DNA from: a virus
Taxonomy: Duplodnaviria; Caudoviricetes
Reading direction: 5' to 3' (one strand)
Length of the DNA stretch: 64,000 nucleotides
IMG/VR virus record: IMGVR_UViG_3300014205_000170
Location: 320,001 to 384,000 of that record
Part shown: one piece after another, positions 1-64,000 of the stretch
How the letters are laid out: every line of letters begins with the position of its first letter
Numbering within the stretch: position 1 is the stretch's first letter
Notes under the pieces: model-generated
Database searches by the model: none
Told to the model about the DNA's origin: nothing
Seen by the model: the letters and a program-made list of their open reading frames with translations, nothing else
Position numbers and translations under genes: made by a program

Positions 1-2116
1 TTGCTATTGTGGAAACTGATGTTGCAGTTGATGGTGTTGTAAAAGTATAAAGAGGCTGTGTGTAATATACTTCATTTTGATTATCAGTAATATTTCCACC
101 AACCCATTGTCTTGACCCTAAAGTGTGTAATAAACCATTAACGCTAGTTCCAGAAGTTTGATTTGTATTATTTGGTTTTGTAAAATTATATGAAGTATAA
201 GAACCAAACGTAACAGCAATCGGTGAAACATTCCAACTATTCCAATTAATAGAACCTGCTGAAGTACCATTGTGTCTAAAAACAATATCGCCACCGTTAG
301 GTGAATTAATATTTATAGATGAACCAACTAATGCTAATGAATAATTACTAGCATTAGGAGTTGCAGTATTGAACCAAATTCCAGGATTACCAGTTGAAAG
401 TGGTAATGAACCAAAATCCATATAAGCTGTATCTTGACCTATCCTAACAATTCTTTGATTTGTTGATGTTGCATTACCAATATTTGTTAAACCACTTATA
501 TAAAGTGTTGTTGCACTTACAGTATTTGCTGATAAATTAAAAGTGCCTAGGTTAACATTACTAACAGCTCCACTATAAGGAACATATCCTGTTGAACCTG
601 TTAAATCACTTATATAAGCAAGTTGATTTCTAACAGAAGAATTATTTGTTATAAATAAATTTGTACCATTCCATTCTGTTGCACCAGATTCTGGTAAAGT
701 TAAAAGAGAACCATTTGAAAATTTTAAAGGTGCAGTAGCTGTTGTACCAACACCTAAATGAAGTTTTGCTGTTGCTGATGTTCCACCACCTATAAATATT
801 AAACCACCATTACTGATATTCATGTTAGCAGCACCATTATTTCTACTAAAAGTTATAGAACCTTCAGTATTCATATTTAACACTTGGTTATTTGAACTAT
901 ATTGAAGCGTGTGATTTGTTGTAGATGGGGTTCCAACTCCTAGATATATAGCTGCTTGATTTGCTACAGCTATACTTTCTCTTATTGTTGTTTTAGTAAA
1001 TATATTTGATGTTGGATGAATTATTGTATTACCGCTAATTGTTGCAGTTGTTGCAGTTAATCCACCACCAATTAAAGTATTTCCTGTAACATGTAATTGT
1101 TCTATTGGTGTAAGAGTTCCTAAACCAAACTTACCGTCATCTAATAATCTTGCTCTTACAATATTATTAGATGTTGTTATCCATGCAAATCCTCCATTGG
1201 CAAAATTTACATTACTAACTGAATTTACGGGAAATGTTACGTTAGAACTAGAAAGTAAAGCGATTAATGCATTACCACCATTACTTCTAAATTCAACACC
1301 AGCTCCAGCTGCACTACCTGCTTGTGAATTATCTAATCTTAAAGCTGTTCTGGCATTTTGGTCTATACCAACAAAAATTGGGAAAGGACCAGTTGGTGTT
1401 GTAGCTAATCCAATAGATAAACCGGTTGTTGCACTTAATGTCGATGCTGTTAAATTACCACTTATATAAGCACTACCATTAATTTCAAATCTTTCTCTTG
1501 GAGTATTTGTATTTACACCAAGTCTTGTGATATTAGTTGTTCCAGCAGTATTGATTGTAAAGAAATTAGCAGCATTATTGGATTGAGTTCCAAATCCTAT
1601 ATTTCCATAACCAGCGCCACCTCCAAATGCTTGTGTGTGTAAAAACCATTCAGCATTTGTGTTATTATCATGAAATAAAATCCTTTGATTATAAATTGAC
1701 TTAATACTTAAATCTGGATTTGCAGTCAGAGTAATGTCATCATCAAGATTTAACATGCCTTTTATAGTCATTCCTGCACCACTATAAGTGGTGGCACTTA
1801 ATGTAGAGGCTGTTAAGTTTTGTAAATTAGAATTCCCTGAAACTGTTAAGTTATCTAAACTTGCTCCTGTAATATTTACAGATGCATTCGAAGAAGTTCC
1901 GGCAGTAAATGTGTTGATACCATTACTAATAGATGCTCCACCTGAAGTTGTAGAACCCGTAACGATACTTGTTATAATATTATATAAATTTGTACCTCCT
2001 GAAAATATTGTTGTTGCTGAAAGATTCGCTGTAAACAAAGTATTTCCAGTAACAGTGCCACCACTGAGATTTAAAAATTCCCTTTTTATAGGATAAAAAT
2101 AATTACCATCTCCCAT
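1..2116 (-). CDS. Tail fibre / receptor-binding-like virion protein (partial, runs off left edge; absent from ORF track)
   Basis: ATG at 2116-2114 overlaps the TAA of the upstream gene. Reads MGDGNYFYPIKREFLNLSGGTVTGN...; Thr/Gly/Ser-rich with fibre-type motifs RLGVNTNTPRERFEING and GKFGLGTLTPIEQLHVTG. Frame spot-checked at both ends. Confidence 0.7.
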   Translation of the reverse strand, partial: MGDGNYFYPIKREFLNLSGGTVTGNTLFTANLSATTIFSGGTNLYNIITSIVTGSTTSGGASISNGINTFTAGTSSNASVNITGASLDNLTVSGNSNLQNLTASTLSATTYSGAGMTIKGMLNLDDDITLTANPDLSIKSIYNQRILFHDNNTNAEWFLHTQAFGGGAGYGNIGFGTQSNNAANFFTINTAGTTNITRLGVNTNTPRERFEINGSAYISGNLTASTLSATTGLSIGLATTPTGPFPIFVGIDQNARTALRLDNSQAGSAAGAGVEFRSNGGNALIALLSSSNVTFPVNSVSNVNFANGGFAWITTSNNIVRARLLDDGKFGLGTLTPIEQLHVTGNTLIGGGLTATTATISGNTIIHPTSNIFTKTTIRESIAVANQAAIYLGVGTPSTTNHTLQYSSNNQVLNMNTEGSITFSRNNGAANMNISNGGLIFIGGGTSATAKLHLGVGTTATAPLKFSNGSLLTLPESGATEWNGTNLFITNNSSVRNQLAYISDLTGSTGYVPYSGAVSNVNLGTFNLSANTVSATTLYISGLTNIGNATSTNQRIVRIGQDTAYMDFGSLPLSTGNPGIWFNTATPNASNYSLALVGSSININSPNGGDIVFRHNGTSAGSINWNSWNVSPIAVTFGSYTSYNFTKPNNTNQTSGTSVNGLLHTLGSRQWVGGNITDNQNEVYYTQPLYTFTTPSTATSVSTIA

Positions 2117-2475
2117 TATACGTCATTTACATCTTTTAAAATATTCACTTCAATAACCCCTAAAGTTGGTACTGTTAATTTTTTCCCATCACTAAAAAAT
2201 AATTCAAATTCTGCTCGATATTTTCCAGCAGTATCAGTATCTCCTGTTACCCAATCATATTGAATACATCCTCCTGAATAACTTGTTATAAAAGCAGACA
2301 TTGAAGAAATTTTTAAATTTCCACAATCATCTGCCATAGAAAAAGTACAAGCAGTTACAGCACTTAAATTAAAGGCAATAACAGAATCTAAACACCCTCT
2401 TGTTTTCACATTAATTTCTAATGCTGGTAGGGTGTCATTTTGTTTTAGTTGAAATGTTTTTATATTCTGTTGCAT
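2116..2475 (-). CDS. BppU-like baseplate/fibre attachment protein
   Basis: KQNDTLP...IQYDWVTGDTDTAGKYRAEFELFFSDGKKLTVP pattern; adjacent to fibre gene. Confidence 0.6.
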   Translation of the reverse strand: MQQNIKTFQLKQNDTLPALEINVKTRGCLDSVIAFNLSAVTACTFSMADDCGNLKISSMSAFITSYSGGCIQYDWVTGDTDTAGKYRAEFELFFSDGKKLTVPTLGVIEVNILKDVNDV

Positions 2476-2485
2476 TTTATATATT

Positions 2486-2878
2486 TTATAATATTTCTAT
2501 TTCAATTCCATAGGCTGGATAGGCTACTTCCACATCAAACATTTGTGACATTGCTTCAACTTCCACTGAACCGCTTATGTTTGTTAAATTCAATCTAAAT
2601 CTCGTTGTCAAAGTTTTAACCGGTGACATTGAATTATATATAACATACCATTTTAATTCATAAGTAGAATCTACTGCATATCTAGTCGGTGTAATATTTA
2701 CATAATACTTTCCAACAGCTTCATTATAAATTGTACAAGTTTCTATAACAGTACTTGAACTTGCGATATAAGTAATAGCAGAGAGACTTAATGGATTGAA
2801 TAAAGTATAAGTGTCTGCACTATTCAACAACACATGGTCAATACGATAAAAATCCTTAGATATAGTCAAATTTGCCAT
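2486..2878 (-). CDS. Hypothetical virion-associated protein
   Basis: 130-aa ORF in structural block with upstream CTATTTAT motif. Confidence 0.55.
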   Translation of the reverse strand: MANLTISKDFYRIDHVLLNSADTYTLFNPLSLSAITYIASSSTVIETCTIYNEAVGKYYVNITPTRYAVDSTYELKWYVIYNSMSPVKTLTTRFRLNLTNISGSVEVEAMSQMFDVEVAYPAYGIEIEIL

Positions 2879-2919
2879 GAGAAATTATACAAAATATTAC
2901 TTTGAGATAAATAGATTTC

Positions 2920-2951
2920 AAAAAAAGAGACCGGTGTTTTTTACCGGTCTC
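2920..2951 (-). terminator. Intrinsic terminator after tail tube gene
   Basis: GAGACCGGT/ACCGGTCTC stem with A-run on + strand (U-tract on minus). Confidence 0.75.
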
Positions 2952-2976
2952 ATTACAATTTAATATGTATCTTAAA

Positions 2977-3465
2977 TTACGCTAAAAGACATCTGTCTGG
3001 TTGAACAGTAATTTTACATTTAATTACATCATCTGAACCGTAATCGAAGGAATCAAAATCAGCAGAAGTGATTTGACAACCAACCATTGTCCATTTTTCA
3101 ACATCAACACCAACTGGGTCAAGTGCTTTAAGAACAAGGTTTTTCTTGTATCCTACGGCATATCCCATTTTTCCGGTAGCTGATTCAGCATGTAAGCGAA
3201 CCCACTCCATTACCTTTTGTGTTGTAGAAGGACCAATTACATCAATAAATTCAATATCAATAGTTTCCCACTTATAACGACCAGCAACGAATGTTGAGGT
3301 ATTCATAAAAGGAATTTCTGTACTATTAATAGTGATTTTTGGTTTCCCGGATGTTTGAACTAGATAAGATTCAAAACCAAGCTCGGTTGGAAATTCTAGA
3401 TAAAATCTATTTTTACGTTTTGGTTCTTGTTCAACAGGAACCGGTCTAAACATTACTACGCCCAT
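2977..3465 (-). CDS. Tail tube protein (T4 gp19-like)
   Basis: EPKRKNRF, AGRYKWETIDIEFID, LDPVGVDVEKW motifs; downstream of sheath. Confidence 0.85.
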   Translation of the reverse strand: MGVVMFRPVPVEQEPKRKNRFYLEFPTELGFESYLVQTSGKPKITINSTEIPFMNTSTFVAGRYKWETIDIEFIDVIGPSTTQKVMEWVRLHAESATGKMGYAVGYKKNLVLKALDPVGVDVEKWTMVGCQITSADFDSFDYGSDDVIKCKITVQPDRCLLA

Positions 3466-3531
3466 GTGTTATTAAGTTTTTATATAAATACGGAAGAAAA
3501 AAAAACTTAATAATCTATTAAAAAATATTTT

Positions 3532-3885
3532 TTATATAAATGGGTTTCCTGCTTTTTTTAAATTATCAATAGTATTTTCTATGCTATTACATAGGGGTAA
3601 AAAATCTAAAACGTCTTTTGGAGCCAAATTAAACCATTCACCTTTTAAATATTCAAAATCATAATTAAAATTATCAGTGACTTTTTTTGAATTTAATTTG
3701 TTATGCAATGATTTTTCTGTTTTAAAGGGGTATTTGCTGTTAAAAATAGAGATTATATTGAGTTGTTGAGGAGTTCCAGTTTGTAATTGTTTTACACGTT
3801 TTCCTGGATTTACAGAAATGCCAATTTTATAAAAACTTGTATTGTGGATGTTTATCAAATATAATTTATATTCTCGTTTTGACAC
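3532..3885 (-). CDS. GIY-YIG superfamily (T5orf172/MUG113-like) nuclease
   Basis: YKIGIS..P.KRVKQLQTG, E..LH and GEWF motifs. Confidence 0.75.
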   Translation of the reverse strand: MSKREYKLYLINIHNTSFYKIGISVNPGKRVKQLQTGTPQQLNIISIFNSKYPFKTEKSLHNKLNSKKVTDNFNYDFEYLKGEWFNLAPKDVLDFLPLCNSIENTIDNLKKAGNPFI

Positions 3886-3921
3886 CCTATAAAATAAAAA
3901 GATTTAATTTTAAATTACAAC

Positions 3922-3954
3922 AAAAAAGGGATATATTTTTAGTATATCCCTTTT
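3922..3954 (-). terminator. Intrinsic terminator after tail sheath gene
   Basis: GGGATATA/TATATCCC stem flanked by A- and T-runs. Confidence 0.7.
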
Positions 3955-3973
3955 AATTTTTATGATTCTTAGT

Positions 3974-6295
3974 TTAGAAATCTTCGAAATTTGCTCCTTG
4001 TGGTAAAACTTGGAACGTTAAATCGATAAATTCTAAAGTTGGAGTAGGTTTCAATTGAATTTTTCCAGTTAAAGTATTTGGGTCAGCAGCAGGGCTACTA
4101 TCTAAAACCACTTTAAACGCATCTAAACCTCTTTGATTTTGAATTTGTAATAAGATAGGTTCAACTTTTTGTAAGAATTGGTCTCTAACAGTTGCATCAT
4201 TTTGTTCAAACAATAACGTTTGAGATGCAGCAGCGATTAACCTTCTAACTTGAAGTAAAAGCCTTCTAACATTTACTCTATCAAGAGCAGATTGTTTAAT
4301 TTGTAAAGTTTTTTGACCATAAATAACAACACCTTGTTGAACAAAAGTTGCTACCGGATTAATTCTATCTTGATATAATGTATCTCTATCATCTTGAGTT
4401 AATTTCACATCAGCTTTTTGAACCATAGAAGATACTAGACCTCTATTAAATCCAGCCGGTGCAAACCAAGGATAAGCAACATTATCAGTTAAAGCAATCG
4501 CTCTTACAATTTCCATTGTTGGAGACACATATACAAACTTATTAAAGTTTGAATCGTTGATTTGAACCCATGGCCAATATGTAGCAGCATAGTTAGAATC
4601 AATTCCAGTATCTTGAAGGTCAGATACAGCCTCAGAAGCAGTTCCTTTTACAAGACCTTCTGTGATTCTTGGAGAGTCAACAATATAAATTGAATCAGCT
4701 CTGTTTTCAACAGTAGTAAGTGCATATTTTACAACAGCTTCATGATTTTTATAATCAATTCCAGGAACAGCAAATAAATTTATATCTACTTTTTCAGGAT
4801 TTGACATTTCATCAATTGCATCTTCCATTGCAATTACGTTATTCGCATCAATTGCAGCAGAAGTAAAATCAGGGTATCTAAATTTATTCCAACCATCAAA
4901 ACCACCTGCTGGAACCAAAGTAAATTTACGTTCTGATTTTGTATAAGCGCTTACAGCGATTTCATTACCAAGAACATAACTTGCAGAAGGCGCAGTGCTT
5001 TCCATGTGGAATCCTTTAACAGTAGTTGTACCAGTTGGAGTAGCTCCAAGATATTGCCACAAATCAGTTTCTAAAGTTTTAATTGAATTGCTTACAGAAA
5101 CTTGACTTGAAGTAAAGCCGGTATAACCCAATTCAGAAACACCAAGATAAGTTTTAAATACAGAATCTCCAGAGAAATACACAGTTTTGTAATAAACTTG
5201 TGGACTTGTAGAACCGCTTATTGCAGAACTTCTAAAAGTATATCCTTTAAATCCGGCAGGAACTGTATCAGTTGGATGATTTTCTGCTAAATCCAAAGTC
5301 ACATAATTTGACCTTCTTGGATATTCTTCATCTGTTGTACCAATTGCTTTTGCAATATAATTTGGTTGTGTAGAATCTAATGTAAGACTTCTAAATCTTT
5401 CTAATGTAACAATTGCAGCATCAGTATCATTGTAATCTCTAATGATAACATCAAATGTTTTTGTAATATCATCAATGTTCGCAATAGAAATTTTAATTTC
5501 TGAGTTTGCACTATCTCCATCAGAGATAGAAGTAAATTTAAATAATTCTCTAACAATACCACCTGCAACTTTAGATACAATATAAGGTGTTACTGGAGTT
5601 TGATACCCATCTAAATAATCAGTATAAATAGCATCAGTAGAATAAGTAATTGCAGTATTGATAGTTAATATGTTACCTCTTTGAGCAGCTTCTCTTGTGA
5701 AGTGTGGATAAATAGTTTCAACATATAAACCAAGGTCATTTGTAAATTTCTTAGGATTTTTTCCTAAAACTTTTACGATATAATCATCTCTTGTTTCATC
5801 TAAAGAAACAGTGATAGCACTTAAAGTTTGAGCAGTTAAAGGTCCAGTAGTAGCACTTAAAGTGAAAGGAAGTAATATTCCTGTGATGTTTGCAATTTTT
5901 ACAGCACTCTCAGCAGTTGCTAAGAAAGAAACTCCTTCGTTAGCAGATTTACTTCTAATAACACATAAAGGTGAACCACTAAATGTTCCACCACTAGCTT
6001 GAATAATCCAAGCAGCAGAGTTAGTAAAACCTTCATTACCAAGAACTCTTGTAATAGTAAGTTCTTGTGATTGTTTTAAAAATGAATTTGCAACATACGG
6101 CAATTGAATTCTAGTGTCGGTTGTACCGAATCTAGCCAAATATTCGTCTGTACTTGAAATTTTGATAGGTTCAAAAGCTGGTCCTTTTGTTGTTTCACCA
6201 ACAAGACCCAATCTTGTGATACCTATTTGAGATGCAAAAACTGAGAAATCTTGTTCTCTTGTGTAAACACCGGGTGATACGAAAACTGTTGCCAT
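3974..6295 (-). CDS. Contractile tail sheath protein (T4 gp18-like)
   Basis: N-terminal FVSPGVYTRE; C-terminal PWFAPAGFNRG, RINPV, GQKTL, DRVNVRRLL, FEQND. Confidence 0.95.
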   Translation of the reverse strand: MATVFVSPGVYTREQDFSVFASQIGITRLGLVGETTKGPAFEPIKISSTDEYLARFGTTDTRIQLPYVANSFLKQSQELTITRVLGNEGFTNSAAWIIQASGGTFSGSPLCVIRSKSANEGVSFLATAESAVKIANITGILLPFTLSATTGPLTAQTLSAITVSLDETRDDYIVKVLGKNPKKFTNDLGLYVETIYPHFTREAAQRGNILTINTAITYSTDAIYTDYLDGYQTPVTPYIVSKVAGGIVRELFKFTSISDGDSANSEIKISIANIDDITKTFDVIIRDYNDTDAAIVTLERFRSLTLDSTQPNYIAKAIGTTDEEYPRRSNYVTLDLAENHPTDTVPAGFKGYTFRSSAISGSTSPQVYYKTVYFSGDSVFKTYLGVSELGYTGFTSSQVSVSNSIKTLETDLWQYLGATPTGTTTVKGFHMESTAPSASYVLGNEIAVSAYTKSERKFTLVPAGGFDGWNKFRYPDFTSAAIDANNVIAMEDAIDEMSNPEKVDINLFAVPGIDYKNHEAVVKYALTTVENRADSIYIVDSPRITEGLVKGTASEAVSDLQDTGIDSNYAATYWPWVQINDSNFNKFVYVSPTMEIVRAIALTDNVAYPWFAPAGFNRGLVSSMVQKADVKLTQDDRDTLYQDRINPVATFVQQGVVIYGQKTLQIKQSALDRVNVRRLLLQVRRLIAAASQTLLFEQNDATVRDQFLQKVEPILLQIQNQRGLDAFKVVLDSSPAADPNTLTGKIQLKPTPTLEFIDLTFQVLPQGANFEDF

Positions 6296-6346
6296 TTATA
6301 TATGTTGTTTTTTATTTCCAATAAATAGTGAAGAAATTCTCAAAAC

Positions 6347-7069
6347 TTAGAGTTCCTTTATGTCTATTTTTATTTTAGTAATTGTTGGTACTCTTTCAAA
6401 ATTTGTAGGGTCAACTAACTTGCCATAAACAGAAAGTGGAAAAACAATTTGAAATCTTCTATCAGAAGAAATATCATCCATTGTATTTTCTTCACTTGGG
6501 TCTGATAACATCAATGGAATATGATAACCATTGATGTTCATATAACCTTGACCATCTGAAAAACCATCCATAATTATTCTTTCGTAAGAAATATTTGCAT
6601 CTTGCAAATAATGAGTTAAGAATCTTAATTCAAATTGAACATCTACTCTTGGAGGTTGAGGTATTTTATATAAATCATACCCCTTTAAGGTTCCATCAAA
6701 AAGAGGAACCTTAACAAAAGTAAAATTCTTCTTTTTTGGTATAGTTCTTTTTAAAGGATTTTGTCCTGGTTTTACTGTTGTTCTTTTAATAGCCATAAAA
6801 GGCATATTAAGCTCTTCACCACTTTCATCTTTTAAAAATTTCCAATTTAACTTGAATTCTGCCCATCTTTCTTGATTTAAGAATATGAGTGGTACTTTCA
6901 CAAGAACACCATCCGCATTAATCACTGAAATATTTAAAGAATTAATATAATCTACAACTCCTTGGTCAATATCCTCTAAAAGTAGTTTTTTAGGAAGGTA
7001 ATCGTTGTTTTCAAAGCTTTGATTAAGAAGATTATTTATGTTTTTTTGAATTGACATACCCAATAACAA
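6347..7069 (-). CDS. Tail terminator / sheath stabiliser (gp15-like)
   Basis: VPLIF...ERW, MPFMAI.R and P..VDVQFEL pattern; lies between neck and sheath genes. Confidence 0.6.
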   Translation of the reverse strand: MLLGMSIQKNINNLLNQSFENNDYLPKKLLLEDIDQGVVDYINSLNISVINADGVLVKVPLIFLNQERWAEFKLNWKFLKDESGEELNMPFMAIKRTTVKPGQNPLKRTIPKKKNFTFVKVPLFDGTLKGYDLYKIPQPPRVDVQFELRFLTHYLQDANISYERIIMDGFSDGQGYMNINGYHIPLMLSDPSEENTMDDISSDRRFQIVFPLSVYGKLVDPTNFERVPTITKIKIDIKEL

Positions 7070-7136
7070 TTTTTAATAAATAGTTTATTTTAAACAAAAC
7101 TTGCTTTTTTTAAAGCTCCCAATTATGTTTACTGGT

Positions 7137-7430
7137 CATAGAACAGAAGTAATTGGACGGGATATATAAAAGACACGCCAATTTTTGGCCTTTGCAGCGA
7201 TTACTTCTTAATGTGTTACTGGGGGTTTCTACTCAACACAGCGCCGGCACTAAGCGGAGAGGCGTACATAGAACGGAGGGCTATACCTTTGAAAGTTGAC
7301 CGCAACCTAAAGCACTATAGTGTTTGACTTTAGGCATACGATAGATACTTGGCTCCGAGAAAAAGGAATAGTAATCAATCAATGGTGGGTGATAATAAAG
7401 GTTTTACAAAATCTTTATTAGGACTCACTA
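7137..7430 (+). ncRNA. Candidate structured non-coding RNA (unidentified)
   Basis: ORF-free, locally GC-richer gap with several complementary stems; G-U pairs favour the + strand. Confidence 0.45.
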
Positions 7431-7521
7431 TGCAAACTCCTGAAAACTTTCTCCTTAGAAATTCCAATAGATAAATTTAGAAATAAAGTATTATTACGAA
7501 TAAAGATTTTAGATAAGAATA

Positions 7522-8061
7522 TTATCTAGCATTAAATACATCATCCTTAACTCTAATTCCAACAATTTTTATAGAGAAAGCTATATCTCCTGCATAAGAT
7601 TGTTGATTTGCAATATTAGAAGAACCATCATCAATAACTTCATAATAATGACCTTTAAAATAAGTATAATCACCTATTCTGATATTTACGTTTAATTCAG
7701 CTAAATGTGTTCTGTATACACTTGCTGTAATTTTTCCATATCCTTTTTTGATAATTCCACCAGGAACCATGTATTCCGGAGAATCAGATTCTACATTTAT
7801 TCTTCCAAATACTTCTACTGGAGTTAAGTAAACTTTTTTCTTTGATTCACCGTAAAGTTTATGAGTATTAGTTTTTTGATAATCAACTCTATATAAAATG
7901 AAACTTTCCTTTAAAATATCATTGGTTATTTCTCTTCCTACAGTATCAAAAAAAGCTCTTTCTTTTTCTCCAAAGAACAAATCAATACCTTTTTTAGAGA
8001 TATCTTGAGATTTTGCTTCTTCAGGCTTTTCTTCGCCTTCATTATAAGGAGGATTTGCCAT
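7522..8061 (-). CDS. Neck / head-closure protein (gp14-like)
   Basis: LYRVDYQKT....LYGES and IGDY.YFKGHYYEV motifs; follows gp13-like gene. Confidence 0.6.
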   Translation of the reverse strand: MANPPYNEGEEKPEEAKSQDISKKGIDLFFGEKERAFFDTVGREITNDILKESFILYRVDYQKTNTHKLYGESKKKVYLTPVEVFGRINVESDSPEYMVPGGIIKKGYGKITASVYRTHLAELNVNIRIGDYTYFKGHYYEVIDDGSSNIANQQSYAGDIAFSIKIVGIRVKDDVFNAR

Positions 8062-8067
8062 AATTTA

Positions 8068-9249
8068 TTATCCTTTCCAAATACTTAAAGGACTATATAT
8101 AAATGTTTTATTAATACTTTCTTGAATAGCAGCATTATTTTCAAGAATTGCTTTATAATTTAATCTTTCTAATGTAGCCTTTAATTCTTCGCGTAACGCA
8201 TCCATATCAGCTCTACCGTTAGTTATTAAAGCATCAGCATTTAATGTAACAGTAGCGTCAGGAATAGGTAATTCACCACTAAATTTACCTCTAATACCTA
8301 ATCCTAATAATTCTTTAGCATTTGCTTGAGAAAATCTTTTCACCCATCTTTTTGCAGGGTCATTAAGTTCACTATAAGTTAAGTTATATAATTTCGCATC
8401 TGATGGTCCGGAAACTAAACCATTACCTTGACTTATATTTCCAAAAACATCAGTTGTTCCAGTAAATCCTGGATTTGCTGTATAACCAGACAAATCAGCA
8501 TTACCACCAACTCCTATTGTGTCATAATAATTATAAAACACAGTTCCTGGTGTATAAAACCCAGGACTTACCAAAGAAGAATTTGCTGAATTAGTTGGAA
8601 TAGGATATAAAGTTAATTTTTTTGTACCATTTGGTCCACCAACAATTCTATATGAATATTCAGAACCTCTTACTTTATTTCTAACTGTTGCTGCTTGAGA
8701 AGTTAGTAATGTATCATAAATTGGCATTACAGATGCTAAAGGAGCACCTGCGAAACTGGCTCCAAATTCAGTAAAGGCAATATTTGCGTTTGAAAATGGG
8801 TCTAACCCATATAAATTTATAAAACTTGGTGTGTGCCATAAAACTTCGATTATTTCTCGATTTGCTTCGATATAATAATTTTGAGTTCCGGCAGTTAAAA
8901 TTATAGCAGCTGTTTTTAATTCTCTTAAAGACATAGAAGAAGTTCCTTCTATATCGGAATATGCTCTTGCAAAAGTTCTTTCAAAACCAAAATTATTTGA
9001 AACAAATTTTAAAGTAAAATCAATATTTTTTGGCAAACCAAGCATTTGAGACATTCTATTTTCAAGTGCCCAATCATTGATATATGTTGAATATTCTTCA
9101 ATAGCTTCGCATACACATTCTTGTAATTGTTCATCACGTAATTCAACACCCATAACAGGTTCACCAAGCTTTCTTCGTATTCTACGATAAAGCCTTGCAA
9201 TGTCGGAAGTTGTCATTCCGGTTAAACAATTATCTGCGCAAATTTCCAT
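8068..9249 (-). CDS. Neck protein (T4 gp13-like)
   Basis: RRKLGEPVMGVELRDEQL..C..EA N-terminus; WVKRFSQA.AKELLG...RGKFSG.LP C-terminus. Confidence 0.75.
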   Translation of the reverse strand: MEICADNCLTGMTTSDIARLYRRIRRKLGEPVMGVELRDEQLQECVCEAIEEYSTYINDWALENRMSQMLGLPKNIDFTLKFVSNNFGFERTFARAYSDIEGTSSMSLRELKTAAIILTAGTQNYYIEANREIIEVLWHTPSFINLYGLDPFSNANIAFTEFGASFAGAPLASVMPIYDTLLTSQAATVRNKVRGSEYSYRIVGGPNGTKKLTLYPIPTNSANSSLVSPGFYTPGTVFYNYYDTIGVGGNADLSGYTANPGFTGTTDVFGNISQGNGLVSGPSDAKLYNLTYSELNDPAKRWVKRFSQANAKELLGLGIRGKFSGELPIPDATVTLNADALITNGRADMDALREELKATLERLNYKAILENNAAIQESINKTFIYSPLSIWKG

Positions 9250-9263
9250 TTATAATCAATTAA

Positions 9264-9545
9264 TTAGAATTGAGTTGTAGTATAAGAAATACCTTGATTT
9301 TTTGCTCTGAAACCTATAAAAGTCCCAGAATTGACAGTAAGAGTAGCTGGAACAACATCAATATATGAATTGGTTGTACCAGACCAAATAAAATTACCAC
9401 CACCCATTGGGTTTATAGTTATAGTTCCAGTACTTAAACAATAAATTTGATGTACTGTATTTGCTGTAATACCATTACCTAATTGGAATGTTGTCATTGT
9501 ACCACTTAAAGATATTGCTTCGAAATTTTTTGATTGAAGTCCCAT
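9264..9545 (-). CDS. Small hypothetical virion protein
   Basis: 93-aa Gly/Thr-rich ORF heading the neck operon; upstream CTATTTAC. Confidence 0.55.
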   Translation of the reverse strand: MGLQSKNFEAISLSGTMTTFQLGNGITANTVHQIYCLSTGTITINPMGGGNFIWSGTTNSYIDVVPATLTVNSGTFIGFRAKNQGISYTTTQF

Positions 9546-9627
9546 GATTCTTTTTTATTGTAAATAGTCTTCAAAAAACATCTAAAAAGTGTTTTATATT
9601 GCAATTTTAATAATTACCTTTACTATA

Positions 9628-9825
9628 ATGCATTTTGAAGAAAAAAACTTAAACCAAAGGTTAATTAATCTAACAAAAGGGTTCACTCATGAAGATAAAT
9701 TTTCATATAGAAAGGACAGAAATTGGGAAAAGTTTGACAAACTTACATCAATAGAAAAATTAAAAAGCATAATTAAAGAAATTCAAGAATATAAGAATGG
9801 TTATATTGAAGAAGAATATTATTAA
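9628..9825 (+). CDS. Hypothetical protein
   Basis: ORF track 9589-9825; ATG at 9628 is the likelier start. Confidence 0.45.
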   Translation: MHFEEKNLNQRLINLTKGFTHEDKFSYRKDRNWEKFDKLTSIEKLKSIIKEIQEYKNGYIEEEYY

Positions 9826-9852
9826 TTGTAACGCTTATTTATATATAAAAGA

Positions 9853-10101
9853 ATGAAATCAACTACACAAATAAATACGGAAATGGGAATAGAAACAGCA
9901 AAAACTCATTTTGAAAAGAATCTTTTACCTATGTTGGAAGAAGGCTATAATCAAGGAATAATTGAATTTAAATTAAGAATGTTTAATTCTACTAGTTTTT
10001 ATATTCACCCTTACGGTAAAGATGGAAAAACTATAAATATTGATTGGTCTCCATCTAAAGAACCAATTATTGATATTAATGTGGATGAAAGTGAAAAATA
10101 A
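9853..10101 (+). CDS. Hypothetical protein
   Basis: 82-aa ORF with A-rich upstream region. Confidence 0.55.
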   Translation: MKSTTQINTEMGIETAKTHFEKNLLPMLEEGYNQGIIEFKLRMFNSTSFYIHPYGKDGKTINIDWSPSKEPIIDINVDESEK

Positions 10102-10129
10102 AAATGTATTATTCTATTTATAAAATACT

Positions 10130-10342
10130 ATGAAAAATGAAGGAATATCACAAGATGTAAAAGATTTTGTAAAAAAAGCAATGTCAGAAATTCGTTTAGA
10201 TGTTGATATTGAGTATTGTAAAAAACACAATATCAAATTTAAAGACACAGTAGATAAAGAAACAGAAGATGAATTGTGGGACAGATTAGCAGATTCTAAA
10301 AGAACAAAAGCAGCTTTTGATATAGTTACAAAAAATTGCTAA
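10130..10342 (+). CDS. Hypothetical protein
   Basis: 70-aa ORF. Confidence 0.55.
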   Translation: MKNEGISQDVKDFVKKAMSEIRLDVDIEYCKKHNIKFKDTVDKETEDELWDRLADSKRTKAAFDIVTKNC

Positions 10343-10770
10343 TTACTTACACCAGTAAGATTTATTGTCTTCTGCAATATAATAATAGTTACGCGTTACA
10401 TCATCATAAATGATATTGTAATAATATCCATTATTATAATAAAAAATAATTTACCATCTGAAGTTTGTTTAAATCTAATATTGTTGTGCATATAATCATA
10501 TAATTGATTATTCATAAAATCGAATACTGGCTCTAAGTGTATTTTTAAAGAAAATATTTCTGCTTTTAATTTTTCATTCTCATTTCGTAAACTATCCATA
10601 TCATTTTTAAATGACATAACTTGTTCTTTTGTAAATTTCACATCTTCTTTCTGAGTATTATAAGTGTGAATTTCCTTGAAAATAATCCAAGAAATTGAGC
10701 AAATTGCACAAACAGCCGTTAAAATTGTTGAAACAGCCTTAAATTTATCTGATATTATATTTAATCCCAT
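10343..10770 (-). CDS. Single-TM coiled-coil protein, apparently frameshifted at a T6 run (10441-10446)
   Basis: Zero frame stops at 10396; the -1 frame continues YYNNGYYYNIIYDDVTRNYYYIAEDNKSYWCK to TAA at 10343. Confidence 0.5.
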
Positions 10771-10795
10771 AATATGTAAATATTCAAAAAATCAC

Positions 10796-10803
10796 TATAT
10801 TTG
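10796..10803 (+). promoter_or_regulatory. Bacteroidota-type sigma-A -7 box
   Basis: TATATTTG 21 nt upstream of the ORF at 10825. Confidence 0.5.
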
Positions 10804-10824
10804 TCTCAAATTAAGGAGTAAATA

Positions 10825-11415
10825 ATGGAAACCCCAGAATGGATTCGTACTTATAGTGGAAAAAAATTTTACGTTTTTAACCCACGTTTAAAAGATATTT
10901 CAATAGAAGATATTGCACATGCTCTAAGCTTAATGTGTAGATTTACTGGACATACAGAAGAATTGTATTCAGTAGGTCAACATTCACTTATAGTAATGGA
11001 ATTATGCCCAGAAGAATTTAAATTAGAAGGTTTAACTCATGATTTTCCGGAAGCATATATTACAGATTTAGCTACACCAGTCAAAAGAAGAATGCCAAGT
11101 TTTAAAGAATGTGAAGATACTCTTCATACAGCAATAGCTAAAAAGTTTCATTTGCAATTTCCAATGCCTAAAATTATTAAAGAAATTGACCAAGAAGTTT
11201 TTAAGATGGAGTGGGCATATTTGATGGAAAGGAATAAAACTTTGAAAAATAATAAATTTCGCATGAGTAAAGAGGAATTTAAGATTTTATCTCCAAAAGA
11301 AGTAGAAAGAAGGATAATTGAGAGTTTTAATCAGTTGTATGCCAAGAGATTAACAAAAGTAAAAACCGAATCGATTTATAGTAACATTTTAACGAAAAAA
11401 TCGTTAAAACAATAA
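10825..11415 (+). CDS. HD-domain phosphohydrolase (YfdR/YfbR-like 5'-deoxynucleotidase)
   Basis: IEDIAHALS..CRFTGH, YSVGQHS, HDFPEAYITD. Confidence 0.8.
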   Translation: METPEWIRTYSGKKFYVFNPRLKDISIEDIAHALSLMCRFTGHTEELYSVGQHSLIVMELCPEEFKLEGLTHDFPEAYITDLATPVKRRMPSFKECEDTLHTAIAKKFHLQFPMPKIIKEIDQEVFKMEWAYLMERNKTLKNNKFRMSKEEFKILSPKEVERRIIESFNQLYAKRLTKVKTESIYSNILTKKSLKQ

Positions 11416-11424
11416 ATACCTACT

Positions 11425-12207
11425 ATGAAAAATGTCTTATTAATCATTGACCCTCAAAATGATTTTTGTTTACCAACCGGAAGTCTTTATGTTAAAGGAG
11501 CCGATAAGGATATGGAACGATTAGCTTCTTTTATATTAAAAAATATAGAACATATTGACGAAATACATGTTAGTCGTGATATGCATAATTATGATGACAT
11601 TGCTCATGCAAGGTATTGGAAAAATTTTAATGGAGAACTTCCAAAACCTTTTACTAATATCACAGTAGATGATATGAAAAATGGAATTTGGACAACAGCA
11701 AAAGAAGAAGATTATGAAATTGCATTGAAGTATCTTCAAACATTAAAAGATAAAAATAAATTTACACATACAATTTGGCCAGACCATTGTGTTCATGGGA
11801 CAACAGGATTTCAACTTTTCCCTGCTTTAAATGATGTTTTGAATATTTGGGAAGGAAAAACCGAAAAATCTTATATCGTTTATGTTAAAGGAATGAATAG
11901 AAATACGGAACATTTTGGAATGTTTCAAACAGAAGACGATTCAGAAGAATTTAATGAACAAGCATTTAGAAATATTTTTTCAAAAGCGGATAATGTATTT
12001 GTTTCTGGGGAAGCAAAATCACATTGTGTTGCAACTTCTTTACAACAAATAATGGAGCGTGATTCCGAGATGATTTCAAAAATTACCTTATTAACTGATG
12101 CAACATCAGATGTTGAGGGGTTAGGGCATTTAGCAAGTCCTATCTATAAAAAATTACGCGCAAAAGGAATGAAAGAAAATACTACAATAGAAATCACTCT
12201 TGATTAA
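11425..12207 (+). CDS. pncA: Nicotinamidase (isochorismatase/cysteine hydrolase family)
   Basis: IIDPQNDFC, D.H, WPDHCV.GT.G, KG.N..TEH, GEAKSHCV. Confidence 0.75.
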   Translation: MKNVLLIIDPQNDFCLPTGSLYVKGADKDMERLASFILKNIEHIDEIHVSRDMHNYDDIAHARYWKNFNGELPKPFTNITVDDMKNGIWTTAKEEDYEIALKYLQTLKDKNKFTHTIWPDHCVHGTTGFQLFPALNDVLNIWEGKTEKSYIVYVKGMNRNTEHFGMFQTEDDSEEFNEQAFRNIFSKADNVFVSGEAKSHCVATSLQQIMERDSEMISKITLLTDATSDVEGLGHLASPIYKKLRAKGMKENTTIEITLD

Positions 12208-12958
12208 TCCATTTACTATAATACAAGGATTTGACGCAAACTTAGCTGAAAACGGTAAAGTAATTGCTATTGCTTCTAGTGCAGCAGGTGGTAGAACTAC
12301 TACTGCTAGTTCTTTAATATATCATTATATAAATCTAGGAATCAATGTTTTTTTATTTTCAGAAGATAAAAAACATTCTGATGTTTTGTTAGAAGAAATT
12401 AAAAATCAAAAAACAGAAAATCAAAATATAGGTTGTTTAATTACGTTTTCTGTTGAAAATTTAAATTATTACTATATTAATGAAAATATTAGAAAAAATC
12501 TACGTTTTTTAACAGGCAATAGTATTGTTGTTATAGATAATAGCTTTTATGAAATATCATTAAAATTTTTTAGCGAAAGGCCAGAAAATGTATTTAGTCG
12601 TTTTGTGTTAACTGAAAAAACTATTATTCTAGATGAATCAAAATCAGATATATTTTATCAAACTCTTTTAAATAAAAAAAGATTTTTGGAACATATAAGA
12701 AAAATAGCATATAACTTTAATATACCAGTTATATTAACAGCCCAGCAAATAAGAACTACAAATAGCAATACTGATTATTTTGGTACTACATTAATGTATA
12801 TGTGTGATGTGTATCTACAATCAGAGAAACTAACAAACAATAGAAAATTTAATTTAAAAGTTATAAAAAGCAGATACGCATCAGCTGCCCAAAATGTTAT
12901 TTGTGAAATTGATGCGAAAAAGTTAATGTTTGTAACAAATTCAAGGATTTTACGTTAA
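12200..12958 (+). CDS. Degenerate RecA/DnaB-fold ATPase-like protein
   Basis: Walker A region SSAAGGRTT, FSED, IVVID, IPVILTAQ..R, LKVIKSRY. Confidence 0.55.
   Translation: MINPFTIIQGFDANLAENGKVIAIASSAAGGRTTTASSLIYHYINLGINVFLFSEDKKHSDVLLEEIKNQKTENQNIGCLITFSVENLNYYYINENIRKNLRFLTGNSIVVIDNSFYEISLKFFSERPENVFSRFVLTEKTIILDESKSDIFYQTLLNKKRFLEHIRKIAYNFNIPVILTAQQIRTTNSNTDYFGTTLMYMCDVYLQSEKLTNNRKFNLKVIKSRYASAAQNVICEIDAKKLMFVTNSRILR
12931..12956 (+). promoter_or_regulatory. Putative ECF-sigma-type promoter TGTAAC-N16-CGTT
   Basis: Same spacing recurs at 11381, 22075, 23709, 29601, 32798, 35291 and 52836. Confidence 0.6.
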
Positions 12959-12976
12959 AATTAAAAAACACAAAAA

Positions 12977-13663
12977 ATGGCAAAGAAAAGATGGACAGAG
13001 TTATTTGTAACAAAGAATGAAAGCTCAGAAGAGCAAAATACTTCTAATTCAAATAATGAGAAGAATACTACTCAAAATAATACCGTTATAAATACTACTA
13101 ATACTAGTAATTTTTTACAAAATTCTACAACTAACAGCAATTCTGGAGCTGTAGACCAAAATTTGATAAATAAATTACAGAGCATTTTTGATAGTGCGAA
13201 TATGCCTGGCCCAGACCTGCATGAATTTATTGTTGCAGTAAAAAAATTAGAAAACAAATCAATAGATGATAAAACCAAATATGAAATGGTTTTTGATGCA
13301 CAAAGTTCAGTAGGTTTAACTAAACAAAAACTTATTGATAGTGGAAAATTTTATATCGACACTTTTAATGATGTAAAGTCTGAATTTGAAAAAGAATACA
13401 AAACAACCTTACAAAATTCAGTAACCAGTCTCAATACTCAGGCAGATAATGTAATTAAAGAAAATGCAGATTTCCAAAAAAGTATTGAAGATATAAATAA
13501 AAAAATTCAAGAAAACTTAATAAGAATGCAAAAACTTAGAACAGACGCATCTGTAAATGAAAATAAGTTGATGCAAGAAAAAATGGCTTTTGAAGGGACT
13601 TTCTCAACATTTTTATCAGGTATTCAAAAATACATTGATGGAGTAAATGTGCATATTAATTAA
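12977..13663 (+). CDS. Hypothetical helical/coiled-coil protein, first gene of ABC module
   Basis: Asn/Thr low-complexity linker, N.PGPD..EF motif, coiled-coil C-terminus. Confidence 0.65.
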   Translation: MAKKRWTELFVTKNESSEEQNTSNSNNEKNTTQNNTVINTTNTSNFLQNSTTNSNSGAVDQNLINKLQSIFDSANMPGPDLHEFIVAVKKLENKSIDDKTKYEMVFDAQSSVGLTKQKLIDSGKFYIDTFNDVKSEFEKEYKTTLQNSVTSLNTQADNVIKENADFQKSIEDINKKIQENLIRMQKLRTDASVNENKLMQEKMAFEGTFSTFLSGIQKYIDGVNVHIN

Positions 13664-13693
13664 ATCGTAAATTAAAAAACAAAACAAAATAAA

Positions 13694-14710
13694 ATGAATC
13701 TACCAGTTGTTCAATCAAATGATTCTTCAAATAAGAAGAAATTTAAACCGGAACATATCACTCAAGTTTTAGTAGGTGGTGCTCTTATTTATGCATTATA
13801 TTCCGCTGTACCTTTTTTACTTGGAGCTATCCATGGTGCAGTATTGTTAGGAATATTAGGTGCAATACTTTGTATTACGTTTGGAGTGGGTAAAATCGGC
13901 GGAGGCATTCGAAGACTTATTACAACAGCGTTTGTTATTGGTATTAGAGCTTTAACATCGGCTTTTGTAAAAGTTAATCCTTGGGCCATAGTTAAAAATC
14001 ATATTAAAAATATGAAACAATCTCGCGAAGAGATGGATGCTCAAATTACAAACTTAAATGAAGCTGTTGGAAACAATGAATTGCTCATTGAAAAAAATAC
14101 TGCTGAAATGAAGGATGAAAAAGACTGGGGCAGAAAAGAAATTGAGAAAGGAAATAAAGAGAAAGCGGCAGTACATGCAAATCAAGTTGGTCGTCTTGAT
14201 AAATTCAATTCAAAATTAATTACCTTAACTGGTAAAATGCGTTACTTACTTGGATTTTTGGAAAATTTACATGAAAAAGTAGGATACTCAATTACTGATT
14301 TGGAAAATGACCTTAAAGTTCAAGAAATGGAGTATAAGTCTTTATTAGCCGGTACTAATGCTTTTCAAAAGGCCATGAACATTTATAAAGGAAATGTAGA
14401 TGAACTTGAATTGAAAAATATGGCGATTGAAGAAATTGAAACTAAAATAGGTAACTTCCGTGGTCAAATAGATAAAGCATTGCGTGATTCTTCTAAATTT
14501 ATGGCAAGTATGGAAACTATGGATGAAGTAAATATTGAAAGAGGTTTAAAATTATTAGAAAATTTTGACGACAATCAATATGATGACATTTTAAAACAAT
14601 TAGATGCTAATCCGGTTAACTCAGCAGTTAAAATACAGGCCAATCAAGGACAAAACAAATATGGTTCTTTTTTAAATAATAATGTTAAAGACGTAGAAAT
14701 TCAAAAATAA
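13694..14710 (+). CDS. Membrane-anchored PspA-like coiled-coil protein
   Basis: Two N-terminal TM segments, then NP.AI....I..M and a long heptad region. Confidence 0.55.
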   Translation: MNLPVVQSNDSSNKKKFKPEHITQVLVGGALIYALYSAVPFLLGAIHGAVLLGILGAILCITFGVGKIGGGIRRLITTAFVIGIRALTSAFVKVNPWAIVKNHIKNMKQSREEMDAQITNLNEAVGNNELLIEKNTAEMKDEKDWGRKEIEKGNKEKAAVHANQVGRLDKFNSKLITLTGKMRYLLGFLENLHEKVGYSITDLENDLKVQEMEYKSLLAGTNAFQKAMNIYKGNVDELELKNMAIEEIETKIGNFRGQIDKALRDSSKFMASMETMDEVNIERGLKLLENFDDNQYDDILKQLDANPVNSAVKIQANQGQNKYGSFLNNNVKDVEIQK

Positions 14711-14764
14711 AACAAAAAATAAATCCAAAACAAAAACAAATAAAAAACAAAAAAAACAAAAATT

Positions 14765-16300
14765 ATGGGAAAGTATACACTTGGGCCAGCGACTAAAATA
14801 TTAGGAATCGTGGCAATCTTAGCAGCAGTATGGTATTTTACACCTTCAAGCTGGTTTTCAAAAACTTCTGGTAAATCCTCAAAAGGAGAAGATATTAGCA
14901 CACCATTATCCGCAGACGAAACAGAAGATGTAATTACAATCGCTGTTCCTACTTGGGGTGGTTATGCCGGTGCGCAGTATTTTAATAACGGATTTAAAGC
15001 AAATAAAGAATCTCGTTTTTATACTGAATATGGGATTTTGGTTGAATTTAAATTAATTGATGATTTCAATGATTCTCGTAATGCATGGAAAAGCGGAGAT
15101 ATTGATTTATTATGGGCAACTGCTGATGCATTCCCAACCGAAGCCGGTGGATTATCAGAATTTAAACCACAAATTTTCTTTCAATGTGATTGGTCTCGCG
15201 GTGGTGATGCTATTGTAGTGCGTCAAGGTATTAAAACTGTATCTGACCTTAAAGGTAAAAAGATTGCAGTTGCACCTATGACTCCATCACATACTTTTTT
15301 ACTTAATTTATTTAAAGCAGGTGAAATTGAAATGAAGGATGTAACTATTATAGAAGTTGCAAATGCAATTGATGCTGCTGATTTATTTAAAAAAGGAGAA
15401 GTTGATGCAGCAGTTTGTTGGAGTCCAGATGATGAAGATTGTGTTGCTAAAGTAAAAGGCTCAAAAGTATTAGTTAATACAAAAACAGCTACAAATATTA
15501 TTGCCGATGTATTTGTTATTAAACAAGATTACTTAGATAAAAACGCTAAAAAACTTGCTAAACTTGTTGAAGGTTGGTTAAAGGGTAATGCTGAGTTAAA
15601 CGCATCAGAAGAAAAATGTAAAGATGCTGCAAAAATTTTAGCAGATGGTTTAAATCAACCAGAAGATTTTTGCTTAACAGCTATTAAAAATGCAAGATTA
15701 TGTACATTTGGAGATAATCAAAATTTCTTTAATGTTACAGGTAAATTTACAGGAGTAACTGGCGAAGCCCTATATAACAACATGAGTATTTTATATTCAA
15801 AAGTGGGTTATTTAAAGAAAAATGTTTCTTGGAGAAATGTAGGTAATTCAGATATTATCAACATGGTTGATTTATCAAATGAAAAAGGTCAGGAAGCAGA
15901 AGTTGATTTTAAATTTACAGCTACTACTGATAAAATGAAGACCGAAGAAGCTATCTCTTCTAAAAAAGTTAGCATTTCTTTTGCGACTGGCCAATGGGAG
16001 CTTGATGATAATACAAAATATATTATCGACCATGAATTTATCGACATTGCAAAAGGATTCTCTAATTCACGTATAAGGATTGAAGGAAATACTGATAATA
16101 CCGGTAATACTTCTCAAAACAAATCTTTATCTTATAAGAGAGCACAATCAGTTGCAAATTATCTTCAAACAACACATGGATTTGATTCTAATCGTTTCGT
16201 GATTGTAGGTAATGGTCCTGATAAACCGGTTTCCGATAATCATACGGAAGAAGGAAAAAGAAAGAACCGTCGTACTGATTTCGAATTGTTACCTAATTAA
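14765..16300 (+). CDS. ABC substrate-binding protein (NMT1/SsuA-like) fused to a C-terminal OmpA-like peptidoglycan-binding domain
   Basis: TM anchor; TWGGYA, DWSRGGDAIV, LKGKKIAV; C-terminal IEGNTDNTG...NKSLS.KRA.SV and NRRTDF. Confidence 0.85.
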   Translation: MGKYTLGPATKILGIVAILAAVWYFTPSSWFSKTSGKSSKGEDISTPLSADETEDVITIAVPTWGGYAGAQYFNNGFKANKESRFYTEYGILVEFKLIDDFNDSRNAWKSGDIDLLWATADAFPTEAGGLSEFKPQIFFQCDWSRGGDAIVVRQGIKTVSDLKGKKIAVAPMTPSHTFLLNLFKAGEIEMKDVTIIEVANAIDAADLFKKGEVDAAVCWSPDDEDCVAKVKGSKVLVNTKTATNIIADVFVIKQDYLDKNAKKLAKLVEGWLKGNAELNASEEKCKDAAKILADGLNQPEDFCLTAIKNARLCTFGDNQNFFNVTGKFTGVTGEALYNNMSILYSKVGYLKKNVSWRNVGNSDIINMVDLSNEKGQEAEVDFKFTATTDKMKTEEAISSKKVSISFATGQWELDDNTKYIIDHEFIDIAKGFSNSRIRIEGNTDNTGNTSQNKSLSYKRAQSVANYLQTTHGFDSNRFVIVGNGPDKPVSDNHTEEGKRKNRRTDFELLPN

Positions 16301-16307
16301 TTTTAAC

Positions 16308-16335
16308 AAGAAGGGCTTTTAATCGAGCCCTTCTT
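16308..16335 (+). terminator. Intergenic hairpin after SBP gene (partial terminator or mRNA stabiliser)
   Basis: AAGAAGGGCT/AGCCCTTCTT stem with weak U-tract. Confidence 0.55.
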
Positions 16336-16348
16336 AATTTTAAACAAT

Positions 16349-17134
16349 ATGTCAAACAAACTTTTTAAACTTAGAGGAGTCGTTGATAAACGATGGGTAA
16401 TTGCTTTAGAAACTGGAGGAATAATCTTATTTTTATTAATATGGCAACTCTTATCTTTTAGATTTCCAGCAGCAGTATTACCATCTCCTGGAGAAGTTTT
16501 ATCTTCTTTTGGAGAATTAAATACACAAGATTTTCTTATTGAAAATACGATGTATTCAATTAAATTAAATTATTATGGTTATTTTGAGGCGATTCTAATT
16601 GCAGTACCATTAGGTTTTCTTATTGGATTATTTCCATTTTTTAAACATATTGCAAGTAAACATGTAGATGCAACAAGATTTATTCCATTAACTGCAATTA
16701 CCGGACTTTTTATTGCTTGGTTTGGCATTCAAGATGGAATGAAAATCCATTTCTTAGCATTTGGTATTATTGTTTATTTGTTACCAGTTGTAGTTCAGCG
16801 AATTTCAGAAGTTGAAGAAGTATATATTCAAACTATACACACTTTAGGTGGTTCTACATTACAAAAGATTTTTCTTGTTTTTGTTCCTGCTGTGTTATCA
16901 AAACTTTTTGATGATATTCGCGTATTAGTTGCTATTAGCTGGACTTATATTATCGTTGCAGAAATGATAAATAAAGAACACGGTATAGGAGCAATGATTT
17001 TTACAGCAGCAAGACAATCACGACTTGATAAAGTATTTGCTATTTTATTTGTGATTATTATAGTAGGTTTTTTACAAGATAAATTATTTAAACTTGTTGA
17101 TAACATGATTTTTAGACACAAATACCAAAAATAA
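16349..17134 (+). CDS. ABC transporter permease (SsuC/TauC-like)
   Basis: LPSPGEV, multiple TMs, EAA-like loop, SWTYIIVAEM. Confidence 0.9.
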   Translation: MSNKLFKLRGVVDKRWVIALETGGIILFLLIWQLLSFRFPAAVLPSPGEVLSSFGELNTQDFLIENTMYSIKLNYYGYFEAILIAVPLGFLIGLFPFFKHIASKHVDATRFIPLTAITGLFIAWFGIQDGMKIHFLAFGIIVYLLPVVVQRISEVEEVYIQTIHTLGGSTLQKIFLVFVPAVLSKLFDDIRVLVAISWTYIIVAEMINKEHGIGAMIFTAARQSRLDKVFAILFVIIIVGFLQDKLFKLVDNMIFRHKYQK

Positions 17135-17937
17135 TGGAAACAGTTAAATTTATAAATACAGAATTACCTGACCTTATTGAGTTAAAAGGCATTAAACAAA
17201 CTTACGATAACAACAAGAAAATAGTTCTTGATAATTTAGATTTACTTATAGAAGACAAACCAAATGCAGCACAATCAGTAGCTATATTAGGAGAGTCCGG
17301 ATGTGGTAAATCAACACTTTTAAGATATATTTGTGGTTTACAAATACCAACAGAAGGAGATGTTTTAATTCGTGGTAAAAAAATCGAACGCAAAGATAGA
17401 ACCGGAATGGTATTCCAACAATACTCGTCTTTGCCTTGGTTAACGGTTTTAGATAATGTTGCACTCGGATTAAAAATTCAAGGAATTGCAAGAAGCGAAA
17501 GAGAAGACCGAGCCATGGAAATGATACGTACTGTAGGTTTAGAAGGTCATGAAAATAAGTATGCAATGTATCCTTCTTTATCTGGAGGTCAATTACAAAG
17601 AGTAGCCATTGGAAGAAGTTTATTGACCAATCCTGACATGATTGTAATGGATGAGCCATTTGGAGCTTTAGACATTAACACTAGGTCTAAAATGCAGGAT
17701 ATGATGCTAAAAATATTGGAAAAATATCAACCAACAGTTGTGTTTGTAACACATGATATTGCGGAAGCTGTATATGTAGCTGATGATGTTTTTATTATGA
17801 AAGCAAATCCTGGACAAATTGTAAAACATATAAAAGTAAGCGAAATGATTTTGGGTCCAAAAACTCGTTTAACAAAAAGAAGCAAAGAATTCATTGATAC
17901 TGTTTGTATGATTGAAGATTTTATGACAAGTATGTAA
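17134..17937 (+). CDS. ABC transporter ATP-binding subunit (SsuB/TauB-like)
   Basis: GESGCGKST, LSGGQLQR, MDEPFGALD, VTHD. Confidence 0.95.
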   Translation: METVKFINTELPDLIELKGIKQTYDNNKKIVLDNLDLLIEDKPNAAQSVAILGESGCGKSTLLRYICGLQIPTEGDVLIRGKKIERKDRTGMVFQQYSSLPWLTVLDNVALGLKIQGIARSEREDRAMEMIRTVGLEGHENKYAMYPSLSGGQLQRVAIGRSLLTNPDMIVMDEPFGALDINTRSKMQDMMLKILEKYQPTVVFVTHDIAEAVYVADDVFIMKANPGQIVKHIKVSEMILGPKTRLTKRSKEFIDTVCMIEDFMTSM

Positions 17938-17938
17938 T

Positions 17939-18706
17939 ATGCAAAAAATCTTTTTTATCATATTGTTTTTTATATCCTTATCAGGATATTCAAACAAAGA
18001 TTCAATTAATGTTGATACAACTAAATGTAAAATCGAAAGTTTTTATGAAGTAAATTTATCAAGTAGAAATATTTGGAGAGGAATCGATTTTGGAAATTAC
18101 AGTCCTTGTGTGTTTGGATTAGTTGGAATTACATATAAAAAACTTGAAATAGGTGCTTATGGAATTACATCTCTAACTGGAACTAACATTGGATATGGCA
18201 ATACTTTTAATGTTTATTCAGCATTAAAATTTAAATACATTTCTTTCTATATTGAAGATTATTATTTTAACGGTGATATTTCTAATATTCAAACAGATTA
18301 TCTAGATTGGAATAATACACATTTTCTTGAAAATAGAATAAAAATTGAGCATAAAGGATTTCATCTTATAGGTGGTTATACACTTGCCGGTGGTAAATTT
18401 TACAACATAACTTCACCTTTTAATAATACACAAGCAGTATATTTAGAAGTTGGATACAAACTTAAACATTGGTCTTTATCTATTGGTGGAATTACTGGAC
18501 CTAGCGCTTTAAATTTTCACGACAAAGAGGGGATAACAAACATTCTTTTAAAACATAAAAGTGAGATACAAAAATTAGGAAACCTACCAGTTGAAATTGG
18601 AATGTGTTATAATCCTAATTACAATAATATTGCACCAAAAGGTATTCCTCGTTATGGATACGGAAATAATGCATTTAATTTTTTAATAACAATCATATTA
18701 ATTTAA
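17939..18706 (+). CDS. Putative outer-membrane beta-barrel protein
   Basis: Signal peptide; SRNIWRGID motif; alternating aromatic/Gly beta strands. Confidence 0.55.
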   Translation: MQKIFFIILFFISLSGYSNKDSINVDTTKCKIESFYEVNLSSRNIWRGIDFGNYSPCVFGLVGITYKKLEIGAYGITSLTGTNIGYGNTFNVYSALKFKYISFYIEDYYFNGDISNIQTDYLDWNNTHFLENRIKIEHKGFHLIGGYTLAGGKFYNITSPFNNTQAVYLEVGYKLKHWSLSIGGITGPSALNFHDKEGITNILLKHKSEIQKLGNLPVEIGMCYNPNYNNIAPKGIPRYGYGNNAFNFLITIILI

Positions 18707-18708
18707 AA

Positions 18709-19464
18709 ATGGAAAAACGCATAAAAGAGTTAAGAAGTCAACTAGAAGCAGTTGGTCTTACAAGAAAAACTAATTTCTTTTCACTTAATAAAGAACAATT
18801 AAGTGCAGAAACATTATCTTGGACAATTAAAGAATATTCGGCATTATCAAATTCTGCCATCCATCTTTTAATGGATTCTGCAGTAAGAGTTCATGATTGG
18901 GAAAAATTAAAAAATGAAGTTTTAGAAAACATTAATGAAGAAATGGGACTTGAAACAAAAAAAGTTCCTCATCTTGAAATGATGCGAATTGGATATATGA
19001 AAGAATTAGGTATTATTACAGATGAGGTGATACCATCTGATGTTACTAAATCTTTTTTAAATCACATTACAAAAGTTTTCAAACACAATGATAACGCTTT
19101 TCAGGCCGGCGCGTTATTAGCTTTAGAAGGAAGTGCAGTAGAAGAATTTCATATTATGGATGAAATTATTCAAGAATATGCGAAGAAAAGTAAATTAGAT
19201 TTTCAAAAAAATTGGTTAACCAACCTTTATATAGATGGTCATAAGACTTTCGAAATTGGTCATGAGCAACATTTGTTAGATGCTATGTTGCCATATATTA
19301 CAGAAGAAAATTTTTCTAAATTTGAATTAGGATATTCAATAGTAGTAAAATTATTTTCAACTTGGTGGCAACAATTATCTTTAGAAACAGAAGTGTTTCA
19401 ACTAAACAGGAAAATCGCTACAATAAACACTGAAGAACCAGATTTACATAAAGTCTTCGCATAA
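18709..19464 (+). CDS. Heme-oxygenase-like diiron protein (CADD/PqqC-like)
   Basis: ENINEEMG....PH, ALE and H...E..H ligand pattern. Confidence 0.65.
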   Translation: MEKRIKELRSQLEAVGLTRKTNFFSLNKEQLSAETLSWTIKEYSALSNSAIHLLMDSAVRVHDWEKLKNEVLENINEEMGLETKKVPHLEMMRIGYMKELGIITDEVIPSDVTKSFLNHITKVFKHNDNAFQAGALLALEGSAVEEFHIMDEIIQEYAKKSKLDFQKNWLTNLYIDGHKTFEIGHEQHLLDAMLPYITEENFSKFELGYSIVVKLFSTWWQQLSLETEVFQLNRKIATINTEEPDLHKVFA

Positions 19465-19466
19465 AC

Positions 19467-20495
19467 ATGGGTAGTTGGTCAGTCAATTGTGGTATAAGTA
19501 ATATTGCAATAACATCAGGAAATAAATGTGTATTGTTACCTTTAAAAGAAAATAAAGGTGATGAGTCAAAAAAATGGCAAGCAGCCACATTACCAATTTT
19601 TGGTCAATATAATGACTATGGAGGGATTGATGCAATTGAGATTGATGATAATACAAAATTAATTGCAGAGCACTTCGGTGTTAGTATAGAAGAGTTTGCA
19701 ACATTCCTGGTAGACGGTAAATTTACTTATAATAGAGATGAAGCGCAAGAAGTTGCTGCAAAGATTAAAAATCTAGATGAATGTAAAAAATGGAGATTCA
19801 TGTGGATTGATAGACAAGTTTATGATTTTATGATTATAAACTATAGTAAACACAATAAAGGTTATTTAGATTATGGTACACCAGAAATGTTGAAACTCTT
19901 AGGGTTTAAATTAATTGCAGAATCAGATGATTTTAAAAATTATGACCCAAAAAGATTTAATCAACTATGGAAAAAAGGTAATGTTGAAATGTTTAGTGAT
20001 AGCACAACTTTATTATCAAAGAACGGTAAATTTGTTTATCATTATGGAAAAGGAGATGAGTCGAGTATTGAAACGTATTTTGAAGTTCCAAAAGAGCTAG
20101 AATATCTTAAAAACAAAACGAAAAATGAAACATGGAGACTTTTAAGTACTAAAGATGCAAAGGCAATGCTTAGTCCTATTCTAGGAAGTAGATATGATTT
20201 TAATGGGTTATCTGAAATGGTAGAAGAGATAAGACTTAAAAATATAATTGCACCTACTATTTTATATAAAAAATATTATGCAAATCTAGAAATGTTTGGA
20301 GATAAAATTGTTCATCTTATAAACATGATACATAATTTATATCCAATGTCCGGACAATTTGTTCCACATGTATTATATTTAACTCCACAATGTGGTGAAT
20401 ATAAAAAACATCAATCAATACTGGAAAAGTTTGCAGAAATCAACAAAACCTACATTGAACCAGATGATGACACAGATGATTATGATATAGAGTAG
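19467..20495 (+). CDS. Hypothetical protein
   Basis: 342-aa ORF beginning MGSWSVNCGISNIAI, with LPIFGQYNDYG. Confidence 0.7.
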   Translation: MGSWSVNCGISNIAITSGNKCVLLPLKENKGDESKKWQAATLPIFGQYNDYGGIDAIEIDDNTKLIAEHFGVSIEEFATFLVDGKFTYNRDEAQEVAAKIKNLDECKKWRFMWIDRQVYDFMIINYSKHNKGYLDYGTPEMLKLLGFKLIAESDDFKNYDPKRFNQLWKKGNVEMFSDSTTLLSKNGKFVYHYGKGDESSIETYFEVPKELEYLKNKTKNETWRLLSTKDAKAMLSPILGSRYDFNGLSEMVEEIRLKNIIAPTILYKKYYANLEMFGDKIVHLINMIHNLYPMSGQFVPHVLYLTPQCGEYKKHQSILEKFAEINKTYIEPDDDTDDYDIE

Positions 20496-20549
20496 CAATA
20501 GCCAGTACTTTAAGAGTTACAAAAAGCCAGATATGTGTTGATAATTTTT

Positions 20550-20580
20550 TTTGTTACTTCGAAAAAAAATATTATATTTG
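20550..20580 (+). promoter_or_regulatory. Bacteroidota sigma-A promoter
   Basis: TTTG-N19-TATATTTG. Confidence 0.65.
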
Positions 20581-20608
20581 AAAACTTAAAATCACAAAAA
20601 CCATAAAA

Positions 20609-20911
20609 ATGAAAGCAAAAAAAACAAACAATCGCAAGCAGATTAGAAAATCTGTTTCAAAAACAACAAAAAGGAACACGACCAACACTGACAAAACAGT
20701 ACAAAGTGTTGAAAATGGAATTAAAATTGTACAGTATGCAATCAGAAAGAAAACATCTCTTTCAAAAGCATCAGATGATAATGGTCGCGGAAGAAATTAC
20801 GTGTCTGATATCAAAGCTCGTATCGAAAATAACTATAAAAATCGCAGCATCAATCGCGAACTTTATACTACTTTCAAAACCACTTTGAAAAATTACGAAA
20901 GTCAACGATAA
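20609..20911 (+). CDS. Small basic putative nucleic-acid-binding protein
   Basis: Lys/Arg-rich 100 aa with its own promoter and terminator. Confidence 0.6.
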   Translation: MKAKKTNNRKQIRKSVSKTTKRNTTNTDKTVQSVENGIKIVQYAIRKKTSLSKASDDNGRGRNYVSDIKARIENNYKNRSINRELYTTFKTTLKNYESQR

Positions 20912-20933
20912 TATTTCAAAAACAACGACAGAG

Positions 20934-20964
20934 AAAGGGAATAAATTTATTTATTCCCTTTTTT
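20934..20964 (+). terminator. Intrinsic terminator
   Basis: AAAGGGAATAA/TTATTCCCTTT stem followed by T-run. Confidence 0.75.
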
Positions 20965-20969
20965 ATTAA

Positions 20970-21248
20970 ATGAAAACATTCATTATAAAATATAAATGTC
21001 AATTTTGTTCTCGGTTAAACTTTGAAAAACCGATGCCTCATAAATGTGTTGGTGGTTATCGAAGAAGAAAACTCATTTGGCACCAATATTTAGTACCTAA
21101 CCAAATTGTTCTGGTTGAAAAATTTTTCCCCGATAATCCAAGAAAAAACGATTATTATTTCATTTTAAAAAACACATTACCATTTTTTTCTTTAAATTCG
21201 TATCTAATAAAACGAAAAGGAGAAAAAAATAATGAAGAAACTATTTAA
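20970..21248 (+). CDS. Hypothetical protein (CxxC...HxC)
   Basis: 92-aa ORF. Confidence 0.4.
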   Translation: MKTFIIKYKCQFCSRLNFEKPMPHKCVGGYRRRKLIWHQYLVPNQIVLVEKFFPDNPRKNDYYFILKNTLPFFSLNSYLIKRKGEKNNEETI

Positions 21249-22056
21249 AAATGACTGGGTTTCATTTTACATTGGTATTGACAGAAGTAGGTTTACTTTA
21301 AGTCCAGCTTCTTATTTTGATGAAAGATTCTACATCATTTTAACCCCAACTCTATTAATTCCTATTATAGGTGTGTTTTTTACCGGTTTAAGCTTCTGGT
21401 CTCTTGTATGGTTATTATTCATTCCATATGGTTATGGATGTCTATATATTCATCTTCCTATATATTCAGGTCTTGACGAATGTGACCCTCCGGAATATGG
21501 TTTTTATTTTTTTGGAGAAAATCTTTTAAGAATAAATTCATTTGTTGTTTGTAGGGGGAAAACTAGTAATAAATACTTTAACATGCCATGGTATTGGGTT
21601 TGGGAACGAACTAGTAAATTAAAAAAAGATGGTACTTGGCAACATGATTTGAGAAAAAAGAAATTTGATTTTTATACTAAAGAATGGGAAAACGAAGTTT
21701 GGAAAGAAGAATATCCGTTTACTTATATTTTAAAGAATGGTAATATACAACAAAGACTAGCGATAATTACTGTGCATGAAATGGAATGGCGTTGGAAAGC
21801 TTTAAAAATTTTACCATTTCCACGGATGATTCGTAAAAGTATCGATATTCAATTTGAATATGGGGGTCCAATTGAAAGAGAAATATTTTTTGAAAAACAA
21901 GGAAATAAATCCAAGTATTTAGAAAAATACACCGGAGAAGTTGGTGAAAGAACTGGAGGTTGGAAAGGCGGAACCACTGGGTGTAGTTACAGTATGCGAC
22001 AAAATGAAACTCCTCTTGAAACTTTAAGAAGAATGGAAAAAGAAAGAAAATTTTAG
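21232..22056 (+). CDS. Hypothetical protein with hydrophobic segment
   Basis: 274 aa; EVGERTGGWKGGTTGC C-terminal motif. Confidence 0.7.
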   Translation: MKKLFKNDWVSFYIGIDRSRFTLSPASYFDERFYIILTPTLLIPIIGVFFTGLSFWSLVWLLFIPYGYGCLYIHLPIYSGLDECDPPEYGFYFFGENLLRINSFVVCRGKTSNKYFNMPWYWVWERTSKLKKDGTWQHDLRKKKFDFYTKEWENEVWKEEYPFTYILKNGNIQQRLAIITVHEMEWRWKALKILPFPRMIRKSIDIQFEYGGPIEREIFFEKQGNKSKYLEKYTGEVGERTGGWKGGTTGCSYSMRQNETPLETLRRMEKERKF

Positions 22057-22128
22057 TAAAAGCTTTAAATTTTAAAACTTTTTCTTAACTTTAACGTATA
22101 ATAAGAAAAATAGACTACTTATAATTAT

Positions 22129-22215
22129 ATGATTACTAAAAATACATATCACTATTTGACACTTAATGTGGTCGTGGCGCACTTTTTACAAGTCGTCCAG
22201 CCGGACTATATTTAA
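22129..22215 (+). CDS. Val-rich attenuator leader peptide MITKNTYHYLTLNVVVAHFLQVVQPDYI
   Basis: 28 codons with GTG GTC GTG and GTC GTC; directly upstream of terminator and ValRS. Confidence 0.8.
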   Translation: MITKNTYHYLTLNVVVAHFLQVVQPDYI

Positions 22216-22269
22216 ACTTTAGTGTATTATAATACATTCAGACTCCGGCTAAACAAGTCGGAGTTTTTT
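22199..22269 (+). promoter_or_regulatory. Attenuator (antiterminator/terminator) of valS
   Basis: Terminator GACTCCGGCT(22241-50)/AGTCGGAGTT(22256-65) plus T-run; AGCCGGA(22199-205) pairs perfectly with TCCGGCT(22244-50). Confidence 0.8.
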
Positions 22270-22289
22270 ATTTTTAAAAAATTAATTTT

Positions 22290-23642
22290 ATGAAAACAGA
22301 TAATAAATACAAAATAGATATGCCACCACCAACGATAAGTGGTAAATTACATATGGGTCACGCTTTTTCTTATACACAAATGGATTTTATAGCGCGATAT
22401 CAACGAATGAAAAATAAAGAGTTGATTTACCCATTTGGTTATGATAACAATGGAATACCAACAGAAAAGTTTGCTTACAAAAAAAGAATAACAGATACAC
22501 AAAAGATAATCGAACTTTCAAATGAAACTTCTAAAATGTATATGGAATTTTTCAATAATATAAATATGGGGTTTTCTAATCATAGTTATAACACATTTGA
22601 TAAGCTTTCCACTGAAATTGCCTTACTGTCTTTTTATGACCTCAAAGAGAAAGGGTTGCTTTATAAAGGAAAAGAAAATTATTCTTTTTGTACTTCTTGT
22701 AATAAATCGATTCCTAATTCTGAAATTGAAAATAATAAACACATTAGAGATAATGGTGATATTATTGAAAAAGAAGGGGAAGGTTATTTTATTAAAACCA
22801 AAGACTTTAAACAAGAACTTATAGAACAAATTGAAAAAATAGAATGGAAACCTGAAAAATTCAAGAATAGAATTTTAAGTTGGATTAATGATATGGATAG
22901 AGATTGGTCAATTGCTAGACGCAGAGATTATGGAATTTCAATTCCAGGAGAATCTGAACTAAAGTTTGATACATGGTTTACCTCTTCTTTAACTCCTCAA
23001 ATAGCATGGGCATCTCATACCGGTATTGCTTCTTTAGAATGTCCTATTTTTGATTTAAGATTTCAAGCACATGATATTATTAGTACTTGGGCGCTATATA
23101 CCATCATTAAATCTTATCACCACAATAAACAAATACCATGGAAACAGATTATTATCACTGGACATGCGCTTGATAAAAATGGTGATAAACTTGCAAAGAG
23201 TAAAGGAAATTGTACCACCACTGATTATTACATAAAAGAATTTGGTGGAGAAGGAATAAGATATTGGGCAGCTCAAACTCAAATTGGAACCGATACATTA
23301 TTAGATGATGAAACAATGAAAAATTGTAAAAAGCTTATGATTAAACTTAAAAATGCATATAAATTCATAGAGTTTCAAAAATCCAAAGAATGGCTTGGTT
23401 TCAATAAAGAGAAAGAAATTGAGTGGGGAACAATTAAAATAAAAATAGAAGAATATTTTGAACAAGGAGATTGGGCAAAAGCATTTGAAGAATTGTTTAA
23501 TTTCTTCTGGAAAAGATTTTGCGATATTTTTATTGAAGATTCAAAAAAAGAGAGTTGTTCACAAAGCTTAGAGCTAATTTTAAATGAAATGATGATTTAT
23601 TGGCAAATTTTCTTCCCAAAAATTCAAGAAAACATAAAATAA
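22290..23642 (+). CDS. valS: Compact valyl-tRNA synthetase lacking the CP1 editing domain and C-terminal coiled coil
   Basis: DMPPPTISGKLHMGH (HIGH), DWSIARRR.YG, FDTWFTSS, QAHDII..W, KLAKSKGN (KMSKS); Val leader upstream; only 450 aa. Confidence 0.8.
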   Translation: MKTDNKYKIDMPPPTISGKLHMGHAFSYTQMDFIARYQRMKNKELIYPFGYDNNGIPTEKFAYKKRITDTQKIIELSNETSKMYMEFFNNINMGFSNHSYNTFDKLSTEIALLSFYDLKEKGLLYKGKENYSFCTSCNKSIPNSEIENNKHIRDNGDIIEKEGEGYFIKTKDFKQELIEQIEKIEWKPEKFKNRILSWINDMDRDWSIARRRDYGISIPGESELKFDTWFTSSLTPQIAWASHTGIASLECPIFDLRFQAHDIISTWALYTIIKSYHHNKQIPWKQIIITGHALDKNGDKLAKSKGNCTTTDYYIKEFGGEGIRYWAAQTQIGTDTLLDDETMKNCKKLMIKLKNAYKFIEFQKSKEWLGFNKEKEIEWGTIKIKIEEYFEQGDWAKAFEELFNFFWKRFCDIFIEDSKKESCSQSLELILNEMMIYWQIFFPKIQENIK

Positions 23643-23697
23643 AACTGAAATTATTCTATTGATTTATAGAGAATTAAGAAAAAAAACATAAAAAAAC

Positions 23698-23757
23698 TTT
23701 GTTTTATTGAAACTTTACCTTAAATTTGACGTTAGAATATAAAATTGTACTATTTAT
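23698..23757 (+). promoter_or_regulatory. Stacked putative promoters of the tRNA-array leader
   Basis: TTTG(23698)-N19-TAAATTTG(23721); GAAAC(23709)-N16-CGTT(23730); CTATTTAT(23750). Confidence 0.55.
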
Positions 23758-23826
23758 TATAAGTTGAACCCCATATAAATGGGAGATACAGTGCGGGGTC
23801 TCTCACAGCTTATTTAGAATTAGAAA

Positions 23827-23928
23827 ATGAAAAATGTAAATACATACACGGTTAATACACTAAGACAATTAGTGTTAGAACAACTTATAGAAAGTTGTCC
23901 AGCTGGGATATGTTCGTTTACAAGTTAA
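23827..23928 (+). CDS. Mixed-codon attenuator leader peptide MKNVNTYTVNTLRQLVLEQLIESCPAGICSFTS
   Basis: 33 codons; ACG, CTA, AGA, TTA, GAA, CTT and ATA match downstream tRNA anticodons. Confidence 0.7.
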   Translation: MKNVNTYTVNTLRQLVLEQLIESCPAGICSFTS

Positions 23929-23984
23929 TTATATATAACTAAACGTTCTTCAAGAACCCCGGCTTTAAAAGGTCGGGGTTTTTT
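23901..23984 (+). promoter_or_regulatory. Attenuator of the 11-tRNA array
   Basis: Terminator AACCCCGGCT(23955-64)/GGTCGGGGTT(23971-80) plus T-run; AGCTGGG(23901-07) pairs with CCCGGCT(23958-64). Confidence 0.75.
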
Positions 23985-23998
23985 GTTTTATTGATATT

Positions 23999-24070
23999 GC
24001 CTTATTAGCTCAGTTGTAAGAGCGCTCGTTTCGTAAACGAGAGGTCATCAGGTCGAACTGATATGAGGCT
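23999..24070 (+). tRNA. tRNA-Thr(CGT), atypical T-loop
   Basis: Acceptor GCCTTAT/ATGAGGC; anticodon arm CTCGT-TTCGTAA-ACGAG; T-loop GTCGAA. Confidence 0.75.
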
Positions 24071-24081
24071 CAAAAAAATAT

Positions 24082-24168
24082 GCCTTCGTGGTGAAATTGG
24101 ACAGAGACACAAGGGTCTTAAAAACCCTCGGATTTAATTCCATGCGGATTCGAGTTCCGCCGAAGGTA
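24082..24168 (+). tRNA. tRNA-Leu(TAA)
   Basis: AGGGT-CTTAAAA-ACCCT; long variable arm. Confidence 0.9.
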
Positions 24169-24181
24169 CAAAAAAAGAGAA

Positions 24182-24349
24182 ATGGGAAAAGTAGAAAAGA
24201 AAAAATTAAGATTACAAGAAAGGATTCAAACTTTAGAAAATGAATTAAGAACTTCTTTGACAAAAAAAACATCTGATGTAAAAGAAATCAATGTTGCTGT
24301 TCATCAAAGAAAAATTTATGATTTAAAATTAGAATTACAAAAAATGTAA
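24182..24349 (+). CDS. Small coiled-coil hypothetical protein (55 aa; not in ORF track)
   Basis: MGKVEKKKLRLQERIQTLENELRTSL...QKM fills the gap between tRNAs. Confidence 0.55.
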   Translation: MGKVEKKKLRLQERIQTLENELRTSLTKKTSDVKEINVAVHQRKIYDLKLELQKM

Positions 24350-24355
24350 CAACAC

Positions 24356-24429
24356 GCCTTCGTAGCACAACGGATTAGTGTCTCTGTTTTCTAAACAGGT
24401 GGGTGGAGGTTCGAATCCTCTCGAAGGTA
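24356..24429 (+). tRNA. tRNA-Arg(TCT)
   Basis: TCTGT-TTTCTAA-ACAGG; GGTTCGAATCC T-arm. Confidence 0.85.
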
Positions 24430-24449
24430 CAAATGGTTCTTTGACATAT

Positions 24450-24534
24450 GCCAGAATGGTGAAATCGTGTAGACACACCATCCTCAAAAGATGGCGCTAT
24501 AAAAAGCGTGAGAGTTCGAATCTCTCTTCTGGTA
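24450..24534 (+). tRNA. tRNA-Leu(CAA)
   Basis: CCATC-CTCAAAA-GATGG; long variable arm. Confidence 0.9.
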
Positions 24535-24539
24535 CAATA

Positions 24540-24614
24540 GCTCCCTTAGCTCAGCTGGTTAGCAGCATCAGACTCATAATCTGAGGGTCGTTGGTTCGAG
24601 CCCAACAGGGAGCA
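24540..24614 (+). tRNA. tRNA-Ile2/Met(CAT)
   Basis: TCAGA-CTCATAA-TCTGA; paired G1-C72, so not an initiator; Ile2 versus Met unresolved. Confidence 0.85.
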
Positions 24615-24619
24615 CAAAT

Positions 24620-24704
24620 GTTACGGTATGCAAACTGGCTGAAGCACCTAGATTTTCAATCTAGTTTCGAAAGAAAATTGCAGGTTCGAACCCCGTCCGT
24701 AATA
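24620..24704 (+). tRNA. tRNA with Glu(TTC) anticodon and long variable arm
   Basis: CTAGA-TTTTCAA-TCTAG; 15-nt variable region with TTTC-GAAA-GAAA hairpin. Confidence 0.75.
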
Positions 24705-24709
24705 CAAAT

Positions 24710-24784
24710 GGCCACATAGCTCAATCGCGTTGGAGCAGGATGCTTATATCATCAAGGTTGGGAGTTCAAATCTCTCTGTGGCTA
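24710..24784 (+). tRNA. tRNA-Ile(TAT)
   Basis: GATG-CTTATAT-CATC; acceptor GGCCACA/TGTGGCT. Confidence 0.85.
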
Positions 24785-24797
24785 CAAAAAAATAAAT

Positions 24798-24879
24798 GCT
24801 CCGTTGGCGGAATGCAGACGCACTTGGCTTAGGACCAAGCTCTCGAAAGGGAATGAAGATTCGAATTCTTCACGGAGTA
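24798..24879 (+). tRNA. tRNA-Leu(TAG)
   Basis: CTTGG-CTTAGGA-CCAAG; long variable arm. Confidence 0.85.
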
Positions 24880-24959
24880 CAAAATTGTTCTTTGAATATT
24901 TGAAATACATGTTATTTTAGAAATATAGTGTGTATAACATTTTTTGTCTATTTATAATC

Positions 24960-25421
24960 ATGAGAAATGATATAATAAAACAAAAAAAAATAATTTTGAA
25001 ATTAATAAATGAAAATAGACCAAAATCATTTATTTGTAAGTTTTTAGATTGTAGACCTCTTACGTTAGATAATTATTTAAAAAAGTGGAACATAAATTAT
25101 GTTGGGAATAAAGGAGGAAAGGGATATAAAATTTCACCGATAAAAAAAACAGCTATTCAATATATGAATAGCACTGGACATATAAGTTCTTATAAATTAG
25201 GGAAAAAACTTATAGAAGATGGATTAAAAGAAAAAAAATGCGAATGTTGTAATTTAACAAAATGGATAAATAAAGACATACCTTTAGAATTACATCACAA
25301 AGATGGAAATAGGTTTAATAATGAATTACAAAATTTACAATTATTATGTCCTAATTGTCATGCTTTAACTGAAAATTATGGTAGCAAAAATAAAAAAAAT
25401 AAAAATGGCCCATTCGTCTAG
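24960..25421 (+). CDS. HNH endonuclease
   Basis: CECC...LELHHKDGNRFNN.LQNLQLLCPNCH; ATG 24960 preferred over GTG 24930. Confidence 0.85.
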   Translation: MRNDIIKQKKIILKLINENRPKSFICKFLDCRPLTLDNYLKKWNINYVGNKGGKGYKISPIKKTAIQYMNSTGHISSYKLGKKLIEDGLKEKKCECCNLTKWINKDIPLELHHKDGNRFNNELQNLQLLCPNCHALTENYGSKNKKNKNGPFV

Positions 25422-25479
25422 GGGTTTAGGACGCTGCCCTTTCACGGCAGAAACACGGATTCGAATTCCGTATGGGCTA
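25407..25479 (+). tRNA. tRNA-Glu(TTC)
   Basis: CTGCC-CTTTCAC-GGCAG. Confidence 0.9.
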
Positions 25480-25488
25480 CAATAAAAT

Positions 25489-25561
25489 GCTCTTATCGAC
25501 AAGTGGTTTAAGTCACCGCTTTCTCAAAGCGGAGTCACGGGTTCAAGTCCCGTTAAGAGTA
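25489..25561 (+). tRNA. tRNA-Glu(CTC)
   Basis: CCGCT-TTCTCAA-AGCGG. Confidence 0.9.
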
Positions 25562-25566
25562 CAAAT

Positions 25567-25645
25567 GCCGATGTGATGTAATGGTAGCCATACTGGTTTA
25601 AGAAGCCAGTGCGAAAGCGTTTCGGTTCGAGTCCGAACATCGGTA
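25567..25645 (+). tRNA. tRNA-Leu(AAG)
   Basis: CTGGT-TTAAGAA-GCCAG; variable arm GC-GAAA-GC. Confidence 0.85.
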
Positions 25646-25661
25646 CAAAAAAAGGAAAAAA

Positions 25662-25991
25662 ATGGAAACAACAGAAGTAAAAATTAATGCAATCGAAGTA
25701 AAAAAAGAACTGTATAAAAGTAAGGTAAATGCAAAATTAAGTCATTTTGACAAACCAAACTTGTATTACACAGTAGAATTGTCTACGGGAACATATCAGT
25801 TTCCTATTGCAACTACTGTAAAAAAAACATTAACTCTAATGGATGGAGATGAAGTTATTTCAATGTTTGACATTGATAAAGCTGCTCCGGACTTAGCAGG
25901 CGCTAACTTTGGTTTAGAGGTAAAAGCCTCTGATTTGAACCGTTGGATTGAGAGAGCAATAAAGAACGACGATTTTATAAAAATCAGTTAG
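25662..25991 (+). CDS. Hypothetical protein
   Basis: 109-aa ORF. Confidence 0.65.
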   Translation: METTEVKINAIEVKKELYKSKVNAKLSHFDKPNLYYTVELSTGTYQFPIATTVKKTLTLMDGDEVISMFDIDKAAPDLAGANFGLEVKASDLNRWIERAIKNDDFIKIS

Positions 25992-26028
25992 TAGATTTTT
26001 TTGTGTTTATATTTATATATAAACGCAA

Positions 26029-26442
26029 ATGAAAAAATTTCTGTTAATATTTTTTATAGTTTTAAGTTTAGCGTGCAAATCTCAAACTAAAAATTTGTGG
26101 CAAAAAATTCCAGATGACGCAAAACATGTTTATTCTGGTGTGATAATTACAATGGTAACTGGTGATTTAGTTTATAAATATTCAAAAGGAAGAACAGGAT
26201 TAGCGGTAGGAGTTGGTTTTTTATCAGGAGTAACCGCAGGAGTGGCAAAAGAATTGATATGGGACAAGTGGATGGGAAAAGGCGTTCCGAGTAAGTGGGA
26301 TGCATTTAGTACTGCGTGGGGAGCAGGAATAGGCACTATATCACTTAGGGTAATGATAGATGTTAGAGAACGAAAGCAGTATGATGAATACTCAATAGAA
26401 AAATTAGGTAAAAAGAAAAAAAGAAGACATAGAAATGGTTAA
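26029..26442 (+). CDS. YfiM-like putative lipoprotein/membrane protein
   Basis: Signal peptide with LAC; D..KH, G..KE..D and D....WG pattern. Confidence 0.55.
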   Translation: MKKFLLIFFIVLSLACKSQTKNLWQKIPDDAKHVYSGVIITMVTGDLVYKYSKGRTGLAVGVGFLSGVTAGVAKELIWDKWMGKGVPSKWDAFSTAWGAGIGTISLRVMIDVRERKQYDEYSIEKLGKKKKRRHRNG

Positions 26443-26515
26443 CATAACAATTAATATTCAACAACAACAGCAACAACAAACTCTAAATAAGGGTTCCGGA
26501 ATTGCTTTGTCTTGA
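26435..26515 (+). CDS. Gln7 attenuator leader peptide MVNITINIQQQQQQQTLNKGSGIALS
   Basis: CAA CAA CAA CAG CAA CAA CAA at 26459-26479; ATG overlaps the end of the upstream gene. Confidence 0.85.
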   Translation: MVNITINIQQQQQQQTLNKGSGIALS

Positions 26516-26571
26516 CGTTATTAATTTAACAAATTACAAAAAGCCTGGAACTTAAAGTTTCAGGCTTTTTT
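26492..26571 (+). promoter_or_regulatory. Attenuator of the tRNA-Gln/glnS operon
   Basis: Terminator AAGCCTGGAACT(26541-52)/AGTTTCAGGCTT(26556-67) plus T-run; GGTTCCGG(26492-99) pairs with CTGGAACT(26545-52). Confidence 0.8.
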
Positions 26572-26577
26572 ATTTAT

Positions 26578-26648
26578 TGTCCTATAGTGTAATGGCAGCA
26601 CAAGAGATTTTGACTCTCTTAGTCTAGGTTCGAGTCCTAGTGGGACAA
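26578..26648 (+). tRNA. tRNA-Gln(TTG) 1
   Basis: AGAGA-TTTTGAC-TCTCT; T1-A72. Confidence 0.9.
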
Positions 26649-26653
26649 CATAT

Positions 26654-26725
26654 TCCTCGTTGGTCTAATGGCAATGACGTTGGTTTTTGACACCAAAAGT
26701 GGTAGTTCGATTCTATCACGAGGAA
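26654..26725 (+). tRNA. tRNA-Gln(TTG) 2
   Basis: TTGGT-TTTTGAC-ACCAA. Confidence 0.9.
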
Positions 26726-26730
26726 CAAAT

Positions 26731-26803
26731 TGCTCCATAGTATAATGGCCTATTATCGCTGCCTTTGAAGCAGAAGACCTTGGTTCGATTCCAAGTGGAG
26801 CAT
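26731..26803 (+). tRNA. tRNA-Gln(TTG) 3
   Basis: CTGC-CTTTGAA-GCAG. Confidence 0.85.
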
Positions 26804-26810
26804 CTAAAAT

Positions 26811-26883
26811 TGCCTTATAGTATAATGGTTATTATTCTCGTTTCTGAGACGATGAGATGTTGGTTCGAATCCAGCTTAGGTAA
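26811..26883 (+). tRNA. tRNA-Gln(CTG)
   Basis: TCGT-TTCTGAG-ACGA; one T-T mismatch in acceptor stem. Confidence 0.8.
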
Positions 26884-26906
26884 CAAACAAAAAAAATCGT
26901 AACTTT

Positions 26907-27392
26907 ATGGTTATGAAAACGAGAGAAGAACAAATAAAAAATGCTACAGTTCAAATAGGCAATACTGTTAAGGTTAATAAGCGATTATTGGATAAAAAAC
27001 TATCAATAGAACTTTTTAAAGAAACTGCGGAAGAATTATTTAAAGAACATTCAGAATATTATAAGCCAAAACATTTTAATACTATTGTTTATAAATTGTT
27101 TTCTATGAAAAACGTTTTTGTTGCAACAGCTCCATGTGAAGATTTTTTTGATAAAAAAGGAAAATGGATTACAGAAATACCAACTCGTTCACACAGAAGC
27201 TTAGAAGCATTTGATATTATTGATTCTATTCAAAATTATTTAAATGAAGGAGCATTGGTATATTTATATACATTTTATAGTATGAAACAGGATATTGTTA
27301 CAGGTTATAGAAATAATGATTTTACAGACACAATAGTAGAACCAAATGTTGATACATATTGGTGGAGATTAATAGTAAAAAAAGAAGAATAA
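26907..27392 (+). CDS. Hypothetical protein in the Gln operon
   Basis: 161-aa ORF between tRNA-Gln cluster and glnS. Confidence 0.65.
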   Translation: MVMKTREEQIKNATVQIGNTVKVNKRLLDKKLSIELFKETAEELFKEHSEYYKPKHFNTIVYKLFSMKNVFVATAPCEDFFDKKGKWITEIPTRSHRSLEAFDIIDSIQNYLNEGALVYLYTFYSMKQDIVTGYRNNDFTDTIVEPNVDTYWWRLIVKKEE

Positions 27393-27394
27393 TT

Positions 27395-29011
27395 ATGAAT
27401 TTTATTGAAGAAAAAATAATTGAAAAAGGAAATGTTGAGAAATTTAAACTTAGATTTCCACCAGAAAATAATGGCCACCTTCATGTTGGTCATGCGAAAT
27501 CCATATGTCTTAACTTTGGGTTGTCTGAAAAATACAATAGACCTTGTAATTTAAGATTTGATGATACAAATCCTTCTAATGAATCAGATGAATATACAAA
27601 GTCTATTATAAAAGATATTGAATGGTTAAATTATAAGCCGGCAGAAATTTTACATACTTCTGACTATTTCTCTTTTCTTTATGAATCAGCCATAAAATTA
27701 ATCAAAAAAGGATTGGCATATGTTGACGATTCAACATCAGAAGAAATTGCAAAATTAAAAGGTACTCCAACTATGTCTGGAAAACCGTCTCCTTATTATT
27801 CGCGTACCGTTGAAGAAAATTTAGATTTGTTCGAAAGAATGAAAAACGGAGAGTTTACAGAAGGTTCAAAAATTCTTAGAGCTAAAATTGATATGGCTTC
27901 TCCTAATATGATTTTAAGAGACCCAGTGATGTATAGAATTATAAATACAACACATCATCATACAGGAGATGTTTGGAAAATTTATCCAATGTATGATTTC
28001 GCACATCCTTTATCAGATTATACTGAAGGAATCACAGATTCTTTATGTACTTTAGAATTTGAAGTTCATAGACCACTTTATAATTGGTTTTTGGAAAATT
28101 TGAATTTACCAAATCCATTGCCGGAAGAAACAGAATTTGCTCGTTTAAACATTGAATATACAGTACTTTCAAAACGTAAATTAAAAAGATTGGTTGAAGA
28201 GAAATTTGTTTCAGGATGGGACGACCCAAGAATGCCAACCATTTCAGGATTAAGAAGAAGAGGATATACTCCAACAGCTATTAAAGATTTTTGTGAACGA
28301 GTTGGCGTTACAAAAAAAGAATCTTTAATAAGTTATTTGCTTTTAGAAGAATGTTTAAGAAATGACTTAAATAAATCTACCAATAGATTTATGGGAATAA
28401 TGAATCCTGTTAAAATAACAATTACAAACTGGAATAATGGCGTTGAAATGGTTGAAGTTGAGAACAATCCAGAGGATGAAACTGCCGGAAAAAGATTAAT
28501 TCCTTTTTCAAAAGAATTGTGGATTGATAGAGACGATTTTAGAGAAGAAGCTGATAATAAATTTTTCAGATTAAAATTAGGGAGTGAAGTTAGATTGAAA
28601 GGTGCTTATGTCATAAAAGCAGAAGAAGTGATTAAGAATGGAGATGTTATTACGGAAATAAAATGTACATATGACCCTTTAACGAAATCTGGATTAGGCA
28701 CTAACAGAAAAGTTAAAGGAACAATTCATTGGGTTTCTTGCGAACATGGAGTTAAGGCAGAAGTTAGAGAATATTCAAAATTATTCACTCATATCACACC
28801 GGATAAGTCTGAAGATGATTTTGTAAACTATATTGATGCCAACTCTTTGGTTATTAATAACAATGCAATATTTGAACCGGCTGTTTTAAATTGTATTCCT
28901 GGAAAACCAGTTCAAATGATAAGAGTAGGTTATTACGTAAGAGATACGAATGATGAATCTCTTATTTTTAATAAGACCGTGTCTCTTAAGGAGGATAAGT
29001 ATAAATCATAG
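27395..29011 (+). CDS. glnS: Glutaminyl-tRNA synthetase
   Basis: RFPPENNGHLHVGHAKS, NLRFDDTNP, IYPMYDFAH, LCTLEF, VLSKRKL, WDDPRMPT, KVKGTIHWV; start at ATG 27395. Confidence 0.95.
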   Translation: MNFIEEKIIEKGNVEKFKLRFPPENNGHLHVGHAKSICLNFGLSEKYNRPCNLRFDDTNPSNESDEYTKSIIKDIEWLNYKPAEILHTSDYFSFLYESAIKLIKKGLAYVDDSTSEEIAKLKGTPTMSGKPSPYYSRTVEENLDLFERMKNGEFTEGSKILRAKIDMASPNMILRDPVMYRIINTTHHHTGDVWKIYPMYDFAHPLSDYTEGITDSLCTLEFEVHRPLYNWFLENLNLPNPLPEETEFARLNIEYTVLSKRKLKRLVEEKFVSGWDDPRMPTISGLRRRGYTPTAIKDFCERVGVTKKESLISYLLLEECLRNDLNKSTNRFMGIMNPVKITITNWNNGVEMVEVENNPEDETAGKRLIPFSKELWIDRDDFREEADNKFFRLKLGSEVRLKGAYVIKAEEVIKNGDVITEIKCTYDPLTKSGLGTNRKVKGTIHWVSCEHGVKAEVREYSKLFTHITPDKSEDDFVNYIDANSLVINNNAIFEPAVLNCIPGKPVQMIRVGYYVRDTNDESLIFNKTVSLKEDKYKS

Positions 29012-29146
29012 GAGAAAAGTAGTTAATTCTATAAAAATCATATTTTTTTGAACATTTTCAATGTTAAGTTTTTTATATATTGCTTTTTTTCATATATTTG
29101 TTTATATTTATCTAACATACAGATAACAATTTAATAACACAGAAAT

Positions 29147-29542
29147 ATGAAAAAGCTAATATTATTATTAATCTTCTTTGTAACATTTACATCATTTGCT
29201 ACAAATATTACTGAGAAAAACATTGATTATTATTCTAATGGTAATGTGAAAACTAAACTTTTCAAATATGAAGAATATTCTACATTAGTTAAGTATTATG
29301 AAACTGGCAAAATTCAAGAAATTGGATATTTTGATTTATCTGGTAATAAAACCGGTCATTGGCTTAGTTTTTATGATAATGGAAGAATGATGTCAGAAGC
29401 TAATTTTAAAAATGGCAGAAAGCATGGAGAGTGGAAATCTTATGACACTAATGGAAAAATGATTGTTTTTATTAAATATAAACGTGGTCAAAAAATTCTG
29501 GGTTGTCTTGTAAATGATAAAAATGAATTGGTAGTTCGTTAA
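29147..29542 (+). CDS. Secreted MORN-variant repeat (YwqK-like) protein
   Basis: Signal peptide; YYSNGNVK, YYETGKI, FYDNGRM, KHGEWKSYDTNGK repeats. Confidence 0.7.
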   Translation: MKKLILLLIFFVTFTSFATNITEKNIDYYSNGNVKTKLFKYEEYSTLVKYYETGKIQEIGYFDLSGNKTGHWLSFYDNGRMMSEANFKNGRKHGEWKSYDTNGKMIVFIKYKRGQKILGCLVNDKNELVVR

Positions 29543-29560
29543 TGCTAAAACATATATTTA

Positions 29561-29593
29561 AAAGGGTTAAAATTAAGGTTTTAACCCTTTTTT
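29561..29593 (+). terminator. Intrinsic terminator
   Basis: AAAGGGTTAA/TTAACCCTTT followed by T-run. Confidence 0.75.
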
Positions 29594-29669
29594 ATTGTAA
29601 TAAACTTTTAGCTGGGTTTTTCGTTTAAATTATATTGAAATATCATTATTTTTTAGTATTTTTGACATC

Positions 29670-29978
29670 GTGGAGCAGATAAATAATTTCCAACCTAAAG
29701 TAGTGTGGGATAATAATTTTTTTTTAAACAAACTTACAAGGGAAGTTTTTATAGAAAAGATTTTTTTGCACATAAAATATGCTGTTTTAAATGAATGGAA
29801 ACGAGAAAATGGAATACTTTCTTTTTCTATAAAAACAAAATGTGATTTTTGTAAAAAAGAATCAACTGCAATTTTTGATTATGGTTCTAAAAAGAGTAAT
29901 AAAACATTAGGAGTTTGTATTTATTGTGATGAATTAATTATATGTTGGAGTAAATATTTTAATGGAAGAATCAACTAA
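29670..29978 (+). CDS. Hypothetical zinc-ribbon protein
   Basis: CDFC...CIYC. Confidence 0.5.
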   Translation: MEQINNFQPKVVWDNNFFLNKLTREVFIEKIFLHIKYAVLNEWKRENGILSFSIKTKCDFCKKESTAIFDYGSKKSNKTLGVCIYCDELIICWSKYFNGRIN

Positions 29979-30765
29979 ATATTCACGTACATTACACTTT
30001 CCAATTTCGAAGGGAACAACTTCGGATGATAGAATATTGTCCGCTGGGTACTTAGATATTGTTTCTAAGATGAATCTAATTGTTACTGAAAAATTAGATG
30101 GTCAAAATGATTGTTTAAAAAAAGATGGAGTTTTTGCGAGGTCACACACAGCTCCTAGTGCGCATCCTTGGGATAAACCTTTGTGGGATAGATGGAATTT
30201 AATTAAGAACGATTTAAAAGACCTTGAAATATTTGGAGAAAACATGTATGGAATACATTCAGTGGCTTATAGTAAACTTGAATCATTTTATTATGTTTTT
30301 GCAGTAAGAGAAAAAGGAGTTTGGCTTTCTTGGGAAGAAGTTAAATTTTATGCAGCAATGTTGGATTTTCCAGTTGTACCTGAGTTAAAATATGATAATA
30401 CACTTTCTTCATTTGTTAATCCTAAAAAATCAGAGAATGATTGTTTGAAAGAATGGTTACAATCGTTTTTAAAAATGGATTGGGAAGATTACACAAACAC
30501 TTCCGGAGCATTAGGTGGTTATAATCCAAAAAACAATAACAAGCCAGCATGTGAAGGTTTCGTAATTAGAAATTCAACTGCATTTAAAACAAATGATGGA
30601 ATTATAAAAACGCAACCAAATGAATTTCGCAATGTGTTTAAATTAGTTAGAGGAGGCCATGTTCAAACAGATGAACATTGGACTAAAAATTGGCAACCAG
30701 CTACATTAATTAACGGTGAAAAATATGGTTGGTATGGATATGAAAACAATTATAAAAATAAATAA
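29962..30765 (+). CDS. ATP-dependent RNA ligase
   Basis: KYSRTLHFP.S.G, TEKLDG (motif I), FGEN, FYYVFAV, EGFVIR, K.VR..HVQTDEHW. Confidence 0.85.
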   Translation: MEESTKYSRTLHFPISKGTTSDDRILSAGYLDIVSKMNLIVTEKLDGQNDCLKKDGVFARSHTAPSAHPWDKPLWDRWNLIKNDLKDLEIFGENMYGIHSVAYSKLESFYYVFAVREKGVWLSWEEVKFYAAMLDFPVVPELKYDNTLSSFVNPKKSENDCLKEWLQSFLKMDWEDYTNTSGALGGYNPKNNNKPACEGFVIRNSTAFKTNDGIIKTQPNEFRNVFKLVRGGHVQTDEHWTKNWQPATLINGEKYGWYGYENNYKNK

Positions 30766-30767
30766 AA

Positions 30768-30959
30768 ATGAAAATAAGTACACTTTTTAAATATATTGCA
30801 CTTGTGTGTTGTATTACGAATTTGATTTCATCAATTATTTGGTCTTTTGTAGTACATGATTATAATAAAGCTTATGAAAGGTCAGAAATGGCAATGGTCT
30901 TTTTGCTATTTTATGGTGTTTTATATACTATAGATAAAAATAAATGTCAGAAACCATAA
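30768..30959 (+). CDS. Small membrane protein
   Basis: Two hydrophobic segments. Confidence 0.5.
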   Translation: MKISTLFKYIALVCCITNLISSIIWSFVVHDYNKAYERSEMAMVFLLFYGVLYTIDKNKCQKP

Positions 30960-31273
30960 TTAAAACAATTCATAAAGTAAGAGTTTCTGGTAGATGGGTT
31001 GAGTTTTGGTTTAAAGAAAATTTATCTAAAGACAAAAATTACAAAAGTGAATGGGGAGAGTTTATAGGAGAAGAGTGTTTCCATGCTTGTGTAAAAATTA
31101 GTAAGTTATTTCAGGTTTTGAACGAAAAAGAAAATGAACCCATAAGAGAAGAAATGGTAGCAGCAAAACTTAAGAACATTAAGACGGTTTGGGTACATAG
31201 TCACTTTAAAGGTAATTTAGAATTTGTAAGTTTTTTAGAGGGGGTACGAACAGTTTTAATAGAAAAAAAATAA
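30944..31273 (+). CDS. Hypothetical protein
   Basis: 109-aa ORF overlapping its neighbours. Confidence 0.55.
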   Translation: MSETIIKTIHKVRVSGRWVEFWFKENLSKDKNYKSEWGEFIGEECFHACVKISKLFQVLNEKENEPIREEMVAAKLKNIKTVWVHSHFKGNLEFVSFLEGVRTVLIEKK

Positions 31274-32388
31274 TGAATGATAAAATAGATATATTGAAAT
31301 CTTTAGAATCATATTGGAATTGGGATGATGAAGCTTTAGGGTGCATCTCAGCCCTAAAAGGTTGTCAGCAAAGCAAGATTCATCATGCTGAAGGAGATGT
31401 TTATGTTCATACTCAAATGGTGACCAACGAAATGGAACAAGCTCTTAAAACAAAAAACTTTAATCAAACTCAAAAAGATACTTTATTATTATCAGCTCTT
31501 TTACATGATATTGCAAAACCAGACACAACTTATATTGATGAAGAGTCTAAGGATTGGGTAAGTCCGGGTCATGCAAAATTAGGAGAAAAACTTGCAAGAG
31601 AATTGTTGTTTAAAAAATTCCCCTTTTTACAGAGAGAAGAAATTTCTGCACTTGTTCGATATCACGGTTTACCTATTTGGGCAGAAGTAAAACCTAATCC
31701 GGATAAAGCTATTATAGAAGCTTCTTTAAGATGTAATTTAAATGAACTTTCATTATTGGCTGAATGTGATTTTAAAGGAAGAATATGTCAAGATTTAGAT
31801 GATATGCTTCTTCGTATTGAAATATTTAAAGAGAGAGCAGAAAAGCTTAATTGTTTAAATCAACCATATCCATTTGCAAATGACTGGTCTAGATTACATT
31901 GTTTTCGTAGAGATAGTTATCATGCTGCCGAAATATGGGAACCCAAAAAAGGTTGGTTAACAATAATGTGTGGTTTGCCTGGTTCTGGTAAAAACACATG
32001 GTTGAGAAAAAATTGGACCGGAGCCATAGTTGAGTTAGATAGTATAAGACGAAGATTGAAAATCCCTAGTTCTGATACTGATGGACAAGGTACTGTAATG
32101 CAAGAAGCAAAAGAAGAATTGCGTAAAAGTTTTCGTACTGGAGCTGATGTTGCATGGAATGCTACATCTATAACTGAATTACAAAGAGCTCCTCTTATTG
32201 ACCTTGCAATGGATTATGGAATGAAAATTAGAATTGTATATATTGATTGTAGTGTGGAAGAATCTATTCGAAAAAACAAAGAAAGACCTGAAAAAGAAAT
32301 GGTGCCTGAAAAAGCTATTATTAATATGTCTCGAAAGTTTGATATGCCTACCTTAAAAGAATGTCATAAATTAGAAGTAGTAAGATGA
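31273..32388 (+). CDS. HD phosphohydrolase fused to P-loop polynucleotide-kinase-like domain (RNA end-healing)
   Basis: Q...HHAEGDV.VHT, LLHDIAKP, GHA..G; C-terminal GLPGSGKNT, WNAT. Confidence 0.8.
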   Translation: MNDKIDILKSLESYWNWDDEALGCISALKGCQQSKIHHAEGDVYVHTQMVTNEMEQALKTKNFNQTQKDTLLLSALLHDIAKPDTTYIDEESKDWVSPGHAKLGEKLARELLFKKFPFLQREEISALVRYHGLPIWAEVKPNPDKAIIEASLRCNLNELSLLAECDFKGRICQDLDDMLLRIEIFKERAEKLNCLNQPYPFANDWSRLHCFRRDSYHAAEIWEPKKGWLTIMCGLPGSGKNTWLRKNWTGAIVELDSIRRRLKIPSSDTDGQGTVMQEAKEELRKSFRTGADVAWNATSITELQRAPLIDLAMDYGMKIRIVYIDCSVEESIRKNKERPEKEMVPEKAIINMSRKFDMPTLKECHKLEVVR

Positions 32389-32801
32389 TTTTTAATAATA
32401 AAATAAGATTTAAAATTGGAAAGTTACGTTTGAAACTTAAACAAAAATTAAGTGTTAAATATATTCCAAACGAAAGAGAAGAAAAAGTTATTGAAATAGT
32501 TAAAGCTTTAATTAAAGACAAATCTTCTGTTATGTTTTTTGCTCCTTTATCACGAAAACGCTATATAAAAAACGACATAAGAGAAGTATTCTTTATTATG
32601 GAAGATGTTCATTTGACATTAGCTAGTAGTAAACACAGTTATTATTATGATATAAATGTTAATGCTACCGTTGCAGAAATGCTAAAAAAGAATTTTGATA
32701 ATGTTTTAGAAAAGAGAAAAAATGTAATGGAAAAAGAAATGATTACTGGAGTAAAAAGTAATCTGGATTTCATTGCTAAACACATGAATGACCAAAAGTA
32801 A
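32385..32801 (+). CDS. Hypothetical protein
   Basis: 138-aa ORF. Confidence 0.6.
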   Translation: MIFNNKIRFKIGKLRLKLKQKLSVKYIPNEREEKVIEIVKALIKDKSSVMFFAPLSRKRYIKNDIREVFFIMEDVHLTLASSKHSYYYDINVNATVAEMLKKNFDNVLEKRKNVMEKEMITGVKSNLDFIAKHMNDQK

Positions 32802-32831
32802 CATTTATTACATTTTATCGTTTAATCAATT

Positions 32832-33371
32832 ATGGAAAGTCCTGACGAAAAAATAGAGAGGCTTAGAAAAGAACGCGAAGAAACATTGAGACAAAAGTAT
32901 TTAAATGAAGACTTTTATCTTAGTGAAACAGGGGGTTTGTCCAGATATGGGTGGGGTGAAAATTTATTATATGTTGGCATGATGGTTCGCGTGAAAAAAC
33001 CATCTAAATCTAAAATACCTGGATGGAGAAATGGAATAATTGAATATATCAAAATCGAAAACAAAACTCCTAAAATTGGAGTTATTTGTGGGGTTAAAAA
33101 AATAAAATTCGAGAAATCATTTTATGAGGTTTCTCCATCTAATCAAATGCAGCAAATTGTGCTTTGGGAAGGAATAGAGGTTCCGGAGAGATTAAAAAAA
33201 ATGAGTACTTTTCAATTATTAAGTGAATTTAGAAAGAGAAGGAAAGATATTCGTAATGACGAAGAAGAACAATGGTATAAAAAAGAGCTGTATTTGAGAG
33301 AACATGTTGGAACTACTAATAAGAAAATAAAGAAACAATTAAGGCAAAAAAAGTCCATTAATAAAACGTAA
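32832..33371 (+). CDS. Hypothetical protein
   Basis: 179-aa ORF preceded by GTAAC-N16-CGTT. Confidence 0.6.
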   Translation: MESPDEKIERLRKEREETLRQKYLNEDFYLSETGGLSRYGWGENLLYVGMMVRVKKPSKSKIPGWRNGIIEYIKIENKTPKIGVICGVKKIKFEKSFYEVSPSNQMQQIVLWEGIEVPERLKKMSTFQLLSEFRKRRKDIRNDEEEQWYKKELYLREHVGTTNKKIKKQLRQKKSINKT

Positions 33372-33985
33372 TGATAAACATAAGTAAAACTTTTGCTGAA
33401 AAAATGAAAAAATCTATGAAATCCAATGGATTAAATCCAGAAGATTTCGTAATATGTTTTTCTGCGAGTGACTGCTCTTCAAAAGATTCAGAAAAAAAAA
33501 GTTCAGTATCTTTAAGTTGTGTTATAATTCCTTTATATGTTTTTTCAAAATCATCTACTGAAAAAATATCTGTTGATGTTGACCTAAATATGTTATTTAA
33601 GAGATATGGTTGTTGGATTGCTTCTAATACAGCTGCTTTTTTTCATTTAATTAATCGCAAAGTTAGCTTTGATAAAAATAATTCTATTGTTTTTATTCAA
33701 GTTGATATGAAAAGTAAAAATAATTTTGCGCATTTTGTTGGCGGGTGCGTAACAGAGCACATGAAAAATGAAAAATTATCCAAAAAACAATTAAGATTAA
33801 ATTTAAAACTTACAACAACTAGGTTTAAACAATTGCTTGATGGAAAATTGAATTTAAATTTAACTGATTTGTATTCAATTTCTAGAGAAATAAAAGGAGA
33901 AAATAAGATTTCGAAATTTTCAGTATTAATTGAAAAATTTGTTATTCCTAAAGCCCAAGTAATTGAAGAATTTTTTGATGTTTAA
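33371..33985 (+). CDS. Hypothetical protein with C-terminal Xre-type HTH-like region
   Basis: LSKKQL...L.LT...F.QLLDGKLNLNL..L..I pattern. Confidence 0.5.
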   Translation: MINISKTFAEKMKKSMKSNGLNPEDFVICFSASDCSSKDSEKKSSVSLSCVIIPLYVFSKSSTEKISVDVDLNMLFKRYGCWIASNTAAFFHLINRKVSFDKNNSIVFIQVDMKSKNNFAHFVGGCVTEHMKNEKLSKKQLRLNLKLTTTRFKQLLDGKLNLNLTDLYSISREIKGENKISKFSVLIEKFVIPKAQVIEEFFDV

Positions 33986-34004
33986 AAAAAAAATTTTATA
34001 TTTG
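33974..34004 (+). promoter_or_regulatory. Bacteroidota sigma-A promoter of lone tRNA-Arg
   Basis: TTTG-N19-TATATTTG. Confidence 0.65.
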
Positions 34005-34016
34005 CAATAATAATAT

Positions 34017-34088
34017 GCCCTGATAGTTCAATGGATAGAACAAGAGTTTTCTAAACTCTTAATCCAAGTTCGATTCTTGGTCGGGGTA
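34017..34088 (+). tRNA. tRNA-Arg(TCT)
   Basis: AGAGT-TTTCTAA-ACTCT; acceptor GCCCTGA/TCGGGGT. Confidence 0.9.
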
Positions 34089-34096
34089 CACAGAAT

Positions 34097-34258
34097 ATGG
34101 AAACAATATTTCATTTATTAGGATTATGTCCAGACGCTCATTCACATTTTGATATGCTTGATGTAGTAGCTTTATGGGATTCAATAATTTTTTATTGTTC
34201 TCGTCTATCACTTCTTTTTATTAAAATTAAAATTACTATTTTGGATTTAATAAAATAA
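34097..34258 (+). CDS. Small hypothetical protein (53 aa; not in ORF track)
   Basis: METIFHLLGLCPDAHSHFD...; stop overlaps next ATG. Confidence 0.45.
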   Translation: METIFHLLGLCPDAHSHFDMLDVVALWDSIIFYCSRLSLLFIKIKITILDLIK

Positions 34259-34488
34259 TGTCTAAAGAAGAAATATTAAATAAAATTTTTGATAAATTTC
34301 CAGATATATTCGTTAATCAACACAATTCAAATGAAGGTATTTCTGTAAACCTCCTAGCTCAAAAATTAAAACAATTTCAAATACTGGATATAGATTTTCC
34401 TATAAGATTTGTATTGTTCGAAAAAACAGGTAATTTATCAGGCCGAAACATTGAATTGTTAAAGCTTTTTCATCAATTATCTAAATGA
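34258..34488 (+). CDS. Hypothetical protein
   Basis: 76-aa ORF. Confidence 0.5.
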   Translation: MSKEEILNKIFDKFPDIFVNQHNSNEGISVNLLAQKLKQFQILDIDFPIRFVLFEKTGNLSGRNIELLKLFHQLSK

Positions 34489-34528
34489 AAATCTTGATTT
34501 TTATATTTTAATGCATTAAATTTAATGC

Positions 34529-34933
34529 ATGGAGAAAGAAATTTATAATTTATTTGTAGGTCGATGGCAACCACCACATTTAGGACATATGTATTTATTT
34601 AATGAAATTTTAAAACATAATAAAAAAGTTTTAATAGCCATTAGAGATGTGCTTCCTGATGAAAAAAATCCCCTTACTTCTTTACAAGTAAAAGGATTAT
34701 GGGAAAAGATTTATTCAGATAGTGAGGATGTGAAAGTTATGATAATACCGGATATTGAATCTATTAATTGGGGCAGAGGTGTTGGTTACAAAACAACAGA
34801 ACATGTACCGCCGGCAGATATTTATAATATTAGCGCAACTCAAATAAGAAATGAAATAAAAAATGGTTCTGATTCTTGGAAAAAAATGGTGAATGAAAAA
34901 GTCCATGATGAAATTTTTGAATTATTAAAATGA
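34529..34933 (+). CDS. HxGH nucleotidyltransferase (cytidylyltransferase/NMNAT-like)
   Basis: FVGRWQPPHLGH, NP, ISATQIR. Confidence 0.8.
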   Translation: MEKEIYNLFVGRWQPPHLGHMYLFNEILKHNKKVLIAIRDVLPDEKNPLTSLQVKGLWEKIYSDSEDVKVMIIPDIESINWGRGVGYKTTEHVPPADIYNISATQIRNEIKNGSDSWKKMVNEKVHDEIFELLK

Positions 34934-35280
34934 TAAAGACATATAGATTTTATAAAGAACTCGAACGTTGGTATGCAGATATTCCTGAATGGCCCGGAAC
35001 TAAAGAAGAACTTATGATGGTTGAAGGAGCTGATAAAATGTTAGAAATAATTGGAGAAGGTAATTCAGAATTAAAAATGAATTTTGCTTTAACTCCTTTT
35101 GAAAATTCTTCTGAATTAAAACTTTTGTATTTAGGAGAAGAAGAAGGTGGTGGTTATTATCTCTTAGAAAAATTTAATAAGTCTATTTTAAATCATAAAT
35201 TATGGTTATGTGATGTTACGAAGTTTGTATTTAATGACACAAACATGCCCGATAAGATTTTTATTGAAAAAGTGAGCTAA
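34930..35280 (+). CDS. Hypothetical protein (DUF6717-like)
   Basis: MVEGAD.ML, GGGYY, LWLCDVT.FVF...P..I pattern. Confidence 0.6.
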   Translation: MIKTYRFYKELERWYADIPEWPGTKEELMMVEGADKMLEIIGEGNSELKMNFALTPFENSSELKLLYLGEEEGGGYYLLEKFNKSILNHKLWLCDVTKFVFNDTNMPDKIFIEKVS

Positions 35281-35334
35281 ATTCATAAATGTAACCTTCC
35301 CGCTAAGTTTTCGTTTAAATATTAAAAGGACAAT

Positions 35335-35793
35335 ATGAAACACATTCTTTTAATTTTAACAATTAGTATTTTAACATTATTCACGGCATGTGAAAATGGA
35401 GATAAAAATGCTGTCAAAATAGATTCAGAAGCTTTAATAACTCCTGAACCAGAGGTTTTAAATAAGCCTTTTGCTAATCCTGTATTCATTTATGGGTCTT
35501 CATTTGGTAATTTCTTTCAAATGCTTTATAAACAAGGTAAATTTGAAGATATGCTTAAATTTACTAGTTCTAATACTATTACGAAGTTCGGTAAAGAAAA
35601 TATTGTTGTAATGTATCAAAATATGGCATTTGCTTATGAGATGAAATTAAAATCACAAACTATTAGTGGCGATACTACAATTTTAAATTATGAAGCCGGT
35701 ATTTTTGCTACCAAGCACATGATTAGAATACCGGTTATTATTGAAAATGATACCGCAAAAATTGTCATAAACAAATTAGATTGGTTTAAATAA
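35335..35793 (+). CDS. Putative lipoprotein
   Basis: Signal peptide with lipobox FTAC. Confidence 0.6.
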   Translation: MKHILLILTISILTLFTACENGDKNAVKIDSEALITPEPEVLNKPFANPVFIYGSSFGNFFQMLYKQGKFEDMLKFTSSNTITKFGKENIVVMYQNMAFAYEMKLKSQTISGDTTILNYEAGIFATKHMIRIPVIIENDTAKIVINKLDWFK

Positions 35794-35794
35794 C

Positions 35795-35826
35795 AAAAAA
35801 CCCAGAAACTAAGTTCCTGGGTTTTT
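35795..35826. terminator. Bidirectional intrinsic terminator
   Basis: A6-CCCAG...CTGGG-T5 between convergent genes. Confidence 0.75.
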
Positions 35827-35856
35827 AATTCTATCCTTATTCAGGCATTACTCAGA

Positions 35857-37416
35857 TTAAGAGTAAACTTGTGCGTAAGTGTTCAAGTTATCAAGAAGGA
35901 TTACTCCGTAGAAACGGTTGTTAATCATTTTCTTTGCATAACGAGTCATGATACCTTTACGAGGTGTGAAATCGTTCGGGTCATAGATAGTAGCAGTTAA
36001 TTGAAGTGGAATGTATGGAGCATACACGTAACCAGCTTCCAAGAAAGTGTTACCTTTGTGACCAATCAACACAGTACCAGCAGGCATATAAGGGTCTTTG
36101 TAAACCACATATCTGTTTCCTAAGTTACCGATTTTCTCAACACCAAGGTTGTATTTTTCTGTTTCTGGAGAAGCAGAAGAATCTACGTGGAAATATTCAA
36201 GGTCATCAAATATTGCACCGGCTTCTGCTGAACAGATAATCCAGTTTGCACCACCACGTAAAGTAGCCTTGTGAATTTGAGCTGAAAGCTCGTTAATTCT
36301 TGTGATAAGAGTTTGATTCCAATCTTTTTGAGTTCCGAAGAAGTTAGCATTGTTTTTTAAACCTGCATAATCCCAACGTGCTTCAAACATAGCCTCTTGT
36401 ACAAGGTCACGGATGATTTCACGGTCGATTTCAGCAGCAATTTCTTCAGAAAGAAGAGCAGTTAACTCAGCTTCAGCATCAATTGAGTGATAAGCTTCTA
36501 AATCTTGAGCAAGTTCAGGAGTCCAGTGAGCTCTCATTTTTCTTGTAACAGTGTTAACGGTTACAGAAGAGAAACGGATTGTAAGCTCAGACATTTCTGA
36601 TTTAGCTTCAAGGTCATTGTAGATTTGGTAAGTTGGGATGAAACTAAAGTTTTGCAATAAAGCATAGTTAAAGTCTGAACCATAGATACCAGCAGGACGT
36701 ACATCAAGAACTACACTAGTACTTTGAGCAGAGAACATATCCGCACCCCATTTTTGAAGTGATGAATAATATTTAATGCTTGCACCAGCAGCAAATAAAG
36801 TTGTACCATTATATACAACAGCAGTTACAGCTGACATTGCTAATGAAGCAGATGATTGAGCTTTGCTTACATCGAAAGATGTACCTAAAGCAACTAATCT
36901 TTCGATTAATCCAGTAGTTGTATCAGCAGAACCTACAGTCACTTGTGTTCCATAAGCAGTACTTGCAGTACCAAAAGAAGTATCATAACCACGGTTATCA
37001 TAAAATCTTTCGTAAGCAGAGTTGTTGCTGAAAGTTGGACCAGCTTGATTGTTTGCAGTATTTTGAGGTGCTACTTGGTTAGTAGATACTCTTGCGTCCA
37101 TGTAGAACAATAAACCTGAAGGTAAAGCCAAAGGCTGTACAGACACGATTTCGTTCGCAAGTAAACGAGAGAAGATACGTCTTACCATAGGGAAAGCCAC
37201 TGTATCAAAACGACCTGCAGATGAATCAAGGGTAACCTCGTTCAACATATGAGAAGCTTGGTTCTCAAGTAACTGAGCAATGTTTTGTTTTTTGCCAGTA
37301 TTTAAACCTTCAAGTAAACCTGAGTTCTCCCAGTTCTTGATGATTGTTTTTCTTTGTTCGGACAAGTTTCTAAGGGTTGTTAAACCAACCTGTCCACTGT
37401 TTAATAATTCACTCAT
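35857..37416 (-). CDS. Major capsid protein (T4 gp23-like)
   Basis: LLENQ, VSVQP, ELAQDLEAYHSIDAEAEL, EIDREII, YAPYIPL, PRKGIMTRY. Confidence 0.95.
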   Translation of the reverse strand: MSELLNSGQVGLTTLRNLSEQRKTIIKNWENSGLLEGLNTGKKQNIAQLLENQASHMLNEVTLDSSAGRFDTVAFPMVRRIFSRLLANEIVSVQPLALPSGLLFYMDARVSTNQVAPQNTANNQAGPTFSNNSAYERFYDNRGYDTSFGTASTAYGTQVTVGSADTTTGLIERLVALGTSFDVSKAQSSASLAMSAVTAVVYNGTTLFAAGASIKYYSSLQKWGADMFSAQSTSVVLDVRPAGIYGSDFNYALLQNFSFIPTYQIYNDLEAKSEMSELTIRFSSVTVNTVTRKMRAHWTPELAQDLEAYHSIDAEAELTALLSEEIAAEIDREIIRDLVQEAMFEARWDYAGLKNNANFFGTQKDWNQTLITRINELSAQIHKATLRGGANWIICSAEAGAIFDDLEYFHVDSSASPETEKYNLGVEKIGNLGNRYVVYKDPYMPAGTVLIGHKGNTFLEAGYVYAPYIPLQLTATIYDPNDFTPRKGIMTRYAKKMINNRFYGVILLDNLNTYAQVYS

Positions 37417-37449
37417 TTTGTTTGTTTTTTTTTAATTTATGGGTTTTTT

Positions 37450-38925
37450 TTACTCTTCAACTTTTTTAGAAATTCCAGCTAATCTTTTCATTCTTCTAAT
37501 CTCATCACTTTCATAAAGTGTTTGAGTGTTTGAAGAAATCATAACTGCCGGACTTGAAGATTTTAATTTATCAATTGATGTCGTTTTAGTAGATTTTGAA
37601 TCTTTCATTTCGTTAAGGAAATTATTGTAAAGTTTTTTTGCATCTTCGATAGATTCAACTTTATCAAATTCCTCAGCGATTTTAATTTTCTCATCATTTG
37701 TAAGACCACCATTGGTGAAGAGCTTGTTAGCATAAGCTAATTTTGCATTAAAAATCTGCACTTCATTGATTTGTTTTCTAAGGACAATAAAAGATTCTTT
37801 GTACTCTTTTAGAGTTGCAGATAATCCTTGTTTTTCCTTTTTTAAACTTTCGTTTTCCTTTGAGAGCTCGTCGAATTTCGACCCATATTGAGCTTTAATT
37901 TTATCAATACCTTCTTTAAGAGCATTTTGTGACATTGGAGCTTGAGGATTGTGGTGCCCTTTTTGAGCTTTTATATGTCCTCTTCTTCCAGCTTTGTTTT
38001 CAGTAGAGAATGATACACCAAGAACTTCGTCCATGTTAGCATCGTCTTCTTCTGCATCTTCGTCAACAATTTCAAGCTCATTAAATAATTCCATTATAGA
38101 ATCAGAATTAAGTTCATTCATATCGTCTTCCAATTCATAAACAACATCAGTTTCTTCCATGTGACCTTCGTCTTCCATTTCATAAACTACTTCTTCATCA
38201 GTATCATCATCTAATTCAAATTCATCTTCTTGTAAAGCAGGTGCTGGAGCAGGTACCGGAGTTTCATCAGGAATTGCTGTTCCACCAGGAACTTGTGTGT
38301 TAGCATCAGGAGCAATTTCTCCTTCTGGTTCATCTTCAATAATTGAAACTTCGCCTTCACCTTCTTGGTTTCCACCTTCTGCAGAAATAGCATCTATTTT
38401 ACTTAAAATATCATCCAATTTACTGTTCACAGTTTGAATTGTTGCTTCTTCTGTTGCAGGAGCCTCAGCACCCTGAACTGCATCCGGTGTTTCTACTGGA
38501 GCAACTTCTGCATTTGGTTGTGCAGGTTGTACAGCATCATTAGGTTCATTTAAACCTTCAATTTCAAAGATTTCTTCCATATCTTCTTCGTTGTTGTTGT
38601 TTGTAATTTCTTCTGGTGTTTCTTCTGTTTCATCAGAAATTTCACCTTCAATATCATTTGTAATTTCTGGAATTTCTACATCTCCATTAGAAGGTGTATT
38701 TTCACTAGAAATTTTAATTGTTAATTCAGCATTTTGTGGAAGTTCAACATTCAATCCTTCTTTAAGAGATTCTTGTTCATAGTCTTTTAAAGCTTGATTA
38801 GCAACTTCCTTAATTTTTGGAGCTAATTCTTCCTCAAGAATTTTTTTAGCCTTTTCGATAGCAGATTTTTCAATTTCTCTAGCTTCGATTAATGCTTCTT
38901 GTATTGAACTTTTTTTGATACTCAT
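37450..38925 (-). CDS. Prohead scaffold/core protein
   Basis: Very acidic with coiled-coil C-terminus; lies between protease and capsid genes. Confidence 0.75.
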   Translation of the reverse strand: MSIKKSSIQEALIEAREIEKSAIEKAKKILEEELAPKIKEVANQALKDYEQESLKEGLNVELPQNAELTIKISSENTPSNGDVEIPEITNDIEGEISDETEETPEEITNNNNEEDMEEIFEIEGLNEPNDAVQPAQPNAEVAPVETPDAVQGAEAPATEEATIQTVNSKLDDILSKIDAISAEGGNQEGEGEVSIIEDEPEGEIAPDANTQVPGGTAIPDETPVPAPAPALQEDEFELDDDTDEEVVYEMEDEGHMEETDVVYELEDDMNELNSDSIMELFNELEIVDEDAEEDDANMDEVLGVSFSTENKAGRRGHIKAQKGHHNPQAPMSQNALKEGIDKIKAQYGSKFDELSKENESLKKEKQGLSATLKEYKESFIVLRKQINEVQIFNAKLAYANKLFTNGGLTNDEKIKIAEEFDKVESIEDAKKLYNNFLNEMKDSKSTKTTSIDKLKSSSPAVMISSNTQTLYESDEIRRMKRLAGISKKVEE

Positions 38926-38996
38926 CTCTGTTTTTATTTAAGGATGCTTTATTTCAACATAAATAGTAGATAAAAAAGCAAATTCCATTTTATTTG

Positions 38997-39665
38997 TTAC
39001 TTTGTCCAAAATTTTTGGTTAGCAACATCTAATAATTGTTTTAATTTGATTGTCTTTGCGCTATTTTCAACCTCATCTGCTCTTAAAGTTTTAAAACTTT
39101 CGTCTGTAATTTTCTTTAAACCAACTTTTCCAGCTTCGAAACCTTCTTTAAACATATATGCGCCTGGAGTGGATGGAGATGAAACAAAATCAAAAGCGAT
39201 TAATTCAAAATCTTCCTGAACAACATCTGCACCGGTTTGGCTTTTTACAGAACCAACACCTCTTGATGAAATACCAAGCATAACTCCGCTTCTTAATAAA
39301 CCTTTTAAAATATTTCCTGATGGAGTGTCAATAATTTCTACTTCTCCGTATAAAGTTTCGCCATCCCACCACATTTTAGTAACTAAGTGAGAAACATTCG
39401 ATAATGAAACAACAGCCGAATCAGGATGGTCACATTCTCCTAATGCTCTTCTTTCTCTAACTAATTCTTGATATTTTTCAACTTCTCTTTTTAAAATATC
39501 ATATGGATATTTTCTTCCATTTCTATTTAAAGTATTAGCTTTTTGTAAAATCCCTTTTAATATTACAGGTAAATTTTTTTCTTCTGCTTCTTTAATTATA
39601 GTCCTTAAATTTTCAGGATTAAAAGCATAGAATTCACTAATGATATATTTACTTTCTTGTGACAT
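38997..39665 (-). CDS. Prohead protease (T4 gp21-like)
   Basis: NRNGRKY, ALGECDHP, TPSG, GISSRGVGS, DFVSSPS. Confidence 0.92.
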   Translation of the reverse strand: MSQESKYIISEFYAFNPENLRTIIKEAEEKNLPVILKGILQKANTLNRNGRKYPYDILKREVEKYQELVRERRALGECDHPDSAVVSLSNVSHLVTKMWWDGETLYGEVEIIDTPSGNILKGLLRSGVMLGISSRGVGSVKSQTGADVVQEDFELIAFDFVSSPSTPGAYMFKEGFEAGKVGLKKITDESFKTLRADEVENSAKTIKLKQLLDVANQKFWTK

Positions 39666-39721
39666 TATTTCTTTTTTTAGTAAATAGCTTTGAAAAAAAT
39701 AAGTTCACACATATTTAAACT

Positions 39722-40675
39722 ATGATGAAGCATGATTGTAATAATAATTTCAGAAGCATTATTAGAGAAATGTTTGTTGAACAATTACAGTTATTTTCTT
39801 TAAAAAAAACCTTATCTAAATATTACGAGACCAATTCTTATGGTCAAAAAGGTGATAGAACAACTATAACAATACCGAAAATTGAAAATTCAAAACTTAA
39901 TTGGTTATTCTTTCAATTATTAGATATAATTGATGAATTATTAATTAATCATATAGAGAGTGATGATTTTACAAATCCTGAACACTGGGGATTTAAACCA
40001 GATGGTGTTTTGGGGTTATATGATATTGGATTTGGTAATTATTATGCACAATTTAAAAATGACTTAGAAGATATACCAATTGAACTAGGAGAAGATTATA
40101 TATCGCAAATATTAAGAAAATTGAATATAAAATCCGCTGATTTAATTGGCGGAGGAATGAATGGAAGCGCATATGAGATTGGAGATAATAAAATTTTAAA
40201 AATAACTCGCGACCGTTCAGAAGCAGTTAATTGTCAAAAAATAATTGGTAAAAAACTTAAACATTTGGCTGACATTTATACTGTTAAACAATTTAAAATA
40301 GATGGTAGAATAAATTATGTAATTCTATTAGAAAAATTAAGAAATGAAAATAAAATTACTCAATTAGCTAAAGAATTATCAGATGTATTTGATAAACAGA
40401 GAAACAAGCATTTAGATATATCTATCCTTAATGCTATAAAGAAAAAACACCCTATTGTAGCAGATTTTATTCTTGATATGAATCAAAATGGTTATGAAAA
40501 AACTTGGGATAAATGGCGCAATAAACTTGTTGATGAAAAATTAATCACACAATATGATTGGAATGATATAAGTGAAATTTCACAATGGGTAAAAGGTTCA
40601 ATCGAAAATAAAAATGACATTATGGATGAGCCTCCACATTATGTGATTGATTTAATAAAATTTCTAATTTTATAA
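39722..40675 (+). CDS. Protein-kinase-like protein with permuted motif order
   Basis: DDFTNPEHWG...LYDIG precedes IGGGMNGSAY...ILKIT...E...LEKL. Confidence 0.55.
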   Translation: MMKHDCNNNFRSIIREMFVEQLQLFSLKKTLSKYYETNSYGQKGDRTTITIPKIENSKLNWLFFQLLDIIDELLINHIESDDFTNPEHWGFKPDGVLGLYDIGFGNYYAQFKNDLEDIPIELGEDYISQILRKLNIKSADLIGGGMNGSAYEIGDNKILKITRDRSEAVNCQKIIGKKLKHLADIYTVKQFKIDGRINYVILLEKLRNENKITQLAKELSDVFDKQRNKHLDISILNAIKKKHPIVADFILDMNQNGYEKTWDKWRNKLVDEKLITQYDWNDISEISQWVKGSIENKNDIMDEPPHYVIDLIKFLIL

Positions 40676-40676
40676 A

Positions 40677-41492
40677 TTATTCTGATTTTGTTATATCGTT
40701 TATAGACGTTTCTCCGTTTAATACTTTCTCAGTATCTTTATCTATAATATCTGCAAACTCTATTTCACAAAACGTGCCACAATCCGGTAAAATAGGAGCT
40801 TCATGTCTTCCTTCTTCCGGACCCAGTTCGTCAAGGAATTTATTTTTGATACAACTGCGACCTATTTTTCTTTCCAATTTTGCCATTTTATCAAAATGTT
40901 CAGGAAAATGTTTTCTTACTTGATTTGCATATCCTTTGCCGCCCTTAACACACATAATACAATTATTATTATGAAATCCTAATTTGTACATTGTGGGCAA
41001 TTCAATACCATTATTTAATAAAATACCGGCACATTGCTCTTTGGTTAATTTAGAATCAATTAAAGGAAAAACAGGGTTTGTATGAGGGTATTGTTGAGAG
41101 AATCGAATAGCTCTATTTATCTCCTTTTTTTCAAATTCAAAACCGAATACTTGATTCTCAAAATTTGCTATTTCTTTTTCAACGGCAACTCGCACATCTT
41201 TTTTTAATTCTTTTGTACATCTTGCTCCGCCGGGCCCATTCACATATCTCGTTTTTTCAATAACATCAAATTGGTCTTTGTATTTTGAAGACCTACGACG
41301 TTCTACCGGTAATCCAATCCATTTTTCACAATCAGCTATAAAACGCGCATTATCTTCGTGGGCTGAATCTATTTCAAAATATACTAAAACTACATTGTCT
41401 TTACCATATTTATCTACTGCTAATTTACAAGCTACTGCGCTGGTGATACCACAGCTGAACCAACCTATTATTTTTTTATTTTTAATTTCCAT
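40677..41492 (-). CDS. PAPS-reductase-family (PP-loop) protein
   Basis: WFSCGITSA, CTKELKK, FPLID, MYKLGFHNNNC..CVKGG. Confidence 0.8.
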   Translation of the reverse strand: MEIKNKKIIGWFSCGITSAVACKLAVDKYGKDNVVLVYFEIDSAHEDNARFIADCEKWIGLPVERRRSSKYKDQFDVIEKTRYVNGPGGARCTKELKKDVRVAVEKEIANFENQVFGFEFEKKEINRAIRFSQQYPHTNPVFPLIDSKLTKEQCAGILLNNGIELPTMYKLGFHNNNCIMCVKGGKGYANQVRKHFPEHFDKMAKLERKIGRSCIKNKFLDELGPEEGRHEAPILPDCGTFCEIEFADIIDKDTEKVLNGETSINDITKSE

Positions 41493-42034
41493 TACTTATT
41501 TTTATGTATGCTAAAATCTAACTTCCCTTTTAATAAATCTGTATTTGCTATTTTTTCAGAGATTTTCATCATTTCATTAAACAATTCATTGTCCTCTTTA
41601 TCTTTTAGAGAATAGTTACAATCTCTATCTAAACAATTGGCGGTATGAAGATTTAACTCTATTGAGGTAAAACTCTTTTTATTATTATAATTTAAATTTT
41701 CAGGAAATTCATGTATATAAATATTATCATAATATAAAGGAAACAGTTTATTATTCTCAAGAATAGATTTTAGATGTATTTTATAAATATCTTTTAGTTC
41801 TTTTGAATAGTGCCTAGAGATGGTTTTATCGAAATTATCGCATATATCACCTCTATCTTTAATGTCAACCCAGAAAGTCACATTGATATATACGGTTTGA
41901 GGTCTGTTCTTATCCTCCGCTGTCCCTAGCCTAAAACAAATGTTAGGGTTTTTAAATTTAGACCCGTCGATTTTTATCTCTCTTCCTGGCCTTTCGTTTT
42001 TCTTTGTATGAGTTGATACTTCATATTCATTCAT
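41492..42034 (-). CDS. Hypothetical protein
   Basis: ORF track 41492-42076; ATG at 42034 is the likelier start. Confidence 0.6.
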   Translation of the reverse strand: MNEYEVSTHTKKNERPGREIKIDGSKFKNPNICFRLGTAEDKNRPQTVYINVTFWVDIKDRGDICDNFDKTISRHYSKELKDIYKIHLKSILENNKLFPLYYDNIYIHEFPENLNYNNKKSFTSIELNLHTANCLDRDCNYSLKDKEDNELFNEMMKISEKIANTDLLKGKLDFSIHKNK

Positions 42035-42214
42035 AATTTTTTTTGGTTCAACAATAAGTGAATTACCTAATTTCAAATCTAAAGGGTTTTTATCTGAAAG
42101 TCAATATCTTCCTAGGTCAAAATAAATCTGGGGGTTTTACTAAAAATCTATTAAAATAAATTATGATATCACTTTATTTGTGTTATATTTGTAACACAAA
42201 AAACACAAACACTT

Positions 42215-45200
42215 ATGGCTAGATGTACCTGTAAAAACGAAGGATGTATGCATAAAAAACCTATGGTTCATTTACACTTACACACCGGCTATTCTCTTTT
42301 GGATGGAGCAGCACATATTGATGATTATATCGAATTAGCAAAAGAATATAATCATCCAGCAATTACTATTTTGGACCACGGACATGCTTCTGGAACTTTT
42401 GAATTTTTTACAAAATGTAAAAATGCAGGAATAAAACCAGTTCTTGGAATGGAAGCTTATGTAAATGATAAAATCTCAGAAATAAATGATGATAAAAGTT
42501 TACAAGGAATTGAAAGAAAAGATACACATCAATCGATTATTATTAAAAATCAAGAAGGTTTTGTTAATTTAAATAAACTGATTTACAAATCTTTCACAGA
42601 AGGATATTATTATCGTGGTCGAATTACAACAGAATGGCTTATAGATAATAAAAGTGGTTTATTACTTACTACTAGTTGTATGGCAAGTAAATTGGCCAGA
42701 CTTGTAAATGAGGGTAAAGAAAAAGAAGCAGAGGAAAGACTACAACTTTTAATGCGAGAATTTGGTGATGACCTTGTGGCTGAATTACAATTTAATGAAA
42801 TTCCAGAACAAAAAAAATATAATCATTTTATTTTAAAAATGATTAAAAAATATTCTTTAATGCCGATTCTTACCGGTGATGTTCATTACGCTTACCCAGA
42901 AGACAATCGATTACAAGATGTTTTAATCTCTATTAATCAACATACAACTGTTGATGACCCAACAGCATTTAAATTAAATGCTAGGCATCTTTATTATGCG
43001 AATAGAGATGATTTTTATAAAATGAATAAAGACTTTGGTTTTAATTATCCAGAACATTTTTTACAAGAATGTTTAGATAATACATTAAAAGTGGCAGAAA
43101 AATGTAATTTTGAATTTGAGACTGGTGTTGAAAAATTTCCTCAATACGAACCAACAAAAGATGTCGTAGATTATTTTAAAGTAGACACAACAAAAGGAAT
43201 TATCACAAAATTGGCACATGCAAAATTAAGTCAAAAATTAAAAATATATCAAAAAAATGGTCTTGTAAAAATTGATGATGAAGTAATACAAAAATATAAA
43301 GATAGACTTGATTATGAATTGAAAGTAATTGATGACAAAAAGATGTTAGATTACTTTATGGTTATTTGGGAATTAATCAGATTTTGTAAAGAAAATGATA
43401 TTGCGGTTGGACCAGGTAGAGGCTCTGCAGCAGGTTCTTTATTATCGTGGTGTTTAGATATTACTAAAATAGATTCATTAAGATTTAATCTATTTTTTGA
43501 AAGATTTTTAAATCCAGAAAGAAAAGGTTTTCCTGATATTGATATTGATTTTGAAGCTGGAACTGATGAAAAAACCTTACAGTTTTTATATGATAAATAC
43601 GGAAAAGAGCGCGTTGTACCAGTAATAACTTTTGGAACATTCAATGAAAAAGGTTGTTTAAAAGATGTAGTTCGTGCATTAGGTGGGGATTCTGGTTTTG
43701 AATCAGATGTTTTTGCAGTTACAAAAGAAATGCCTACAAAACCAACTTGGGATATTTCTCTTGAGGAGTGGTTTGAAACTTGGCCAAATAGTCCAGAATG
43801 TTCTGAGCGAGTGAAACAATGGTTAACAAATCCTGACAATGAAGAAATTTTAAGATTAACTTTAAAATTACAAGGTCAGATTCGAAACGTAGGAAAACAT
43901 GCCGCTGGAATAGTTATTACCCCTGGACCTATTTGGGAAAGTATGCCAGTGAATATTTCTAAAGGACAAATCGTATCAGGATTTCAAGAATCAGGAAGTG
44001 GAAAGAATCTTTCAGACCTTGGAATTTTAAAGTTAGATAGATTGAAATTAGAAACATTAAATGTAATCAAGGACGCTATTAAACTTATTAAAGAAACAAG
44101 AGGAATAGATATTCAAGAACAAGTTGATTACGTTAATTTAGAAGACCCTAATTTGTTTTTAGAATTAATGTTAGGAAATAACCAAGGAGTATTTCAATTT
44201 GAGTCAGAAGGAATGAATGCTTTAATTCGAGGCATTAAAGTAGAAACTTTTAATGAATTGGTTGCTGCAAATGCTTTATATCGTCCAGGTCCAATGGGAA
44301 TTGGTGCACATGAAGAATTTATTAGAAATAAATTTAATCCTAACTTAAGAACATATGCTCACGATTCTTTAGCACCTCTTTTGGCTGACACAAATGGCGT
44401 TTTGATTTTTCAAGAACAACTAATGTTTATTGCAAACAATTTAGCAGGAATGACATTGGGAGAAGGTGATAACTTAAGAAAATACATGGATTCTGCTGGA
44501 AAAATAATAGCAAAAAAGCTGCGTGGAGAACAATTATCAGAGGATGAATTAAAAAACAAAAATTACAAAGGTTACGTTGAATTGTGGACCAAATTTATCG
44601 AAGGAGCTAAGAAACAAGGACTATCAGAAAAAGAAGTAGCTGCTATTGAAGATTGGTTAATTAAATATTTAGGATATTCATTTAATTTAAGTCATGCTTT
44701 AAGCTATAGTTACGTTGCAATGCAAACTTTATTTTTAAAGCATTATTATCCAACTGAGTTTTATACAGCGTTATTAAATCATCCTAAAAACAACAGTGAT
44801 AAAGACAAGGAAAAACAATGGTTACAAGCAGCACTTTTATCCGCTATGTCAAAAGGAATCGAAATTGTTCCTCCGGCAAGACAATCAAAATGGGCATGGA
44901 CCTTTATTGAAGATAAAAGAATTGCTATGGGATTTTCTGGTATTAATGGAATGGGAGAGATTGCATATCATGAATTAAAATCTAAGAAAATTTCAAACTT
45001 AAACAAAGACGAATTTTTTGCAATACCATTTAAGAAATTTAATAAAGGTAGTTTTGAAGCATGTTTAAAGGCGGGATTATTTGATGATTGGTCAGATTCT
45101 AGAGAAGAAATTTTAGAATGGAGAAAAGCTAAATTGAAAAACGTCATGCAGTTAGACATTTTTGGTAACCATGGTGTAAATACAGTAACTGTTTATAGAA

Positions 45201-45595
45201 AGTTTCAAAAAACTTTAGATGATGTAAAACAACAACAATTTTTAGATGTATGTAATCTAGATTTAAAATTATTAAGAAAAATACATAATTTAAGAAAAGA
45301 ATTCGTTAAGGAATATGGATTAGAAGTAGAACCGGTTACGAATTTTAGTGATGAAAAAAATTATTATTATTTTTGTTTAAATAGAATTGAAGAGAAATTA
45401 ACTAAAAAGAATACAAAAATGTATATTTTACATTTATCAGATGGAGCTACTGTAAAAAAGGTAGTTATGTGGGATAGAATGTATAAAAGTTTAGCTAATA
45501 AATTACAAAAGGATAGTATATATTTAACTAAATTTATAAAAGATAAAGGATGGCTTTCTTTTAATGCAAGTGCAGAATTTAGAAAAGTGTTTTAA
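42215..45595 (+). CDS. dnaE: DNA polymerase III alpha subunit (family C)
   Basis: PHP domain HLHLHTGYSLLDG; GPGRGSAAGSL, FERFLNPER, PDIDIDF, HAAG, FQFES, LYRPGP, YSFNLSHA. Confidence 0.95.
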   Translation: MARCTCKNEGCMHKKPMVHLHLHTGYSLLDGAAHIDDYIELAKEYNHPAITILDHGHASGTFEFFTKCKNAGIKPVLGMEAYVNDKISEINDDKSLQGIERKDTHQSIIIKNQEGFVNLNKLIYKSFTEGYYYRGRITTEWLIDNKSGLLLTTSCMASKLARLVNEGKEKEAEERLQLLMREFGDDLVAELQFNEIPEQKKYNHFILKMIKKYSLMPILTGDVHYAYPEDNRLQDVLISINQHTTVDDPTAFKLNARHLYYANRDDFYKMNKDFGFNYPEHFLQECLDNTLKVAEKCNFEFETGVEKFPQYEPTKDVVDYFKVDTTKGIITKLAHAKLSQKLKIYQKNGLVKIDDEVIQKYKDRLDYELKVIDDKKMLDYFMVIWELIRFCKENDIAVGPGRGSAAGSLLSWCLDITKIDSLRFNLFFERFLNPERKGFPDIDIDFEAGTDEKTLQFLYDKYGKERVVPVITFGTFNEKGCLKDVVRALGGDSGFESDVFAVTKEMPTKPTWDISLEEWFETWPNSPECSERVKQWLTNPDNEEILRLTLKLQGQIRNVGKHAAGIVITPGPIWESMPVNISKGQIVSGFQESGSGKNLSDLGILKLDRLKLETLNVIKDAIKLIKETRGIDIQEQVDYVNLEDPNLFLELMLGNNQGVFQFESEGMNALIRGIKVETFNELVAANALYRPGPMGIGAHEEFIRNKFNPNLRTYAHDSLAPLLADTNGVLIFQEQLMFIANNLAGMTLGEGDNLRKYMDSAGKIIAKKLRGEQLSEDELKNKNYKGYVELWTKFIEGAKKQGLSEKEVAAIEDWLIKYLGYSFNLSHALSYSYVAMQTLFLKHYYPTEFYTALLNHPKNNSDKDKEKQWLQAALLSAMSKGIEIVPPARQSKWAWTFIEDKRIAMGFSGINGMGEIAYHELKSKKISNLNKDEFFAIPFKKFNKGSFEACLKAGLFDDWSDSREEILEWRKAKLKNVMQLDIFGNHGVNTVTVYRKFQKTLDDVKQQQFLDVCNLDLKLLRKIHNLRKEFVKEYGLEVEPVTNFSDEKNYYYFCLNRIEEKLTKKNTKMYILHLSDGATVKKVVMWDRMYKSLANKLQKDSIYLTKFIKDKGWLSFNASAEFRKVF

Positions 45596-46102
45596 TTATT
45601 TTTTATTTTTCTTTTTCTTGTCTCCTAAAATTAAACTTTGTAAAGCGTCTAATTTTTTGCTTACTGCAGTATGTATATTGTCTGGAACTATTTTCAACAC
45701 ATGTAAATTTTCAAAAATACTTACAATTAAAGTTGCGATAAAGCCTCCGTATAATATTCCAGGTAACCAACTATAAAAAGAACTAAATTTTGCTACATTG
45801 GAAGCTACTGCTAAAAGAGTAGTGTAGGTTATCATAATAACTAATATTCTTGGTAATCTAGCACTAGAAAATGTACGATTTTTAATAGCTTTTAAAATAC
45901 CCGTAGCTGCATCGAATAAAATTAAAAACAACATAAAATACACTGCATTGGCATCGCTCCAGATATAATTACTGATAAATGTTGTCATTACTGCTACAAA
46001 AGAAGCACAACCATTAAATGCTGCTTGTTTTAATCCTAATGTTGTTTGCATATATTCATGCCAGTTTGCATACCCAAATATAAGGTGGTTATCTTTTTGC
46101 AT
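45596..46102 (-). CDS. Holin-family membrane protein
   Basis: LILFDAATGILKA...FSS, SIFENL, basic C-terminus; start probably ATG 46102. Confidence 0.65.
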   Translation of the reverse strand: MQKDNHLIFGYANWHEYMQTTLGLKQAAFNGCASFVAVMTTFISNYIWSDANAVYFMLFLILFDAATGILKAIKNRTFSSARLPRILVIMITYTTLLAVASNVAKFSSFYSWLPGILYGGFIATLIVSIFENLHVLKIVPDNIHTAVSKKLDALQSLILGDKKKKNKK

Positions 46103-46205
46103 ATCAAGATTTTTATCGTTAAATTTGCTTAACTCAACGGATGTTTTTGTCGTTTCTAACATTTTCATCGGTTTAAAATAATTAGACAAAAAAAATATAA
46201 ATTCT

Positions 46206-46529
46206 ATGGAAAAAGCTAAATTTACGTACATTAAAGATGATGGTACAACCTCAGAAAGACAAATTCTACGCCCTTCCTTCTTAAAGGAGTCAACAAACTC
46301 ATTAAAACAGTTTGATAAAGAGGATGTAAAATATGTACGCGGTTATGAATTAAATCAAGCCGGTTTATCTGAATCAGAAATCGAAAAATATGAAGAAGTT
46401 TTAGAAGATTATTATGATTTAGCAATACCAACCATTCAAGAATATTTTAAAGAACAAGGATTGGATGCTTCAAAATTGATGGAAAAATCTTTTAAAAAAA
46501 ATAACATAAGGGATTTTAAAACATTGTAG
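46206..46529 (+). CDS. Hypothetical protein
   Basis: 107 aa; FTYIKDDGTTSER N-terminus. Confidence 0.6.
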   Translation: MEKAKFTYIKDDGTTSERQILRPSFLKESTNSLKQFDKEDVKYVRGYELNQAGLSESEIEKYEEVLEDYYDLAIPTIQEYFKEQGLDASKLMEKSFKKNNIRDFKTL

Positions 46530-46891
46530 TGCAATCAAGGTTTGTAATAACAGAATTTTTCAGAAAACCTGATTGTGATAATGGTATTGTTGCTTTGTGG
46601 TATTATAAAAACACGAATATTGTAAAGCGAGAAATTATTTTCGAGGGAAGTAAATTTTTTTGTGATACATTTTACGATTCATTAGGTAAGCGTCATAGAA
46701 ATAACGATGAACCAGCCATGGTTTATTCAGATGGACATATGCAATGGTATAATCATGGAGATAGACATAGAGGTCATTTTAAACCAGCAATTATAAGAGA
46801 AAACGGAGAGTGTGAATATTGGGTATATGGAGAGTTGAGATTTAAAACAGGGTCAAAAAATGTTTATGAAAATTATCTAAATGTTGGATAA
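46529..46891 (+). CDS. HR-x-x-x-PA repeat protein
   Basis: RHRNNDEPA...WY.HG.RHR...PA...YW..G. Confidence 0.6.
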   Translation: MQSRFVITEFFRKPDCDNGIVALWYYKNTNIVKREIIFEGSKFFCDTFYDSLGKRHRNNDEPAMVYSDGHMQWYNHGDRHRGHFKPAIIRENGECEYWVYGELRFKTGSKNVYENYLNVG

Positions 46892-46966
46892 CATCCACAA
46901 TTACGAGATTTTTGTGGATATTATACAACATTTATAAAAAAAAAATGAATTCCCTATTTATTAGGG

Positions 46967-47419
46967 ATGGCAAAGAAAAAGACAGCAGCTTCTATTTTAA
47001 AAAGAATTAAAAGGGCCGCAAAAATAAAATCCAGAACAAAAGCTCAAAAAGACGCTTACATCCAAGGAATGGCAAAAAGTATGGATAAGAATCCAACAGC
47101 GCCAGAAAAATCTTTTAAAGAACTTTTAGAAGAACTCAATATTAAGTATGAAACACAAAAAATTGTTGGAGGTAAAATCTATGATTTTTATATTCCTTCA
47201 AAAAACATGTTAATAGAGGTTGATGGTAACTACTGGCATGCAAAAGATAAGGAAATTAAAGATATGTCTTTGGTTCAAAAAAAAATCTTTTACAATGATT
47301 TAAAAAAGAATGTTATAGCAAAAAATTCTGGTTATGATATTGAAAGAGTTTGGGAAAATGAGATTTTAGAGGAGTATGAAAAAACTAAATTTAAATTCAA
47401 ATATTTGTTGTCGGATTAA
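46967..47419 (+). CDS. DUF559/Vsr-like PD-(D/E)xK endonuclease
   Basis: T.PE, YDFY, IEVDGNYWH, GY...RVWE. Confidence 0.8.
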   Translation: MAKKKTAASILKRIKRAAKIKSRTKAQKDAYIQGMAKSMDKNPTAPEKSFKELLEELNIKYETQKIVGGKIYDFYIPSKNMLIEVDGNYWHAKDKEIKDMSLVQKKIFYNDLKKNVIAKNSGYDIERVWENEILEEYEKTKFKFKYLLSD

Positions 47420-47883
47420 TTGTAAATTATAAAATTGTCTATATTAAGAGTTATAGTTAAAGTCACACGCTCTAATTCTTTCTTCTTTTTCTCTACACAA
47501 ACAATTCTTTTTATACTGTCATTTTGTAGTTGGTATTCTAAATCATTATCAATAAATGAATCTGTTTTAATAGCAGTAGGATATACACCCTCTAGTGCAT
47601 ATGCTATTTGGTTTCCTCTTACTATAATATTTTTTTTAGTACCATATGGTATTTGACCATAACTATACGCCCATTCAAAAAAATTATCACAATACTTATC
47701 ATAATAATGTATAAAAGTGAATTCAATAGGTTCAAAAACATGTCTACTAACATGTCTATTTCTGTTATTTGGAAAATAAACCTCATGAACTTCTGTTTTA
47801 ATTGAAGGAGTATCAATTAATGCTCTAAATGAATATAGAGTTTCTTCAAATGGTATTGTTATTTCTGCAACAATTTTTCTCAT
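47416..47883 (-). CDS. Diverged tail-tube paralog
   Basis: PSIKTE..EVYF.N, FEPIEFTFI, FFEW, KKNIIV, LEGVYPT align with 2977-3465. Confidence 0.55.
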   Translation of the reverse strand: MRKIVAEITIPFEETLYSFRALIDTPSIKTEVHEVYFPNNRNRHVSRHVFEPIEFTFIHYYDKYCDNFFEWAYSYGQIPYGTKKNIIVRGNQIAYALEGVYPTAIKTDSFIDNDLEYQLQNDSIKRIVCVEKKKKELERVTLTITLNIDNFIIYN

Positions 47884-48392
47884 GTTAATGTGGCCCTGTC
47901 AAATGATAATTTTAAATTATAATTTATATCTTTTAGTTTATGACCTTTTTTTTCAAATAATATTTTTCTCCTAAGTGTATTTTTATTTAAAATAATTTTA
48001 TCATATACATCTTGTGCATTTGTATTGTCAAGGTATAATTCTTCTATAATTGTTCCGTGTAAAGTCCATTTTTTAGTAACTTCACCAATTGGGTTAATGA
48101 CTTTTATCGAAATTATTTTTTTACAATTATTTTCACTCATTCTTTCAGCAGATGTTTCAACATAATTATTTAACCATTCCCCAAGAAATTTTTGTTTTTT
48201 ATATTCAACATCAATAAATTTAATTTCTATATTATCCCAATTATATTTTGTAGGTGTCCAGCAATTTATAAAATAAGGCATTTCTTCTTCATCACATGTT
48301 ATTTTAGGTTGCTCATTTAAACGACATTCAAAATCAACAATACCAAATTCGTTTGGAATTTCTAGAATGGTCCTCATCGATAGTTTCTTCAT
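47880..48392 (-). CDS. Diverged tail-tube paralog
   Basis: LEIPNEFG, PKIT, KYNWDNIEIKFIDV, EW, NPIGEVTKKWTLHG align with 2977-3465; start probably ATG 48392. Confidence 0.65.
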   Translation of the reverse strand: MKKLSMRTILEIPNEFGIVDFECRLNEQPKITCDEEEMPYFINCWTPTKYNWDNIEIKFIDVEYKKQKFLGEWLNNYVETSAERMSENNCKKIISIKVINPIGEVTKKWTLHGTIIEELYLDNTNAQDVYDKIILNKNTLRRKILFEKKGHKLKDINYNLKLSFDRATLT

Positions 48393-48496
48393 TACTTTAA
48401 ATTTATACAATACTTTACTTTTATGCAATAGTATGTTAATTTTCAAGAACCCAAAAAATTTCTTAATACTATCTATTAATATAAAAACATACAAAA

Positions 48497-49393
48497 ATGA
48501 GCGAAAATAATAACCAAGCTATTAATTTAGGGAGTAAAAAAGTGGACGACACCAATACGACACACACCCCAAATGTTTCATCTAAAATGGAATATGCTAA
48601 ACAAATGTCAGAAAACTCAGGTATTCCAGCTGAATTTGTGGATACGGAGTTTATGGTTCCAACAGATGAAATTGAATTACCATCTCAAGGGAAATATTAC
48701 CCTAACAATCAAAAATCTGTTAAAGTACAATATCTAACAGCGGAAGATGAAAATATTTTAACAAGTCCTGAACTTATAAAAAATGGTAGAGTATTAGACG
48801 TTTTGTTGGAACATGCTATTATTGACAAAGGATTACGACCAGAAGATATGCTTATAGGGGACAAGAACGCCATTCTATTGGCTTTACGTTCTACAGGTTA
48901 TGGAGATGATTATGAAGTTAAAATGAGCTGTCCTGAGTGTACAGAACAATATCCGACAAAAGTTAAATTGTCATCCTTAAAACATAAAGGAATGAGTATA
49001 GAACCAGACCAAAATGGAGAATTTTTAGTGGAGCTTCCAAAAATGAAAGCTCAAGTTAAATTTAGACTTTTAACCGGTAAAGATGAAAACTATTTGAATA
49101 AAAAAGTAGAGTCTGTAAAAAAACTAAAGAAAAATACAGGAACTTCTAATTTACTTACAGAAAGGTTCATTTTGCAATTAATGGAATTTAATGGAAACCG
49201 AGATAAAATTTACATTAGTAATGCTATTTCAAAAATGCCAATTGCTGATAGTTATTATTTAAGAGAATATATCGGAATTGTAGAACCAGGAGTTGATATG
49301 GAAACAGAATTTGAATGTAAACATTGTGGTCATGTTTATGAAGATGTTGTGCCTATAACAGCAAAATTATTCTGGCCAAATGCAAAAATTTAA
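48497..49393 (+). CDS. Baseplate hub assembly protein (T4 gp26-like)
   Basis: IELPSQG..Y, LTAEDENIL, LR..GYG..Y, CPEC, LP, FRLL, CKHCG, FWP. Confidence 0.75.
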   Translation: MSENNNQAINLGSKKVDDTNTTHTPNVSSKMEYAKQMSENSGIPAEFVDTEFMVPTDEIELPSQGKYYPNNQKSVKVQYLTAEDENILTSPELIKNGRVLDVLLEHAIIDKGLRPEDMLIGDKNAILLALRSTGYGDDYEVKMSCPECTEQYPTKVKLSSLKHKGMSIEPDQNGEFLVELPKMKAQVKFRLLTGKDENYLNKKVESVKKLKKNTGTSNLLTERFILQLMEFNGNRDKIYISNAISKMPIADSYYLREYIGIVEPGVDMETEFECKHCGHVYEDVVPITAKLFWPNAKI

Positions 49394-49399
49394 AAACTT

Positions 49400-50317
49400 G
49401 TGAAACCAACACCAAAATTATTAAAAGTCCCATTTGATGAAATTTTTCTACCATCTATGGGGCTTTTTTATGAAAAAAATTATAGTCATTTAAAAGTAAG
49501 AGAATTAAATGGTCATGATGAAATATTATTAGCATCCCCATTTTTCTCTCATAATGGACATGCAATTAAACTATTATTTAATAATATCATATTAGATTGT
49601 CAATTGAATTATGAAGACCTTCTTATTTGTGATAGAGATGCTATATTGTTGTATTTACGTTCTTCCACTTATGGTGATGAGGTTGAAATGGATTTTAAAT
49701 GCCCAGAGTGTAGCACGGAAGCTAAAGGTACTTTTCGTATTTCATCAGTAGAAGCAAAAGAATTAAAAGTTCCACCTAATGAAATGGGAGAGTTCGAATT
49801 TTTACTACCTTCTAGTTTGTCTTCTGAAAATATAATACAAATAAATTTTACTCCTTTAAAAGTTTCTCAAAGTCATATGATTAAAGATAGACAGTTAATG
49901 AGTCGCTATATGACACAGATAACTTCTATTAATGAAAATAATGATAAACAATATATTTTCAATTTTCTTAAAAAAATGAGGATTAATGATTCTAAGTGTT
50001 TAAGGGAATTTATGGATAAGGTTGAGCCTGGGTTTGAGGAAATGACCATGCACACATGTAATGCATGTGGTCACGTTATAAAAGACTTAATTAGAATCGA
50101 TGAATCTTTTATGAACTTACCACCAAATCATAGAAATTCAGTAAATGAAGAATGTTTTTTGGCATATTATTATGGAAAAGGTGTTACAAGAGCACAAGCT
50201 TATCAAATGTCAGTGATAGATAGAAAATGGACAATTAATAGAATTTCTCAAGAAATTGAAAAACAAAATAAAGCAGAACAAGAAGCTGTATCGAAAGCTA
50301 AGAAATCAAGAAAGTAA
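49400..50317 (+). CDS. Second gp26-like paralog with gp51-like C-terminal extension
   Basis: LPSMGLFY, LR..TYG, CPEC, CNACG; then AYQMSVIDRKWTINRI..E.EK. Confidence 0.7.
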   Translation: MKPTPKLLKVPFDEIFLPSMGLFYEKNYSHLKVRELNGHDEILLASPFFSHNGHAIKLLFNNIILDCQLNYEDLLICDRDAILLYLRSSTYGDEVEMDFKCPECSTEAKGTFRISSVEAKELKVPPNEMGEFEFLLPSSLSSENIIQINFTPLKVSQSHMIKDRQLMSRYMTQITSINENNDKQYIFNFLKKMRINDSKCLREFMDKVEPGFEEMTMHTCNACGHVIKDLIRIDESFMNLPPNHRNSVNEECFLAYYYGKGVTRAQAYQMSVIDRKWTINRISQEIEKQNKAEQEAVSKAKKSRK

Positions 50318-50903
50318 ATGTGATTATTGATGAAATCACAAAAATAATTCCTGAAACTAAAAAATCATTGTTTAATACATAATTGAAGAACTTATTGTTA
50401 TAATCTATTTTGGTTTTCATCAAAACTCCTTCCTTATAAAAGAATAAAAAATCACCATTTATTAGGGCTGGTTTTTTATTCTCTCTAGTAATCATTCCAT
50501 GTTTATACCAAACTGCGTGATTACGTGATTTTTTATAGACAACAGCAGGTAAATCATATTCTCTGTGCTTGTTGCCATTAACCCAATATTCTTCTGCTAT
50601 TTCTTCATTAGGTGTATTGCTTATGATAGCCGGTCTATTGTTTTGTCTATGTATGTTGCCATGTTTATACCAAATGAATAGACCCATTTCTAGAACAGCC
50701 GGATTATTATTATTTCTGTGTAGTCTACCATTATTATCGAAAAATTTAATTCCGACAGGAGTAGTTGAAAAATCAAAAAGTAATCTTGCAGAATCAATTT
50801 CAAATTTTTCAATAATCACCACACGTTCAACTTGTTCTGGTAAATGATGTTGAATCCTTTTTTGAAAGTCTTCTAAGTGTTTGGAAAATGGTGGAATATT
50901 CAT
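50298..50903 (-). CDS. HR-x-x-x-PA repeat protein with C-terminal TM
   Basis: LHRNNNNPA, IHRQNNRPA, KHREYDLPA, ITRENKKPA. Confidence 0.65.
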   Translation of the reverse strand: MNIPPFSKHLEDFQKRIQHHLPEQVERVVIIEKFEIDSARLLFDFSTTPVGIKFFDNNGRLHRNNNNPAVLEMGLFIWYKHGNIHRQNNRPAIISNTPNEEIAEEYWVNGNKHREYDLPAVVYKKSRNHAVWYKHGMITRENKKPALINGDFLFFYKEGVLMKTKIDYNNKFFNYVLNNDFLVSGIIFVISSIITFTFLIS

Positions 50904-50960
50904 CTCTACAAAAATAATAAAAATTTATGTCTTTTTTTAAAATATTTACAAGTGTAAATT

Positions 50961-51590
50961 ATGATGCCAAATATTGATAATCAAACTATTAAAATTGCCA
51001 ATCTTTTAAAGAAAACAGCCCCTTTTTTGAAAGATTTTTTATTTAATAGGTTTGTAGAGAAAAATGGCATGAATTTATGGGTTTTTACTCATAAATTTCC
51101 AGATTACACATTTCGTATAATATTCGGTGAAAAAAATAACCAATGGAGAGTTAAAATATTTGTATATTGGAAAAACAAAACTCATGAGCCAACCTTGGGT
51201 GCTGGAAAAGATTTTGAATTTCAAATAGGACCATTTAGTAATGTATTAGATGCTATTAAAGAGGTGGATAAAAAATTACAAAACAATCCAATTATGGGTC
51301 ACCATTTATATCATGATGATTTTGAATTAAATATGGATAAAGAAGCATTACCACTCTTACAAATGTTAAAATCTTCTAGCGAAAAATTATCTTCTATTGG
51401 AGATGTTTATTTTGATGATTTAAAGAAAATATATAATGCAATTAAGAATGTTCCAGAAGACAAATTGCTAAACTACTGTACTATCAACAACCCAAAAGAG
51501 GCTGATAAGCAAGATTTTCTTTTAGATTTACAAAAAATTCATAAGCTTGATTTTTACCATACAATGAAAGGTATGGGACATTTTGGGTAA
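50961..51590 (+). CDS. Hypothetical protein
   Basis: 209-aa ORF. Confidence 0.65.
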   Translation: MMPNIDNQTIKIANLLKKTAPFLKDFLFNRFVEKNGMNLWVFTHKFPDYTFRIIFGEKNNQWRVKIFVYWKNKTHEPTLGAGKDFEFQIGPFSNVLDAIKEVDKKLQNNPIMGHHLYHDDFELNMDKEALPLLQMLKSSSEKLSSIGDVYFDDLKKIYNAIKNVPEDKLLNYCTINNPKEADKQDFLLDLQKIHKLDFYHTMKGMGHFG

Positions 51591-51639
51591 TATTGACTTT
51601 TTGATTTTATTCTATTAATTTTATTGAAAAATATAAATT

Positions 51640-52029
51640 ATGGATAATATTACAAAAGAACAATTTTTAGAGATGTTTAAAAAAGAATGCGAAAATTGTG
51701 CATTCGAAGGAAAGGTTGAAGCTTTTAAAATATTGGAAACTCAACTAGGAGAATCCTCGGTGGAAATTTCAGTTTCAAATTTAATATCACTTCACGCGTT
51801 TAAAACTAAAGAGTTTAAAGAAAAACCATATTCATATACTGGACAAATTTTATTTCGTGGTTTTGTAGATTACAAAACGATTCCTATTCTTGAGGAAGAT
51901 TTCAATTCTCTAGTTGAAACTTGTAGTAAGAGCGAAAGTTTAGCTACAATGAAACTGAGAAATAAAATAATTTTAGAAGGTGAAGAATCTCTAAAACAAC
52001 TACTTCATTACAATACCTTAAAACATTAA
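51640..52029 (+). CDS. Hypothetical protein
   Basis: 129-aa ORF. Confidence 0.6.
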   Translation: MDNITKEQFLEMFKKECENCAFEGKVEAFKILETQLGESSVEISVSNLISLHAFKTKEFKEKPYSYTGQILFRGFVDYKTIPILEEDFNSLVETCSKSESLATMKLRNKIILEGEESLKQLLHYNTLKH

Positions 52030-52069
52030 TTTGGTTTAAAATTATTCTTTTCTGAACTATTTACATAGG

Positions 52070-52834
52070 ATGAAAGATTCAGTAAAAGAATTTGAAAATT
52101 TAAATCAAAAAGTAGAAGTACTTTTTGAATCTCTTTCTTTTTTAAATCCAAACAAATGGTTTAGTGATAAATCAAGCGATGCGGAAGCTAACAGGAACTA
52201 TTCTCAAAATTCCACTATCAATCAATATCTACAATCAATAGAGTCTGGAGAAGAATGCTCTCCTAATGCGCCAAATCAAAGATTTCACAGTGAGCCAGGA
52301 AGTAACTCTGCAACTTTTTATTCCATTAAAAATAAAAAGTTAGTTCCAACCGGTTTCGTAAAAGATATTAAGCCATTCTTGGCAAATTCTGGATTTTCCA
52401 AGAAAATGTTAAGATGTTATGATTTATCTAAAGATAGATTAAAAATAGGTTGGCTGTTTAATGGAGAATTTAATGCTGATATCTTAGATTGGGATAAAAA
52501 AAAGAGAAAAGTAATCTTTCAAGGACAATGGAAAAATGGTTTATTTGGCGGTATTAGCTATTCTAAACATAGCGATAAAGCTATTGAGTCTCCTTTGTCA
52601 AAAGAGTATTACATTCTTAAAAAACACCAAGAAATAGGTCCATATACTGCAGGGCAAATAATAGGTTTGGTTGAAAAAGGCAAATTATCCTTTGGGTCTA
52701 TTATAAGACCAATTGAATCAACTGATTATCAATATGTTAGTAATGATAAAAATTTAGCATTTTTATTGCAAAAACCAACGCCTAAAACTACACCAAAAAA
52801 GCCTAATTCTAATCCTGCCGGCCAACTAGGTTAA
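52070..52834 (+). CDS. Hypothetical protein with C-terminal GYF_2 (DUF4339)-like domain
   Basis: YYILKKHQEIGPYT..QI..LVEKGKL pattern. Confidence 0.6.
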   Translation: MKDSVKEFENLNQKVEVLFESLSFLNPNKWFSDKSSDAEANRNYSQNSTINQYLQSIESGEECSPNAPNQRFHSEPGSNSATFYSIKNKKLVPTGFVKDIKPFLANSGFSKKMLRCYDLSKDRLKIGWLFNGEFNADILDWDKKKRKVIFQGQWKNGLFGGISYSKHSDKAIESPLSKEYYILKKHQEIGPYTAGQIIGLVEKGKLSFGSIIRPIESTDYQYVSNDKNLAFLLQKPTPKTTPKKPNSNPAGQLG

Positions 52835-52878
52835 TGTAACCTTTTGTTCTATTTTTCGTTTAAAATTAAAAGAGCATT

Positions 52879-53526
52879 ATGAAAAATAAGACAAAACAAA
52901 CAATTAAACCCCTTAAAACACAAGAAAGTGTTGTTGTAAAAAAAACAGGGATTTTAGCTATTTTTTCTTTTTTACTTAAAGTAATAACTTTCCCATTTTA
53001 TTGTCTTTACTTGTGGTTGTTTAAAGTACCTCCGGTTCCAATGCCAGTGTTGGGTTTTGTAAGATTTTTGGTTTTTATTACTTTGTCTTTACAAAATAAA
53101 GCTTTTGAATTGTTCTTAAATGATTTTTGTGATAAACATAAATTACCATCATCGATTTCAATTGCTATTTTAGGAATCCTAGCCATAGTTATGTTAATAG
53201 GTTTGTTTTTCTCTTTTATGGAAACTTTCGGTTATCATGATGCAACATATAGTGGTGTTGGTTTTCATGACAATAAAAAGAAATATAACTCAAAATTCGA
53301 AGCTTTTAATGAAACACTTGAATATAGAGATAGTGTTTTAAAAACAAAATATGGAACAACACAAGTTGATGAATTGAAAAAGACAGGATTCATGACTGAT
53401 GTGCAACTAAATTCATTATCTAATTCTCCAGAAGTGAATGAGGCTCTAGAATTTGCCAATACGCGAATGAAGTCTTATGATACTGGAGCTAAATATAATT
53501 ACTTAAAAAGTCTCTTTGGGCACTAA
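52879..53526 (+). CDS. Membrane protein
   Basis: Three hydrophobic segments; preceded by TGTAAC-N16-CGTT. Confidence 0.6.
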   Translation: MKNKTKQTIKPLKTQESVVVKKTGILAIFSFLLKVITFPFYCLYLWLFKVPPVPMPVLGFVRFLVFITLSLQNKAFELFLNDFCDKHKLPSSISIAILGILAIVMLIGLFFSFMETFGYHDATYSGVGFHDNKKKYNSKFEAFNETLEYRDSVLKTKYGTTQVDELKKTGFMTDVQLNSLSNSPEVNEALEFANTRMKSYDTGAKYNYLKSLFGH

Positions 53527-53544
53527 AATTGCCTTTCTTACCTT

Positions 53545-53580
53545 AAAAACCGGTTAAACTAAAAATTAACCGGTTTTTTT
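53545..53580 (+). terminator. Intrinsic terminator
   Basis: AAAAACCGGTTAA/TTAACCGGTTTTT. Confidence 0.75.
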
Positions 53581-53663
53581 ATTGCTAAATGTTCCGCTTT
53601 TCCCTGTATCAATTAGTTTTAAATATATTGAGTGAGTTTTTTATTCAATTATATTTATCCTAA

Positions 53664-56600
53664 ATGGCAAAAGAACTAAATCCTAAAGACTTAAAGAAGC
53701 TTCTTGAACTTCAAGAAAGGATGACTAAATCTGGCGTAGATTGGTCAAACTCAATGAAGTCGTCTAAAGGTTTTGTCGATTCAATATCAAATCAATTATT
53801 TGGAATGGGTTCTAGTAAATTTTTTGAGGAGGTTAAATTCTCTGCGGAAGATTTATCAAAAATGAGTGAGGATGTAAAAGTCTTGGATGATGCTTTACAA
53901 GATGCTTCTGCGACAGTTAATAAAGATTTTAAAACTGCTTTAGCAAACGCTAGAAGAGAAAGTACAAAAATGGGTGTAGATTTTAATGCAAATTTAAATA
54001 CTATGCTTGATAATTTATCTTCTACAATGCCTGAAATAGCAAAAGAAATTGCTGATGCTATAAGTTCTAAAACTTTTTCAGGTATGTCAGAAGAGGCAAT
54101 GAAAGAATTTAGAAAAATAACAAAAGATAAAGAAGGTTTTAATAGATTAGAAAAATTTTTTGATTCAAAGGCGGTAAAAAACATAAAAGAGATTGAAAAA
54201 GAATTAGGAAAAACAAATGAAATGCTTCAAAGTAATGGTCAAACAACTTTGAAGTGGGATAAAACTCTTAATACAATTGCAGAAAGATTAACACGAGGAT
54301 TCAATTTAAATTCCCTTAGAGACTCTGTATTAAGTTATGACCAAACTTTAACAGATGCACAAAAAGATACCGGAATAGCCTTTAAAAATAATTCTATGGG
54401 TATGGCTGACCTTACTAGTTATACTCAACAGTTTGGTCTTGGAGTTAAAGAAGCTGGAGAATTAATGGGAAATCTTGGTGGTGTTTTAAGAACAACAGAT
54501 TTCAACATATTATCAGAAGCTGCAAAAGATATGGCAGCCATTGGAAAATCAACAGGATTGTCTGCAAATGAAGTCGGAGACCTTGGTGGTCAAATGATGT
54601 TGTTAGGAAAATCTTCTAAGGATGTAAGTCAATTTGCAGAGAACACAATGAAATCTGCAATGAACTTTGGAGTGAATGGAAGAAAAGTAATGCAAGATAT
54701 TGTCAAAAACTTACCAAAGTTTAGACAAATGGGTTTTCAAGGTGGAGAAGAAAGTTTAAAGAGAATGGCAATACAAGCCGAAAGACTTGGTCAAAATATT
54801 GATGAAATTTTTGACATGTCTAAACGCGCTAGAAATATAGAAGGTGCTCTTGATATGGCATCACAATTACAATTAGCCGGTGGTTCTTTCGCAAATATTA
54901 ATCCAATGGATTTATTATCTGCTGCAAGAAAAGGTCCAGAAGAATTACAAAAAATTCTTGGACAAATGGGTAAAGATATTGGTAAGTTTGATAAAGCAAC
55001 AGGTCAAATGGCTTTTGATGCTGTTGATTTTGATAGATTACAAATGGTTGCAGATGCAACTGGTATGAGTGTTGATAGTTTGCAAAAGCAAATTACAAAA
55101 ATGAATCAAGATGCATCAAAAACAGAATTAATTCCTCCGGGATTGTTTGATAGTCTTTCAGAAGAACAAAAAGCATTCTTGCTTAATAGTGTTGGTAAGG
55201 ATGGTAAACTTTCAATGTCTATTGATGGTGTTGATGATGTTGGGAAGCTTACAACAGGAAACATTCAAATGGAATTAGAAAGACAAGCTAAAGAAAAGGG
55301 TAATTTAGAAGAACAAGCAAAACAAAATACAAGTTTTCAGGAAAGTATTAAAAATTTGAAAGATTCAATCATGAACATTTTTGTTGTGTTTGAACCCGTA
55401 ATAAAAGCTTTAACAAGATTTATACAATGGTTAAATGCAGCATTTTCAAGTTTTGGAGTAATAGGAAAAACAGTATTTGCAGTTGCATTAGGTGGTTTAG
55501 CATTATTATTTAGTGCTGGAAAACAATTTGCCAATGGTGTTTCTTTTGGTAAAGGATTTCAATCTGCTGCCGGAATGGGAGGGCAAGGCGGCGGAATTAC
55601 AAGTATGTTTAAAAAAGGTGGTGGCGGTGGAGGAATCCCTAGTCCTTCCGGAGCTGATGCAATTCCAGATAAAGGTAAACCAGGAGGATTTCTTGAAAGT
55701 TTAGCATCAGGACTAAAAGCTTTTGGAAAAGATATGGCACAAATTATTAAGGGTGCAGTTGCTTTAAGTCTTTCTGCTTTGTTAATAGGAGGTGCATTAG
55801 TTGCAATTACTGCTGGTATAGCTGCTTTTGGTGGTGATGCTACAGGAGGTCAATTGGTTACTTTTGGATTGGCTTTAGTTGGATTAGCAGGCACAATGTT
55901 TTTAATGAGTAAAATCATGGGACAAGTAAGTCCAGCAGATATTTTAAAAGGTAGTTTTGCTATGGTGGTTATGGGTGCTGCTTTGGTGCCATTTGCGTTT
56001 GCTATGCAAATGATGTCAGGTATTCCATGGACACAAATGCTTGCTTCGTTGGGAATAGCAGCATTAGCTGTTTTGGCTCTTGCAGGTATTGGTGCAATAA
56101 TGATGACACCTGCCGGAATTGCATTTTTATTTGGTGCTGGAGCACTTGCAATAGCAGGTTTATCTTTAATGGTTTTTGGAGCTTCTTTATTAGTTGCAGC
56201 ATCAGGTTTTAAAGCAATGACCGAAATTAATTGGGATAGTTTCTCATCAATGGGAAGTGCCTTATTATCAATTTTGCCTGGATTATTAGGATTGGCCGGT
56301 ATTGGTTTATTTGCGATTCCATCATTGTTATTAATGAGTTTTGCTTTAGGTTCATTAGCTGCTGTTATGTCTATATTAGCCCCAGCAATGTCTGTTGCTT
56401 CTATGGCGACACATTCTATGGCTTCTGGTATAACTGAATTAAAAGAAGCTATAAAAGGACTTGATACTAGTAAATTAGAATCAATGGCAGATGCTGCTGA
56501 AAGATTATCAGTAGGAACTGCAATAGGCGGTTTAGCAAATGCTATTTCTGGTTTTGCAGGTGGAAAATCAGAAAAAGAAACTACTGTAAGAATAGCACCA

Positions 56601-56675
56601 ATAGAAATAGAATTAAAACTAGATGGTCGTACCTTACAAAAACTTATTATTGATGATACTAAAATTATTAGTTAA
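53664..56675 (+). CDS. Tape measure protein
   Basis: 1003-aa helical Ala/Gly-rich protein with hydrophobic C-terminal repeats and terminal IELKLDGR; in baseplate block. Confidence 0.8.
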   Translation: MAKELNPKDLKKLLELQERMTKSGVDWSNSMKSSKGFVDSISNQLFGMGSSKFFEEVKFSAEDLSKMSEDVKVLDDALQDASATVNKDFKTALANARRESTKMGVDFNANLNTMLDNLSSTMPEIAKEIADAISSKTFSGMSEEAMKEFRKITKDKEGFNRLEKFFDSKAVKNIKEIEKELGKTNEMLQSNGQTTLKWDKTLNTIAERLTRGFNLNSLRDSVLSYDQTLTDAQKDTGIAFKNNSMGMADLTSYTQQFGLGVKEAGELMGNLGGVLRTTDFNILSEAAKDMAAIGKSTGLSANEVGDLGGQMMLLGKSSKDVSQFAENTMKSAMNFGVNGRKVMQDIVKNLPKFRQMGFQGGEESLKRMAIQAERLGQNIDEIFDMSKRARNIEGALDMASQLQLAGGSFANINPMDLLSAARKGPEELQKILGQMGKDIGKFDKATGQMAFDAVDFDRLQMVADATGMSVDSLQKQITKMNQDASKTELIPPGLFDSLSEEQKAFLLNSVGKDGKLSMSIDGVDDVGKLTTGNIQMELERQAKEKGNLEEQAKQNTSFQESIKNLKDSIMNIFVVFEPVIKALTRFIQWLNAAFSSFGVIGKTVFAVALGGLALLFSAGKQFANGVSFGKGFQSAAGMGGQGGGITSMFKKGGGGGGIPSPSGADAIPDKGKPGGFLESLASGLKAFGKDMAQIIKGAVALSLSALLIGGALVAITAGIAAFGGDATGGQLVTFGLALVGLAGTMFLMSKIMGQVSPADILKGSFAMVVMGAALVPFAFAMQMMSGIPWTQMLASLGIAALAVLALAGIGAIMMTPAGIAFLFGAGALAIAGLSLMVFGASLLVAASGFKAMTEINWDSFSSMGSALLSILPGLLGLAGIGLFAIPSLLLMSFALGSLAAVMSILAPAMSVASMATHSMASGITELKEAIKGLDTSKLESMADAAERLSVGTAIGGLANAISGFAGGKSEKETTVRIAPIEIELKLDGRTLQKLIIDDTKIIS

Positions 56676-56722
56676 TAATAATATGTATTTTTTATTCAAA
56701 TGTATTTAAAATAAACAAAACA

Positions 56723-59700
56723 ATGTCTGATTTTTTTGACGAAACATTAGAGGAACAAGAATCAAGGGAAAAATTTGAATATTTCTTTGGTCAATATTCC
56801 TCTGAAGTAAGGAAAAAATTATTGTCAAAAAACATCCCAAAACCAGACAATTTATATGACATTTTATATACAAAAGTAAGACAAGATTTATTAGCAAAAA
56901 ATGAAACTCAATTTTCTGTTGATATTGATGAAACTGCTAAAGTAGTAAGAAACAATCTTCTTTCTAAACATGTAGAGAATCAAATAAATTTAGATTTATC
57001 AGGAGATAACTACAGACAAACTCAACTTTCTAGAAATGTATTATTAAAATCTACTTTAGATTTAAATGATGTTTCTGATTCTGTTAGACAAAATTTAATA
57101 TCAAAAAATATTCCAATTTCTATTGACCTAGACAAACGTGCTAGTGATGTACGAGAAAAAAATTTAGCAAACAATTCTGAAAAAGATATAAATCTTGACC
57201 AAAATTCTTTGCAAGTTCGTGAAAATTTACTTTCTAAAAATACTGATTCTACAATTGATTTAGATGCGTCTGCTTCTGGTGTGAGAGAGCGTTTGTTAAG
57301 TTCTAATGTAGACAACACAATTAATCTTGATAGTTCTGCTGATAATACAAGAAATATTTTATTATCAAAAAATACAAACAATGAAGTTAATCTTGATAAA
57401 CAAGCAGCTCAAAACAGAGATGCACAAATTTCCAAAAATACAGAATCTGAAATTAATTTAGATTCTATTGCAGACAATATTAGAAATAATATTTTATCAA
57501 AAAACAAAGAATTAAATACAAACATAGATGATATTGCTAATATTGCAAGAGAAAAAAATAAATCTCAAAATGTTGAAAATTTAAAAAATCTTGATGAAAC
57601 GGCTAATGTATCTCGTTTACAACAAATTGCTTCTAATAAAGAAAGTGATATAAATATAGATGCAATTGCAGACAATGCAAGAAAAACACAAAGTTCAAAA
57701 AATCCCGAAGATGTTGTAAATTTAGATAAATTATCCACACCTACAAGGCGTGATATGCTTTCCACAAACGTGAGCTCAGAAATTAATCTTGATGATTCAG
57801 CAGAAAAAACAAGAAATAATTTATTGTCTACAAATAAAGAAGTTGATTCTAAAATAGAATCAATAGCAGAATCTGCAAGAAATACAGAATTATCTTTTAA
57901 TGTAGATACAAGTGTGGATTTGGATAATGCTGCACAAACGCCAAGAAACACTTTACTTGCATCTAACGTCCAAAATAATATTGATTTAGATAACGCTGCG
58001 CAAATACCAAGAAACACTTTATTAGCTGCAAATACGCCTATAGATATTAATTTGGATAACGCTGCGCAAACGCCAAGAAACACTTTATTGGCTGCAAATA
58101 CACCTATAAATATTGATTTAGACAATGCTGCACAAAATCCAAGAAATAATTTATTAGCTGCAAATACACCTATAAATATTGATTTGGATAATGCTGCACA
58201 AACGCCAAGAAACACTTTACTTGCATCTAACGTCCCAAATAATATTGATTTGGATAACGCTGCGCAAACGCCAAGAAACACTTTATTGGCTGCAAATAGC
58301 TCTGCTAATATTGATTTGGATGTAAATTCTGCTCCAACAAGAGCATCGTTATTAGCTACAAATAATCCAAAAAATATTGACTTAGATTCAGATTCTGTAA
58401 TTATAAGAAACAATTTATTAGCAGCAAACACTTCTACTAATGTAAATTTAGATTTAACCGCATCTATTACTCGTAATAATTTGCTTGCGCATAATTCCGT
58501 TACCAGTGTTGATTTAGATATTACAGCTAATCCAATAAGAAATACATTGCTTGCAGCAAATGTAAAAACCGCCAACCCAATAGAAAGCGTTGCAAATGTA
58601 TTCAGACATAATTTATTAAGTAAAAATGATAAAGCCAATGGTTTAGGCACTAATGTATTTTTAGCTGGAACAAGTACATTTATAGGAGTTTCTAATTTAG
58701 AAATAATAAGCGCTCCCATAAGAGGGTTAATGAAATTGAGAGGTAAGTTTTTTGATAACAATACAAATTTGCCGGCACAATATGGTTTAGCTTTATCTTC
58801 TTCTGATGGGATTACACCAACAGCTAAAATAACAAATGCAATTCAATTATATAACTTACAAAAGAATGCATTCATGTCTGTTAGATATGCAGATAAATCA
58901 TCAGGATATAATACGTTAATAAGTCATAATACAGACGGATTTCAACAAATGTTATCTTTATTAGGGAGAATTTCTAGCAAAAGAGAAATTGAAACTAATA
59001 CAACTCCAGCAAATGTTGTTGTTCAAAACCAAGGAGTATATGTAGGTTTGCCTACTACAGAAAGTAATTCATCGCCGGTAACAAAACTTTTAAAACCTCT
59101 TGATGGGAATTTAGGAACAGCGGCATCTATGATGTCAAACACAGTGCCAAGCGATAGAGTAGCGGCAAATTTTAACAAGAATGAAAGAGGTGTTAGTAGA
59201 ATTATTAATACCATTAGAAAAGATTCATCTATTGCTATGGCAAAAAATTATGATTCTCAAAACTCTACTTCTTTTATCATTGGAACAAATTCAGATGGGT
59301 CTAATAAACTTGCTTATAATAGATATACAATTGCAAATCCATATCAACCAAATAAGGATGCCGGAACTTTAGAATTAAGAATTAAAAATTATGCAATATA
59401 CAATGGAAATAAGAGACTTGTTCATACAATGAGTTTTCCTCCATACGTAAAAAGTTTTGCAAATAGCGATAGTGCTAATTGGAATAAGATAGATTATTTA
59501 GGTAGACCAGAACCGATATATACTTATTCAAATTCTAGTAGAGAAGGTTCTTTATCATTTTATGTTTTAACTGATTATTCTCAAGAAGTTGATATTGGGT
59601 ACGATTATGCAAATCAAACTGCTAAGAAAGAAACTTTTAATAAACACTTTACAGACCAAATTAATAAAACTGAAAAATCTTCTGATATTGAAGTTGAAAT

Positions 59701-60415
59701 AAGTGATAAACAAAATCAGTTAGCATCTTATTATGATATGCTTTCAGGAGTTGAAGGTCAGGATGTTGGTGATTTAGCAGGTATACAAAGTAGAATTAAT
59801 GAATTGACACAAGAAATTTCAAATTTAGAAGCAAAACAAAAAGAGATTACAACAGGAAAGGGTTTAGGACCAACTAGAGCGTATAAAGAATTTGATACAT
59901 TAAATGGAAATGTATATAAAACTTTAATTAACAATGGTACAATACAAGACACATCAGGAAATATTGAATTAAGAACAGAAGAAACTGCGCAAAGATTGTC
60001 TAGAATGAAAAAAGATTTATTGTTTCAACCTGGATTTTTCTCAGGAGACAAAGTTGATTTTCTTAATAGAATGGAATTTATAGCTAAATTAACAAGGCCA
60101 GCTAGAAGCTCTTCTAGTGCTGGGTTTTCATTTACATTCCCACCAGTATGTCATATTCAATTAGGTGATTGGTTTAATCATGATGTTATTATAAACAGCG
60201 TTTCTTATGATTATAGTGATGCCCCTTGGACCATTGATGGTGCAAAAGGCAGAACTCAACCTATGTGGACTTTAGTTTCCTTAAGCTTTAATGTTGTGGG
60301 CACTTATGATTCCCAACCAGGACAAAATGTTCCTTTAGCTACAGATATTGGTGGTTTTTATCAAAAAACAATCAAATCAACCGGTGCACCAATAGCTCCA
60401 TCGAAGCAAAAATAA
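56723..60415 (+). CDS. Baseplate / tail-tube initiator-like protein with N-terminal 22-aa repeats
   Basis: C-terminal FPPY, SANWN..DYLGRPEPIYTYSNSSR..SLSF, PPVCHIQLGD. Confidence 0.65.
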   Translation: MSDFFDETLEEQESREKFEYFFGQYSSEVRKKLLSKNIPKPDNLYDILYTKVRQDLLAKNETQFSVDIDETAKVVRNNLLSKHVENQINLDLSGDNYRQTQLSRNVLLKSTLDLNDVSDSVRQNLISKNIPISIDLDKRASDVREKNLANNSEKDINLDQNSLQVRENLLSKNTDSTIDLDASASGVRERLLSSNVDNTINLDSSADNTRNILLSKNTNNEVNLDKQAAQNRDAQISKNTESEINLDSIADNIRNNILSKNKELNTNIDDIANIAREKNKSQNVENLKNLDETANVSRLQQIASNKESDINIDAIADNARKTQSSKNPEDVVNLDKLSTPTRRDMLSTNVSSEINLDDSAEKTRNNLLSTNKEVDSKIESIAESARNTELSFNVDTSVDLDNAAQTPRNTLLASNVQNNIDLDNAAQIPRNTLLAANTPIDINLDNAAQTPRNTLLAANTPINIDLDNAAQNPRNNLLAANTPINIDLDNAAQTPRNTLLASNVPNNIDLDNAAQTPRNTLLAANSSANIDLDVNSAPTRASLLATNNPKNIDLDSDSVIIRNNLLAANTSTNVNLDLTASITRNNLLAHNSVTSVDLDITANPIRNTLLAANVKTANPIESVANVFRHNLLSKNDKANGLGTNVFLAGTSTFIGVSNLEIISAPIRGLMKLRGKFFDNNTNLPAQYGLALSSSDGITPTAKITNAIQLYNLQKNAFMSVRYADKSSGYNTLISHNTDGFQQMLSLLGRISSKREIETNTTPANVVVQNQGVYVGLPTTESNSSPVTKLLKPLDGNLGTAASMMSNTVPSDRVAANFNKNERGVSRIINTIRKDSSIAMAKNYDSQNSTSFIIGTNSDGSNKLAYNRYTIANPYQPNKDAGTLELRIKNYAIYNGNKRLVHTMSFPPYVKSFANSDSANWNKIDYLGRPEPIYTYSNSSREGSLSFYVLTDYSQEVDIGYDYANQTAKKETFNKHFTDQINKTEKSSDIEVEISDKQNQLASYYDMLSGVEGQDVGDLAGIQSRINELTQEISNLEAKQKEITTGKGLGPTRAYKEFDTLNGNVYKTLINNGTIQDTSGNIELRTEETAQRLSRMKKDLLFQPGFFSGDKVDFLNRMEFIAKLTRPARSSSSAGFSFTFPPVCHIQLGDWFNHDVIINSVSYDYSDAPWTIDGAKGRTQPMWTLVSLSFNVVGTYDSQPGQNVPLATDIGGFYQKTIKSTGAPIAPSKQK
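57917..58312 (+). repeat. Six near-identical 66-bp coding tandem repeats within a longer degenerate array (~56800-58630)
   Basis: Unit DLDNAAQTPRNTLLAANTPINI; period 66 nt (57917, 57983, ...). Confidence 0.9.
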
Positions 60416-60488
60416 TCTATTTTAGGTTCAAGATTATTTTGTTCTGTATTATTTATTTTAAACCTCTTTAATTTAACTTTACTTAAAT

Positions 60489-60794
60489 ATGGCAATTAGT
60501 AGATATAGACAATTAATAACACCACAAAGAACAATTCAAACAGTTCCCGGAATTACTATTTCCAATAGAGAAACAGATAAGTTTATTAATTACAATTACG
60601 ATAAAATGAGATTTGATACAATATCAGCTGAAATATACGGTGAAGATATGTATAATTGGCTTATTTCAATTGCGAATCCTGAGTATCCTTTAGAATTTGA
60701 TATACCCAATAATAGTATTATTAGAGTTCCTTATCCTTTAAATGACGCTCTTTTAGAATATGAACAAAAAGTTGTAAATCTTAAAAATAAGTAA
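60489..60794 (+). CDS. Baseplate wedge gp53/LysM-like protein
   Basis: RFDTISAEIYG....WLI.IANP...IRVP. Confidence 0.75.
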   Translation: MAISRYRQLITPQRTIQTVPGITISNRETDKFINYNYDKMRFDTISAEIYGEDMYNWLISIANPEYPLEFDIPNNSIIRVPYPLNDALLEYEQKVVNLKNK

Positions 60795-60797
60795 GAA

Positions 60798-63700
60798 ATG
60801 GGTTTTCAAAAATTACCAACTTCGTTACCAATGGATAAATTGTTTTTAGATGTAAAGCTAGAAGCAATACCTCTATTAGGAACAAATTTGGTTGATTTGA
60901 CTGGAAAGCGAACTTTCACAGTTAGTATGATGAAACAAAATAAAGGTTTTGGCATTATAGATATTAACATTGAAACAAAAGCATCATTACAACCTATTGT
61001 AGATATTACATTTAAAGATTTATATGGTAATACAACATTTGATTCTTTAAACGACTCAAAAGCGACTGGAACTAAAGTGGACTATTCACTATTGTTTGAT
61101 TGGCCACCACCAAAATTCAGATTCACATTTAAAGGTTATCTTGGAAAGCCGGTAACATGGATTATGAATCTTAAAAAAACTCATACAAGATACAATTCTA
61201 GTGATGGTAGTTTTGAAATAAAAGCATCCTTTGTACCAAATCAATGGGGGTTCTTATCTGATATACCATTTTTATATTTGTTAGCTAAAAAAAGATTAAA
61301 AAAAGATTTAGAACAAAAAACAAGCGCAAGTCCTACTGTTGTAACACAAAATAAAATTGAATCTATATTTGATATTATTAAAATTGGTAAAACGATTGAA
61401 ACAAAAACAAAACAAATAACAAAGGAATTCGATAAATTACAAAAACAGCTTTCTGTTTTAAAAGCTAATGCTATTGATGGTTTAATAAATAAAGATTTTG
61501 AGGCCGGAGATGTAATAGATGGGAAAGTATCAGGCAGACAACCGATAAAAGGAATTAAAGGGGTATCCGGACAAAATGATTTAGAAGATTTTAAAACTAT
61601 TACTATTAAATTACCACCAAGTTTAAGTAGAACTGCTGGAGACAACATTAAATTTCAAGAGACTTTAAAATCTCTTAAGTCAAATCCTCAATTAGCACTT
61701 AATGAACACAGAAAAATACTTGCATTAATTGGAAATCCAAATGGAGTTGCTGCGACTATGTTTACATTAGGAAGTGAAGCAGGAGCTAGAGCAGATGAAT
61801 TTCAAAATGATGTTAAAGCTGGTATACAAATTATTGATAACAATTTAAAACTTATAGATGTAGAAACTAAAAGAAGATTATTTGAAACGTCTTCTACTCA
61901 ATTGGGAGCAGTTACTATTTCAGAAGTATTTTCTAGAGTGTCTGCTGATGGTGCTTTTATTTTAGGTTCTATTTTAGATGCTGGTTATACAGGATATTTT
62001 AACCATCCCATAAGGATGCAAAATAAATTACCTAATGGTGATAAATTAATTGGTCGCTTTTTCCCTTTAACTATTGACCAAAATACCGGCGAACAAATTC
62101 CAGCAGTTGATGCAGGAATAAATGACTTAGGTTCTGAAATGGATTTTGTAAGAAAATTCATTGTAGCTATAAGTGAAGGAATTGCCGCAAATCAAACATC
62201 TCAAAATGAAGATGGTTTAGGTTCTCAGGAAAATTTATTAAATGCTCGAATTAGTAATTTAGAGATTATAAATCCTAATCCATACAAAGACAGTAATTCT
62301 CAACAAATTATTGAAAATTTACTTTTAAGGTCAGGTATTGCAGCGTATTTAACTCGTTCTTTTGACCCTAACAAACCTGGAGATTATGATACATCTGTTG
62401 CATCACTACATGCTGACAACGACAGTTCGGAAGAAATAAAACAACTTGCAGATAAAGAATTAAAAAATATTTCTGATTCAATTATATCTTCATTATCAAC
62501 GGAAGATTATAGTGACTTAAAAAACTTCTGTAGATTTATTAATAATTTCTTAGATGTAGACGGCGTTGATTTTCTAAAAGATGGTGAAGAAGAAGATATT
62601 CCATTAACTGCTGCCGAAGTAAAACAATTTGAGGTTCGTGTAAAAAAATCAGACCCTATAAACGGCGATACGTTTGAATCTTTAGGAACAGTAGATAATG
62701 TTTTTAGAAGATTTGTAGGACCAACTTCAATATTTTTTGAAGGACAACCTAAAGGAATTACTGATAGTATAAATTATGATAACTTTTTAGGTGGTTACAT
62801 ATATAATAATAACACATTGTGGATGTTGCCTCAAAATGTATCTAATAAATATAGTTTTGTTGTGTTTAACAATTCTACTAACAGGTCAGCAATAGATTCT
62901 GTTTTTAATAATGATTCTGATTCTGAATTTAACGATAAAGACAGTAAAGAATCTGATGAGCCATTGGGAATAGTAAAATTAACTAATGCTAGTACAGATG
63001 AAAATAAGAATCCAGATGAAATAGTTCGTTTAGAAACTATTAATAAATATATAGACGATAGAACAGTTTTTGATTATTCAAGATTACAAAATCTAAATGA
63101 AATTTCATTAATAAATGACAATTCTATTTTTTATCCTAATACCGATTTGTTAAATGGAGGAAAGGGTGTTTTAATAAAAGACAAATATACTGAAGATACT
63201 ATTGGAAACGGTATTACCTATTTGGTATATTCACATGTAACAAAATCAACAGATTTTAATCCACAATTAGCTTGGGGTCTATTTAAAAAAGATGTGGTAA
63301 CAGATAGAAGAGGCACAAATCAAAGAATATTCTTAAGACGAATTTGTATTGATTTAGAAAATAGAATGAACAAGATAGAGGATGAAAAAAATAATGTTTT
63401 AAGTCAAGTATTAGGAAAAGCACAATCATCTGAGAATTCTTTATACATTCAAATGCATCATATTTTTCACCAATGGGGTGTGTTGGGAAATGTAAGTGTA
63501 CAATCAAGTAACAATTCAGACGGTTCAGGGAAAATATCCGAACAACAAATTGCTACGCCAGGAAAAATGGCATTAAAATTAGAAAATGATTATGGTAGTA
63601 TTGTAGAGATAAATGCATCTGGACAAATTATTGAACAAAGCAATGTAAATGATATTGATACAATTTCAAATCCTGGTGGTACAGTTGTTTCTATGGGGTT

Positions 63701-64000
63701 TCGTTATGATTTTCCAACAGAAAGAATAATGAGTCCTCCATTACCTCCATCACAAAGAACAAATGTAGCACATTCAATTATAAATATCGAACCTCTATAT
63801 AAACCAAATGCAAATACAACATTGCTGAATATTATTCAACAATTATGTACTAAAAATAATTTTATGTTTGTTCCTATTCCTGGGAACCGAGATTATACAA
63901 ATATAAATAACATTTTTACCCCATCTGATACTAATTTACTTCCACCAAATGTTGGAAACGTTTTTCATGTTTTATTTACTCCAACACCTGAGAGTAGAAC
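60798..64000 (+). CDS. Very large virion/baseplate protein (partial, runs off right edge; absent from ORF track)
   Basis: ATG 60798 MGFQKLPTSLP...; GFGIIDINI, P.VDITFKD, PKFRFTFKGYLGK; frame spot-checked at window end. Confidence 0.65.
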   Translation, partial: MGFQKLPTSLPMDKLFLDVKLEAIPLLGTNLVDLTGKRTFTVSMMKQNKGFGIIDINIETKASLQPIVDITFKDLYGNTTFDSLNDSKATGTKVDYSLLFDWPPPKFRFTFKGYLGKPVTWIMNLKKTHTRYNSSDGSFEIKASFVPNQWGFLSDIPFLYLLAKKRLKKDLEQKTSASPTVVTQNKIESIFDIIKIGKTIETKTKQITKEFDKLQKQLSVLKANAIDGLINKDFEAGDVIDGKVSGRQPIKGIKGVSGQNDLEDFKTITIKLPPSLSRTAGDNIKFQETLKSLKSNPQLALNEHRKILALIGNPNGVAATMFTLGSEAGARADEFQNDVKAGIQIIDNNLKLIDVETKRRLFETSSTQLGAVTISEVFSRVSADGAFILGSILDAGYTGYFNHPIRMQNKLPNGDKLIGRFFPLTIDQNTGEQIPAVDAGINDLGSEMDFVRKFIVAISEGIAANQTSQNEDGLGSQENLLNARISNLEIINPNPYKDSNSQQIIENLLLRSGIAAYLTRSFDPNKPGDYDTSVASLHADNDSSEEIKQLADKELKNISDSIISSLSTEDYSDLKNFCRFINNFLDVDGVDFLKDGEEEDIPLTAAEVKQFEVRVKKSDPINGDTFESLGTVDNVFRRFVGPTSIFFEGQPKGITDSINYDNFLGGYIYNNNTLWMLPQNVSNKYSFVVFNNSTNRSAIDSVFNNDSDSEFNDKDSKESDEPLGIVKLTNASTDENKNPDEIVRLETINKYIDDRTVFDYSRLQNLNEISLINDNSIFYPNTDLLNGGKGVLIKDKYTEDTIGNGITYLVYSHVTKSTDFNPQLAWGLFKKDVVTDRRGTNQRIFLRRICIDLENRMNKIEDEKNNVLSQVLGKAQSSENSLYIQMHHIFHQWGVLGNVSVQSSNNSDGSGKISEQQIATPGKMALKLENDYGSIVEINASGQIIEQSNVNDIDTISNPGGTVVSMGFRYDFPTERIMSPPLPPSQRTNVAHSIINIEPLYKPNANTTLLNIIQQLCTKNNFMFVPIPGNRDYTNINNIFTPSDTNLLPPNVGNVFHVLFTPTPESR

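Follow-up and report, generated by a model that had tools for sequence, protein, structure and literature searches.

We identified a unit that is probably a ribosome-mediated (leader-peptide) transcription attenuator, reading the supply of charged tRNA-Gln and gating the phage's tRNA-Gln genes together with glnS, the gene for glutaminyl-tRNA synthetase. Its sequence elements and alternative pairings are conserved in related phage loci, where they are found exclusively with tRNA-Gln genes. A preliminary description of this DNA had proposed such a Gln-codon attenuator with a self-limiting loop, and both the structure predictions and the comparison of 13 related loci support this putative arrangement well. 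The type of mechanism is known. In a full-text literature search, published cases of classical attenuation concerned amino-acid and synthetase genes, and no published case on tRNA genes was found; tRNA genes as the cargo of an attenuator in a phage thus appear to be new, this being the first case found. Genes for tRNAs and synthetases are numerous in large phages. The window, meaning the whole 64-kb stretch of DNA that was analysed, belongs to the 519-kb genome of a phage of Bacteroidota. The features of the unit are listed in Table 1.

Table 1. Features of the Gln unit and its upstream region, in window coordinates.
Feature	Position	Strand	Basis or remark
Nearest upstream two-box Bacteroidota promoter consensus match	23698-23728	+	Candidate start of a long transcript reaching the Gln attenuator
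137-aa ORF	26029-26442	+	N-terminal signal/lipoprotein-like segment; stop codon 26440-26442 near leader ATG
Leader ORF, 26 codons + stop	26435-26515	+	Read from sequence; homologous short ORFs in 12 other phage loci
Protector (1:2) hairpin enclosing the Gln run	26449-26526	+	MFE folds
Sensor, seven tandem Gln codons (6 CAA, 1 CAG)	26459-26479	+	Read from sequence
Region 2, antiterminator 5′ strand	26491-26508	+	Predicted pairing with 26540-26553 (terminator 5′ arm)
Intrinsic terminator (3:4), hairpin and T-run	Hairpin 26538-26570, T-run end 26571	+	15 pairs, -18.3 kcal/mol
tRNA-Gln(UUG)	26578-26649	+	ARAGORN and Rfam
tRNA-Gln(UUG)	26654-26726	+	ARAGORN and Rfam
tRNA-Gln(UUG)	26731-26804	+	ARAGORN and Rfam
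tRNA-Gln(CUG)	26811-26884	+	ARAGORN and Rfam
161-aa ORF	26907-27392	+	ORFan between tRNA array and glnS
glnS, glutaminyl-tRNA synthetase, 538 aa	27395-29011	+	True start is the ATG at 27395

The unit combines the hallmarks of an attenuator: a short ORF, enrichment in cognate codons, an intrinsic terminator, a predicted antiterminator, and a protector with the Gln codons in its 5′ strand. As initially described, the seven Gln codons lie 12 nt before the antiterminator strand, the last codon ending at 26479 and the strand starting at 26491. This run is the sole instance of at least six Gln in seven codons in any of the six frames of the whole 519-kb genome, and the only tRNA-Gln genes that the genome has begin ~100 nt downstream of it. 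At the genome's Gln usage of 3.4%, the probability of at least seven Gln in 25 codons, the content of the leader (7/25), is 1.4e-5. Given this probability, the uniqueness of the run and its proximity to the only tRNA-Gln genes, it represents more than chance. The homologous leaders of the relatives contain 4–7 Gln among 15–22 codons. The leader ATG is the same in all 12 related loci aligned, and in 10 of them the indels come in multiples of three, while CAA and CAG are swapped between related leaders with the ORF retained; this pattern points to selection on translation. Only the Gln run is retained in all leaders (13/13), the remaining peptide being variable.

The terminator is one of only two strong plus-strand terminators within 23500-29300, and in the relatives it shows changes on both sides at 7 of 11 stem pairs (alignment A3). 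A protector hairpin analogous to that of the window is found in all relatives, with two pairs of its outer stem changed on both sides in the same alignment. When protector and terminator are considered jointly as the terminated state, this structure is 79.7% paired on A3, compared with 25–44% when the partners are slid, and the covariation of this state was reached in 0/500 shuffles.

For the alternative state, 14 pairs are predicted in the window (-15.9 kcal/mol, z of about -2.4). An antiterminator is likewise predicted in each of the 10 loci folded, covering 7–11 of the 10–11 nucleotides of the arm (z between -1.1 and -5.1), and in the relatives its strand includes or abuts the leader stop codon. 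In alignment A3, 80.2% of the antiterminator is paired, compared with 13–56% when the partners are slid. Covariation within the family is confined to one pair changed on both sides and does not exceed the shuffle control, as the strand is mostly invariant; the antiterminator is therefore supported by its folding energies, by complementarity kept across the family and by a single independent redesign. This redesign is the window itself. In a swap test its own pairing (-15.2 kcal/mol) was the best of 11 by both row and column, and its strands crossed with those of the relatives' Gln units reached only -3 to -9 kcal/mol; the test is decisive for this window alone, since shared motifs make cross-pairing equal to own pairing among the relatives. 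The window thus appears, from these folding models, to re-create the attenuator logic of its relatives in wholly different sequence. The same predictions place the antiterminator on a strand shared with the terminator, where it would be blocked by a ribosome completing the leader. An Rfam scan of the 64-kb window at gathering thresholds returned tRNAs only, with no match to His_leader, Trp_leader, Thr_leader, Leu_leader, T-box or other leader families.

To place the unit in a wider context, we compared it with other loci. A Gln-rich leader with a terminator is present in 13 phage loci, 11 found through glnS and two through the leader alone, and tRNA-Gln follows within 8–64 nt in 13/13. The synthetase gene is present in 11 of these 13. 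The two leader-anchored loci, L172 and L177, carry tRNA-Gln without glnS, within a sequence covered to ~5 kb downstream (L172) or ~160 nt past the last tRNA (L177). Conversely, one phage glnS lacks both the leader and the tRNAs. These associations suggest that the attenuator travels with tRNA-Gln genes rather than with glnS. No such unit was found upstream of cellular glnS in 158 loci (0/78 cellular-type metagenome loci and 0/80 Bacteroidota genome loci). In Prevotella phage Lak-A1, the tRNA-Gln is not preceded by a leader or terminator of this kind, and the device is therefore not universal in Bacteroidota megaphages.

The cargo had been read as three tRNA-Gln(UUG) genes, one tRNA-Gln(CUG) gene, a 161-aa ORF and glnS, and all are present at the positions then given. 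ARAGORN and Rfam concur on the four tRNA genes (Rfam 46–65 bits), and the array 26578-26884 comprises all tRNA-Gln genes of the genome. The glnS product scores 654.8 bits against the TIGR00440 equivalog model (cut-off 425.8) and has the full three-domain architecture, with PF00749, PF03950 and PF20974 all found (Pfam E 1e-97) and both class I signature motifs readable in the sequence. Its nearest cellular homologues are from Flavobacteriales, at 55–58% identity. An RNA ligase gene is located 1 kb downstream of glnS. The 161-aa protein, suggested earlier as an accessory or anti-defence factor, matched only itself in a search of 5.8 billion proteins and hit neither a Pfam nor a PHROGs family; its Atlas model has low confidence (pLDDT 0.45) and no meaningful structural neighbour. 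Its position is a variable slot, occupied in relatives by nothing, an HNH endonuclease or unrelated small ORFs, which sets the ORF apart from the conserved components of the unit. As nothing marks it for such a role, we dropped this proposal.

Upstream of the leader lies the 137-aa ORF, which has no Pfam or PHROGs family. The overlap of the leader ATG (26435-26437) with the end of this ORF, from which translational coupling had been proposed, is real; the coupling arrangement, however, is unique to this genome and is not kept in the relatives, in which the leader is preceded by a tRNA gene or by its own promoter. In L007 and L172, 36 nt separate the end of a Bacteroidota-type promoter from the leader ATG downstream. 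With a promoter placed this close ahead of the leader, the terminator is internal to a transcription unit. In the window, no promoter motif was found within 200 nt of the leader, and the plus strand has no two-box match between 23728 and 33974. The match at 23698-23728 weakly suggests a start for a long transcript running through the Gln attenuator, as the Bacteroidota motif is not above chance expectation in the window and only individual match positions are suggestive. A sigma-70-type scan gave 24 sites, compared with 26.9 expected.

The Gln unit sits inside a long multi-gate tRNA operon. In the same genome, sibling Lys, Phe/Ser/Asn/His and Thr/Leu/Arg/Glu/Ile leaders precede matching tRNA arrays. 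Measured over whole leaders, amino-acid enrichment is strong in the Gln units; among the siblings it ranges from P = 0.003 (Phe/Ser/Asn/His) through ~0.05 (Lys) to 0.32 (the Thr/Leu set), and because of this spread we do not lean on the sibling units statistically.

Given these features, we propose the following mechanism. RNA polymerase would arrive from upstream, and a ribosome would translate the 26-codon leader. With ample Gln-tRNA(Gln), the ribosome would pass the seven Gln codons and region 2 to reach the stop codon at 26513, blocking the antiterminator; the terminator would then form and polymerase would halt 6 nt before the first tRNA gene. When Gln-tRNA(Gln) is scarce, a ribosome stalled on the Gln run would melt the protector and leave region 2 free, as region 2 begins 12 nt beyond the last Gln codon. 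Region 2 could then pair with the 5′ arm of the terminator, allowing read-through into the four tRNA-Gln genes, the 161-aa ORF and glnS. If no ribosome is present, the protector would sequester region 2, making termination the default. The products, a tRNA and the enzyme that charges it, would relieve the stall, and the loop would therefore be self-limiting. Translation of the leader, stalling of ribosomes on it, regulated read-through and the effect on the phage are inferred.

Could the terminator act without any sensing? It might be a constitutively leaky terminator that ends or damps upstream transcription, the CAA stretch being a slippage repeat or an unstructured spacer and the ORF incidental. 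CAA repeats are simple sequence that could arise by slippage, and translation of the leader is itself deduced. We nevertheless consider this account very improbable: the ORF persists with its frame and ATG in 13 diverged loci that show CAA/CAG swaps and 3-nt indels, conservation extends to the alternative pairings, and several relatives have only tRNA genes or a promoter upstream, hence no mRNA operon to end. The terminator would not control tRNA-Gln and glnS if these were driven by an independent promoter overlapping the leader or terminator. Phage-specific promoters of other sequence are conceivable; however, 26435-26577 contains no sigma-70-like or Bacteroidota-type match. The terminator had been placed about 6 nt before the first tRNA, and the T-run indeed ends at 26571 and the tRNA starts at 26578; the corresponding gap is 8–12 nt in relatives. 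With only 6–12 nt in most loci, there is no room for a promoter between terminator and tRNA, and such independent transcription is scarcely credible.

Other accounts accept a switch and differ in what it reports. A protector/antiterminator design answers to ribosome position whatever its cause, and the placement of the unit within a multi-gate operon would suit a device that gauges translation activity in general, or a timer, opened by any slowing or uncoupling of ribosomes, with the Gln codons uninformative. Against this stand the retention of the Gln run in every leader while other peptide residues vary and the sibling leaders, which carry other amino acids matched to their own arrays; we regard a general gauge as improbable. 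A real switch could also serve as a nutrient sensor, reporting that the host is starved of glutamine (nitrogen) and not that tRNA-Gln is short or damaged. Classical attenuators are read as amino-acid sensors, and since charged tRNA is all that a stalled ribosome senses, it cannot distinguish a missing amino acid from a missing tRNA. Yet tRNA-Gln and GlnRS would cure no glutamine shortage, the unit contains no gene for glutamine synthesis or uptake, and the leader strictly co-occurs with tRNA-Gln genes. A nutrient sensor is therefore unlikely in our view, and the supply of charged tRNA-Gln remains the preferred signal.

The hisL, trpL, pheL and leuL leaders of Enterobacteria are classical leader-peptide attenuators. 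The phage unit shares with the hisL type a run of codons for one amino acid (seven in hisL, seven here) and mutually exclusive protector, antiterminator and terminator structures among which ribosome position decides. It has no sequence or Rfam-family relation to them, and the cargo differs: biosynthesis enzymes on a bacterial chromosome there, tRNA genes and a synthetase in a phage here, where the operon makes the very molecule that is sensed. T-box riboswitches of Firmicutes also choose between terminator and antiterminator upstream of synthetase genes according to the charging of one tRNA species. They bind uncharged tRNA directly and do not need translation, whereas the phage unit has no T-box sequence or Rfam match and would be read by a ribosome on an ORF. 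Arrays of tRNA genes that are co-transcribed, sometimes with a gene for a translation-apparatus protein, are exemplified by the mixed tRNA–protein operon thrU-tyrU-glyT-thrT-tufB of E. coli and by the tRNA cluster of phage T4; we know of none with a leader-peptide attenuator. Attenuation of synthetase genes has been described for pheST of E. coli (pheM leader) and predicted for trpS and leuS of Streptomyces (PMC1262725, a paper in which T-box riboswitches are mentioned as well). These units likewise place a synthetase gene under classical attenuation with cognate amino-acid codons in the leader. They lack tRNA genes, while the phage leader goes with tRNA genes and treats the synthetase as dispensable cargo.

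A further, tentative reading, which we consider possible though doubtful, is that the attenuator acts as a damage sensor in a phage counter-defence circuit. If the host depletes or cleaves tRNA-Gln, or if takeover destroys host tRNAs, replacement tRNA-Gln and its charging enzyme would be switched on; together with the sibling gates (Lys, Phe/Ser/Asn/His and others) and the RNA ligase, this would amount to genome-wide, on-demand tRNA replacement in huge phages. Spanning a compact ~140 nt, the device would be a natural sensor for how much of one charged tRNA is present, and it offers an experimental handle. With a single amino acid, seven codons in tandem and 13 variants found in nature, the Gln unit is the cleanest form to work with. 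If the proposed mechanism is true, an attenuator with its own sensed tRNA as cargo would provide direct feedback on decoding capacity. It would also give a handle on why phages carry tRNAs, whether for codon supply, for replacement after host shut-off or for escape from tRNA-targeting defences.

All items named in the preliminary description of the Gln unit, namely the leader, the terminator, the tRNA-Gln genes, the 161-aa ORF, glnS and an overlap at the leader ATG, were located in the sequence (see table). The overlapped feature is the stop codon of an upstream 137-aa ORF. At a Gln share of 3.4% of codons in long ORFs, a 25-codon stretch with seven or more Gln has P = 1.4e-5. Across the six reading frames of the 519-kb genome, this leader is the sole site with at least six Gln codons in seven, and the genome's only tRNA-Gln genes lie ~100 nt downstream of the run. 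We regard the reading of this unit as an attenuator as computationally well supported and quite probable.

Coordinates of the Gln unit and of sibling leader units in the same phage genome (window positions; G000:C1, whole-genome coordinates)
Feature	Position	Strand	Remarks
33-codon leader and strong terminator	leader 23827-23928; terminator 23952-23983; unit to 23990		Eight tRNA genes follow (23999-24880)
Leader ORF, 26 codons	26435-26515	+	Seven tandem Gln codons
Gln run (six CAA, one CAG)	26459-26479	+	Seven tandem codons in leader
Terminator hairpin, 15 pairs	26538-26570	+	T-run after hairpin ends at 26571
Four tRNA-Gln genes	26578-26884	+	Anticodons UUG (three) and CUG (one)
161-aa ORF	26907-27392	+	
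glnS	true start, ATG at 27395	+	Score above TIGR00440 equivalog cut-off
Asn/Ser/His/Phe/Thr-rich leader and terminator	G000:C1:419729-419903 (outside window)		Then Phe, Phe, Ser, Ser, Asn, Asn, His tRNAs
Lys leader and terminator	G000:C1:422198-422329 (outside window)		Five tandem Lys codons; then four tRNA-Lys(UUU)

In the ribosome-free fold, the full RNA forms a long hairpin (26449-26526), whose 5' strand contains the whole Gln run, together with the terminator. We then modeled a stalled state, in which the bases under a ribosome halted at the Gln codons were masked and the 3' arm of the terminator was not yet made. Here, 26491-26499 and 26504-26508 pair with 26540-26553 (14 pairs, -15.9 kcal/mol), consuming the 5' arm of the terminator. 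With the ribosome at the leader stop codon, the antiterminator pairing is predicted to be blocked and the terminator to form. As modeled, the window RNA follows the classical four-region scheme of protector (1:2), antiterminator (2:3) and terminator (3:4). Region 2 begins 12 nt past the last Gln codon, exactly where the preliminary description had placed it.

The relatives have as region 2 a motif of 7 nt, which includes the leader stop codon or lies directly beside it and complements the top of the terminator 5' arm. In their ribosome-free fold, a complementary stretch right after the Gln run sequesters this motif, and an outer stem encloses the run itself. On an alignment of 12 Gln unit loci, the terminated-state structure is 79.7% paired, compared with 25-44% when the partners are slid, and its covariation score exceeds all 500 shuffles; 7/11 terminator pairs and two protector pairs have changed on both sides. 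The antiterminator is 80.2% paired on the alignment, compared with 13-56% when slid. It is mostly invariant, with a both-sides change in only one pair, and its support therefore comes from the conserved complementarity, the folding z-scores (-1.1 to -5.1) and the redesigned pairing of the window. There, unrelated sequence stands in place of both antiterminator strands and again forms a duplex. The window's own duplex (-15.2 kcal/mol) is the best of 11 both ways, while crosses with the Gln units of relatives reach -3 to -9.

Several features of the aligned loci point to reading of the leader as codons. Its ATG is invariant, CAA and CAG interchange, the peptide beyond the Gln run varies between lineages, and 10 of 12 aligned relatives have only indels of a multiple of three within the ORF. 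The two exceptions have a 1-nt change that shifts the stop a few codons downstream, and their ORF still crosses region 2, like that of the window.

A GlnRS-based search yielded nine viral-contig loci, two phage-type metagenome loci and two GenBank phages. Counting the window, 11 of 14 phage-type glnS loci contain the Gln unit, in which a short ORF containing 4-7 Gln codons precedes a terminator, followed by 2-4 tRNA-Gln genes that begin 8-64 nt past the hairpin. The remaining three include one cut by the contig end, one without tRNAs and one with a different tRNA array. Searching with the leader sequence only added two contigs (L172 and L177), in which leader and terminator are followed directly by tRNA-Gln; glnS was not found downstream of the leader in L172 (~5 kb fetched) or L177 (only ~160 nt past the last tRNA). 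Gln leaders precede tRNA-Gln in 13/13 cases, including these two without glnS in the fetched DNA, and the leader tracks the tRNA genes, not the synthetase. Among control loci, neither a Gln-rich leader nor tRNA-Gln was found upstream of glnS in 78 cellular-type metagenome and 80 Bacteroidota genome loci. The cellular glnS loci L037, L038, L051, L081 and L146 carry a same-strand tRNA-Gln(CUG) downstream of glnS without a leader, and in three of them this tRNA lies within ~100 nt of glnS; the gene pair is thus linked here in another way.

The related loci differ in what precedes the leader. L007 and L172 have a perfect two-box Bacteroidota promoter that ends 36 nt upstream of the leader ATG; L013 has a -7 box at the equivalent position, and in L011 such a box lies another 8 nt upstream. 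Judged by these motifs, each of the four loci stands alone, with its own promoter, leader, terminator and tRNA-Gln. A tRNA-Pro gene lies ~35 nt upstream of the leader in five relatives, where the leader would therefore act as a gate within a longer tRNA operon. The window has a protein gene directly upstream, and translational coupling to it had been suggested; this is unsupported, as the leaders of relatives follow a tRNA gene or their own promoter. The nearest + strand two-box match in the window (23698-23728), ahead of the region's first leader/terminator unit, is weak evidence because the motif is not enriched. In the window, the interval from the leader to the first tRNA gave no promoter-like match, and the 6-nt gap after the terminator leaves no room for one. 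No + strand terminator was found from the tRNAs through to the 3' end of glnS.

The proposal that the 161-aa protein is an accessory or anti-defence factor likewise found no support. We detected no homologue among 5.8 billion proteins and no Pfam or PHROGs family, and its predicted fold is of low confidence only. The corresponding slot is empty in most relatives, holds an HNH endonuclease in one and two unrelated small ORFs in another. The gene is best described as an insertion particular to this lineage, at a position whose content varies, and we assign it no role in the switch.

Other tRNA arrays of the same genome are also preceded by leader-plus-terminator units, each with a predicted antiterminator, and in the two GenBank relatives Pro/Asp arrays follow Pro/Asp leaders. 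Codons ACG, CTA, AGA, TTA, GAA, CTT and ATA of the 33-codon leader match the downstream tRNA genes Thr(CGU), Leu(UAG), Arg(UCU), Leu(UAA), Glu(UUC), Leu(AAG) and Ile(UAU). By a crude test of whole-leader enrichment, the Gln units stand out far above the rest (P 1e-5 to 3e-7), in agreement with the earlier ranking; the other units range from P = 0.003 (Phe/Ser/Asn/His) to a non-significant P = 0.32 (Thr/Leu set). The Pro/Asp leaders of the related loci L001 (2744-2851) and L002 (2661-2756) gate arrays upstream of the Gln unit. Because they hold several Gln codons (5/34 and 3/30, respectively), the operon's first gate may respond to the downstream unit's amino acid as well.

The tRNA at 23999-24070, missed by ARAGORN, was identified by Rfam (56.4 bits) and has a CGU (Thr) anticodon loop. 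Glu and Gln tRNAs normally have a short variable loop; Glu/Gln tRNAs of 82-86 nt occur in the window (24620-24705), L001 (3917-4001), L002 (3918-3999), L003 (2151-2232) and L010 (2246-2329). A long variable arm is visible by eye in the L001 tRNA-Gln and the window tRNA-Glu, the other three being recognized by length only, and other parts of the genome have similarly large tRNAs for Lys, Asn, His, Trp and Thr. The 450-aa product of 22290-23642 is a class I synthetase that most resembles ValRS, at 346 bits, far below the equivalog cut-off of 738. It appears to lack the editing (CP1) domain, since its matches skip profile positions ~245-458. Between two tRNA blocks, the ORF at 24960-25421 has a weak, below-cut-off HNH_3 match (E 0.0026; 17.8 vs 24.8 bits), and its end overlaps by 15 nt a tRNA-Glu starting at 25407. 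A longer ORF of L013 (611-1486), in the corresponding slot before glnS, is HNH-like by eye only. The gene for an RNA ligase family protein (29962-30765; PF09414, E 3e-22) lies 1 kb past glnS; adjoining the tRNA supply genes, it may serve in tRNA repair.

The source virus record (518,809 bp, direct terminal repeats, 30% G+C), of which the window spans bases 320001-384000, carries ~55 tRNA genes. Its nearest named relatives, by ~73% nucleotide identity in glnS, are the uncultured phages LR745206.1 and LR756502.1 (635 and 642 kb). The host is probably a member of the Bacteroidota, since the most similar cellular GlnRS are those of Flavobacteriales (Chryseobacterium, Flavobacterium and Riemerella; 55-58% identity) and relatives contain Bacteroidota-type promoters (TTTG then TAnnTTTG).

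Classical attenuation of a synthetase gene is known for pheST. Classical attenuators have also been predicted for trpS and leuS (PMC1262725). A full-text literature search returned no description of leader-peptide control for tRNA genes in general or for any tRNA or synthetase gene in a phage. The Gln unit matches no Rfam family, and the tRNA-Gln of Prevotella phage Lak-A1 is not accompanied by a Gln leader/terminator unit. The Gln unit would work by the same mechanism as the his, trp and phe leaders; the new variation in this known mechanism lies in the cargo, through which the attenuator would close a direct feedback loop on decoding capacity.
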